Positions 1 through 64,000 of a stretch of 64,000 nucleotides of DNA are shown piece by piece; the stretch's first letter is position 1, and each line of letters opens with the position of its first letter. A program made the translations under genes and the position numbers. Source of the DNA: Amoeboaphelidium protococcarum X5 (Eukaryota; Fungi; Aphelidiomycota); contig JALDTO010000155.1 of NCBI GenBank assembly GCA_023515725.1, forward strand, positions 593,147-657,146, given 5' to 3'. The notes beneath the pieces were generated by a model. That model was not told the DNA's origin. It searched no databases and saw only the letters and a program-made list of their open reading frames with translations.

Positions 1-1150
1 AATAATATGCCAAGTTGGCAGAGGCAGCTTGATATGCCATGAACGCATTCACACTAAACTTCATACTGTCTTCATATCCACTTGTTTATTACTACTATTA
101 TTACTATTGGTGAGATGGCATCATTGAAATGTTCTACGCAGATGAAGACGCACTAAGACCGCCGCCATCAGCACCGCCAGACTTGTCTTTGCCCCACGCA
201 ACTTTCAACTTGGCGCCATTAAATGCCGCGTTGGCTAAGTAACAGATGGCCTATGCAGCATTCTCGTGACTGTCCATCTTGACGAATGCGTATCCCTTCT
301 CATGATGAATCTTAATATCCAGGATATGGCCATACGGAAGGAAAGCAGTTTGTAGCATCTCTGTAGTTGTATTAGGAGGAATACTAACGTACACGGTGGT
401 GACACTGGGCTAACTCTAATTCAGCACAGTATTCAAATTCAGTGTAGGCCTCTTAGGATGTTCAAATACAGGTGCAGTGGAATATGTACCAGTACTCGCG
501 GCACTCTAACCTTACTACGAAAACTACTACTACGGCTAAAATTACTACGCGCCATCCCCTTATTAAGGTTAACCAGAAGCATTAGAGCCAGCTTGTAGAT
601 TTGCTTTATTATGAGCCCAATTGATTTTGACACATCGCTAGCCAATCTGGCGACCGTTCATCATCTGAATGGCACGCTCAGCATCTCGCTTAGTCCTGAA
701 AGTCACAAATCCATATCCTCTAGTCTTGCCCGTCTACAGGTCCCACATTACACGCGCATCTGATAGAACACTCCCACCTAGAGCATCAGCGAACGCTCTA
801 GCCAGAACTTGATCATCAACATCGCCACTCAAATCGCCAACATAGAGAGAGTAATGACTCGAGATATCCTCCTTGCTCTTTGTAATCTGAATATACCACT
901 TCAACTGCACACTCAAATCATAGATGCGCCTTCCATTCAGCGTCAATATAGCCGTCTCTGCAGACTAATGATCTTTATACTCAATGTATGAGGTAGAGGT
1001 TGAGCCTGATGCGCGATCATGTATTGTCCTTATAGACACTATAGGGCCAGCGGTGGAGAAAATAGATGCCAACAGCTAATCAGTCACTCTTTAATCTAAA
1101 TTGCTGGCCTGTATAGTCGTTCGCCCAAAGCTATCTTGGATTTTTGGCAT
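1..1150 (-). CDS. PUB1: TIA-1/Pub1-like triple-RRM RNA-binding protein (3' end outside window)
   Basis: With TAR=Gln one frame runs from ATG 1150 (MPKIQDSFGRTTIQASNLDQRVTD). It contains RRM2 (YSLYVGDLSGDVDD...ARVMWD...KTRGYGFVTF), RRM3 (KGYAFVKM...KVAWGK) and a poly-Q tract of CAA/TAG/TAA codons near 87-110. Confidence 0.85.
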
Positions 1151-1297
1151 ATTGTCTAACGCTGAATATGTGATAATTTCGTATTTCGGCCTGATCGGAT
1201 GAAAAAAGATATTTTTGTGATGAAAGAGCTAAGGGAAGCTAAAAGTGCTACTATAAGCGAAACAATAAAATAGGCATAATTAATTATTAATTAAAGA

Positions 1298-3856
1298 TCA
1301 TGAGCTAACCTGTGTGGTGATAGCACTAGTAGAATTGTTCTTCACCACCTTGGATGTACACCGCTCACACGCTCGCCACCTTGGTAGTGATCTTTCATTA
1401 TCATCGTTATCAGTAGGAGAATCTTCACTTTACTGACTCGAGCTTATTATGGCAGTCAACACATCAGACACACCAAGTCTATATCGCGAACAATCAATAC
1501 AAACTATACTTGAGCACCAAGTGCATTAGAATTGACTATCCTAAGCAAAGAATAGATGCTTGCAATTGGAGCATTGAGACTGTTTACTATGACTGACCAC
1601 AGCATGGGACTATTACTATTATTAGAGATTAAGTTCAGATTAAGACTTTTACTACTAATCTGCCGACTAAAGCCGGGGAGTAGATTTAGTGGATACTTCA
1701 CTACTAGGTAAAGGAGGTAATTCAACACTTGTCGATGATTGTAGAATCTTCTACCTGAGATTCTCTATCTGAGCATCGAGATTGTGAAGATGATGTTGCA
1801 GTAATGAATCGGTATGAGAGCACTTGTCCAGCGAGTCTTTTATTTTACTTGAAGCTTCCACATAACTACCAGGAAGTCTTCTATACGGATGTCTGACTGT
1901 AAAAGGCGGTACAGAATCTGCAAAATCACAAAGCGACAATCCACCACCACAATGAGTCGAATCATCAGCACTAAACAGTAATCTTCTCCATATTGAGATA
2001 TCTTTTGGATGATACGAAACTTTAAGAATATTCTGATTTAAAGTTGCTGCATTACCTGCATTCTTCTAACCTTGATAACTCAAGTTTGTGAAATCATCTC
2101 TATTCGATAGAATATAATCCCACAGAGAACAACTATCTCTCCCCTTATTCATAGAACCTCTTTCACGCTCGCAATTACCACTAAAGGTCAGAAAATCATT
2201 ATCAAACACAGCTCTGTATACTCTAAGAAGTAGTTCTTCATTAAATTCAAACTGCGACGGATGTTGGAGCATAATCAGATGAACACTTTCCAAGAACTAG
2301 TGGAATACTGGGGACATTTCTTTCTCACTAACTTTTTAGTATTTTTAGTCAATAGGCGAACTCGGTGTATTCAATCTACTAGAATTCTAATTAACAATAC
2401 TTTAATTAGAACCGGCACTTAAAGATTAAGAGGATGCGCCATTTAGAAAAGACACTTTCTACTTCTTGTCCATGTTCACCAAGTGGCCGCATCTATCTGC
2501 AAATTTGTGGCCAAATGAACACCATTCGCGTTCAATCAAACTAAAAAATCCCACCATAGTTCTATAATGTGGATCAATACACAGCGCAGACAGAGAGGTC
2601 AATTGGGCCGTCCTGTCCCATCCGTCAGAGCAGTGAATCAGTATATTCGTCACACTGTTCACCTGAAGCTATCGAGCATAATCAACTATAACTGCAGTCG
2701 CCTTAAGAATAGATTTGATATGCGATGGCCATCCTGAATTCTCATATAGCTAATACATCATGTCCACCTTATCGGGTATATTCTGATTCAAGACGATATC
2801 ATTAACCACTTTATTCAAAGAATCGCGCATAACATGAATATTTTCTATTCCCATCATGAATCTACTGCCCTTATAGTATTCGGTACTCTCATAACCAGCA
2901 CCCATCGCTCTATTAGACACGGCATTAATCATGGGTCGGGCATCCAGGATAATGTTACTGGCAGGTCGGGACGGATAGTCAACATTCTCAAAGATGGCCT
3001 CCACTAGCTTCTCATCTTACAACGATCGCTTACTCTTGATTCCCACCATGGGTTAACTGCATCTTGTGACACTAAAGCCCATCTGAGGAATGGTATAACT
3101 AAGTGCTGGAATACGGCCTTTAGAGCGAAACTTTGAGGCATGCTTCAGAGTGGCATCACCAATCCTACTGGGTACAATCAAAGTCCTGGGATAAGTGGGA
3201 GACATTTCATACGTACCATTGACATTACTAACACGCCATTTAAGACCTCTATCACTACCACCAATCTGCTGTCTATCACAATCCTACTTTAGAAAGTCAA
3301 ACTCAAAAGTCTCCACTCCCTTCAATCGGATTAGTTTTACACTTGGAAACTATTATTGTTACTGTAGTTATTATTACTAAGAATCGCCACCGTTAAAAAT
3401 CAACATTTTGGATGAGAGTGTATTCAATGCATGCATAAAATCCAAAACATCACGGTCACTGGGCATCTGTATCAGTAATCGCATAAAAGACTTGGTCACT
3501 ATTTCAACTTCTCTATTGCTGGAATCGTTCACCGATGACGATGAAGTAGCTGACGAGTCATTATCGACACCACCTTTAGAGACATTACTGATCATTCCAA
3601 AAGATAATCTCAGATCCTGATAAGATTAGTCTTATTTCTACGGGTCATTAGACGTGATATTGTTCAGTTGAAGGCGTATCAGCAGGTGATGGTTCAAAAT
3701 ATAGACTTGAGCCAAGTGCTACCTCCTCCCATGTTATATTCGTACTTTACAATTCTCAAACTACACACTTTATAGATAGATATACATAGACGACGTTATA
3801 TAATACTAATACTCTAAAAATCAAACAGAATATACCTTGAACTTTTTTATATCCAT
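1298..3856 (-). CDS. Myotubularin-related PI3P phosphatase with C-terminal FYVE-like zinc finger
   Basis: Catalytic [31 protein letters not shown] and EWCSFGHKF motifs. Intron 3761-3835 (GTATA...TAG) after MDIKKFK. TGA at 1298-1300. Confidence 0.92.
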
Positions 3857-4140
3857 TGGTGCATTAACTGAGACTTAAAGACGAAAAGGCAATAACGAAC
3901 GGAGAATGCTAATTTGAGCGCAGGAACGTTCAGAGTTACGTCTCTCCTTTCCAAAGCGCGTGTGATTTCATTGAAGAGGACTTGGTTTAAGTTTACAGAT
4001 ACTATTGTAAATGTAAAGCATGGTTAGGTAATTCATGTTAAAACCACATAATAAAAAAATATAATATGAATGAACAATGATATATTAATTCACACTCAAT
4101 AACAAGTTTCAAATCTAATATCATGAGGCAGATTAAATAA

Positions 4141-4863
4141 TCATTTAGTTTTCACTTTACCGGAAAAGATTTCAGACCAACTGGCATTTGGGTCAATCTG
4201 TTCGGCAAGTTCAGAGGATGCCTCAAAAATACTACCAGTCGTAGACACTGGAAGTTGTGGACGGAGCTGCAATTTCTCCATCAATTACTACACCCAAAGT
4301 CTGAATACCACAATGGCGAATCCAAATATAAAGTACACTGACGCGTTCTTGTACACTTGTTCATCAACTACACTCTAATCAGAACCGCTTCCTTCTTAAG
4401 ATGTAATCTAGGAGGAAGCGAAAGACGCGGCGGATTACTACAATTCTGTTGCATTCAACCCACGAAATGTCAATCCTCGCATGAAAGAGAATGGGACAAA
4501 CGGTAATTGACAAATGACCACTCCATCAAAGCCAAGCAGATACATCAAGTAATATCCACCCAAAAGTTGCGCAATATTCAGAAAACCGCTGAGCATGTTA
4601 TAGCGCATCATTCTACCCTGTAACTACTGCAAATGTCCTTGATTAGCTCTAAGGGTGCCTTTCAATCTGTTCACTTTTTTATCATTAGTCGCCTGCTGGA
4701 TCTACTGTTTCTAATCTTTAACCATGCCATCATACTTCTTGACTTGCTCCGCCAATTCAACATAGTCCTCCTTTCTATAGACATAATACCAATTGACAGC
4801 TTCAACAACGAGCACAGTGGCAAGCGCGATAAGACAAGTTTAAATTAAATAATTGACAGACAT
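4141..4863 (-). CDS. TMCO1: TMCO1-like ER membrane protein (EMC3/DUF106, Oxa1 superfamily)
   Basis: 240 aa with an N-terminal TM (VEAVNWYYVYRKEDY), a coiled coil, and FDGVVICQLPFVPFSFMRGLTFRGL resembling the TMCO1 motif FDG.VVAKLPF.P...L..R.L. Confidence 0.8.
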
Positions 4864-5083
4864 ATTAATATATTATTATTACTATTATTAAGCTTACTGC
4901 AACCTAGAACTAGAATGCGTATGTCTGTTTGTGAGTCCTAACGCAGTTGAATGAGAGCGCGATTCGTTAATCAGAACGATCAAGGGGCTCATAACGCATA
5001 TAAAAATGCAGAGAAATTGCCATACTGCTGTGCTCCTCTTTTATTGTAGTTGCATATATGAATGACAAATTAAATAATTAATT

Positions 5084-6923
5084 ATGAATTCAGATTGCGA
5101 TAGTGGCAGCCAGTATTATTCATTCGCTGAGGATATAATCTCAGCATACTGTAATGATGATGATGATCAATTGAGTATGCGCGACTCTGGCGTCAGTACG
5201 ATGAAGCAATCGCAAGATCGACCTCTAACACCAATCTCTATACAATTGCATTAAGAATCCGTATAGCTATTGCGCAATCCTTCTTAAAGATCTCTGCCTG
5301 CCCGCTCCTCTTCTCTCACTGACACTGATTGTGGATAAAGTGTTAATAAATCTGTTTGTGATAATTATGAAATCGATCCCATGTCTCGCAGGTCCACTCC
5401 TTCTGTCACCTCCTTTTGCACAGCATAAACTTATGACTTAGTTTGTACGCGCGAATAATATCTGGTTGGCTGTAGAAAGTTTAATCTGGATTAGTAGATG
5501 GGCTTGAATCACCTTATCCGATGTAATTATTTTATAAATGATTCGCTAAGTCCTGAGAGTGTTGCGCAGTTCTTATTCCAGGCTTCATCATAGTAACTGG
5601 TGACCAAGCGTGCTGTCGGGGCGTACTTATGCGACCACCGAGAATTTAATCAATAAGTACTCGCTGAATTTACGCGACTAATTGATTTCTCAACATCTTA
5701 AAATGATTTGATGGATTTATTGAGTGCGTTGAGAAGGTATTTGGAAATGTTCAAACTTCCCGGAGAGGCGCAATAGATTGATCGGGTGATAACTGCATTT
5801 GCTGGTCGTTACTCTGAGTTGGTGCGGAATTTTATTTTACATGAATCGGATGAATGCAGCGACCTTTCTATTTTGCAGTCCATCTGGTAAGAAGAAGACA
5901 TCACGTACCTTGTCTGCTTTAGCTTTATATTATTGAATACCGATTTGCATAATTAACAAGTACGCCATAAGATGAAGAGGAAAGTTTTTGTGCGTAATAA
6001 CCTGACTCTTATGTTTAAGTAATCGCGTTATCTAAAAGACGTGTAATGTTCTTCGCCAAGCATAAATAAAGATGGCGAAAGCAGTTAAGAGCATTGTACG
6101 TATATAATGCGACATTATCTAGAACAATGCTATGACTCTATTCTTTAAATTCCGTTTAATCCTCTGATGGATGAAAAGGATGATTTAATAGTGGACCGGT
6201 AATTGTTTCTTGGTCGATCTGTTAGATCTGGATGGCTTCGCGTCAAGTTTCATAGAATCCCTGGCACCTTGACTTTATCTTTGTTTAATCGTAATAACTT
6301 CTGTGTATTGGCAAACTCATGCTTGTTTATATTCTGTGGACACAACAGAACTTAGTATACTATTGTTCCTCTGCTCAACTTTCAGATTGCCTCGAATATG
6401 GTTAACCCAGGCGGATTGCTGTCTCGAATAATACCTAGGAGATAAAATAAAATATAAATATCCTCCATGGACTAGTCTCCTCTCAAATTGGCTCGCATAT
6501 CAAAGGGCCTCAAACCGTAAGACGCTTGTTATTCTTCTATTGAGCTGTGTAGTGATAACGCTTCTGATGTGGCCAAGTGGACCTCGGCGCTCTAAAGAGA
6601 AGTCGTTTACACGCTGACATCTAAAAAAGTATAATGAATCATATTGTAATTATCGAAATTTAATAGTCCTTATATTGATCACTTAGTCAACTGAAGGCGC
6701 GCCTTTAAAATCATATCCGCAGCAAGAAATAAACTCATTGACAATCCTAACCTTTGTGCCAAGAGACTTTACCGTAATCAAGTGTGGTAAAACAAACCTG
6801 AAGAATGGCGAAAATATTCGGCTGTAACGCGCTTTATGGTAGCAGGCGTCAGTTAATAGCCGCGCCAAAAAGATGCACCTGATGAAACATAAAATGCATC
6901 AGGAGTATAATCCAATGAGTTGA
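5084..6923 (+). CDS. Sec7 + PH domain ARF guanine-nucleotide exchange factor
   Basis: LRRYLEMFKLPGEAQQIDRV and ILLNTDLHN Sec7 motifs, then a PH domain. A probable 58-nt intron at 6629-6686 (GTATAA...CTTAG) extends the frame to TGA 6921-6923; unspliced it would stop at 6637. Confidence 0.85.
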
Positions 6924-7220
6924 GTGTAGTTCGCGAATTTACAACTCTTTGTATCTATGAGGTATAACATTGATCTATATGCGTTGCTTATATTAACAAA
7001 TCCTGCTGTAAGTATTGGTTTAGACTACAGTACATTTGGTTTTTTTTAAAATCCCGCAGGATCTCAAGTATCCGCGATCGCGCCTAGTTTATAAAATCGG
7101 AGATCGTCGTCGGCTGAAACAGTTTCAACTTTCTTTTCTTGCTTACGTCACCATCGTCATTTTTACTCCTACTCCTTAGAAATTCAGTGTAAAAGTGTTT
7201 ATCTTGCTTCTAATTACCAA

Positions 7221-10200
7221 ATGTCTGAGCAAAAGTAGAGTAGAAAGTTTTAAAAGTCGCCTGAGGAGAATGCTTGGTTCTTCTCTCGGCTTGTCTACAC
7301 TTGGCTGGATCAGTTGATATTTTATGGTTACAAGCATCCCCTCTAGCATCATGATCTGTACCCGCTCACTTCTGATAGTCAGGCGTCGCATCTTGCTGAT
7401 AGATTTGAAAAGGCTTTTGATGAAATAAAGTCCAAGACTCCCGGAGGTGGCAAAGTATCTGTGTATCAAGTTCTAAAGTAAATTTTTGGTTGGGAGTACG
7501 GTCTGCTGGCAATACCGATGGCGATCCAGTCTGCGTGTAACATTGCCAGCCCAGTGTTCATTGGTCTGCTTACGTAATTTGCAGTTAACAGTGCATCTGC
7601 CGCCACCCCTGCTGACAGACCTCCTTTGTATTTAGCTGCTATTTATTCTGTGATATTCTTTGTCCTCTAATTCTTCGCCACTCTGTTTCAGAATCGTTAT
7701 TACTATTTTTCGATGAAGTATGGTATGCAGGCTCGTGCTTGTCTCACCGCCACCACTTATCGCAAGTTGATCAAGTTGTCCTCGCTGTCTAGATAAAAGT
7801 ACAGTAGTGGATAGATTCTGAATATTGTGTCTTCGGATCTTACAAGAGTGGAGATGCTGTTCTGGTAAGGTCACTTCTTGTGGACTTCTCCTGTGTAAGT
7901 CATTGTTATTTTGGGACTACTCATTGCCAATATAGGAGTATCAGCTTTGGCTGGTTTTGGACTTTTGGTTCTTACTATCCCAGTATAAGCTTATGTTTTT
8001 ATTTATCTTGGCAAGCTGAGAAGATCATACGCTTTTATCACTGATGATCGTATCAAGAGGACTTAGGAATTTCTTGCCGGTATGCGTATAATTAAGTTAT
8101 TTGCATGGGAAGACAGCTTTCTTGGACGTTTGCTATCTCTGAGATCTAGTGAAGTTGATCGAGTGAAAACTGTGAATGTGTGGACTGCTATTCTAATGGG
8201 AATTACCATGAGTGTTCCGTTATTGGCTAGTGTCGTATCATTCATAGTTTATGGAGCTCTTAATCCCACCTTCAATCCTCCGGTGATATTCAGCTCTTTG
8301 GCCTTGTTTAACTTGATGAGGTTCCCTTTGATAATGCTCCCCAATACTATCCGTATGCTTGTGGAGGCTAGAGTAGCAATTAATAGACTTAGTGATGTCT
8401 TGAATGCCGAAGAATTGTAAGCCATTTCCATTGGCCAGGCGAGTGACAAGCCTGATGCGCCCGATTCTGATAACGAGTACGCACTTGAAATTATTGATGG
8501 CAATTTTCAATGGGAATTGGTATAGAGTGCATCTAAGGGTGATCAGACTGGTAAAGACAGTTAACAACCCAAGTAGGAAGATATTGAGGCTAATAAGAAT
8601 GCTGTGCCAATGGTCAAACTGAGCACTTTGAGAGGTATTAATCTTAAAGTCAAGAAGGGAGATTTGGTCATTGTGTGTGGTCAGGTTGGAAGTGGCAAAA
8701 GTAGTCTCTTGAATGCAATTCTTGGTGAAATGAAGACATTGAGCGGTCAGATTCGAATCAATGGTAAGATTGGATACACCATGTAGTAGCCATGGATTAA
8801 GAATGGCAGTGTCAAAGACAATGTGTCTTTTGGTGATGATTTCAGACAGGATTAGTTTGATCACGCTGTACAAGTTACCGCCCTGGCATAAGATTTGGAT
8901 TGGCTTCCTAATGGTGCGAATACTCTGCTCGGCGAGAAGGGTGTTTAGATATCTGGTGGACAGAAGGCTAGAGTCTCACTCTCGAGATTGGTGTATTGTA
9001 AACCGGATATCGCTTTACTTGATGATCCGCTCAGTGCTGTTGATGTAAATGTTGGTAGACACATTTTTAACGAGTGTATTAAGACCGAACTCAAGGATAA
9101 GACTGTCATTCTCGTCACTCATCACATTGAGTATTTGCATTTAGCTGATTATGTTGTTTTTATGAAAGATGGATCAATTGCGGAGTAGGGAACATATTAG
9201 GAGGTTATGAATATGAAGGGATAAGTTGCGGATTTGGTTTAAAACCACGGTCTGGAGGAGAATCAAGATGAAAAAGCTGTCACTAAAAAGGATAAAGTAT
9301 AGAATGAAAATAAACCAGCCGGAATTAGTAAAGGAATGATCGACGAAGAGCGTGCTATCGGAAGTTTATAATGGTCGATATTTTCTAGCTATATCAAGGC
9401 TGCAGGTGGTCCAGTATTTTTAGCGATCACTTTATTTCTAGCGGTTATTACGCAAGTGGCTAGAATTGGAAATGATCTGTGGTTGGTGTTCTGGACTAAT
9501 GATTAGTTTGGCTTATCGACTGCGACCTACAGTGGAGTATATTTTGCATGGGGAATCTCTTAGGGAATATTTTCATCAATCCTCGGTTCTTTTATGGCTG
9601 TTTGCTTTGCATTCGCATCCACAAAGTTTCACAAAGATGCTATATCTAGTGTGTTCAGGGCTCCGATGTCTTTCTTTGATTAGACTCCTTTGGGTAGGAT
9701 AGTGAACAGATTCTCCAGAGATACTGATGTCCTGGATACTGTTCTTCCCTCATCGATTTAATTTTTTATAACGCTGTCATTCTCACTGCTTGGATTGATT
9801 GCTCTTATGGCTTATGCGGCTCCATTCATCCTAGTTGCCCTGGTGCCTCTTTCTATTGCATATATATTTCTTCAGTAGCTATACCTTAGAACTAGTCGTG
9901 AGTTGAAGCGAATGGATGCGATATCTCGCAGTCCTATATATTCTTAGTTTGAAGAGACGATGAGCGGACTTAGCACCATTAGAGCTTACGGAAAATAATA
10001 GAAATTTGTATCCGACTGTCAGTAGTACATTGACTATAACAATGAAGCCGTGTATTTACAACTGATGTGCCAGCGTTGGATTGGTCTTAGACTGGAGACT
10101 CTCGGTTCTCTCATCTGTTTCTTTACTGCTCTAATCGGAGCCATCACGGTTTAAACGTATGGTTTGTCTGCTGCACTTTATGGTGTATCGCTCTCTTACG

Positions 10201-11189
10201 CGTTGTAGTTGGTGTCCAGCATGGGATTCGTTGTGCGATAGTTTGTAGAAATGGAAGTGAATGCCAATTCTATTGAAAGACTACATTACTATATTAGTGG
10301 TCTACCTCATGAGGCTCAGGCTGTTGTTGTGGATAAAAGACCACCAGATAATTGGCCTTCCAAAGGGTAGGTGATATTCAAGAACGTAACGCTCAAGTAC
10401 GATACCAGCGATGCTCCGGTGGTGCAAGATTTGAATTTAACTATCAAGTCCCATGAGAAGTTTGCAGTTGTTGGAAGAACTGGCTCTGGTAAGAGTACTA
10501 CTGTGTATTCAATCTTCAGAATGATGGAGTTGGCTGGCGGTTCCATAGTGATTGATGATTTGAATATAAGCGAGATGGGACTGGCAGATGTTCGCTCCAA
10601 GTTGGCTATCATTCCTCAGGATCCGGTGCTGTTTAGTGGTACTGTGAGATCTAATCTCGATCCATTCAATAAGCACACTGATGAAGACATTTGGCAGGTG
10701 TTAGATGTTGTCAACATGAAGAAGGCGATATCGTAACAAGATGATAAGTTGGACTCTAAAGTGTAGGCAAACGGCGAAAATTTTAGTACTGGGTAGCGCT
10801 AGTTACTTTGCCTGGCCAGAGCTATGCTCAGAAAGCCGAAACTTATGGTCATGGATGAGGTGACAGCTAATGTGGACTTTGAGTCTGATAAGTTAATCCA
10901 AGAGTCTATTCGACGCGATTTCAAAAATTCAACCGTTGTTACTATTGCTCATCGCCTGAATACAATTATTGATTACGATAGAGTATTGGTGCTAGACAAG
11001 GGCAGACTGGTGGAACTGGACTCTCCGTACAATCTACTACAGAAGCCAGACGGCATTTTCTGCAATATGGTCATGGAAACTGGTGCAGCTAATGCTCAGC
11101 TTCTTGAACGTTTAGCTAAAGAAAAGCATGATGCCGGCTGCGTCTCGAATGTTGAAGCATTGGTGTTAGCGTGCCCTTCTGCTTAGTGA
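7221..11189 (+). CDS. ABCC/MRP (Yor1-like) full-length ABC transporter
   Basis: Uninterrupted 1322-aa frame with TAR=Gln. Two TMDs and two NBDs (GQVGSGKSS, ISGGQKAR, LLDDPLSAVD; GRTGSGKST, FSTGQRQLLCLARA). Ends TAG-TGA. Confidence 0.95.
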
Positions 11190-11336
11190 ATATGCTGCAT
11201 AGTTTTAGTTTACCAAATAATAATGAAGAGAATAAAGTAAAGTCAATGCATTGAGTTTTGTTCATTCATTCATTCGTACATCAACTACTCAACTACCTTC
11301 ATTCAACATTGTGGGAGAGGGAGAGTGTGTGTCAAA

Positions 11337-11987
11337 TCAACTAGCTTCCAAAGGTGGCTCGGCAACCAAGAATGGCATGTCAATCGTGCCCGATAAACCC
11401 GTAGGAGTTGGAGTTGGAGTCAATGCAGACGGCATTACACGGAATGGCATGTCAGAAGTACCAGCAAGCCCCGTAGTTATTCTGGTGGTAGTGGAGGTAG
11501 AAGAGCTGCTAGAGCTAGTTTCAGCCTCAGTTGTGGTGGTTGTGCTCTCAGGAGTAGACGTTACAGGGTCCGAGGTAGTCGTTGCCTCAGCAGAACTACT
11601 ACTACTGCTGCTAGTGCTACTGCTGCTACTAGTGGTAGAAGAGGTAGAAGTAGAGCATCCCTTCTTCTTGCCTTTCTTGTTGTTCTTGCAGCGATTATTG
11701 CCCTTGTGCTTGCCTTTGTGATCATCGTCGTCGTCATCATCATCATGGTCATCATCATCATGGTCGTCATCATCATCATCATCATCATGCTTATCGTGAC
11801 CTTTACCTTTGCCTTTGCCATGACTATCGTGACCACGACCAGGATTTCCATTACTGTGACCAACACCCTTGCCATTGTCGCGACGGTAAAGTTCAACAGC
11901 TGCACCGTGAGTTGTCGGTGGTGCAATGACAGATAGAGATAGGAGCAGACAAGCGGCAACCGCAATATTGATAGTTGATACCTTCAT
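11337..11987 (-). CDS. Secreted His/Asp-rich, Ser/Thr-rich orphan protein
   Basis: Hydrophobic signal peptide (MKVSTINIAVAACLLLSLSVIA), dibasic RR site, H/D tract, S/T tract, TGA stop at 11337-11339. Confidence 0.8.
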   Translation of the reverse strand: MKVSTINIAVAACLLLSLSVIAPPTTHGAAVELYRRDNGKGVGHSNGNPGRGHDSHGKGKGKGHDKHDDDDDDDDHDDDDHDDDDDDDDHKGKHKGNNRCKNNKKGKKKGCSTSTSSTTSSSSSTSSSSSSSAEATTTSDPVTSTPESTTTTTEAETSSSSSSTSTTTRITTGLAGTSDMPFRVMPSALTPTPTPTGLSGTIDMPFLVAEPPLEAS

Positions 11988-12016
11988 TATACTACTGAAC
12001 ACAGAGAGATAGCGTG

Positions 12017-12032
12017 CGAGAGAGAGAGAGAG
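12017..12032 (+). repeat. (GA)n microsatellite upstream of the secreted-protein gene
   Basis: cgagagagagagagag. Confidence 0.6.
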
Positions 12033-12626
12033 TTGGCTGTTATTAAAGCAGAATTTAACAACGACGTCAGAGATAGCGGAAGAGTTGATGTGATTAAGAG
12101 ATTAGCTGTTGCAAGTAATCACTACACGCACGCGTAAATGAATGTCAATATCAATGAATGAATGAGTGAGATGTACAACATGTAAATACTTACCTTAATT
12201 TCAATTAATGCGCAATGATGAGAAGTGAGGAAGAGAGTGAAAGTGTGCAATGCGAGGTTGTCGTCGGTTGCAACGTTCAAATTACAACGTTCTAAATATG
12301 CCATCCAAATGCCAACGGAGTAAGTGTCTGATTGGTGTCCTAGTTTTATTTAGATCTTCCAGAATTCCATAATGAAAATCCTCAGTTTAGCCAAAATTCT
12401 AACAATCATAAAAGTTAAAAAGGTACCAGTTAATAATAGCCTAATGTTATATAGAATTCACTAAGCAGCTCGCCTAACTTAGATAGTTATCCTTTGATCA
12501 GCGGCCATGAGTGTCAATCAATACTGTTAAGCGCAACAACTCAAATCATTATCATTAGCGGCAAATACTCTTCTATTCAAATCATAAATGTATTTAATCA
12601 AACAACCCTCTGATATCATATAAAGT

Positions 12627-13235
12627 TCATTCATCACCATTAGTCACGGGAATATCAGGTTGTTCGTCGTGTTAACTTGCCAACTTGCGCTTATCCCGCT
12701 TACGCTTCTGCTTTTTAGACTTCATACCATCTAAAAGTGCCGCTCTCTAAGCTTTGAGCCTTTCATATTCTTCATTCTACCGCTCCAAGTCAGCCAACTC
12801 CTCATCTTTCTATCGCGCCAGTGTAGCACTATCCTACTGTCGTTAAAATTCAGACTTGGCAATGTTGACAGCTCGACTTACAGAGTCAATTGACAGCGGA
12901 TCATTTCTTGTTTACTTTTTCTATTGCTGATGTTATCGCATGGATGTTACTTTATTTCCTGCGTTATCAACTTTGCGATTATCCTTACTATTGTATTCTT
13001 AATCTTAATGTTACTGCTACTGCTACTGCTACTGTTATCACAGCGAGGTGAACAGATTATCAATCTTGCGCTTCTACCCCAGGCGCGCTGATATTTCGTG
13101 ACCACCAGAGCTTTTACCTGCCGAGTCTGATGCTAATTTAAGATCCTGATCCTTAAGCTCAGTGATATCATCTGTCTTCTTAATTCTCCTCACTCGTCTA
13201 CCTTTTCGCTATACATCAGACATTTTAAAAGGCAT
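12627..13235 (-). pseudogene. Basic/Q-rich coiled-coil protein frame with an internal TGA (weak PRKRIP1-like layout)
   Basis: Frame from ATG 13235 to TGA 12627 is open except for one in-frame TGA at 13038-13040 just before a poly-Q run. C-terminus EELADLERQNEEYERLK...KKQKRKRDKRK. Confidence 0.5.
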
Positions 13236-13382
13236 TTTAAAATCTTGATTGATTAATTTAAACTATTTACGCACGCACTGAGTAAGTATAGACTGAAGAG
13301 AATAAAGTTCAAGCAGGCAAAACTAATATCAAAATTGAAAAACAATGAAGCGGAAATATACATCAACAGCATTAGATAGTTT

Positions 13383-14795
13383 TCACGATTCAGAAGAGAA
13401 TAAAAAAGACGAATTATTCGCCTGACCTGCAGTATTGCGCCTCTACAGATCATTATATCGAGTCATACATTGATCAGCAGTCTTCTTCACTTGATAATTA
13501 TAGCGCGCAATCCCCGAGACGAGAAGCCAAAAGTCTGGCTACCTGGCTCTCCACAACACCTCATCAGCAATAGACCACAATCGTGTCTAGCCATCGAATG
13601 CAAACCGTGGTGCAAAGTACAAGATATGAGATCTCGCCACTCGCACATGAGAAGGCAGGTACTAGTTGACAGCCTCACGAATTAGATCAGAATTATAAAA
13701 GGGAGTTAAACTGGTAGCCATGAAAGACGACGGCGACGACGATTAAGTAGGTGAGAATGGCCCAACTTGTTGATCTTGAGACAAATCGAACCAATTTCTG
13801 TGATGCTTATACAGCTCGACCGCACTCTTATAGCTCTTTCTTAAAACTTCATCTTATTCTTCAGACCACGACATGGTGTATGACTCATTATGCAGTGATC
13901 GTCTCATCCAATTCTAACAATATGGAAAGTGTAGGTACTATACACAGCGCTTCCTCAGACTATCAGTGTTCATAATATCTTTGTGAACATTCCAGTAGAT
14001 CTTACTCAAGAATAGCCGCGCATCATACCGTTCAAATGCGCGTAACATTACAAATTCTTGAAAGGCTAACAATCTATCAACCAGTGCCTATCGATCACCT
14101 TGTACAGATTGATATCGCTGTGTTAATGCGCTCTTCAACTAATTGTAAGTCATCACTTTACGTACCACAATATTAGGTATGAATTCCATTTCGGACAACT
14201 CGAGATTAGATGTGCGCAAGTGACCACCAAAGACCACGCCCTTGTACTTGGTGACGTTAAACAGTTGGCATTGTGGATACTGAACGTAGACGCGTAGAGC
14301 TTCCTTATTCTATTCCCAATTATTGCCAAACGTAGCCCAATTGATCTCTGACATGTAATGAGTAAATTCTTTATTGGACATTTTCTCAACGATGCCCAGC
14401 ATAAGATTTCTAACAGCGGCGCGTAATTCATCCACGTCTAGATCAGCGTAGATTTATTGAGATATCTTGCCCACTCGCAGTATCTCTTTCAGTTATTCCA
14501 TTTAGAGCTATTGAATCTGGTCAACATTATTTATACCGATATATCCGAGGATACTAATCTTATCAACCTGTGTCTTCATCGATATCTCATCATATCCTTT
14601 CATTGTCTCTATCAGAACATCAATCGGCGTTGCTTTGATCATTGATATTGATCGCTGTGTTTGCTCATATTCACCTATATGATACTATTACGGCCTAGCA
14701 CTTAAAGCTTAAGGCAAAGATGCTGGTCTATTCGCCGCTGATGCTTCATGTATTTACAAATTCAGCCGTCTTACACCGCGTTTAATTTTAAGCAT
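13383..14795 (-). CDS. Hypothetical protein with C-terminal Myb/SANT-like repeats
   Basis: 470-aa open frame with TAR=Gln. WSEEQDEVLRK and WSIADEVLW...FWLLVSGI...KTADQCMTRYNDL resemble SANT helices. Arg-rich N-terminus without acidic residues. Confidence 0.7.
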
Positions 14796-14964
14796 TTTTC
14801 TCTAACTTATTATGCTGTTAGGTGGAAAAGGAAACTGACAGCGGCTCTCCTTGGCACTAATAGGGAAAATTAAACATGATAGAACCTAAGTATTCAAAGT
14901 AATTAAATATAGTCCATGATACAAGCAAATTATAGCCCAGTATTTATTCATACACGTAAGAGAA

Positions 14965-16611
14965 TCACTATACTATATTTTCGCTGCAGAATTGGGCAAG
15001 AACTTTAGTAGAGTCTTTAGGATCATTCTATGCTAAATCTTATAGAGTATCTCCAAGAGAAGTCTGAGCTTACTAATCTTGTCCAAATGTAAAACTTAAG
15101 CTCTCGCCGCGACAAGTCTCAATAAACTTGGATAAGCTCAGCAGTCCTTCCTATCTCAAAATTTCGTATTTGCTCTTTACCAGAATAGTTACCGCCTACT
15201 CCCACAGTGCCATAACATCGGAATCGGACGTGATTCTTTCACACAGCTAGCGAACACTATCACGGGTGCCGTTAGTAAGAAGCCTGCTCACAATACGGAT
15301 ACCTTCATATTTCACGGAATCTTCGTCACTATTAACGGACAAAGAGAGGATCTTCTTGATGAGAATGATATCAGAGCAAAGTGTTAATAAGTCGCCATTT
15401 GAGGACAACAATTTAATAATGACCAAAACTTGAGTTTACACTACGCTGGTGGGATTGTCCAGAAGAGTGGTCAAATTCAATTTCATATCATCATACTCTG
15501 CCAGCTCTTTACGTATATCTGCAGTCACCGCAAGATTCTTCAATACGGACAGGGCGGAGCTTTTCAAGTTGAAGTCATCACTCACAACGGACTGAACAAC
15601 CAAAGTCATTATGGATGAATTTCTAACCAAATCAGTGCAAATCGTCGCCTTTCTACAAATGTTACCAATTGCAAGTAGGAGGAAGGATTATGGCAGAGAC
15701 GGACAATTAAAAGCTAATGTCAACCAACTCTAAGCAAATCCCTCTTGATACAACTTTTCAATCAGCACATCATTACCAGAGACGAGTGTGAATACCTTAC
15801 AAATCTGAGTCTTCAATTACAGTTCAAGATCTGGTACATCGATCAAGAATGAATTCAACTGTTTAATGTATCCTTTACCATATAAATTCACTTACACCAT
15901 GTCTTGCTTGCTAGACTCCACCAAAACGTTACACAACTCCAACCGCACCTGATCACTAAGCGTGTCCTTTTACAGCGCGTTAACAATAACACTTAAGAAA
16001 TCTGACTGAAGCAACTGCTTCTACACCTAGACATCTTCTATAATGAGAGGTGTGAGTTGATTGACCCACTGCAGTTTCTCAACGTTATCCGCAGCGTTTA
16101 GCCATTACAACACAACGTAAATCAGACCGTATTATTCAATCAATAGACTCAAATCTTCCTACTGACAGTTCCTAGTCAATAGATTAAACAGAAAGGTGAT
16201 AGCAAACTTCCAAAGAGCATCATTCTTCAGCAGATTGACATAATTGAACTATTTCAAGAGAGGCTTAATCTGAGAGACAAGACGGCTTTCCTTTATGATG
16301 GAACACGCATTAACAAGACCGCGGAGACTCTCCTTCAGAATTGCCTGCACTCCAGCCTAGTTCTTGGAATACTCTTTCATTGCTCTCAGATGACAATGTA
16401 ATAAAGCATCCAGCATCTGCTAATCAGGCGCACCCTCATCACATTAAAAGTCCACAGCATCATCATAATGCATCTGCGCCATACCTTTAATCTCATCTGC
16501 AATACTCCCAATGGACTTTAAAACTTCATCCGACTGCAATTATTCCAGAGAAAGCTCAGTCAAATTACTAGACAATAGAGTGAGATTATTCACCTACCTC
16601 TAGTCCACCAT
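14965..16611 (-). CDS. SmgGDS/RAP1GDS1-like armadillo-repeat protein
   Basis: 548 aa. LAIGNICRKATICTDLV and SALSVLKNLAV resemble SmgGDS ARM repeats. Ends TAG-TGA. Confidence 0.7.
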
Positions 16612-16725
16612 TTTCTCCAATTAAACGTCTAATACACTGGTGTAACGTGAAAATGTGTAAGAGAATTGTATGCGAGAAGAAACAATTAAAGCCGTTCTGC
16701 GTGGCTCTAATTTAGATTCAAGGAG

Positions 16726-16817
16726 AGCAACTCAACTTCAACGCGGTAACTGAGCGACTGTTGCCGTCAGAGCCAAATGGCCCTGATGCGTGCTCAGAGG
16801 GGGGCAATTGAGTTGCT
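16726..16817 (-). ncRNA. Unassigned nested hairpin (possible structured RNA)
   Basis: Three nested inverted repeats: 16726-35/16808-17, 16750-55/16792-97 and 16767-75/16778-86. The inner stem has a G-U pair only on the minus strand. Confidence 0.35.
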
Positions 16818-17004
16818 GATCTGCGCGCCTCCGCCGATATTAAAGTCGATTGACACTAACTGACACTCCACGTACAACCGATTGAAGAGAATTGAGTGAA
16901 ACACCTGTACACTGTCGCTACAAATCAGCTCATTGAACCAAACGAAGTAGTAATATGCAGAGTTGGCATAAACGAAAATGTAATAAAGATGAACAATATA
17001 ATAG

Positions 17005-17745
<741 letters not shown>

Positions 17746-17934
17746 TGCGGTTCAGAGCATTAAAAGAGGAGACTTCAGCCCAAGGCGAAGGCACATGGTA
17801 GAGATCAAGCCTGAATGTATAAAATATGTTGGACCATTGTTAAAATCACTAAATGACGCGTCAAGTATAATAAGATAACACAAACATAAAAAATGAAAAT
17901 TATAAATTATAAATTTCATTTATTCTTGCACATA

Positions 17935-20900
17935 TCAAGCTTCTGCGAGGGGTGTCACTTTGGTTCTCCTTCTCTGTGCCTTCTGCATGGACTGCTCTTG
18001 ACGGAGAATGTCCACGTCACGCGGGAAATAGTTGGTGGACAGGAAACTCCATAGATAGTCGGGTAGTAGAGCAGTGAGTACTATGATCAGCAGGAAGAGG
18101 TAGTAGACAATGTTTGTATTTACTTCATTAGCTGAGCCGGGGAAAGATGGTAGACCGATAGCTTCGGCCAGGTACATGAACACGATATATACCAACATAC
18201 TCACACCAACACTGGCCACGAACGGACTTACAATGTGTCTAGTCACCAAAAACGCTTTTAGCATCACTATGAGCATAATCACAGACGACGCCATCCAAGC
18301 CTGTTGCCAATATCCGGATCCGGCGAGACCGCTCGGGTTGATGGTCCCATCTCCAAGTGCCAGCACTAGACCAAACATGACAACTACCGAGTGCCAGAAT
18401 GGGAGTATCAGGTATTCGACAACTCGTCTTGTCGACATGAACGGCCGTTATCTGTACGTGGCATACAGTTATGGATATTCGTTCAAAATTCTCTCACCAA
18501 TATCCTTCTCAAACGTGGCCATAGCAATGGGTGGTAAAGATGTGAAAATCACATTATATAAGGAGAGAAATGTCTCTTGATAGATCTACAAACCAGACCA
18601 ACCACTGTATATTCCAAACCAGAAGCAGACTGTGATAAATCCAAGATTCTTGAATAGTGAAAAGTAGATAATCTACGACAATCTGTAATGATTGTACCTA
18701 CCATGCACAGTGATAAGTCTCTTCAGACACTAAAACTGTGGGATTGCAAAATCACTGGCACGCACAGCCTGTGCACCTTCCATGCCCACAATACCAACAC
18801 CGACATGTGCACTCTGGATCATACTAACATCATTAGCACCATCACCGACAGCCAATGTTATCTTCTTCATGTTATCGCGGACCAATTTAACCACTAGCGA
18901 TTTCTGCAGAGGAGACACTCTGGTACACAACACAGAGTGACACTTGGTAGCCACTTCAAGAAACTCGTTTGGACACGACTCTAATGCAACCCTGAGACAT
19001 TCTCCATTAATTGCGAGGCCGTGAACAATAGTCTAACCATCCGCAGAAGTGATCTTACCAAGTGCTTCACTGAGACGTTTCCTACAGTCGTCCTCAGTCT
19101 TGGACTCTAGAATATGTATCTGGGTTTCGGCGTTGAATAATTTACACGAAATTGCAATCTTTATCGCAGTCTCAGTCTTGTCGCCGGTGAGCACCCACAC
19201 CTTGATACCAGACTGAAGGAGAAAGTCAATAGTCTCCGGCACATTATCCTGCAACTTGTCTTCAATAGCACTGCACGCTATAACGTCCATGTTGCGTTCA
19301 ATCAGCTCTGCTACTTGCATCATTGACTTTTCGCGGTTCTGCAACTGCGTACTGGCTTCCTGATACTGGGCGCTAAATTTCAAGTATTCATCTTCAGACA
19401 AGAATCGATAGGCATAAACTAAGGTTCTCAGGCCTTACAATGAGAATGACTTCAACTTTTACTCCACATCAGCAATGTAATCCTTAGACTGATCTCTATT
19501 GCGGCGGTCAAGTATAACAGAGTCTGCACCTTTACATAACAAACACACACGTCCATCTATACGAAGTAGCACGGACATTCGCTTACGATCAGAATTGAAT
19601 TCGACAACTTCCAATATTTCGTAAGACTCTTCGCGACCATCAATAGATATTCTAATCCCGCCTTTGCTTCTATCCAATACCACGACGCCATTGTCTCTCA
19701 TAGACTCTAGCAATGCAGTTTCGTCAGGACTTTCAGATTCATATATAATCTTACCGCTTACTTCATCTTTCGTCGGTATAGCAGAGTGACATAGAGCAAT
19801 TAATCTCAGGAACATGAGCATGTTCTTGTCAGACGGTCTAGTTTAGTAATCTTTTAACACAGATCCAGGCTAGTGCATTTCATCATATAACTGTGAGCCA
19901 ACGTACCATTGAGACAACTTCATCAGATTCTAAGTGAGAGTACCAGTCTTATCACTGAAAATGTAATCGATCGAGCCCAGCTCTTCATTCAAATTACTAT
20001 TCTTGACAACTACAGATACAAGCTTGGAAGGATCTTTCTAGCCCGGAACAGGTAGAGTCATCTACTCATCCTTAATGATAAAGTAAGCTTGGAATACACG
20101 TACAATCTCCATGGAAATGAACAGAGATATAGGAATCACGTATGTATACAGAATATAGTATGTCATGGCTTGAAGCCCAGAGGTGGTAGAAGCATCAACA
20201 CCATTCCAAACATACCACGCTTTCAAGGGATCAATGTTCTAATTAGCCCATAACGAGCCGTAAATCACACTAACTATCAATATGATAGCATTATAGATAA
20301 AGGTGCCAATCAACAAAAGATTCAGCTTAGATTACATGGTGGAAAACTTGAGCGAAGTCTTTTACAAGTTCTTGATTATCTTGGTATCAACTCCGGCATA
20401 CACACAGATTCCATAGATAAAGTCAGTATTTCTCAACTCTGCACCACGCAAAAGCATCTACTAAATCGAAAGTGGATACGTCTTCTTTTGAGAAGCACCG
20501 CTCTCCTCCACAACTATACGACCTTCAAACTGGTTCATACGATTATTAGGTGTCTCACATTCAATATGACATTTAAAGTCCTTCAAGTGATCAGCCGATA
20601 CCAGATCAGCCAAATCACCAAGAGCAGATTTTCGCTTCAAATTCGTCTCACCATCCAGCTGAGCCGTCTCAATGAAGCAAGTTCCATCACTGAAAGATGT
20701 GCTTAGGAGAATAAGGTCAGCCGGGAATACTTCATTCTTCTTCACCAATACTATATCGCCGGGCACTATATCTTTACTCAAACACTCCAGCCGCTGTCCA
20801 TTACGTATCACTTCAGCCGGAAGATTGTTGGCCTTCGCGTCTGATCTATAGCGCAGATAATCCTCGATACCATCCTTGATCATGGTGACGATCAAGATGA

Positions 20901-21354
20901 ATAGCAGCGGAGTGATCTGAGTGGCTGGTGATATGGCAGAAGCATTAGGATAGAAGGCAAATACTGCAGCGAATAGAAAGTAGATATTATAGAAACGGCG
21001 AAACTACACAGACAATCAGGGAAATGATGTACAAGACATGATGAATGGTAAACATAATGGTGACAAAGTCAAAACTAATCTTACTTGATTGAATAAATTG
21101 ATCGGCAAAAATGTCAATGCAGTATACTTGGTGGTACGGATATAATTGGTGGGATACTTGTACTCTACAGACGCCTCGGCTAATTTCTCTTGCTAATTGA
21201 CATATACCTCATAGTGAGAATTGGCTTGCGAAGACGGCGGCTAGAGTTGTTGTGCACCATCACCATCGACCCTTGGCGACTTGACATTTCCCAATTCAAC
21301 CAAATCTCCCTCTTCAGAATGGTGGTCAATGATCGGACCAGCGATTTGACTCAT
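17935..21354 (-). CDS. P4-type ATPase phospholipid flippase (Drs2/Dnf family)
   Basis: [30 protein letters not shown] (Q=TAG), [10 protein letters not shown] and [11 protein letters not shown]. Intron 21004-21084 (GTAAGA...TAG). Confidence 0.95.
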
Positions 21355-21824
21355 TTTATTCTATTATTCTGTCATCTCTCACTGTGCAGAGAAGTAAGTG
21401 CTTCTAGGATGATCAACTAGAAAGTTATCTTCTTGTTGGCTACACGGGTGAAAACACAATTGTTTCCTTAACGACATCATTGCGGTAAAGTTTCCCGATG
21501 ATCCCCGTAACTAACGAGAGGGGTAGCTGTTAGGCCTCCCTGATCATGGAATTCTACTCGGGAATGGATTAATCATCAATTTCCTTGTCAATTTTTAGTA
21601 CGCTGAGTAAGTAAATAGTAATCCTTGTGATTATTCAATCGAAATTGGATGGCATTATTACAAATCCTTTATTCATTAAGACAACGTTTCAGATCAGATC
21701 AGATGCAAGCAACATTGCGAGGCCCCTTTCTGAAAATTCGTAATGAAGCGCTCGTGATTTTGACGACTTTATTTTAGCTTTAGTTTGTTTTCAAAAGCAC
21801 CGAACTCTAGAGCCTTATATATAT

Positions 21825-22055
21825 ATGCAAAGAATGGTGATTCATGGCCAAGTGATTTAATTAAAGTCGCCGCAGATTTAATATTATCCTATAAAGGTAT
21901 AAAAGGTTCAAGTAGTGACATTCTCCACTGATATTCAGATATCATTTTGTGATGATCAATTTGAATATCAACTGCTATAAGCAATGTAAAGAAGGTAAGA
22001 AAGCTTGATGCGAAACAGAAGGCGGGAGAGAATAATGGTTCAGTCAAGGTTATGA
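21825..22055 (+). CDS. Possible 76-aa Gln-rich microprotein ending -SRL
   Basis: ATG to TGA open only with TAA=Gln; AATAAA follows at 22061. No recognised homology. Confidence 0.3.
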
Positions 22056-22091
22056 TGATCAATAAAGTACTATTTTTAATAAATTAATAAT

Positions 22092-23194
22092 TCACATGAT
22101 CTTATTCATGGATTCTTGAATGAATTTTACCGATTCATCTACAATATCTTGATCAATATCCAGCAGCTTCTTGGTCACATATCCACCTTGGCGCATTGAG
22201 AAATTGGAGCTGTACTTGTATGCAGGATTGACGTTCTCGTATTGGTCAGACTGGGCATCTTCACTGAGACCGGATAGATGGAACAATGAGATGGCTCCAA
22301 TTTTTGGCGTATAAGTCACAGATGAGATAAAAAACGATGCGATATATAGCACAGGTGTAATGAGTAGAGCTGAGATAATCCATGACATTGCAGAAGACAC
22401 AATCTACGTGTTCACTACTCCGGGATCCGCAATGTAAGATTAGAATCCTTATTCGCTATTGTTGATATACCAGGACAAGTGCTCAGTTACGATCTTTGAT
22501 GATTCGTATGGATGCTTCGATCTAATAGCACCGATATCTTGCGGGTCAAAGTACTGTTTATCAGCAGTGCGAGATCCTGTCCAAATGATACGCCCACCCT
22601 GCAACAACTCGGCAATACTTTGCATGAGTGCGTAATGACCAAGTACGTTGGCCATGAACACTTTCCCAAGTTATGTGTTATTGCATTTGAAGTTAACTCC
22701 AATAGATTGCTTCAACGTGGCACTAACATCGGTAAAGAACTTGGATGGATTAGTCAACAGAGTCTTTACACCAGCATAAAAGTCAATGCCATCAATCAGT
22801 AAAACACCAGCATTGCAATATAAAAGATCAATTACATCGCATTTCTTACTCAACTGAGATGCGACACTTTTGATCGAGGCCACTTCGCATAGATCACCTT
22901 TCAGAGCAATCAATTTCAGACGATCAGACTAAACTGCCGCGGGATACGATTTATATATCTTGTGTATAGCCTCCTAAGTCTTTGTCTGGTTGCGACACAC
23001 AAGAAATATGTTGCACTGAAAATCTTAATGTTATTCAGCATACTCTGCGAATAGCTCACACAGGCCAAGTCCAATACCGCTACAAAGTTAAAAGCAGAAG
23101 TGTCACAAATTATACACTGACGTGATGAATAAAGAAAAGCATACCTATTGGCACCGGTAATGACAATGTTAAACTAACGAGAAAGAGAACGCAT
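22092..23194 (-). CDS. ERG27: 3-keto-steroid reductase (ERG27/HSD17B7)
   Basis: TGANSGIGLG assembled across intron 23080-23144; IFLVCRN, DLLYCNAG, ANVLGHY, IIWTGS and catalytic YESSK. Confidence 0.88.
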
Positions 23195-23960
23195 TAATGC
23201 GGTATTAGAATTAATTACTTTATTATTATTGTGACCAAGTCGACAACAATTACGATTAAAATAACTTGCGATAAAGAAAAGAGACTGCGCCATACACAAT
23301 TAATCCAACTACCACCAACTTGATAGTGCTCACATTGATCAAGTTACCGACACCAACATCTCGATCCAAAATATCGTGGACTTTCATGTCCTGATCCATT
23401 TAACCTTCCTTATTGTCAGCCTGATCCGCTTACTGCGATTACTTTGATCCGCTGACTTGCTATGGAAATTCAGCGCTCTCCTTGGCCAGTTCAGGAAACA
23501 CGTCAACAAATTTAGGATTACTTTCACGATTCCATTTGCGGCTCATCCTTGCAAACTGCTTCTTCTCCTATAAAGAGCAAGTGACACTTCCCGTAGTATT
23601 CTGCGACTCGTCATTCATGAAGCTCTGCAATCCAAGTAGTATTGAGGCCACAGACCATGAAGGATTCCACAACTCTGGATGGAAATCGCTCATGGTCAAG
23701 CAAATTTTCGCATTAGGCTAGAACCTTCCTGAAGGTGTAATCATAGTAATACTCGGAGGCTTAAATGGATAATCGCTGGGGAATACTAGCTTGCCATGGT
23801 ACTCGCCGTTGAAGAACGGAGTCTCTGGTGCGCCCGTTATCACATAGTGCCATTCAAGCACATTCTTCTCCAGAGGCTTCGCCAAGATTAACGGAGGCGG
23901 AGATGCCTAAATCTACTAATACTCCTTCATCAATCTCTTGTGCGCTGCTTTCGATGCCAT
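23103..23960 (-). CDS. UBC6: Ubiquitin-conjugating enzyme Ubc6/UBE2J2 with C-terminal TM
   Basis: [42 protein letters not shown] and [19 protein letters not shown]. The first in-frame TGA is at 23103-23105, overlapping ERG27, so the true end is uncertain. Confidence 0.9.
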
Positions 23961-24167
23961 AATTCGATATATACTGACTCCAGCAAGATTGTTTGATACT
24001 GATCAGGAAAGAAAAAGAACTATAGGAAGAGGTGCCGACAAGACTTTGAGCCGAAGAACGACAAAACGCGTTTCAAGATAAATTGGAAACTTTATCAACA
24101 CTGCATTGTTAAATTAACCTCATTCATCGATTTCATAATTGCTATTATACACAATACCAGGTATCGT

Positions 24168-24914
24168 TCAGTCAGAATTTCTAATGGGAACGCGAATGTT
24201 GTGCGTACAAAGCCATCTACTAAGTTCAGTTGACTCCAAGATACCAGGGAAATCGCGCTGGTTGTAACAGGTGAATATTCCAGAGAACACGGAGACTAAC
24301 TCTGAGCTACCAGTTTCAGATTTATCCGTTTAGCTGATGGATGGAAGCAATATATTCAGACTTAAAATTGAGAGATCGAACAAGGTAAATTTGAGTTTGT
24401 ACTAACCAGCATCGCGCACAGACAGATCATTGAATACAAAGAAGCAACCATTCTTTCTGTCTTATAGCAAAGCGCGCATATCTTTAACAGGCGGAACTGA
24501 CAGAGTGTGACTGCTGGCCACCTGATTACCGAAAAGTCTTTCCAAGTATACGGACTTTTACTCAAACTAAGATTACTCTTCACCAGATGTTGAGACTTAC
24601 TATCGCGCCTTCTTGTATTTGGAGAACCTGAAGTCTTGTTATCCGTGCGCATCGTACAAAGCAACTTTCAATATCAGCTGAGGATGATCAGCATCGTTAA
24701 ACTCCAGATCTTCGCTATCATTATCTAAACTTCCGGCAATATCAGCCAGTTGGCGCCGATCAGTGAAGAATCGTTTCACTTGGACGATTGGAAAAGGTTC
24801 CAACATTCGACGATCCTTCATTGACGTGCCACACATTCTACATTGCAAAGGACTTTGTAAAACACTTAGTCTATACTCATAATTATCAGGAGAATGTGAT
24901 CGCTTTCTGCTCAT
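24168..24914 (-). CDS. Velvet-domain transcription regulator (VelB/VosA-like)
   Basis: YRLSVLQSPLQCRMCG..KDRRMLEPFPIVQ, GCFFVFNDLSVRDAGQYKLKFTLFD and FPGILESTELS...IRVPIR. Confidence 0.9.
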
Positions 24915-25594
24915 TACGCTTGTCTTTGTCAGAGCAGTATAAAAGCATGATCATCGGCTTTGATTTTTGACAGTTACGATTAGGAAGAATGATCGTCAGA
25001 AAAAGCCGAGATGGGCCGAGATCTGTGATTAGAACCGGCAGGTCGGCTCTATGAAACAGATCGAGATTTCTGGCCCTGAAAATTATCTCAGCAACGGTGT
25101 AAAGCATCTCTTGGTCTAGATCAGAACGTTTTCATCTATGGCCAGCCTACACTCCAGGCCGATTAAACTCCATATGTCTAAACTCAAACATTTGCTTAAT
25201 TTCAACACCTGTGACAATTGAAAGCAGCCGACGTCTCTTCTTCATTTTATAGGATTATCAATATGTTCACCTCATTTAAGTCAATGTTGGAAGTCTTGAT
25301 ATTTTACATTTTAGTATACAGTAAAGCATAGTTGTTCGCTCAATGTAGGCTGATAGAGATAAACAGTCTGCTGGGTGATATCTAAACATGAAACTGACGC
25401 GCTAAAGCGAAGCACTGTTTTCACATCGAATATCGCACTTTACAATGTAAGCAAAAACCCATACAGTATTTCCACAATAGAAGTCAAGTTGTGGCCGTTC
25501 TAACAAAGAAATAAGAAACACGTTCAATTAGGTTAAAAGGCTAAATAATCCCTCCCCGTAAACTCTTTTAAAACCACAATCAATGGATGGAAAA

Positions 25595-26125
25595 TCAATC
25601 TTCATGAGTTACAATCAACCTGGCACTGTAGCTTCTGCCATTTCCAGGTTTGATAAATACTGTGACTACAGATTCAGAATAGTTTTCGGTAACAATAGCC
25701 GCAAAACTATACGCCATTGCGTACTTGTCACCATCCACAATCTATTCAGATAAGAAGTACTCCTTCTCCGTCAGAACATTCATATATCTCATTCCATACG
25801 AGTAACGGCCAACCACCGGACAGTTTTGCAATCCAAAAACATAATGAACCAGTTACTTATCCTTTGGCACATTAATAAAAATGGCATCAAATACAGGCAT
25901 TCCTTACTGGTCCAAAAACACACATTATTCCGCTGGATCGACGTCCTAATCAGATTTCTCAGTAGGAGAGTTAAAGGTAGTCTCAATTTCACAGATGCCA
26001 TTTATACAGTTCACCTTTTGCGTCTGGGTATCAGAGTTAACAGACAAAACTTTCTGAGGTCCAGACAAGACGAAAGACTAAGCAACTGCACAAAGCACAG
26101 CCACCAAAAACACTAAATATTACAT
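25595..26125 (-). CDS. Small secreted orphan protein (176 aa)
   Basis: MQYLVFLVAVLCAVAQSF signal peptide (Q=TAA/TAG), four Cys in the mature part, TGA at 25595. Confidence 0.7.
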
Positions 26126-26307
26126 ACTCTTTTAGTTACCAAACCAGGTGTAAAGTTTAGTTCTTGTAGAAGTTTAAAAGAAGACACTGCGTCGCGTTAA
26201 AACGTTAAATCGCTCAAACTCCTTTGAGGAGAACGCTTGATCATTTCAGTCGTCATTCACCCTCTTCCCTCTTTTAAGATCGTATTGCGCGCGAAAATAT
26301 CGAAAAA

Positions 26308-27465
26308 ATGCTGCGGATTAGAAATATATAGAGAGTCAGGCATTTAAATATCTCTCAAGGCCGTTTTATCTCAGTCACTCCTTCCCATCCAGTTCATGAT
26401 ATTTAGAGTACAAGTAATCACGCCAGTGTCAGTGATACAGTCACACTGTAGTAGGACACAATCAACAGTGTCGGCGTAGATAACATTGACGCGGCATCCA
26501 CATTAATTCATCAGATTGGAGATTTGAAAGCTCTCGGATTTTGTAATTGGACACCTCCTGGATTCTTGCAGTAATTTATGGAGTACGGTCATGTTATGCT
26601 TGATATGCCGTGGTGGGCAGCGATTATGGGCACTACAGTCCTAATCCGTACGGCCATGATGCCTCTGAATATAATTGCGTAAAGACAGCTGGCCAAGATG
26701 AAGTTGGCATAACCGCTAACATAAGATTTACAGCAGAGGATGAACAGCGCTAAAAATGAAGGTCAACAGGATCGATATCTTGATTTGACACACGAAATGA
26801 TGCACATGTACAAGACTTGCAAAATTTAACCGCTCGCGTCCATCGGTGTTGGCTTTCTGAATGGTCCTGTATTTTTATCGTTCTTCTATGCATTGTAATC
26901 TCTGTCCGAGTTCAAGCCTCCAATTAGCGCCCTTACTACTGGAGGTATGATGTGGTTTACCGATCTGACCGTACCTGATCCGTATTACGCGTTGCCCGTT
27001 GTGTCTACCGCGTCATTCCTGGCCGTTATCCTGCGAGAGTTTAACAACTAGCCCACGCAGACATCCAGTATGTAGAATACAATGAAGACCACCTTCTTTG
27101 TCGGTGCGATAGCGTGCTTCCCTTACATTTGTACCATGCCGTCTGCTCTAACTTTGTACTGGGCCACTAATAGTATATTCACTCTGCTGTTGACCACTGG
27201 GTTTAAGATTAATAAGGTTAAGCAATTCTTCAACATCCCCATCACTGTACAAGACGTGCCTAATTTGTCTGACTTTTACCAGCATTATGGAATATCTCCC
27301 GATGGCCAGAAAATGACTGCAAACAGTGCTCTCACTAAACCTCTATCTGTCGACCAAGTTGAACGCAAGAGTGATCTCGGCTTCATGGACGTTGTGAAAG
27401 GATCTTATGCCGCTGTACTGAGAGAAGAATAGAAGAGTCGTGCGGCAGCTGGTAATAAATCGTGA
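26308..27465 (+). CDS. OXA1: Mitochondrial inner-membrane insertase Oxa1 (YidC family)
   Basis: Presequence-like N-terminus, GDLKALG, MPWWAAIMGTTVLIR, GGMMWFTDLTVPDPYYALP and LYWATNS. Confidence 0.92.
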
Positions 27466-27750
27466 TTTTTATTACTCTTTACCGCATTTTATTGTGTTTT
27501 AAATTTTAATTATTTGATGTCCATTTTACAAAATGTTGAGATTGCCTATCGCAGATGCATCTCTCCTTTAGCGGAACATCGCTTTCCACTCACCGAGCGA
27601 TCCTTCTACCACTTTTCCCTTTACTGTACTTTGTTCAACTCAAAATCTCGATTTATATTCTTTCCTTCTGTTCCATCATCTTAAGTCAATTATTCATTGA
27701 CGGTTATTACTTGAGAATCCGTCTTAGAACAAAGATAAGATAGTGCTGTG

Positions 27751-29388
27751 ATGGAAGTTGAGTAATCACCTTTAAATGAAGTTAGACAGATGTGGCAGTT
27801 TGCTGCATTGAGCCAGTTTATGCACACGTTTAGTGCAGCCATCAAGTTGGAGAAGGATGATGATTTTAGTACGGATGAACTAGAGACTATGATTATAGGA
27901 GGTAGTGAGGAGCTTATCAGTGATTACGTCAATATAATTATGAAAATGATGCGAATGATTAGTCCTAATATCATTTCAAGAGAGAATTTCTAAAGTTAAT
28001 TGGTGATGATTTTGGATCAGTTTGAACATGATCTGCTCTATGTTAATCAAGTCATGAACGTTGACTGGAACAAATACCATAAGCGGAATATTGATTATGG
28101 AAGTAATTTGTAAAAGTAAAATGCATAGAGTTTAGAGTAATATAAAGAATGGGTTGATAGAGTAAAGACTGAAGATACATCTAAATGGGATCCCGGATGT
28201 AAAGTTTTACTATTATACTCCCTGTCTGAACTTGTGCTTTTGGTTGATCCCTCTCGCTTGCTTAAACGTCGTAAAGCTATCGATGCGGATGCTGATGATT
28301 TTGAAGAGGAAGTTATGCTCAGAGTGGAGCCGCTTGGTTCTAATTATGCAGAGTCGGAATTCTACTATCTCTTTGATGACAATAGATTGTACAAGATTGC
28401 TCCGGATGCTCGCGGTAAATGTCAACTTCTCTGCGGCACTTTATCAGAGTGGTAAGATGTTGCCAATAGATTAGGTGAATTGCAGCATACTAATATAAAA
28501 TCTGCCAAGCCTTCAGCAGCGGTTAAATTTGACCGAGCACTTTATGATCGTATAGTGAAAGAGTGTGCTCCATAAGTTATTGAGCACATTTAGGAAGAGT
28601 TTAGATTGAAGAATTAGAGGCTGAAGTTGGAGTAATTGCGGAGTCTACGAGTCACCACTAGGAGTTCTAATAGAAAGCCTACACCGGAAGTTTAGTAGTA
28701 GTAGACATAGCCTGCTCCAAGTGTTTAAAATAAAGCAAAGAATTAGGCCGTTAAGAGTTCTGCTCCACCAGTGGCTGTAGAGACACGTCCACCTGGTCCA
28801 TCAGATAGGGAGCGACGAATGATGGAGCGTGAGTAGAAGCTTATTGAGAGGCAAGAGAAAAAAGCTCTGGAAGAATCACGCAGATTGCATGCAGAGTAAT
28901 AAAAGTAATTAAAGCTTGAGGAAAAGGCTAGAAAATAGGATAATGTTAATAGCAATAACAACAGTAATGGTACAGATGGTGGTGTGACTAAATAAAAGAA
29001 AAGGAAAAAGTCTGAAATAGCTGGTAATTCTCTCACTTTGACCAGCTAACCTCAGAGTTGGTACTTTGATTGCTACTGCAATGTGCGATAAATGAATTAC
29101 GACGATGGAAGCCCATTGGTCAGCTGCTCTTAGTGTCAAGTGTGGAAGCATATAGCCTGTGTAGATAAATATTCTCGCCATAAAATCAATTGGGATAAGG
29201 ATGATTTTTCATGTTGGACCTGCTCTCGTCCAATGTATGTAGAGAAGATGCGGCGTTAATCTTCTTAGTCTGCTCATTAGTAATCAAGTACTGAGAGTCC
29301 TAGTGATAATCAGTAGAATTAAAGTCCAGAAGAATAGATGCAAGAACCTGAGACTATATTTGATTTATGTCAATTAATTGAGCAATGA
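27751..29388 (+). CDS. DDT/WHIM + PHD-finger chromatin protein (RSF1/CECR2-like ISWI partner)
   Basis: RQMWQFAALSQF, LRVEPLGS...YYLFDDNRLY and PHD WYFDCYC...SCSQCQVWKHIAC...FSCWTC. Confidence 0.75.
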
Positions 29389-29655
29389 TTCCAGTTTTGA
29401 CGCTAAGGATTGGTTGAATTTTTGTTAATAGAGTGGGCTCTTTGTTATCAGTAGTTGATGCAGTGTCTCGAAATATTTACCATCCAGATTATACCCTTCT
29501 TGTGTGAGTCGAATGCGCAGAGTCTCCTATTCTAACGTTTGAACTTTGATAACAGCCTCTAATTCACCGCAAGACTCTATCTAACAGCTGACAACAGACT
29601 GACTTATTTCCTCCAAACTCTACAATTCCTATTCAATAAAAGCAGACATTTTCAT
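29284..29655 (-). CDS. GSKIP: GSKIP (DUF727) domain protein
   Basis: IKVQTLEQETLRIRLTQEG...FETLHQLLITKSPLYQQKFNQSLASKLESL fits the GSKIP pattern. The frame runs to TGA 29284, overlapping the PHD gene. Confidence 0.75.
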
Positions 29656-29874
29656 TGAAATACTGTACAGCGATTTAGGTAGCAATTTCGACTCGTCACA
29701 ACGAGAACGACTGTTAGGAATCGCGCTCCTCGTGGTCTGAAGTCGCCAAATGTAACCAACAACAAGAAATCATGAGATTGAGACATGTGAAACTGAGACT
29801 GACGCGTCAGAGTTATCTAAATCATTTACTTCTCTTTTATCAAAAGCATTGGCTTTATATTTATAATTTATAGA

Positions 29875-31090
29875 ATGCGTATTGCACTAGAGTATCTCGC
29901 TTTAATCACTATTGTCAGTGTGTAGTAAGCATTGCTTGCTAATCCTCCGCTAACTAAATTCGAATTAAGCGCGTGACTGTGATTACAATGCATTTAACAG
30001 TGCCGTGAAACAGACACAAGACGGTCTTGACGCAGAGACAATGAAAGTCTATTTCCGAGGATGTCTTAGCGAGTCTGAATGGAATGAAGTTAATGAATAA
30101 ACACGCTTTTATTACATTGGTAATGCGGAGGCTGTGGCGGCATCTGAGACGGTGGAGTGGTATCCGTACATTGATTTGGACACTGATGAAAGCGACTTTG
30201 AATTAAATCTTGTACCGGGGGATTTTGCCAAATTCCGGTATGAACTACGCGAAATGCTGGGCGATGGTCAGTTTTCGAAAGTTTACTCAGCCTTTGATCA
30301 TAAAACGCAGCAGTTGGTTGCTTTAAAAATCGCGTATTACTCTGACGCTACTGATCAGCTGCAGAATGAGATTGCAGTATTAGAAGACTTGAATTAGTTG
30401 TCGTATGGAGAATCGAGTTCTACTAGATTTGATCCGGGGCTTCAATATATAACGCGACTGTTGGACAAGTTTGATTGGAAAGACAGCGAAATTGCAGTCT
30501 ATCCCATCTCGCTGCCAGTGGGCAAAGTATTGCCATTAGTAAATGCTCACTTATTTAAACAATGGACATATGGCCTAATAATGGCTTTAAGATACATTCA
30601 TGCTAAAGGTTATCAACACTGTGATATCAAACCGTAGAATCTCCTGTTTGATCCTGTCTCGTATCAACTCTTAGTCTCCGACTTTGGAAGCGCTGAAAAG
30701 TTCAATAATGTAAACGCAAAGGACTTTGTTGGTGGCACTGAAGGCTACTAGCCACCAGAAGCCGATTAATTAATTTTACACGAACGATTTGATGTCTATC
30801 AAATGGGTGTAACATTGTTTGATCTCGCCATTCAAACTAATCCATCGCAGTAGTATTTCTCGGGAGATGTGAGGCAATTCGGTAGTGGAGAATTTCGTCA
30901 AGATGCATTTGCCGTACTGAAGGCCTTGCAAGCAAATGTGAAGCCTTAGTTATTTTCATAGAAATAGTTGGCGCAACTTGCAATCGTTATTGCCCATTGT
31001 ATACGGCGCAATCCTTAGGAACGTCCATCCTATGATTAGTTGTTGAATGTCGCGTTCACACAAGGCTTTCTTAACCCAAACGGGAATTGA
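29875..31090 (+). CDS. DYRK-derived protein kinase with predicted signal peptide
   Basis: Inferred intron 29925-30000 (GTAAGC...AACAG) joins MRIALEYLALITIVSVYA to the kinase frame. GDGQFSKV, VALK, HCDIKPQN, DFG, GTEGYQPPE and RPSY motifs; TGA at 31088. Confidence 0.8.
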
Positions 31091-31274
31091 AAAGCAGATG
31101 AATCTATTGATGACACTCTATGATAAATCTATTGAGAAAACAGAATATTTACTCGACTTTACAGTTTTATGCTTCAATTCAATTCATTGCACATCTTAGT
31201 CAACCAGTACTTACTGAACAAGCTGAGCATTTAGTAACACCACCAACACAAGGCTCAACTACTGTACCTCTCTC

Positions 31275-31336
31275 ACGCGTCTATTATTGCCTGAAACGCG
31301 CCGCTGCTCGGAACAGAGCTGAAACGGGAAGCGCGT
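31275..31336 (+). promoter_or_regulatory. Cluster of MCB-like ACGCG(T) elements upstream of MSH2
   Basis: ACGCGT at 31275, ACGCG at 31296 and CGCGT at 31332. Confidence 0.5.
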
Positions 31337-31438
31337 CTCATCTTCTCTCAATCCCATTTATTACTTGCTTTCTATACTCAATTGAGGAGACTTATACTTG
31401 GTTAGAAAAACTTTGTATAATATATATTGATTACAACA

Positions 31439-33397
31439 ATGACTGTCCAGAACTTTATTGAATCTTGCATGAGACTTGAAGATAGTGCGTTGTAGGCTTT
31501 GCATATCATTCCTCAGAGTGGTTCTGATTCTCTAGCTGGCGGTGTGGATAAGGGCAAGACTAGTTTGTATGGATTTCTCAATTAGTGCAAGACCTCTGGC
31601 GGGTCCAAGTTGCTCTGTTAATGGCTAACTCATCCTCTGGTCGACCGAAAGAATATAGAATTTAGACTAGTGCTGGTGGAGATGTTTGTTGCCGACACCA
31701 CGTTACGTCTCGAGATCAGGGATAATTTAATGAAGGGACTAACTGATCTTGTGCGGCTGTCTGATAAGATTTCTAATGGCAAGGCTCAGCTGGAGGATTT
31801 TGTCAATTGTTACGATGCCCTTCTGAAATCTATGCAGATATTTGAGGCTTTGGATGCGTGTTAGTATGACAGCTATGGTTCTCTTTCATCGGAATCGCTG
31901 ACTGCATTAAAAGACACTTATCTATCCACACTGAAAGACAATATCCAATAACTTGAGCCATTCAAAGTTAAAGTTGAAAAGTCCATTGATATGTCCGCCG
32001 CCTTGAATCATTAGTACATGGTGCGTAGTGATAATGACGAAGGTTTGATGATCATCCGCCAAGACATGGAATCCTGCCTATCAGCGATTGAATAGGAAGC
32101 TGCCGCTGTCGCTGGCGATCTCGGCGTGGAGCTGGAGAAGAAGTTGAAGCTGGAATAGAATACTTTACACGGTCACCACTTGAGAGTGACCAGGACTGAC
32201 GGTAGGCTTATCCAAGGCAATAGTGAGTACATCGAGCTGTCCATTCAAAAGAGTGGTATAATGTTCACTACCTAACGATTAAGAAAGTTGAGCAAATAGT
32301 ACAAGAACCTTCAAGAGTCTTATCAGACTGCTCAGTCTTCTCTGGTGAAGAACTTTATATCAGAATGTTCAGATTTCGCCAATCCTCTGCGGTCTATCGG
32401 TGAAGTTGTTGCACATCTTGACGTTATTTTGACATTTGCGCATATTGCAGTCAATTCAAGTTCCTCTTATGTGAAGCCGAAATTTTACAATTCTGATGAT
32501 GATGGTGAAGGTGTGAATTTAGTTGGATCAAGACATCCTCTCGTTGAATTGAATGGCAATTTTATTTCTAATGATGTGGATTTGATCAAGAATGTCAGCA
32601 ACTTTGCCATTATCACTGGTCCTAATACTGGCGGTAAGAGTACTTATATCAGATAAATTGGAATGATTGCTATAATGGCACAGATTGGTTGTTTTGTGCC
32701 ATGTACCAGCGCCAGATTGCCGATATTTGACTCTATAATGTGCCGCATCGGTGCTGGTGATTAGTAGCTGAAAGGAGTGTCTACCTTCATGGCTGAAATG
32801 CTTGATACCTCTGCTATTCTGCAGCAGGCTACCGATAAGTCATTGGTAATTATTGATGAATTGGGCCGTGGCACTAGTACGTATGATGGATTCGGACTTG
32901 CTTGGTCAATATCCGAGCATTTGGCATCTGAGATCAAGTGTTATACTCTGTTTGCCACTCATTTTCATGAATTAACTACACTGTCTCATCAGCTGAGTAA
33001 TGTAGTGAACTTGCATGTCTCTGCAGTAGTCAATGAGAATGCTATCGATGGTGATGCTGATGCGTTGACACTACTCTACAAGGTGGAGAAGGGTGTTTGC
33101 GATGAGAGTTTTGGGCTTCATGTGGCCAAGAGTGTCCGCTTCCCATCAGAAGTTGTTCGCATGGCTGAAGAGAAAGTGTATGAACTGGAGAATGGCTATG
33201 AAGAATCTTATGAATAGTACTATTAGAAGTAAGTGCAGAAATACGGTGCTCAATAGTTGGAGGAAGGTGACAAGTTGCTTAAATCAACCCTTGAGGCTTC
33301 TCAACGCAACGATGAAAACTCTGTTCTGACATTGCTATCTGAACTTGACGCCAAAAAGTAGTCTAATTAGTATCTTCTGGATGTCCTCTAAGAATGA
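31439..33397 (+). CDS. MSH2: DNA mismatch-repair protein MSH2 (N-terminally short, 652 aa)
   Basis: [70 protein letters not shown] and SFGLHVA. Confidence 0.93.
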
Positions 33398-33527
33398 AGA
33401 ATGACTTTTTATTCGTGTTTATATATCTACCCATGTATTTAGTGCGTTACATTTCTTATGTTTTTTATTGGGTTCATCTTTGAACTCCTTTCGGATCTTA
33501 TTCTCCGCTGAATTTTTACCCACCAGG

Positions 33528-34419
33528 ATGGATTAATAAGATTCTTAAATCTAATAGACGCCTGATAATAATGGTAGTGAATTTGCAAAATTGAACTGTC
33601 CAAGCGGATCCTTTGAAGTGTAACTGAAGCTTCAATAGCTTCGTCAGGAATGGTACTCCGCGATATCTTATCGATAATCCAGGTGCTTGGATGATATCAG
33701 CGAGGCTGTATATGATGAAGAGATTCGGATGGCGCGTGTGATACACAATCGAAATTAACATTTGGATACATGTGGGATCAGCGGTCGCGATATAAAAGAT
33801 AGTGATAGACTTTAGACAGGAGATGGTAGTTCTACTGAACGACGAGGTGTGTATCTGTATCCTGAAGAAGTTTTGTATCAAGTGGATAGATGTAATCTAG
33901 TACTTTGGCATTCCAATTCAGTGCTATCAATTATTCAATGCTTTGATCTGTTGCTCAACTGTGGGGATTGTTCCCTCTCTGAATACTTGGTAAGATTATC
34001 ATGTATATTCTTGTCGCAATTATTTAGCAAATGTGTGTAGGCGTATTCCCATCTTAAAAATCAAGGCTACATTGTTCGGCGAACTATTCGAAATGGATAG
34101 TAGGGTGAGCATACCAATCTGTACTCTGTATGGAAACCAAATTCAGCCTTTAGCAAGAGAAATCCTACAGAACCTTTCTGCATCTACAAGGTGCTTGAGT
34201 AAGTTTATATCTTTTTAATTCTAGGCGATTAATTTTTAACGCGTTTATTAGTTGTTTGCGTGTAGATATTCTGATCAAACTATTGACGTGTTCGCGTTAC
34301 GACCGGCCGAGTTGGCGCAGTGTTCTCAATTCGTTATAGCATTAGTGGATGGTGGTGAAGTTGTTTTTATACGAATTGAAGATTGTAAAGATGATGATCA
34401 TATATAACAAGCAAAATGA
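33528..34419 (+). CDS. SEN54: tRNA-splicing endonuclease subunit Sen54
   Basis: YLYPEEVLY, EYLAYSHLKNQGYIVRR, YSVWKPN and IALVDGGEVVF. Introns 33990-34040 and 34199-34265. Confidence 0.8.
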
Positions 34420-34493
34420 TGATGATGATTCTGCATAAATAAACTTTATATTCTCAAAAGTATGCAATAATTACCTTGGACCACTTGACTTGA

Positions 34494-35690
34494 TCAGACT
34501 GCATTAGCCAAACCAACCTGATTGTTCTCCAAATCATACACAGAGTAGAACTTGCGCAAAAATGAATCTCCGACAATAAATAGATCCATACCGGACGGCA
34601 GGTTCAAGCCAAAGAAGCTGCTCAGACATTGTCCTTGTAAGTTCAAAATGTAATCAGATGCTGACAAGGTGAAATTCTTGCCGCTAAACACAAAAGTTAT
34701 ATCAGGCATAGATGGAACTTCAGCACAGTTCACCAGATACTGACCAGTAGGTAGGCGCAAACCACCCAGCTTTTCATTAATACGATCAGCATCCTTGGAT
34801 GGACATGCAATCAGAGAGGTACCGGTATCAATAGCAGCACCGCGACGCATCTCCATATTTTCATCCCCCATGATCAGAGTGTCCATCTACACTTCCCAGT
34901 ATGCCTGACGACTAACAGGCAGGTACGTGATATCACCAGTATAATACTGCGGGTCAACTCCACCCAGAGTCATGACACCATTCTTCTAAGATGGATCTGA
35001 GGCACGATTCAAATAGAAGGAGAACATTGCACGGTCCAACAGACCCTCTTCCACAAAGCGATAAATAGGAGGTACCACCTGCTACACGGCAATACGCGGA
35101 TAAGCAAGACCAAAAATACCGTCGAATTGAGCGAAAATGAACACAAGACCGGGAAGCTTGGTGACTTCAGCAAAATCAACCTCAGCCTTCAACCCCTCAC
35201 CCATGTCCAAGACATCACGGGATATGAAACCAGCAGCAGATCCTGATCCATATGTAATCTCGAATTTAGTGCCATTCTTGTGGTAAGTAGAGCTTCTTCT
35301 GGAATTATAACGCGTGTGGCGCAAGCAAGCCAGAGAAAAGCATTTGCTGCTAGGTACCCACAGGTTAGAAGATCCAGTGTCAAAGATCATCTTGAACTCC
35401 TTCGCGGGCGTACCCAATTTAATATTACCAAAGTATTGCGCATCCAAATAGTTGCTCAATGGCACGCCAACCTTGTAAGCCGCGTCAATGTCATCATTAT
35501 CATTATTATCATCCGCGGCAAAATACTTTTAATATGCACCCATGAAGCCATGATCATTTACATCGCCCATTGCCTCCAGTTATTGAATGGTGAGATTCAA
35601 TTTCTGAACAGGGACACTGATAATTTTAGCTTGCGCGCTACATAGCGATAACAATAGTACTCCTACAGAGATAACTGGGATATGCAACAT
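34494..35690 (-). CDS. PEP4: Vacuolar aspartic protease (Pep4/cathepsin D-like)
   Basis: Signal peptide, [26 protein letters not shown] and [13 protein letters not shown]. Confidence 0.93.
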
Positions 35691-35910
35691 TCCTATCTCA
35701 AGTAAGTGATCTTTCGTGTTGAATTGAACGTTTGATCAAATTACGGGATGAAGAGCGAAAGGCGATGGCGTGGGAATGAATGCAAAGCTTGTCGCTTCTT
35801 TTGATTTTTCATCGATCAGCAGCTATCTGTTCGTACTCGCCGCATTGTAAGTGAGTAAGAGAAAACTCAAAATACAGCAAATTGTCAAAAGTGTTATAAT
35901 GCCATGTTAT

Positions 35911-38799
<2,889 letters not shown>

Positions 38800-39196
38800 A
38801 CTTAAATTTCTATCCACTATTAATGTTCTAATATTAATTACTATAATGAGTGACAAGCTATGAGGCGGAATCGATAGTGTTCAAAATATAGCTAAGAGAG
38901 AAAAGGCGACAGGTCGGCAGGCGGTTTTACCGATAGAAAATCGCCGCTCCTTTCCCGATCTCCCTTGCACTCGCTCTCCATATATTGTTACTTGGAGATC
39001 TCACTGCCTACAATATATTATCATGATTATGATGGCAAATGAAGTTCATAACCGAAGATGGAGTGGATATGGAAGCATATTAGTTTCGCGCTTTTAGTGC
39101 TATGAAATACAAAATACTTGCTTTTTCTGGAATGTAATCGTGCCAATGCAAAGGGTAATAACTTCACAATCTAAAAGTATATATACACAGACTATC

Positions 39197-41954
39197 TCAT
39201 ATAATACAAAGGTGAGAGCATCCAGCGGGACACTCTTGTGAGCCAGAGTGTAAGAACCAATTGCGCACACATTCAACGTGGCCACCGTGATTACATTCTC
39301 TACAGTAGACGTAATACTAACTTTCAACTCTCTTTAAACTACACATTACTTGCATACATTGTGTTCAATGATGATAAATCTTTAGCATTAATAGAACATA
39401 CAATCTTACCATATGCAGCATACAGCAGAATCATCCCCGCATTTAAGGCAAGAAGATCGCTAAGATGGCAACTGTCTGTTACATCTTCCACACGCGGGAT
39501 ACATTGTCGTAGAACCGGCATTCATCTAGAGTACACTTGGTAGAGGACATAGCTTAATGAACTTGGTCGCATCCACAAATAGCTCAAATCTGTGCAACAA
39601 ATCTACAACACAAATACGCGTGATATGTGGGTAAAGATAATGGCTACATGATGGATAATAGTAAACATACCTATAAGCTTTTAAAACTGCATGCTAGCGA
39701 GACTTTCAGATATCTTCATCATTGTCAGCAGTTGAGCCAGCTAATTATCTTCGCAGGATAGCTATGAATGTAACAGTATAAAGACCATACAAAAATGGAG
39801 ATAATCGTCATTTTCAATAAAGAATAGTAAGAGCTCTCGGTAGAATTGAATCCATTCAGACTATGAAGAGCTTTAAGTATTAGTCAACTCTGACAGAATC
39901 TACCAGATATGCCCAGCTGCAAGTGCATCATTATCAGAGCATATCTGAGCATTGTGTGCACATATAGCACTGACATTATTACAACCACTAACATTATTAA
40001 GCTAATTTATTGCAGGTAGCCGATAACTCTACACCAATGTCTTAAACAGTTCAGGATCTTGATCGACGTTAAAGGGTAACACTCCATCACTTTGATAGAC
40101 ATCTAAATTCTGATAGTCTTGAGGATCAAATATTTACAATCGCAACTCTCTAGATTTTTATAACTTTTGTTATTACAACTGCGCAGACTGTGACGCGTTA
40201 GACTATGCTCTGCGGCCAATTTTACGCGCAAAATATGAACTCAACCTCGTAGATTCATAATCTTCATGGTACGATGAGCCACTACCACCGCTGCTGTTCA
40301 AAGTAGATTGAATTTGACCATACTGATGGATCTGAGAACTTTATACCTGAGTCTATGAATGTTGTTATTACTGCGAAGAAGAGGTGACCTACTATTATGG
40401 AGTCTAACTCTGTTTTCCAATTGCCAGGATAGTGTTTGATAATAGAGAGGGGATGGTCGATCCACTCCAAGTCATTAGAGAATCTTTACTCTTGGTATTG
40501 ATATTAGCACTAGAAACATTATTATTACTACCAGAAAGGGAAGATGACGCCTTTTACTGACCGCCTGTATCATGAGAATACGAGTGCGAATTACTTGATA
40601 CTGAATCTGTATAATCTCCAGGTAAATTCAAATACTTGGTAGACGCAATAACGGAGTCTTCATGCATATCCCAGGCAATACTATTCATGCTGAGAGAGTC
40701 GGAAATTTTATACCCAGTTCCGGCATCTTCTCCGCTATCATTACCAGTTTCCATTTAATTCATAATCAAACAGCGATCCTTGGACACTGAATACAAAGTC
40801 GATGAACCTTTCCACTGGAAATTAGTGACTGAATTACTATGATCCTCAAAAGTGTAATACGGAACATGAGGTCGATCCAAATTCCACACGCTAATGCGAT
40901 GATCAGAAAGTAGAGAGCACGATGCAATGTAGGACGAGTGTTACATATACTTGGATTCCGTAGTCAAGTCTTAAGAGCTATTGCCACCGCTGTAGACATT
41001 ATTATAACCACTACCCGCACCGCTATAATTCATCATAGCTGTATCGTGCGGTCGCCAGCCAACTGCGACAACGCTCGCTATAGTCTATATAGTGCTCACC
41101 GGCTTCCTGGTATCAGAGTCAAAATCCCAAACCTAAATCAATTTATCCCTTCCACCACTAGCCAAATACCGACCATCCTGATGCCAATCTATAGATAGAC
41201 ACAGTCCATTATGGGCGTTAATGCGCCGCTCATACATCTTACTCTGCCGAATGTCCCATCGCTAAAGAGTACCATTCTCGAAGGCAGCCGCAAAGTGATA
41301 CTATTGCCGTGGATGCCATGCAATATCGCGCACGCTCTCACTCTTACCTTCAAATGTCAATTGGGCCTCATCTTTCACTCTCAAGTCGAACAGCTTTACC
41401 GTCCCATCCTGACTGGCGCTCAGTAGCATCTGCTATTCCCCCGGATGGAACTTGACTCTGTTCACAGCGCGAGAGTGTTCATTAATGATCTTGTCCTGCT
41501 TCATCGTACCATGCTTTTAGATGTCCCAAATGACAATAGCACCATTAGTGGCTGCAGTCACAATGATATTCTTCTAAGTGGGCGACCAGTTCACATCATT
41601 GCTGGATGCATTCAGATTGATTTTAGCACCACTCCGCAAATTGATAACCTCATCCATCTGACCGCTGACGAGAGATACTACCCGCAGGACTTCTCTGCCA
41701 GCAATGACGGCAAAATCTGCATCTGGGGATAAGCTCAGAGCATTGAGAGAGCCCGTGGACTTGGTAATTCGCGATCGATTGTTGTGTGCAAGAGCCGTAT
41801 GCTTCCTGTCAGAGTCGGTACTTGTCATTTAGAGAGTAGCCCTGAGCGGAGGAGTCATTGACGGAGTACTTCCGCTTTTATAAGAATTTGACGCAGATGA
41901 TCCTTAATTAGAGTTAGCATTTGAAGTTGACTACTACCTCGTCGTAAATCGCAT
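39197..41954 (-). CDS. WDR24: GATOR2/SEA complex WDR24 (Sea2/Rtc1)
   Basis: N-terminal WD40 repeats ([38 protein letters not shown]), ICAHNAQI and a C-terminal RING ending CPAGCSHLC. Intron 39603-39670. Confidence 0.88.
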
Positions 41955-42199
41955 ATTGAAACTTTTGATTTTAAGACCGTATTTGATGGTTGGGAAAAGA
42001 GGAACGAGCAGAGAGAACTTTCTTCTTCTTCTCTACATCTTACTTAAACTGGACGGTCAGTCGTCTGTAGTGTACGCCTACATCGAGCATTTAACATAAC
42101 GGACACCTTTATTACAAAGATTAACTTATTATATTGCGGTTTTTACTGATAAAGACGCGTTTAACGGGTATAAATCGTTCTGGGCAAAGTTGAGGTAGT

Positions 42200-44634
42200 G
42201 TATGGTATGGCATAAGTATCCGTAGTGGTAGTAGGACCAAAGACATTGAGTAATCTAAAACCTTAGCTAGTTCCATTAGATGTCTATTACTGGATTTATT
42301 GTATAAAATCTGCTTAGAAGTCTCACCTTCTCATCTAGAAGGGGTTGCTTAAAAGGTTAATTGCTGGAGTGGTAGAATTGCCTCAGATCAAGTTATAGAA
42401 CTGCAAGAAATGTTAAGTTCGTGTCAAAATCTTTTCATAGGAGGAATTATTGTGACTTATATTCATTCATCTACTTCACTTACCATTTCTGATACGTTAT
42501 TAACACTGCTGTATTGTGCCGAATGGGGCTCACTCTACTCATACTGGTTCCACTGCAGAAGGCGCCGACGCGTCGATAAGAATACACAATTGGTGCATGC
42601 TAAAAGTGTAGTAGGACTACTTAATGTGGGTTAAAAGTACAAAGGTGCTTCTGAAGCTGCTCAAGGCCTGGGACGAAGTGAAGTAAGTCCCGATGTACTC
42701 GGATCAGGCATCTATTTACCTCATGGAGTAGCTGTAAGGAACTTTGTTGGGCAAACTGTTGCCAGTCGACTTAAGTGTCTTGGAATGGGCTTCTCTCTCT
42801 CCCTCTTTCGAGTTTGGTGACCATGTGGTGTAGTGGGATTCGGAGAATAAGCTTAGATGTTTGGTCGTATTATATTAGTTTGAACTTTCTTATATAAAAC
42901 TTGTTTGAGGTTTCTGCTTGATGAAGATGAAGGTGTAAATTGGTCTCTTAATCTAGTGGGAGAAATTATGCTGAATTATGAATTACGTATACCGCGAGAG
43001 ATGCTATTGCCTCTTTGTCAGTGTATGAAGCAATAGTGTCTGGTTAGTCACGTCCTCTTTGCATTCCGGTTTGAATGAAGTTGATTGTGGTGTTTAAAAT
43101 CCTTTAAGCGAATCGACTGACCATGCGTCTTTCCTTCTGTTGGCGGTAGGTGCTCTAGAGTTAAATTTGACGCTTGGCATGCTATGAAGAAAATTTGCAC
43201 TCCAAGGCATCATGCTTTCCAGTATGAGTTCTGCTCCTAACTCCATGACGCTATCTTTGTTGTCAATGAGGAGGTTGCTCGTGTTTTGAATTAGAAGGAT
43301 CTAAATTGCGTTGATGTGATGCAAAGCAAGCCTGACTATATACTGCAGCGTGTACGTAGATTAATCCCACCTGCACTTATTGTTGCTGATAGATTGCGGT
43401 ACGTCCTGTTGGAATTTAGTTAAGACAAATATACCGACCCTGATAGTGGGAAGCCATTGCTGGATGTTGTGGCAATACAAAACTTTCTGCACTTTCCAAT
43501 TATCCCGGTCGATATTGTTACTGCAATACGCAGTTCAAATTGCTGCTGTAACATGCCCCTAAAGAGAAATTATGATGGCTATGCAACAAGATTTTTCCTA
43601 GGATTTTAAGCATTATCTGACCGTCCATTTCCTCAGTGAGTTAGCAGAATTATGTTTGAGAATGAATATCGTCATGCTGCTTGGTCTCTGTTGAGTACGG
43701 ACAAATTGTCAATTTACTGTAGTGTTTTATCATATCTGACTAAGGATTCCACCAAGCATTGATTTCCCTACACGGCAAAGTAATGGCTTAGGCACCATCT
43801 AAACTGGCTAGTAATAAGCGTTGCTTTAATGTCTTTATGCAGTAAGGTGGTATATCAGTGATGCTTTTTCCCGTTCTATGAGTTGGCATGACTTTGGACC
43901 CTTGATTTCTCTGGAGGGCAACCCAAATGGCTAATCCTACATCAATGCTATTGATTATGCGGTGATTTTCTACATTAAGAGCTGAGAAAAGACCATGATG
44001 TTAGGAGATTTTTAGCAAGATAATGCACCCTGCCACATTGCCGAGATCGTATTACAGGAGATCATTCCCATTACAGTATTGTAAGAATAAGACTGGATTC
44101 TATTACGGATCTAAAGGAGCGCTAAGTTCCTTTGCTGTTGCTTTGTCACACAATTATTGCCTATATCGTTTTGGTAATTACAAGAAGGATATGCAGACTC
44201 GTTAAGAATACTCGAGTTACTCAGTCTCCACTGTTTTAAGGACGATAAGTTGGTAATAAAAAATCTAATAGCTGATATAGAAGAAGCCAGAGATGATGTC
44301 AGCAACTTTCGGGAGCGTTTTGACTGCCAAGTTGGAGTTGCATGATTGTCCGGTGAAGAAGTACTTGCCTTTATTAGAGAAAAGTTGTGTAAATTCGTTC
44401 GAATCTCCCCCCTTCCGCAGTTAAACAGTTAATATAATGAAATTGTAAATCATCTGCTCTGCCTGTAAGAAGACTTGAGTAAGAAAAGCTTGAGATGTGT
44501 CCGAGTCTTGCAGATAGGATAACCACTTGAATATTGGCCTATTTCCCCCAACTTAAGGTCGCCAGCGGAAGATATGAAAGTTCTCTCCGATTGGTCCTCA
44601 ATATAAATTTTAAACTTAAAGTACAATAAATGAA
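42200..44634 (+). pseudogene. Decayed coding sequence of unknown family (multiple TGAs and frameshifts)
   Basis: No continuous plus-strand frame even with TAR=Gln, yet long coding-like stretches occur, e.g. 44197-44633 with one internal TGA near 44343. Confidence 0.5.
43142..43490 (+). mobile_element. Transposase-like fragment with DxxH motif
   Basis: SRVKFDAWHAMKKI...HHAFQYEFCSQLHDAIF...LQRVRRLIPP...DPDSGKPLL resembles a fungal/oomycete DxxH transposase-like family. Confidence 0.55.
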
Positions 44635-44669
44635 TCTAATTAACATTAACATTATTCACATTAAACTTT

Positions 44670-46529
44670 TCAAAATATAAGAAAAGTTACAGAGGCACAG
44701 AATATGGCCACAAATCCCCAGACTATAGAGCAGATCAGAAAGGCTGCGTGTTGAAAGTTTAAATACCTTGCAGATATGTGACCTCGAATGAGAAGCTTCT
44801 AAGCATGAACCAATTCTTTCTAGTACCGCTCGTACCGCGACATCTAACCACCACTTCCCAGAGTGTCTAAACTTATACCAGACAAGTTATTCAAATTCAT
44901 CAAACGGCCGCCATCACCATCAATAGGTTCAGATATGAAATCACGAAGTTGCGGATACTTGTCAATCAACTTCATAATCCTCCATCGCCACAGTAATATG
45001 GCTATAAATACAGCGATAAAATACTAAAAGTAAATCACAGCCAACTTGACGAGCATCCAATAGAATCCAACCTCTTTATTACGCTACACTGACGGACAGC
45101 TTATGGTGCACTAGGAACCATTTTGGGGGAGGAAGTCGAGCAGGAGCACTGCGGCAGTAAATGTCGACATGAGCATCACACAGTACACGTGTTGATGGAT
45201 AGTGTCCAGGGCCATCACAATAACATTAACCAAATAATCCATAAGCTCTCGAGCATTGTGCGGACTTGCTGTGAGTGATGACACTTCACTGCTATTCAAA
45301 TCAATCCAATTCATATGATATTCACTCTCATACCTCAAATGATTCTACTGCTGATTAAAATGCTACTTGTTCCTACTGCTATTATTATTCCGATTAGTTA
45401 TACCACGAAGCAGCTTAGTTCTAGGCTTCAATTTATCGTATAGATCAGAAAGAACATGTGTGAGATCCAGTACATTGGCAACCAGAACGATGATTGAGGC
45501 AATCCAAACATAAGGCCCAACTGATGCTGGAATAGAAAACACCAGCAAGTACTAGAACAAGGACGCGAATAACCTGAACGGATACATGGCCAACATGACG
45601 TTATTCTTATCATCAATACAGTTCTGAGCCCAAGTCTTGATGCTATGCGCAATGACCAATACAAGCACATTGTATCCAAACACTAGAAGCACCTGGTATC
45701 CATAATCATTCCACATCTGTAATTGGACGTTAATCTCCCACAGCGAGATGCACAATTCCACTAGAATAACTGGCAATACCGACATGAGATAAGCATACGA
45801 GAAATCACGATAAAAATGGAGGCCGCTTTCTCTCCAGCATAGATAACATATCGCAATCAAAAAAGCGGCTAAGACATAATTCAGATTAATATTCAGCCAT
45901 ATCTTACATTCAACAGACAGGATGAGCCACATTACAGACAGTATGATCATCCACTCTATCCAAGACTTGGACCGGTGATCACGAACTGTAATCGGCTCCT
46001 TGCAGCAGGTGGAATCATGTTCAAACTGAAGCAATTATACGTTACGATGCAAGTTTCGATAGTCCTACTTGAAGAGATAAGGTACGAATATGAGCCAGTA
46101 TACAGGAGTAACCGCCCGCCGCACAGCCATAAACTCATTTCTAGACTCTGGCCACTGCATTACGAATACTGCAGTCACAACTATGAACAAAAACATTGGC
46201 ACAATCAGCTTAATACATCTCTACCAGTTCAGGTAATGCGGATACGAGAGATGGAGCGGGTAGATTAAGAATACGGCGAATATGGGAGATCCAAATACGG
46301 CCACCTGGGATAGAATCATGGCCGTCCTCTATTCACCTGTCAGCTCTGCACAATTAATTCTAAATATCTCAAATTCCGGTGTCCCATTAAAAGACACCAT
46401 ACAAGGGCCGGTAATTCGCACCAGTGTCTAAAAAAGTAAAATCAGACCAAATGACACTATGGGGATGACCACAAATTTTACCAAATATCGATTCACCAGA
46501 GATGATATTTTCCACTACTAAATACCCAT
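44670..46529 (-). CDS. Multi-pass membrane protein of unknown family (619 aa)
   Basis: Single open frame with TAR=Gln joins four track ORFs; about 12 hydrophobic segments. Confidence 0.75.
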
Positions 46530-46850
46530 AATCTAGAATGCTTTGATATCTCAATATAAATATAATCTACTAAGTAATATAATCTTTAAAATAGCAATGA
46601 TATAATGATGCAAGATAGTATATGAAATACGTACAATGGTTGTTCTTTTTCGTGCGTGAATAAAAGAACAGTCGGCGCGGCGATCAAATGGTAGGAGAAT
46701 TTGAACTACGACGAGTGCTTGATCGGCAGGCTCATTTAAGAAGTAGAAGGGATTTGCGCTGGTTGAGAATATCTTTCAATAATCATACTAAAATATATAT
46801 ATGCTCAATTTATTATAAAACAAGACCATTATTTTCACTACTGACACGTA

Positions 46851-49229
46851 TCAGAGCAATGTGTCGATGCGAATGAGACCACTTCTGATGGAGGAAACGA
46901 TGAGCGTCTCATTGCCAACAGTGCAGAAACGCACCTGGGACACTTGGCACTCTTGAGGAACATACTCCGGTCTCACGGCAGTATTCTTCATATCAATCGA
47001 CCGTCTACTGCAATCGCCTTCAATGAACAGGATTCCTGAAGAGGGGAGCTGTGGATCGCTCATCATTGGCACCAGGTGGTACACATTTTGCATGAATGAT
47101 GGAACACGGTCGCGACTATGCACATTCCATGACTTGAGAACATTTGTAAATTTACTAAATCCAACTCGACCATCAGCAGACGCGTATACAACGAATGGTT
47201 CTCCTCCTTCAATAGACGTCACGTCGAAGCTGTGTACCTAACTCTAGTGTTGAGTAACTTTACCACTTCTGAAATGATCATTTTCGCTATTAGTGGCATT
47301 ACTTGCGGCAAAATTCATCAATTTTAGAGTGCAGTCATTCTAGGCATACATCAAAGAATCACATTAGGGCAACCACTAGACTTACGGGAGAAATCCTCTT
47401 GATCTTAATGCAACCAGACTGTGCGACATATCACAGATACTGGTGATTAGTATTCTGCCATCATAACCACATGAAACTATTTTGACATCTTGTTGTTCTT
47501 AAGCAGATTCTCTCACAACAGATAATGATGTGATGGAACATTCATGTATCAACGCACTCAGAACGACACTCAAAAAACCGCCATTCTCAGATTGATTAAA
47601 TAACCATATCCTGCCACAAGAATCACCAGCCACTAACGTATCTCCATCAATGCATTATATGGTAGTGAATTGGGAATCCACAGACTAATAATGAAATACA
47701 CTTTCCATCTTGACAGATTCTTCCGCTTGGAAAGATAATACCTAAATTAGATTATATGCAGCAAGCGAACCATCCTCAAATGATACCCATAATAAATTTG
47801 AAAAGAATTTCAAGCATAAGACACTGCCGTGATCTGTAACTAACGACAATATACAGCAAACTTGACCTGCACCGTTCAACCTCCATACTCTAATTACAGA
47901 TGGACCGCCCTTCTGGACACCAACAATCGGTTGATCGATAATAGATAAAGAGCCACCGCACGCTATAAACGTGCAACTAGTATCACTAACTTGGATCTGA
48001 AATATCTCCATTGCCAGAATAAGTCCACCGTTATTGATAATTGTACACTTGTTATCATTAAAAGTCAACAATTCACAATCTTCAGGGAATGATAACAGTT
48101 ATACTTCCTTGTCATCATTAGATACGCGAAATATCTCAAGCGGAAATTTCTAAAGTGCATACAAAGACCGCTACTCCTCAGAGAGACTAATAACATCTTT
48201 CTACGGATAAATAACAACCGCAGCAGTTGGCTCTTCTTAATTAATGCTATCCATACGCCAAGTAATCTGTCCAGAATTGTACGACGATCGTCCTCTATAT
48301 CTTTTACGAGTCTTAGTTGTGCGCTTATATTCATCCAAGGTGACTTATTCAGCATTTTTGAACTTGATATTAGCATATTGCAATACATCAAATCCCTACC
48401 AATAGTATGGAACATCCTTTAATTCGACTGTGGTAGACGCCCTTTAGAGATGGTCCATCATTTACTCACAATCCACAGAGTCAACTACAATTTACTACTA
48501 CTATTTCCCATGGATCAAAAGTGCTTCTAAAGAGTGATAAAACGTGTCAAAGTGATACTTGAGCGATGGTAATACTTTAAACTCTTTATCGCAGCCGGGT
48601 AGAGGACACTTGTACATGGCACCTGTTTGAGAAGCAGTACTCTTTCTACTCTTGTTCTTTTTAGGACGTCCTTTTTTTACTTTATCATTCGAATTAACTT
48701 CATCCTAGATATTTAACTACGCGTTATCAGTGCCATGCGAAGGCTTTACAGTTAGAATCTTTTCAAATTCTTGTACATTTACAGCAACTTTCGGTCCTTT
48801 ACGGGGTAGTTTGAGTTGCAACGAATTTGTATAATTTTCATACAGAGTGACCAGCGATTGCAGAGCCATTTGATCAACCATTAATTGTTATTCAGAGGAT
48901 AGTTACTGTACTTGAGGTGGGTTCTACTCTTCTGCTATGCTGATTTCACTATCGCTATCTTGCACAATGTCAGAATCCTGATCAGCTACATCTTGCTCAG
49001 ATGCCACAGAATGATCTTCGTTAGTGGATGACTGGTGATCGGGTAAATCTTCTTCCAATATGGCGTCTACAGCTTCCTACTGCTCGTGATCAGAAGTGAT
49101 TTAAAATTCTTCATCGTCACTGGGATTACTGTTAATTTCCAGTGACTTGTTGTCTTCATCACCATCTGATAATTATGGATAAGTGTCATAGTTGTAACTG
49201 ACACGCTTTCTAACGCGTTGGGGCCGCAT
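46851..49229 (-). CDS. TFIIIC WD40 subunit-like protein (GTF3C2/Tfc6-like)
   Basis: 792 aa with an acidic N-terminus, AT-hook KKGRPKK, C2H2-like YKCPLPGC...YH and WD40-like C-terminal repeats. Confidence 0.6.
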
Positions 49230-49311
49230 TTTTTTTAACTTTTGCCGTTTGATTTTGCAAGGAGAAAAAAGTTTAAGCCTGTGATTATTGACGCGTAACG
49301 CTCGTTAGTAC

Positions 49312-49530
49312 GGTAGAGTGGTTCGAACGTTTTGTTTCATAACTATCCATTTGAAACTCGGCGGAAATCCACTATTAAGGTCATTCCCTTCTTCTCATGC
49401 GCAAATGTGACCCTTTCATGTAATTCACCGCAGAATTCCTGCACGTTGCTGACAAGGCGAAGTAGGGGGCGTACCTTATTAATGAATTGTTGACTTCGAG
49501 ACTATATTCACCGAATGAAAAGACACTACC
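49312..49530 (-). ncRNA. Unassigned ~220-nt rod-like structured RNA candidate
   Basis: Nested stems 49312-20/49524-30, 49356-63/49509-16, 49366-81/49473-88 (15 of 16 pairs) and 49386-94/49459-67. G-U pairs form only on the minus strand. Confidence 0.5.
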
Positions 49531-49580
49531 AGGACTGAGAGTCGAGCAGAGACACCAACAGAAATAAAAGAAGATAAATA

Positions 49581-50231
49581 TATGTTAATAAGATAAATAC
49601 TCTATTAACACGTTAAGTGGAAGAAATCAATGTTCATAAGAGGCGCGCATATATACTGCAGATACTTGCTTATTCGAGATGTCAATGATGAAAAAGGTGC
49701 GAACTTGAAACAATGTTGATCATCTGCCCTTCAGAGTCAGCTATTGATACTTAGTTGCCGCGTCTCCCAACAATTCGTCAAGCTAAATATTACCGTTGGG
49801 TAGGGAGCGCCTTTGGTGTACTGGTAACATAGTATCCTTCCAAGATATTGCAGTGGGTTCGATTCCCGCAAGGCGCAATTTTTAATATTTTTGGTTAGCT
49901 ATGCTTAAGTTTTTCAGTTTGTGAGCCTACAATCACTTCTCTGGATATTTCCATCACAAAGCAATGTTAAACCGGATTTACTCTTTCCGCGAATCACGCC
50001 TCTTTTCCAGACATCACAAAGTCGCTCCTCGCGCGGTAATAATTTATCACTTGTACGGTAAGTACTACAGATTTTAACAATCCGAGAAACTAAGCGTAGC
50101 CTTGAAATAGAAACATTGGTGTATATTCTGTAAATTTTTGCATGCTTTATAACGCTATGTTAATAAGAAGTTACTCTATTAGTACGTTAAGTGGAAGAAA
50201 GTAATGTTCTTGAGCGGCGTACACTGCGGAT
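49581..50231 (+). repeat. Imperfect ~80-bp direct repeat (49581-49663 and 50156-50231) bracketing the tRNA
   Basis: Shared TATGTTAATAAGA...TACTCTATTA..ACGTTAAGTGGAAGAAA..AATGTTC, with a 17-bp identical core at 49610-26 and 50184-200. Confidence 0.8.
49807..49877 (+). tRNA. tRNA-Gly(TCC)
   Basis: Acceptor stem GCGCCTT/AAGGCGC, D arm, anticodon arm GTATC-CTTCCAA-GATAT, GGTTCGATTCC T loop, followed by a T-run. Confidence 0.95.
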
Positions 50232-52160
50232 GAGTTCATAAAGTGCTGCTGAGTGCACAAGAAAACCACCTTATCCTTGATTAATGGACTATTTTAGACA
50301 TAATCTGGCAAATACTCATAGATGCTTCATTCTGAATCATCCTGATCTAACTAGAGCTTGGTTGGACGGATTAAACCATCAAGATTAGCGTATTCTTACG
50401 GTGGAAGAAGTATAGACGTATCGAAAGCAACGCCATTAAAATGTAGCAATCACATGACTCTCTGTAACGTCTTGAATGGTATTTATGATGAGATCTATGC
50501 AATTGTTTCATAAATTCCAAAGCATAACAGATAAGGGGTAGTATATGGAGAAATAGTGCAATTCAGGGAGAATTGGCCAAGTTATCTGAGACTGATGCAT
50601 TTCCTCTAACAATATAATCTGGCACATGGTCTCGTCAAGTTCAATATTCTACCTGATGTGTCCTTAATGCCATTCCATATCAAGCTGAACAATCATTTGT
50701 GTTAATATACCAAGTGCTTCGGCAATAATTCAGAAGAGAGTCTCGATAGATTCAGAAATCTCCTAGATTTGCCTGATTGGTTTGAGGACCGTTTGATGCC
50801 TTAGCGCCTGACAGATCTGTACTCCATTAGCATTCCATACAAAGCGGGAAATCCAGTCGACACAGCTACAGAAGTATTAAATGATTAGTTTGGAGAAGAT
50901 TTCGCTGATTTACCAGGTACAGCTGGCTGGGATGAGGAAGATGTTCTGGGAGCTGATATAATTGATTTACCCGACGATGAGGAGCAGCAACGATAATAGC
51001 TGCTACATCTGGTAGTTGATGAAGAGAAGTTAGAAGCTGAAGCTGAAGGCGATAACCGATGGGACTGGCTTAATGATGCAGACTATTCATAAAGTAATAT
51101 CAACGAGTAGACAATCCTGAGAATAGGAGTCGACGTTGGTGTGATCAACTTTGCTGTGGCCATCCATGTGCGCGCTTCTTCAGATGCTAATGCTTTGCAA
51201 GTCCTATTGGCTACTAGACCAAGAGATTCAACAGTCGTATATCAGACTACTGCCGACTATTTCCATCGTCTGCATAGCGCTGTTGGCCCAAGAGCAAGTC
51301 TAATTAGAGATTAGTACTCTCTTCCTCGTCGCGGTGGTAACTTGCAGTAATTCTTATTAAAAGATGGTTCCTCTGCTGCTTTGACAGACGAAGGTATGAA
51401 TGTGTATTTGACTCTGGAGTACTAGCGTATGAAATTCCGCCACCATGTACAGATGTCTGGAATTTTAAAAACTATATGCTGCAAGCCCCTCCAATTTGAC
51501 ATTATTATGGATTCGATTGTCGGCAAAGACGCTAAAAGTAGCAGATTCTCATATAATATGCTGCGCAATAACATTTAGCGACCAACAGTGCTCCTTCAAA
51601 ATTATAATTCAGAAGTATCAATGATGATAGACCTCCACGAGAAAGGGTCATCGAACCATAGCCTCTACTGCGAGTAAACTTATCACAAAGTCGGCAAGGC
51701 CTCAAAGATACTCTGTTCCGAGATAATGTAATAATTAGTTCAACACTGTCGATCAGTAGATCTAACTCAAGAGCTAATAACTGTACAAAATGTGATCGAG
51801 AATATGAATAATATTTGGAAGGGCGAGAGCTAATTGTACTGCTTCTCAAGTGGCCTTTTCAGCTCTCTGTGACCAGCTAGTAGATTGACTGTAGCAAATA
51901 AATGATAGATGGATTATTGTGGACTGCATCATTAGTCTACTTCAAATCATCCGGTCTGCACGTAACAGCTCCGATCAATGGAAAGAAATTGACCATAGGA
52001 TTAGGAATGTCATAAAGTCGCAGTAGGCGACTAGCATGAAGATGACAAAGCGCCTCCTAGCTTATAGCAGAGGAGGCGCAACGCGAGTATTAATAATGAA
52101 ATCATGAGCGAATAGACTTTATTCGAGTGGTTAACTCAAATTTATTTAAAGTCTATTATC
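50230..52160 (+). mobile_element. Fanzor1/TnpB-like RuvC nuclease locus, partly decayed (main ORF 50454-51872)
   Basis: With TAR=Gln, motifs appear in Fanzor order: KFNILP...PFHIKL (~50640), TDLYSISI (~50811), RuvC-I IGVDVGVINFA (51123-51155), YQRMKFRHHV (~51420). RuvC-II/Zn-finger remnants follow; the ends carry TGA and frameshift damage. Confidence 0.65.
52050..52157 (+). ncRNA. Candidate omegaRNA scaffold: two hairpins 3' of the Fanzor-like ORF
   Basis: Perfect stems GCGCCTCCT/AGGAGGCGC (52050-58/52071-79) and AATAGACTTTA/TAAAGTCTATT (52111-21/52147-57), each with an inner stem. Confidence 0.45.
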
Positions 52161-52901
52161 GTCTTTATAACAAAGGAGATTAAACTCAACAACAGTGTCA
52201 TCAATAATCAATCGAGTGTGTGAGAAGTAGAAGAGATGCTGGAGTCTTCAGCGAAGAATTGAATTAGAAAAGGAAACTAAATCTACCATAGCTATCAGTG
52301 GTAGTAATAAAGGAGTCAAGAAGAATGGTAATTGGGTTGACAGCCATCAAACTGCGCTTCAAGCGGAATTTGAATGATGACGGCGATGGCAATGAATAGT
52401 AAGAAGAAAGAGAAAACGGTTGACTGTGGCGTGAAGCAAGTTGGATGCATAAAGAGCTATCCATGTTCTATTACTCGAAAAGAGACTGTGCTTACTGAAC
52501 CTCATCAAGACGGTCAGTTGATTCTTCCTCCTGCAACGGAGGGTGATTTAAATTAAGCTCGCTAATAGTATTCAGACGAACATTTAGTCTTTTGAATTAG
52601 TTACTAATGAAATTCATTAATTTCTTTAATCAGTAGTTAAACGATAGGAAGGATGAGGTTGGAAAAATTTTGATGGATACAGTCGACAGGAGAAGAAGCG
52701 TGAATGTTTGCCCACTAAATAATGATAACACGATCCGATTGAATTTAATTACTCTAATGCGAAGTACTACTCCCATTAAGAAGCCGAACATTCGCCTGAT
52801 AAATATAAGACATATTAAAAAGAGGAATATGCGAGTAGATAGACTCATTACTTCACTTTCATCTGCAGACATATAAACATCAACGAGCACCATGCATTAA
52901 G

Positions 52902-54080
52902 TCATTCATCATCTTCATCGCCACTTTCAGAGACCTCACTACTGTCTGATCCACCATGATCATTATCACTTTCACTACCATCAGTATCGCTATCACTACT
53001 ACCATCCTCACTATCATCCCCACCAACATAATCTTCATCTTCTTCAGAGTTGTAATCATCATCAACCGGTAGTATACTCCCACCACCAAAATCTTGGCCG
53101 CCAACTTGATCCATAGATAAACCACCAATTCTGAGTGCAGACTATTACGATGCAGACGCGTTCCTACTATCAAGAGACTTGTCCAAATCATGTTTATGAA
53201 TATACGCCATGATACCATCAAACTCTTCATACGCAATCATTCCGAACGTGAACACCTTCTCACTGGTATTGAGCACCCAGTCGAAAGTTCGGGATGTTAT
53301 ACCAGAAATTTCAACTGACTTGATTTAATTAAACGGCATATACAACACAGGCTTCTTGAATCCAAATAAAAGGCCAGTACTGAGCATGAATAAATGTCCT
53401 TCTTTGGCACCCAGATGGCATTGCATAAAAGAAGAATAGACATTCTTGCATACTTTGGACTTGAACTCTGATAAATCAGATTTGATAAGATTATACTTCA
53501 ACTCGTGTTAAAGCAGATTACATACAATCTCAACGTTACTTGATCCAAGCAGTGATTTGGCATTATGTACCACAATATCAGGCCGCTCATGAACAACTAC
53601 ACAAATGATGGAATCATCCGGTACGGTAACCTGATGGTTGTCCTCAGTCCGACTGATAAAAACCAACACACATGACTAGTCAGATTTAGATGGATTATGT
53701 AGACAGAATATCTATAAATGTTCTAATAGTGCTGCGATCTGAGTGCTGGTACCACATTATACAACGCGTACATCATTCGATGATATCAGCAAATCCACCT
53801 TCTTTCTAACTGGCAGCGTACAACTAAGATCCTTAATACGGATGTAATCGGACAAGTCTTTTATATTATCTTGTGGTTATTCCTCGCCTGGTATATATTT
53901 TCTCTTTTTACTCATACTTTTTTCAACGGAGCTATCATTACGCAGAGATTACTATTATGAGAGATAGTACCCATTCAAGCGACGCAATACATCAGTGCTT
54001 TATGGATAGTCTTTTATCAGAGATTAGATATCATCCTTAAGTTTCTAATCTTGAATTTAATCCAGCCAAGTGCTCTTCAT
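52902..54080 (-). CDS. RTT106: Histone chaperone Rtt106 (double PH, acidic tail)
   Basis: CHLGAKEGHLFMLSTGLLFGFKKPVLY...SGITSRTFD, EFDGIM and a long D/E tail. Alternative ATG at 54089. Confidence 0.85.
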
Positions 54081-54200
54081 AATTGTCATTTCCACTCGTA
54101 AATGTTTCAATAATATGCCACCGTCTCACTTGCTATAATTGTAATAGAGAAACAAAATGCTTTGTCTTTCTCATGCAGTCACAGTCAGCTCTTCAATGAA

Positions 54201-54341
54201 ACGCGTAAGGAGAAAGAGTGACAAAGCGAGCGTGCGTGTGAGAGAGAGTGAGAGAGATTGTGCGTGAGTGATAGAGAGACATTCAACTCACGCGTCTCAT
54301 CTGGTTGTTTGGGGAGATTCGCCTGTAACGAGAGAACGCGT
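54201..54341. promoter_or_regulatory. Three ACGCGT (MCB-like) sites with GA repeats upstream of RTT106
   Basis: ACGCGT at 54201, 54290 and 54336. Confidence 0.5.
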
Positions 54342-54410
54342 TTGAGGCTTTATTGCCCATACGCTATAGCTAATACTATGTTTATTAATTTGAAAATTTG
54401 CTGACGTATA

Positions 54411-55450
54411 ATGGCTAAAGGTTTCGAAAACTTATTAACAAATGGTGCAAGCTCTTGGTTTGATGCGGAATCAAAATGGAATAGTACAGATGCATACCAG
54501 AAGCTAGAGATTTTGTTATGCCTAGACCACTGAGAACTCTGTTATGCAACCTGCTCACCTTTACTGTATTATGGGACAAGTCTGGGATGCTTTCTCTGTA
54601 GATATGGCTGCAGATTTCATTTATTAGCGTGACTAATACAACTGACCAGCTATGGATCCTATTCAAGAATGTCTTTTAGCTATCGCTACTAAACTTAAAC
54701 CTTTAAATAAGAACATTGAGTAATTCCCTGTGTGTGTTGTAGTAACAAATGCTCTCAGATTATGTGCCTGTTATAATCAAAGAAGATAATAAAATTGCTA
54801 TATTAACCGCAAAAGCTCTTGTGTAGACTATTGAGTCTCTTAGCGATGGTTAGCGTAATGTTTTTGATCTCCTCCAGCCAAAATTTGATATGCCAGTACA
54901 GCCAAAACTCTCTTTTTTATTGGTTGTATAGCAGGATAAGGAAAGACGTATTGTAAGTTACACGGTGCGCTATAAATATGCTCGAGTGAATGCAAGATTT
55001 GCTGCTAACTTGGCCACCACTGGATTAGTCTCTCTCGATTTGTTCGATGCTTAGACTGTACATTCTTGTTTTATGGTTTAAATATTCGATTGCTCCTAAT
55101 GCTCACCAACTTCCACAAATAAGGATCGCCTATTTAACTGCAGTCATATCTTATTAGATGAAGTAACCCCATTGAACAGATATGCACCTGAAACAATCCA
55201 TAAGTATTTAGTAGAGTTAGCTAGGCTTCCTACTAATTAACTTGATCCAACACTTCCTTTGGTGGCACGCTCATTATACTTGGTGGCGATCCTCATCAAA
55301 CTCTGCCTATTGTCAAGAATGGAAAGCGTGCATAAATAGTACTAAATTCCATTGTCCCTTCTGCCTTATGGCATCATTTTTAGAAGGTTTAATTTATTGT
55401 AGATGTACGCCATGATGGAAATGAACCTGAATTTAACAATTGGCTAAATG
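54411..55450 (+). mobile_element. Helitron RepHel relic (PIF1-like helicase fragment, frameshifted)
   Basis: Spread over shifting frames: EARDFVMPRPLRTLL, LSDGQRNVFD, Walker A FIGCIAGQGKTY, ATTGLVSLDL..AQTVHS, ILLDEV, FGG.LIILGGDPHQTLPIV and SALWHHF...EFNNWL. Confidence 0.85.
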
Positions 55451-57868
55451 TTTGGAATGTAATCCTGATAAATATCCTTGTCCTAACTTCTTGATATCTC
55501 CACATTCCGTTCAACTGCAGGAAGATAATCGCGCCTTGTCAGTACATAGACTCTTATGCAATTGATACAATCATTAATATCTCCCAGTGAGTAGCCAGTG
55601 CACATCTCAATTCTTTGCAGTTCATCCTCCGGATCATTCGACACAGGGAGTCGGCACTCACACGCAACATAGAAGGCAGCCGCCGCTACAACACTTGGAG
55701 TAAATTCCAGAGACATTTTCAAATGTAGGAATATATCAATATTCTGCAGCGCATCTCTGAATATATCAAGTCGGAAATGATAAGGCTCTGGTGGATAACA
55801 TTGCTTACTGCTCTTTACAGCACTTGTCGCTGGAAACAGTTCAGGATACACCATGGTTGCCTTGCGCAAGTATAAACACAGCCAGTCAAAGTACGTAGGC
55901 GGCGTAAGTCTCCAATGCAAACTCTACAATATCGCAACGATAACTCCAAATGTTATATATAAATGTACAAAGCAATTAAAACTTACCTAAACAATAGCCA
56001 GTTCCACAGCATTAAATTACCCCACACTGAGATTGTTGCCACCTGTAAAGCGAATGATTTCTTTGACCGGTGGTGGCTATATTTCCTCCTTCTTTGATGC
56101 AATAAAAAGACATGCTGCAGCGACAATCTGATGCAAGTCGTTAGATATCTTTTTTGTAATAGAATAAAATCTATCCAGATAGTTGAGAGCCAACTAAAAC
56201 GTTTCCCTATGCAGCTTCATGTCTGTTGAAGTCTCCATCATCCAGTTTACAATAATCATTCTCATACCAGGATTGAGCTCCTAGTACTGAAAGTAATGAG
56301 GATTGGGCAGATACGTTTCCTCTACTTCTCTCCACGCAGTCCAAATGTCGTTCCGGAATTGAATTTCTTCAGAGAGCAAAGCTGAAATCTTGGGAAGATT
56401 CTGAGGCCATGGACTTTTTGGAGTCTTCAAAACTCGTCTCAAATCGTAAGGAGAAGAGGTGGATAGCCTTAAAGAGCAGCCGGGAAGATATAACTCATAT
56501 TTGAACTTGATCCACTTTCTTGAACATCCATTATCATCCAGTGCATCATAGAGTTCAAAGTGTTGACTCAGATCGTCATCTTCGCCGTCGACATCACAGT
56601 CAGGATCGAATACATTTTCGTCATCATTGAGCTCATTCAAGATATCTTGCGGAGTCTATAGAGGAATTGAGCACAAAGGATAAAAGGCTGAAGAGTGCTT
56701 TGGCTTTGCATCATTCACTCCCGCAGAAGCATTTTAGACGCTCTCTCCTTGTAATACTAGGGGAGATGTGCCAATAAAAGGATCCAGAGAAATATTTATT
56801 GTACCTGATGTAGTATACGAGTTGTTAAGATTATTCTGCAGCTTGCCAGCCTATCGCTAGAGTAACGATGTATCTAAAGTCTCGGAACAGTATAAATCCT
56901 TGCTCACATCGAGCTGAGGAGACGATGCAATAGCATTACATAGCAAGAGATGTGCCTTTTTAGCGGTTGGTTTAACAAACACCCCCAATCCACTGTTAGA
57001 TAGAGAAGCATGTGGTAATGCTTTAGCGCTTGCAGTACTTTAACTTTACCACTGGCAAAAATCAACAGTCCTGTCCCCAAAGTTGATATTATCACCTTTG
57101 AAGAATGGGGTATCATCTGGAGAGTTTGACGCTACAGACAATGGCTCTTTACATGTAAAAGTAAATCCACTAGGTGCATCTGATTATCTATCCACATAAC
57201 TAAATAGATTCTCCTTGGCGGATGAACTCCTGGCATTGTCATCGCCATCAGTGTTATCCAGCGACTCAACATTGATCGATATTTTGGCCAAAGATTCGTT
57301 ATTGAACATCTCCTTAGTCGACATACGCACTCTATCCACCTTTGATGAAGAGTGGCGGTTAAACCGTCTTGGAGATGGCGAACAGTGCGACTCCACAGGA
57401 ACAAACACTCTAGTATTGTAAGACCAACTAAGCTCAGACTTGATAAATTCTGCCGAAGGTAGAACATTTGTACCCATTGAGTCAGCCTGATCCATTCTCA
57501 ACTTTTTATTACTACTTGGAAGCATAGAACCACCATGTCTCATATCAGACACTGAACAGTTTTTGTTTGTGGGAGTAAGACTCTCATCATAGCCATCAAC
57601 TAGCGCTCTCTTCGCCCTCTCCTACAAAATACAAGAATACAAGTATGTAATAGACTTATTAAAGTGAACAAGTAGAACCATTATAAATACCTTATTAGAG
57701 GCGGACATTGAATTCAGCTCTTTAAGTGCTGATATTCTTGAGCTATTTAAATTCCTACCACTTTAAAGATAATGATGATGATACAGTTGATGACTGACTG
57801 ATAAATCAATGTAAAACTTACTCAGAATCTGTTTCAGCCTGTCCACTCTAAGACTGCACAATAGTCAT
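55144..57868 (-). CDS. Cyclin E-like G1/S cyclin
   Basis: Cyclin box MRMIIVNWMME...LHRETFQLALNYLDRF...LFIASKKEE and LHWRLTPPT. Introns 55924-55986, 57622-57690 and 57755-57821. First in-frame TGA at 55144 lies inside the Helitron relic, so the true end is uncertain. Confidence 0.8.
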
Positions 57869-58304
57869 GATAAGTTATACGGCAATAGTCAAACTGAGTT
57901 TATTCCAAAGCACACACTTCTAATATTGAATAAGATAACAAGATTGTGTGTAAATATGTGTCACAACTTCAGTGAGTGAAGAAGTGTAATACTACTACTA
58001 TACAGAAGATACTCGGTCTAGTCTTGTTTTTAAAGCGGAGGAGTTGAAACGAAAAAGGCGAAGAAAAATATCCACGCGCGTCAAAGCTGGAGAGAACGAA
58101 AGGCGAGCGATTTGTTCCGATTAGGCTGTGAACGGCAAACACTCCCCTATGAACTGAGCAATTGTGAAACGACAAAGTACTGCGATTTTGATCATACATT
58201 AAAGTGATACTGATGGTAAGAGGTATCGATAAAGAATTTAAATGATGTAATGATTGAATTAAAATAAAGATGTTGTGGAAACTATTTTATACAGAGCTGA
58301 CTTT

Positions 58305-59798
58305 TCATTTCATGAATCGACCAAAAAGCTTCTTGATCAACTTGTGTATCAGGCCTTTCAGACCACCGCGACTCGTTTTAGCATCATAAAAGTCCCTCAC
58401 CATTAGATTGTACATTGACCCAAAGTACAAAGCAATAACGGTGCTAGTCAGTGTTATCACATTGTAAGGCATACTGAAGTCAGGTTGAGCCAGTGTCATC
58501 AAAACATTTTTGCTATACACAGTCTGATGGTCTGACAATTTCAGCCAAGCAGGGCCGATATCATATCCTCTACTTGGATCAGGAGGATACTCTGAGTACT
58601 ACAAAAGTCTTTTATCATAATCAAACGTGATATTCGTATTCCCACACGGCAGATTAAGGTTCAATTTAATAACAGATGGCTGGACGCGGTCAATAGCTTT
58701 CTGATAAGACATAGAGACTGTCAGAGCAGTTGGCGGCTACACATTAAGAGTATGCATCCATAGCATTAGGAACCACGGATAAGCATCATGATATTCAACT
58801 TGTTATGCGGTATTCTATTGATCACTCGTGCAGTATCGGCTGATTTCAATATGCATCTATCCATAATCATCCCCACGACCAGAAATGTATTTAGAAATTA
58901 AAAATGCACTCAATGTATCACCGTATGAACTCGTTGTACCAGAAATCTAACCAATAACATCAGATTCAGAGTAGATACATCGTCGCACTGATCCATTAGA
59001 TTATTACGTTGAGCATTTCTTATCCAGTGACACGTTATGAAGTGCAGAATCATACTCCACTACAACCACAGTTTATTCAGAGACAAGGCTCAATCTCTCA
59101 ATCTAACCTCCTAGCAACTTTTGCAAATCCCAAACACCATCATGTCCAACTTTATACAGAGATTCAATTTAAATTTCAGCTACAGACTCATTTATATTCA
59201 GTTGGAAGGAATGATAATGAGAGTCCAGTATATTATATGGATTTATAATGCCGCGGATACCAGTTCCTTTGGGTGCGTTGTAAGTAGGAAGAAGCTTGAG
59301 AAGTGGAGTGAGATTTTCAGTACATACAGCCTCATTTAAACTACTCAATCTATAAGTGTAATCGTCAGTAGCCACGATACTGTTAAAGCCAGACTTTCCG
59401 AATTAAACGGTACTACAAAAGGCTGAAGATACTCGACTGAACAATTACTCAACATCGGACATGGATAATTCATCAAGTAAGGAGGGGCGATACGCTATCA
59501 AGAGTCCATTAGGCTAAGGATAAAAACTTCCATATCCATTCACACTCTAAGATACAAAGGGATTTACATTTCCTCTGGTGAGAGCAAGCTGCAACACGTC
59601 ACCATGACCATAAATGAATCCTTGTCGCAGCAATTAATCCACATCCACCCTGAATGTCATACGGAACCTCACATAATTCTTCTTGATAAAATCAATCTTT
59701 AACTCCTCAGAATATCCATTCACCTGAGAACTAAGTATTATGACCAAGACGCTTATTATTAGCAATACTTTGCTGTATAAATTTGGGATTGAGAGCAT
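58305..59798 (-). CDS. GPI16: GPI transamidase subunit PIG-T/Gpi16
   Basis: Signal peptide, EAVCTENLTPLLKLLP, YPWFL, EYPPDPSRGYDIG and PDFSMPYNVITLTST. Confidence 0.93.
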
Positions 59799-59985
59799 CT
59801 TTATACGCTGAATATCTGCTAGTAATCGTCCTTTACAAAGCAAGCGACCACGTTCGAAACAAGAACGCGCGCAGGTCCTGTCTTTTACAAAGCTTTCCAC
59901 TCTTACAGGTAGTCGTCCTAGCACTCATGCCGATTTCCCAGTGAGAAATTCCGCTGTATTTGAAACCAGAAAATAAATAATTACA

Positions 59986-60714
59986 ATGCAGTTGAGTAAA
60001 GAGGAGATATAGAAACATTTGGATTAGCTGGAATTACCATACACTGAAGAAATATTGGATTAGTTTGTATAAGAATTCAACAATCAGCCAAATTAGCTGA
60101 ATGCTGCTTCATCATATCGCTCCGATAAAGTTCCCGTATCATCTGAATCATATGATATCTCTACTCCTTCAGTAGACTCTAAAGTTGTAGTACAATATTC
60201 ATTAAGTGATCAAGATGAATAAATGTAATTTTAATAAGATAATAATTAAATGGAATTTAGTCGATAATAAGTCCTGGGTGAATTGAAACAGATGGGTTAT
60301 CATGATGTACCAGAGGATGTTATCGATGATATCCTCTTTGATCTCCATCATGAATAGAGAAGACTGCGTGAAGATAACATCCATGAGGCTTCTGCTCCTC
60401 CTCCTATAAATGGTATGAATTTTAAACGTGCAATTTTACAGAATCATGTTGATTTATCATCAGTTCGTCAACTCATAAGGGCGCAACGTTAATAACAGTA
60501 ATCGACCTCAGATCAACGATAAACTTCTACCAAACACTAAAGAGTAATAAATCAATTCTCATCTAGGCCCAAGTACAATAACAAGACAGACGTGGTGAAA
60601 ATGTATCACATGTATCGCAAGATTTGGGATAATGATTAATTTCTTCAAAGGCAAGAGGGGAAACTCAAACCAAAGAAAATGTTTAATGGTATTGGATACA
60701 AAGATGTAATGTGA
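59986..60714 (+). CDS. HYLS1: HYLS1-like centriole/ciliogenesis protein
   Basis: N-terminal LSKEEIQKHLDQL...LDQFVQEF, a second copy FSRQQVLGELKQMGY...DDILFDL, and C-terminal KTDVVKMYHMYRKIW (HYLS1_C-like). Confidence 0.65.
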
Positions 60715-60811
60715 TACGACTGAATTAATGACTAAAAGATATGTAAATAAAATAGTTGTGCGATTAATTTTCTGATAATAATACTCTTGTATAAGATTCA
60801 ATGATATGATA

Positions 60812-61447
60812 TCAAACGTCTTATTGATCAATATTTCTCAGTACAACTCTCTTGGATGGGTATCCAGCAGCTGGTGATTCCAGGACTGCATACTGCACTT
60901 GACCATTATCGGCCATCCAAACACTGATCTGACCATTGGCTATTGATCCACTGACAGAGAAACGCGTAAAAGCCTTGCCGTTAGAGTCATACATAATTCC
61001 ATGCACATTACTGCTGCCTCTATTGTGCTGAATGTAACCTTTGATTGGTTCACCGAGGATTAGCTTGGCGTTCTCATTATCTTTGGCCAGTTGTAGACAT
61101 TCGTCATACACTTTGGTGAATGATATATGCCTTTTACCGGTGATGAAATTTCCAATAGGATCATAGCCAGATAGTTCACTAAATAACAGGTATCCAATCG
61201 TGGCAGTAAGACCCAAGCCTGCAGTAACCAGGCCAACGTATGATGTTTATCTACCAGTGTAAACGACGCGTTATCCCGGTGTCATTTAACTCCATGAAAG
61301 ATTGTCCAAATTAGCTAGCTCATTTCTCTACTACAATCGGACCAGCTTTAATGACTTCTACGGCTTATTCCCATTATTTTAAGGCGCCGCTTAAGAGTAT
61401 AAGCGTCTAAATGCAGCTGGATACTTTTACTTGAAAAATAAACTCAT
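60812..61447 (-). CDS. TIM21: Mitochondrial import subunit Tim21
   Basis: SWSQMTPGQRV...LVTAGLGLTATIGYLLFSEL and LILGEPIKGY. Alternative ATG at 61459. Confidence 0.85.
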
Positions 61448-61689
61448 AGTGTTCTACATGTCGTATCTAATTCTATTTTGATTATATAGACTGCTCTTCT
61501 CAGCAGGCGCGGAAAAGGCGGAAAACCACTCGCTTCATTATCGCAAAGTTTTTGCTGTAGTTTTACTCTTTTACGCTCTCACTTCTTCTGTTCGGTATAT
61601 CAGGACGGTAAGGTATAAGGCTATCACTGCACAGTTCAAGTATATTTAATTATTAGTTTCTTTTAGAATCAATCTATTTAAAAATTAAA

Positions 61690-62523
61690 ATGGCGTAAGA
61701 GTACCGGTTCCCAACTCATAAACTCAAAGCTATAGATGAGAGCGATCCTAGGTAGCCGCTGGTTATCGTTGCCTGTGGATCATTTTCACCCGTGACGTAT
61801 CTGCATATGCGCATGTTTGAGATGGCCAAAGATTTTATAGTGACCACTCTGCCTGAGAATCCTGCAAACAGTTAATTATAGAACGCTGCTATTAATCAAG
61901 TTAATGTAGAAAGCGTTGCCCAGGTGGACACTATAAGTAGAGTGATGAATGTCGGTGGATAGGGATTTTAGTTATTGGGTGGGTATTTCAGTCCGGTGAG
62001 TGATGCGTATAACAAGCATGGATTGGCACCGGCTAAGCATCGCGTCAACATGCTCAAACTGGCTCTTGATAATGGCGGGAGCGACTGGCTTATGGTTGAC
62101 GAATGGGAGAGTTAGTAGAGCGTATTTCAGCGGACAGCTATTGTGTTGGATCATTTCCACCGCGAACTAAATGAGAAAATGAAGCCGTCTCGGCCAATAA
62201 GACTTATGCTACTAGCTGGTGGAGATTTGATTGAGAGTTTTTAAATCCCCAATCTGTGGGATGTTTAAGATCTTCATCATATATTGGGCGATTACGGTTG
62301 CCTAGTGCTTGAGCGAACGGGGGCAGATACCCATAGTTTCCTGCTGGAAGATGACATCTTATACATGCATCGTAAGAATGTGTTTGTTATCAAGCAGTTG
62401 ATCTAGAATGACATTTCCTCCACCAAGGTTCGCCTCTTTGTCAAGAGGGGCTTCAGCATAAAGTATCTCGTACCAGATGGTGTTGTCAAATACATTTACG
62501 AGAATCGATTGTTTCTAGAATGA
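61690..62523 (+). CDS. NMA1: Nicotinamide/nicotinate mononucleotide adenylyltransferase (NMNAT)
   Basis: [46 protein letters not shown] and [11 protein letters not shown]. Confidence 0.95.
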
Positions 62524-62622
62524 ATAAATATAGGTGAGAGATGTATCAAGTTATAGTACAGAAAAGAGATGTTAATAAACGCGTTTTTATTGTACAAGAT
62601 GTATCTCTTTCATTTAGAGTAA

Positions 62623-64000
62623 TCAAGTCCTGTTATTTCGCTAGTCAGCAGAGCTTGAGGACACTGAGCGCGGTCTGGAGCCAGATGAATTCTCAACGTC
62701 TGGACTTGCCAAATTACCAGCGGCCATTGGGACTTCAAGGTTGCCACTGAGAGGATTCACTTGACGCTCCTACTGAGTTTGTAGCACTTTGGTATTGTAT
62801 GAGCCGCAGCATTGACACTTGTGATAGAGGAAGTGATACTTGGTCTTGCTCTTCTCCTCGCAGTCATTGCACAGAATTACACTGTAAAAATCTTCATACT
62901 CCGCAGGCATGGTATGATTCTCGAGCATCTTATCAATCTGCTAAAAGTACGCGTTCATATTAGAAAGAGATTTCCAGCAGATGGGACACTGATACGAGTT
63001 CTTGATATGCTCATTGTAACATGTTAAATGGATACTATGCCCACAAGCCATAAATATTACCGTGCTCGTACTAGTGAACATGTAATCTTCACAAATCGGG
63101 CAATTTTAATCCAAATTACGCTCAATGCAACGATGATTATCTTTCAGATTCATCGCCAGGCAGACATTACATTTATCACAATGGAAGTAATCGATACCAA
63201 GTCCTCTACCAATACGACACAGACCACATTTATCGCAGTGATAGATACTCTAATTAGGATCATTATTCCAGAATTTGCATACATCGCAATAATACTTCGC
63301 CATAGTAGCCTAACAAGGAGGATTAGCGCATTGTTAAGCAGCTGGTTAAACCACTTTACATAGCATGCACATCATATTCACAGTGGCGTGTCTGTTAATT
63401 TAATGATCAGTCTCCTACTCATCATGACAAAGTCTGCAAGTGTAGAATTATCCGCAACAAGCAGCCTATAACTTACAAGACCTCTGATAATGCTTACATC
63501 CTATTAGGCGTACAGATTCATCGAAATACGTATTATCAAGAGCTGTGGGGGCGACATTGTGCTCAACTCCATGCAAATCATACACCACCGCGGCAGTATC
63601 CATATCAATCTGATCACCGCTTGTTATTGCTTAATGATTAAATTAAGATAATCTTTTAACGGGTGGCTAGTGTGAAAACTATTACATCATCAACTTTTAG
63701 ATACGACGGGCCTTCTCAGAGTTATCGAGCGCCAAGTCCTTCAGCACCTCCATAATCTGTCGACGTAATTATACTTACGCTTGATTCTCTGCTTAATCGC
63801 TGGAAGAGCTAGTTTACCCATTAATGTCCATATTGTCTCCACCGCCATTACTTGGATTCACAATAGAGGACGACTATTAGCCAGAGGCTTAAGATACAGC
63901 AGTCATCATTTAATAAGGCGACACTTCGACATAGACGCGATGCTCAGCTGCAGGATCACTTGAAGTATTGTCAGTCATTGAAAAATCAGATATATCATTC
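62623..64000 (-). CDS. RCHY1: RCHY1/Pirh2-like CHY-zinc-finger and RING E3 ligase (5' end possibly outside window)
   Basis: AACCGQFYTCRLCHDE, YYCDVCKFW, YHCDKCGLCRIG and NCPICEDYMFTS. TGA at 62623; possible ATG at 63978. Confidence 0.9.

What the first reader, a model, noticed from the sequence alone, without database searches (positions are those of the whole stretch)
50230..52200. Fanzor1/TnpB-like RNA-guided nuclease written in the host TAR=Gln code, missed by standard ORF calling
Seen: one plus-strand frame is open from 50346 to 51872 (ATG 50454, 472 aa) only when TAA/TAG are read as Gln; it is absent from the ORF track. It carries, in order, KFNILP..(P)FHIKL, TDLYSISI, an acidic insert, IGVDVGVINFA (Asp at 51132-34) and YQRMKFRHHV. 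Known: this order matches eukaryotic Fanzor1 (F..lP, TDG.svs, RuvC-I D.G, basic helix). RuvC-II/Zn-finger could be DLHEKGSS..C in the same frame, or the frameshifted IIFGRA...WIIVD and STSNHPVCTQQL at ~51808-51970. No clear RuvC-III RD.NA motif was found. Inference: a partly decayed Fanzor from a code-variant host. Its many TAR codons imply long residence, and intact relatives elsewhere in the genome would be missed by standard-code mining.
Basis: partly seen in the sequence, partly recalled or inferred. Interest (0 to 1): 0.9.

Follow-up and report, generated by a model that had tools for sequence, protein, structure and literature searches.

The report
Dead Fanzor nuclease gene in aphelid
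This is a broken, non-functional leftover of a Fanzor (TnpB-like, RNA-guided DNA-cutting) transposon gene in the algal parasite Amoeboaphelidium protococcarum, readable only in that organism's TAA/TAG=Gln code; public databases already hold it as an unnamed protein, so it is an ordinary relic and not a hidden working nuclease.

Summary
Frame 50346-51872 (+) has 19 TAA/TAG codons and no TGA, and every motif quoted is present, with the Asp at 51132-34. The host is Amoeboaphelidium protococcarum (MIR68 assembly), which reads TAR as Gln.

The ORF belongs to a species-restricted Fanzor-like family ("family B", at least 8 loci). Better-preserved members (C244, C179, C158, C235) score above Pfam's cut-off for PF07282 (TnpB/Cas12f TNB). 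They carry GVDxGV, IIVFWG, HEKGTSxHCxxCEQ...CxxC and N(G/R)DVNAAxNI.

The window copy is dead:
- The first zinc Cys is Ser.
- A 13-codon deletion removed the IVVFWG strand.
- No RuvC-III motif is found in any frame.
- One-base losses at about 50454 and 51679 put both ORF ends out of the ancestral frame.

Three syntenic copies (C146, and two loci in strain MP228) carry their own frameshifts, stops or deletions. dN/dS against the closest ortholog is 1.01.

The gene is not hidden. It is already a public gene model of 425 aa, and its paralogs are "hypothetical proteins". Saito et al. 2023 list two A. occidentale Fanzors.

The scan had already found comparable dead Fanzor copies elsewhere in this genome (s1-558083, s1-559362). 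Verdict: a new member of a known kind, of low interest.

The parts
50346..51872 (+). Stop-to-stop frame that is open only when TAA/TAG are read as Gln (508 codons plus TGA)
50595..51872 (+). Existing public gene model of this ORF (P0015, 425 aa, starts MHFLQQY)
   Evidence: It sits on a contig of 1,152,983 bases, which is C155.
50455..51678 (+). Core that is still in the ancestral reading frame and is homologous to family-B Fanzor-like proteins
   Evidence: BLASTP of P0015 against P0017 gives E 1e-16 and 9e-15. tblastn in code 6. The frame boundaries come from 1-nt differences shared by L053 and C146 and from the L039 N-terminal match.
50346..50454 (+). Head of the ORF, out of the ancestral frame after a 1-nt loss at about 50454; open by chance
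   Evidence: C146 keeps the ancestral frame at least 58 residues further upstream.
50583..50840 (+). Conserved N-terminal block (YLRLMHFLQQY ... KFNILP ... PFHIKL ... TDLYSISIPY), 38-44% identical to paralogs
   Evidence: The language-model search gives a weak lead to DUF8286 clusters that co-occur with PF07282.
50841..51056 (+). Acidic, low-complexity linker; paralogs carry a similar one of variable length
51123..51155 (+). RuvC-I motif IGVDVGVINFA; the Asp codon at 51132-51134 is retained
51510..51542 (+). Site of a net 13-codon deletion that removed the family's K-IVVFWG-GG strand. C146 still reads KIVVYVGRD here.
51633..51677 (+). LHEKGSSNHSLYCEQ, the remnant of the family motif HEKGTSxHCxxCEQ. 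The Glu is kept. The first zinc Cys is Ser, a change also seen in C146 and L053.
51679..51872 (+). Tail of the ORF, out of the ancestral frame after a 1-nt loss at about 51679. No second CxxC and no RuvC-III motif is detectable in any frame.
49807..49877 (+). tRNA-Gly(TCC) gene about 470 bp upstream of the ORF. It is context only; Fanzor-like loci in this genome lie near tRNA genes more often than chance predicts.

Best explanation
The ORF is a pseudogene. It is the fixed, immobile remnant of an old Fanzor (eukaryotic TnpB-like, OMEGA-type RNA-guided nuclease) element in Amoeboaphelidium protococcarum. The element inserted between a zf-C2H2 gene and an Rtt106-like gene, next to tRNA-Gly, before the two homeologous chromosome sets (C155 and C146) and the sequenced strains diverged. 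Its codons then drifted to the host's TAR/CAR mix. It lost its zinc-ribbon cysteine, a RuvC-core strand, the RuvC-III motif and any recognisable guide-RNA region. It now evolves neutrally. The long open frame in this strain is a leftover, partly fortuitous, and the product cannot be an RNA-guided nuclease. Shown here: homology, motif losses, synteny, independent frameshifts, and dN/dS of about 1. Inferred: that the ancestor was an active, RNA-guided, mobile Fanzor.
For: Homology: P0015 matches the PF07282-bearing paralog P0017 in two collinear stretches (E 1e-16 and 9e-15). It also matches C179, C158 and C212. Paralogs score 35-41 bits on PF07282 against a cut-off of 26.3 and end in CxxC...CxxC plus N(G/R)DVNAAxNI. 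The family-B profile matches the C-terminus of a classic Fanzor1-like 729-aa protein of the same genome (hhalign E 8e-5; BLASTP 1e-6 to 1e-7). The best PDB matches of that 729-aa protein are TnpB-like L79, Parasitella Fanzor1 and ISDra2 TnpB, all weak. The language-model search places P0015 nearest to clusters carrying PF07282 and DUF8286 (score 0.96).

Decay: P0015 has no Pfam hit. The family HMM aligns it only up to position 113 of 150, and no RuvC-III motif is found in any frame. The first zinc Cys is Ser, and 13 codons are deleted.

Synteny: four copies share the same neighbouring genes. C146 has two in-frame TGA codons, a frameshift and an 883-bp deletion. L054 is 96.7% identical and has changes of -1, +1, -1 and -5 nt inside the core. 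Independent short-read contigs confirm the +1 and -5 changes.

Selection: dN/dS against L054 is 1.01; the neighbouring genes give about 0.2. Relative rates at conserved sites are 11 versus 16, not significantly different.

Residence: TAR usage matches the host's.
Against: The frame is still open for 508 codons, with 75 codons one mutation away from TGA. dN/dS against the more distant copies is below 1: 0.51 against L053 and 0.58 against C146, falling to about 0.3 in the N-terminal block. So the gene, or its N-terminal part, was under constraint for part of the time since the copies split. Contigs of runs X9 and X16, whose molecule type is unknown, cover parts of the locus at low depth, so weak transcription is not excluded. 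Structure prediction failed (pLDDT 36-40), so there is no fold-level confirmation. The family-B profile finds no PDB chain.
Confidence: 0.86

Rival explanations
1. It is a domesticated, nuclease-dead Fanzor derivative. On this reading the protein, or at least its N-terminal and RuvC-I part, has been kept by the host for a new role such as RNA- or DNA-binding or regulation, as TldR proteins derive from TnpB in bacteria.
For: The frame is open over 508 codons in this strain. dN/dS is 0.3 in the N-terminal block against L053 and C146. The locus is retained at the same place in all four copies. A public gene model exists.
Against: The closest ortholog, L054, is frameshifted four times inside the core, and dN/dS against it is 1.01. 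C146 has in-frame TGA codons and has lost its 3' end. The ends of the window ORF are out of the ancestral frame. Relative rates show no asymmetry. There is no conserved downstream RNA.
Confidence: 0.07
2. It is still an active, unusual RNA-guided nuclease whose active site and zinc site are built differently.
For: The RuvC-I Asp and the HEKG Glu are retained.
Against: No RuvC-III Asp motif is found in any frame. One zinc Cys is lost and the second CxxC cannot be aligned. A core beta-strand is deleted. The locus lacks the roughly 430-nt conserved downstream block that intact paralogs carry. The locus is single-copy apart from its syntenic counterparts.
Confidence: 0.02
3. It is not a Fanzor at all. 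It would be another RNase H-fold protein (a Ydc2 or poxvirus-type Holliday junction resolvase) or a chance open frame.
For: P0015 itself has no Pfam or PDB sequence hit. The AF2 models are unusable.
Against: There is significant collinear homology over about 400 residues to proteins with PF07282 above the cut-off. No hit to any resolvase family appears even at E up to 10. The chance of a TGA-free frame of this length is about e^-17.
Confidence: 0.02

Closest known systems
Fanzor1 nucleases (e.g. Spizellomyces punctatus SpuFz1, Parasitella parasitica Fz1; Saito et al. 2023, PMC10432273)
   Same: Eukaryotic TnpB homologs. The family B to which this ORF belongs has the same order of elements: a RuvC-I GxDxG motif, a helical insert, a G-rich strand (IIVFWGTGG here, IIAYGAGNF in the classic family-A copies), an ExxTS motif followed by a CxxC...CxxC TNB ribbon (PF07282), and a (R/G)DxNAAxNI RuvC-III. 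Intact members carry a conserved non-coding block just downstream, where Fanzor guide RNAs are encoded.
   Different: The window copy lacks the zinc ribbon, the G-rich strand, RuvC-III and the downstream block. By sequence, family B is confined to A. protococcarum: 10 real hits among 1.84 billion representatives. It finds no solved Fanzor or TnpB by profile. Its placement in the Fanzor1 or Fanzor2 clade was not determined.
The 729-aa Fanzor1-like 'family A' of the same genome (L023-L026)
   Same: Same host and same code. The C-terminal RuvC-II, TNB and RuvC-III region is related (hhalign E 8e-5).
   Different: Family A copies are 98.5-99.7% identical to one another, intact and multi-copy. TAR makes up only 23-26% of their Gln codons, against 55% in the host, so they look young. 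The window ORF is old, effectively single-copy and broken. No N-terminal similarity was detected.
Bacterial TnpB (ISDra2) / Cas12f TNB domain, Pfam PF07282
   Same: The paralogs of this ORF match PF07282 above the gathering score.
   Different: The window ORF does not match it. The host is a eukaryote. The proteins have a long N-terminal extension and an acidic linker.
TldR, nuclease-dead TnpB-derived regulators (bioRxiv 10.1101/2023.11.30.569447)
   Same: A TnpB-family protein that has lost nuclease motifs while keeping an open frame.
   Different: TldR proteins are conserved and under selection, and they keep a guide RNA. Here the orthologs are frameshifted, dN/dS is about 1, and no RNA block is conserved.

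Membership tests
Fanzor/TnpB (OMEGA) nuclease superfamily | Sequence homology to proteins carrying the TnpB/Cas12f TNB domain (PF07282) | tested here: met
   P0015 against P0017 (PF07282, 35.2 bits): E 1e-16 and 9e-15, collinear. The search for homologous proteins lists P0017 at E 1e-27. tblastn to C179, C158 and C212.
Fanzor/TnpB (OMEGA) nuclease superfamily | The protein's own match to PF07282 (zinc ribbon CxxC...CxxC) | tested here: not met
   There is no Pfam hit, either for the pieces or for P0015 as a whole. None of the 41 genome hits lies in the window. The first Cys is Ser (NHSLYC) and the second pair cannot be aligned.
Fanzor/TnpB (OMEGA) nuclease superfamily | RuvC-I catalytic Asp in a (I/V)GxDxG strand | tested here: met
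   IGVDVGV is present with GAC at 51132-34. It aligns to VGVD(L/V)GV of the paralogs.
Fanzor/TnpB (OMEGA) nuclease superfamily | RuvC-II catalytic Glu | tested here: inconclusive
   The Glu of HEKG is kept. It aligns with PEYRTS of family A. That this Glu is the catalytic, 'rearranged' one is an inference from published Fanzor descriptions and was not tested. The preceding IVVFWG strand is deleted.
Fanzor/TnpB (OMEGA) nuclease superfamily | RuvC-III motif (R/G)DxNAAxNI | tested here: not met
   Neither the tblastn search nor the six-frame HMM search finds it in the window or in C146.
Fanzor/TnpB (OMEGA) nuclease superfamily | Conserved guide-RNA (omega RNA) region at or after the 3' end of the gene | tested here: not met
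   C179, C235 and C244 share a downstream block of about 430 nt at more than 90% identity. An nhmmer profile of that block finds nothing in the window, in C146 or downstream of C212.
Fanzor/TnpB (OMEGA) nuclease superfamily | Mobility: several copies at different sites, with element ends and an empty site | tested here: not met
   The only DNA-level copies are syntenic counterparts. No empty site is available.
Fanzor/TnpB (OMEGA) nuclease superfamily | RuvC/TnpB fold | tested here: inconclusive
   The AF2 models of P0017 and P0015 have pLDDT 40 and 36.5, which is too low for a fold search.
Fanzor1 clade specifically | Phylogenetic placement with Fanzor1, and the Fanzor1-type N-terminal domain | tested here: inconclusive
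   The C-terminus is related to the Fanzor1-like family A. The N-terminus shows no profile similarity. There is only a weak language-model lead to DUF8286. No tree was built.
Holliday junction resolvases (Ydc2 / poxvirus RuvC-like) | Match to a resolvase family profile | tested here: not met
   No such Pfam family matches P0015, P0016 or P0017, even at E up to 10.

The most novel reading that the evidence does not exclude
The relic is one trace of an aphelid-specific Fanzor clade that settled preferentially next to tRNA genes, here 470 bp from tRNA-Gly. Either its carrier transposon or its RNA-guided homing would have targeted Pol III loci. The N-terminal half of this copy (dN/dS about 0.3 against older copies) could have been kept for a time for a non-nuclease role.
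Probability: 0.15. Interest if true: 0.6.

Novelty: new member of a known kind. Interest (0 to 1): 0.22.

Why it matters
On its own it matters little. It is one more dead transposon gene, already deposited as a hypothetical protein. Its value is as context in three ways. First, it helps show that A. protococcarum, which reads TAA/TAG as Gln, carries dozens of Fanzor loci of very different ages. The old ones have fully adopted the host's TAR codons and the young 729-aa ones have not, which gives a natural clock for how long a transposon has resided after a code change. Second, the old family is so diverged that profile searches of solved TnpB and Fanzor structures miss it, so clade-specific profiles are needed for a census. 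Third, it adds a data point to the tRNA-proximal placement of Fanzor relics in this compact genome.

Tried and rejected
- Pfam on the ten stop-free pieces and on the whole P0015 found nothing.
- PF01385 (OrfB_IS605) has no hit anywhere in the genome.
- PDB sequence searches gave little. Family-A and family-B pieces produced only weak hits (E 0.1-1.3). The family-B profile produced none.
- AlphaFold2 on P0017 and P0015, each with 14-15-row alignments, gave pLDDT 40 and 36.5. I ran no fold search because matches to such models would be meaningless.
- I searched for the missing zinc ribbon and RuvC-III in other frames and after the 883-bp segment. Nothing was found.
- I first read the 883-bp segment 51744-52626 as an insertion that had broken the gene. 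I rejected this: both MP228 loci and contigs of X5 and X6 contain it, so C146 lost it, between 13-15-bp direct repeats.
- I considered the 165-bp repeat downstream as a possible guide RNA. I rejected this: it has a 10-bp terminal inverted repeat and 5-bp target duplications, empty sites exist in other strains, and no copy lies next to a Fanzor gene.
- An nhmmer profile of the paralogs' downstream block finds no hit near the focal gene.
- PF26935 (DUF8286) is not in the local Pfam copy.
- The expression test was inconclusive. Only contigs were available and no run is on record as RNA.
Full report
**1. Observation.**
With TGA as the only stop, the + frame 50346-51872 is open for 508 codons. It contains 11 TAA and 8 TAG. 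The two other + frames hold 17 TGA each over the same span. Under the standard code the longest + ORF here is 57 aa.

The code is the host's own. The window holds TGA-only ORFs of up to 1421 aa, but only two ORFs of 200 aa or more under the standard code. TAR supplies 55% of Gln codons in 14 host ORFs and 59% in this ORF. At the ORF's TAR positions its paralogs carry Gln five times more often than background.

**2. Organism and public status.**
Protein look-ups name the source as Amoeboaphelidium protococcarum. Locus tags beginning MIR68_ belong to this assembly and tags beginning MP228_ to a second strain. The focal ORF is already a called gene: P0015, 425 aa, running from ATG 50595 to 51872. 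Its homeolog is 'hypothetical protein MIR68_003175' (P0016). So the gene was hidden only from a standard-code ORF track. Saito et al. 2023 (PMC10432273, supplement file 3) list two Fanzors from A. occidentale. No paper in the library mentions both Fanzor and Amoeboaphelidium in its main text.

**3. What family it belongs to.**
- *PF07282 in the genome.* The genome has 41 six-frame matches to PF07282 (Cas12f1-like TNB). Thirty-six are over the cut-off and many contain TAA/TAG. None lies in the window.
- *Homology to paralogs.* Translated in code 6, the focal ORF is significantly and collinearly similar to ORFs at several of those loci and others: C179, C158, C244, C212, C235, C249, C57 and C207. 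I call this set family B. With stored proteins, P0015 against P0017 (C244, 625 aa) gives E 1e-16 and 9e-15.
- *Domain and motifs.* Family-B proteins score 35-41 bits on PF07282 against a cut-off of 26.3. Their motifs run in this order: YLRLxxFLQQY, FNxxP, PFHxxL, TDLYSxSxP, an acidic linker, WLNxxxxPQ, (V/I)GVDxGV, ALQVL, IIVFWG(T/S)GG, HEKGTSxHCxxCEQ, CxxCH and N(G/R)DVNAAxNI.
- *Link to classic Fanzors.* The family-B profile matches the C-terminal piece of a 729-aa Fanzor1-like protein of the same genome ('family A', with motifs IIAYGAGNF, PEYRTSQRCSNC and WHRDVNAARNI). hhalign gives E 8e-5 and BLASTP gives 1e-6 to 1e-7. That family-A piece has TnpB-like L79, Parasitella Fanzor1 and ISDra2 TnpB as its best, though weak, PDB matches.
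- *Language-model lead.* The search puts P0015 nearest to clusters carrying PF07282 and DUF8286, from giant viruses and from Mucoromycota and Zoopagomycota fungi (score 0.96). This is weak but independent support.
- *Distribution.* Family B is narrowly distributed. A profile of its RuvC-I region, searched against 1.84 billion representatives, found 10 real hits. The six I looked up are all from A. protococcarum and the other four match loci of this genome by sequence. Word-based searches agree.

**4. State of this copy.**
- *Retained:* the RuvC-I Asp and the Glu of HEKG.
- *Lost:* the first zinc Cys is now Ser, a change shared with C146 and L053 and therefore old. A net 13 codons including the IVVFWG strand are deleted; C146 still has KIVVYVGRD there. 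The second CxxC and the RuvC-III motif are gone. The family HMM aligns only to position 113 of 150, and nothing is found in any frame of the window or of C146.
- *Longer ancestor.* The ancestral protein was longer at its N-terminus. L039, L046 and L048 extend about 150 residues further, and C146 keeps that frame for at least 58 more residues than the window.
- *Frame shifts.* One-base differences at about 50454 and about 51679 are shared by L053 and C146 but not by the window or L054. So the window lineage lost a base at each place. Only 50455-51678 is in the ancestral frame, and the head and tail of the ORF are open by chance.

**5. Synteny and selection.**
- *Four syntenic copies.* The locus exists in four copies with the same neighbours, a zf-C2H2 gene on one side and an Rtt106-like gene on the other: the window (C155), C146 (84% identical), MP228 L054 (96.7-97.5%) and MP228 L053 (about 91-94%). 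These are therefore homeologs or orthologs, not transposed copies. The insertion predates their divergence.
- *Each is broken differently.* C146 has two in-frame TGA codons, a frameshift at 51607 and an 883-bp deletion that removes the 3' end. L054 has changes of -1, +1, -1 and -5 nt inside the core. Independent short-read contigs of run X6 confirm the +1 and -5 changes. L053 has its own frameshift after LYCE.
- *dN/dS.* It is 1.01 against L054, 0.51 against L053 and 0.58 against C146. The two flanking genes give about 0.2. The N-terminal block gives about 0.3 against the older copies, so constraint probably lasted for a while after the copies split.
- *Relative rates.* A relative-rate count at conserved sites gives 11 changes on the window branch and 16 on the C146 branch. 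This shows no special constraint on the window copy.

**6. Mechanism.**
The best reading is a dead relic of a once RNA-guided nuclease gene, evolving neutrally. The better-preserved paralogs C179, C235 and C244 carry, from about +100 to +530 after the stop codon, a block that is more than 90% identical. That is more conserved than their coding sequence (72-79%), and it ends sharply. This is the expected signature of a guide-RNA scaffold ending at the element boundary. Nothing like it is found near the focal gene. Expression could not be settled: only contigs were available, and low-depth pieces from runs of unknown molecule type cover parts of the locus.

**7. Limits.**
The structure predictions were unusable, so the fold was not confirmed. 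The Fanzor1-versus-Fanzor2 placement and the N-terminal motif analogy (F..lP, TDG) are unsupported.

**8. Verdict.**
The object is an ordinary, already-deposited pseudogene of a known kind. Earlier follow-ups in this scan reported similar dead Fanzor copies elsewhere in the genome, along with their tRNA proximity and long downstream RNA. I re-tested those points only in part.

Noticed in passing
window 52008-52172: A 165-bp mobile element lies 135 bp after the ORF's stop codon. It has a 10-bp terminal inverted repeat (TGTCATAAAG ... CTTTATAACA, i.e. TG...CA ends). At least 15 copies in the genome are 80-96% identical, and most have clean 5-bp target duplications. Empty sites exist in both MP228 loci and in contigs of two other samples. 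It looks like a MITE or a solo LTR and is unrelated to the Fanzor gene. The duplication in the window copy is imperfect (AGGAA versus AAGGA).
   Followed up: partly
L029 5200-5630; L048 about 2080-2510; L046 about 640-1065 (minus strand): Family-B copies C179, C235 and C244 share a non-coding block of about 430 nt, starting about 100 nt after the stop codon. It is more than 90% identical, whereas their coding sequences are only 72-79% identical, and the similarity ends abruptly. It is a candidate long omega-RNA scaffold plus right end of the element. In C158 the block is split by an insertion of about 860 bp.
   Followed up: partly
L023 2885-5074, L024 2929-5118 (-), L025 2924-5113 (-), L026 2886-5075: Intact 729-aa Fanzor1-like genes, 98.5-99.7% identical to one another, sit at four or more loci. 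TAR supplies only 23-26% of their Gln codons, against 55% in host genes. This suggests a young, recently active family that has not yet drifted to the host's codon mix.
   Followed up: partly
genome-wide; window 49807-49877 (tRNA-Gly), L039 216-287, L040 2844-2915, L034 2042-2125 and 6620-6700: Fanzor-like loci lie near tRNA genes more often than chance predicts. Of the 63 tRNA genes scored, 8 lie within 3 kb of a Fanzor-like hit, against 0.77 expected (Poisson P about 1.5e-6). Homeologous pairs inflate the count. The orientation relative to the tRNA is not uniform.
   Followed up: partly
window 49581-49645 and 50156-50219: A 65-bp direct repeat brackets the tRNA-Gly gene. Region 50104-50305 has 3-6 times the contig depth of its flanks in two samples. 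X6 contigs join 50219 back to about 49703. This points to a repeated or tandemly duplicated unit. In C146 the two repeat copies lie 5.7 kb apart, around an extra 5.2-kb segment.
   Followed up: no
window 51744-52626 versus G000:C146:453697-453711: C146 lacks this 883-bp segment. The junction lies in a 13-15-bp direct repeat (TAATCAGTAGTT-like) that is present at both ends of the segment in the window. Both MP228 loci keep the segment, so this is a repeat-mediated deletion in C146.
   Followed up: yes
window 46632-54396 versus G000:C146:451971-463992: The whole neighbourhood is duplicated on another contig at 84-88% identity. PF07282 hits across the genome also come in matched pairs. Both facts fit a hybrid or duplicated genome with two diverged chromosome sets.
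   Followed up: partly
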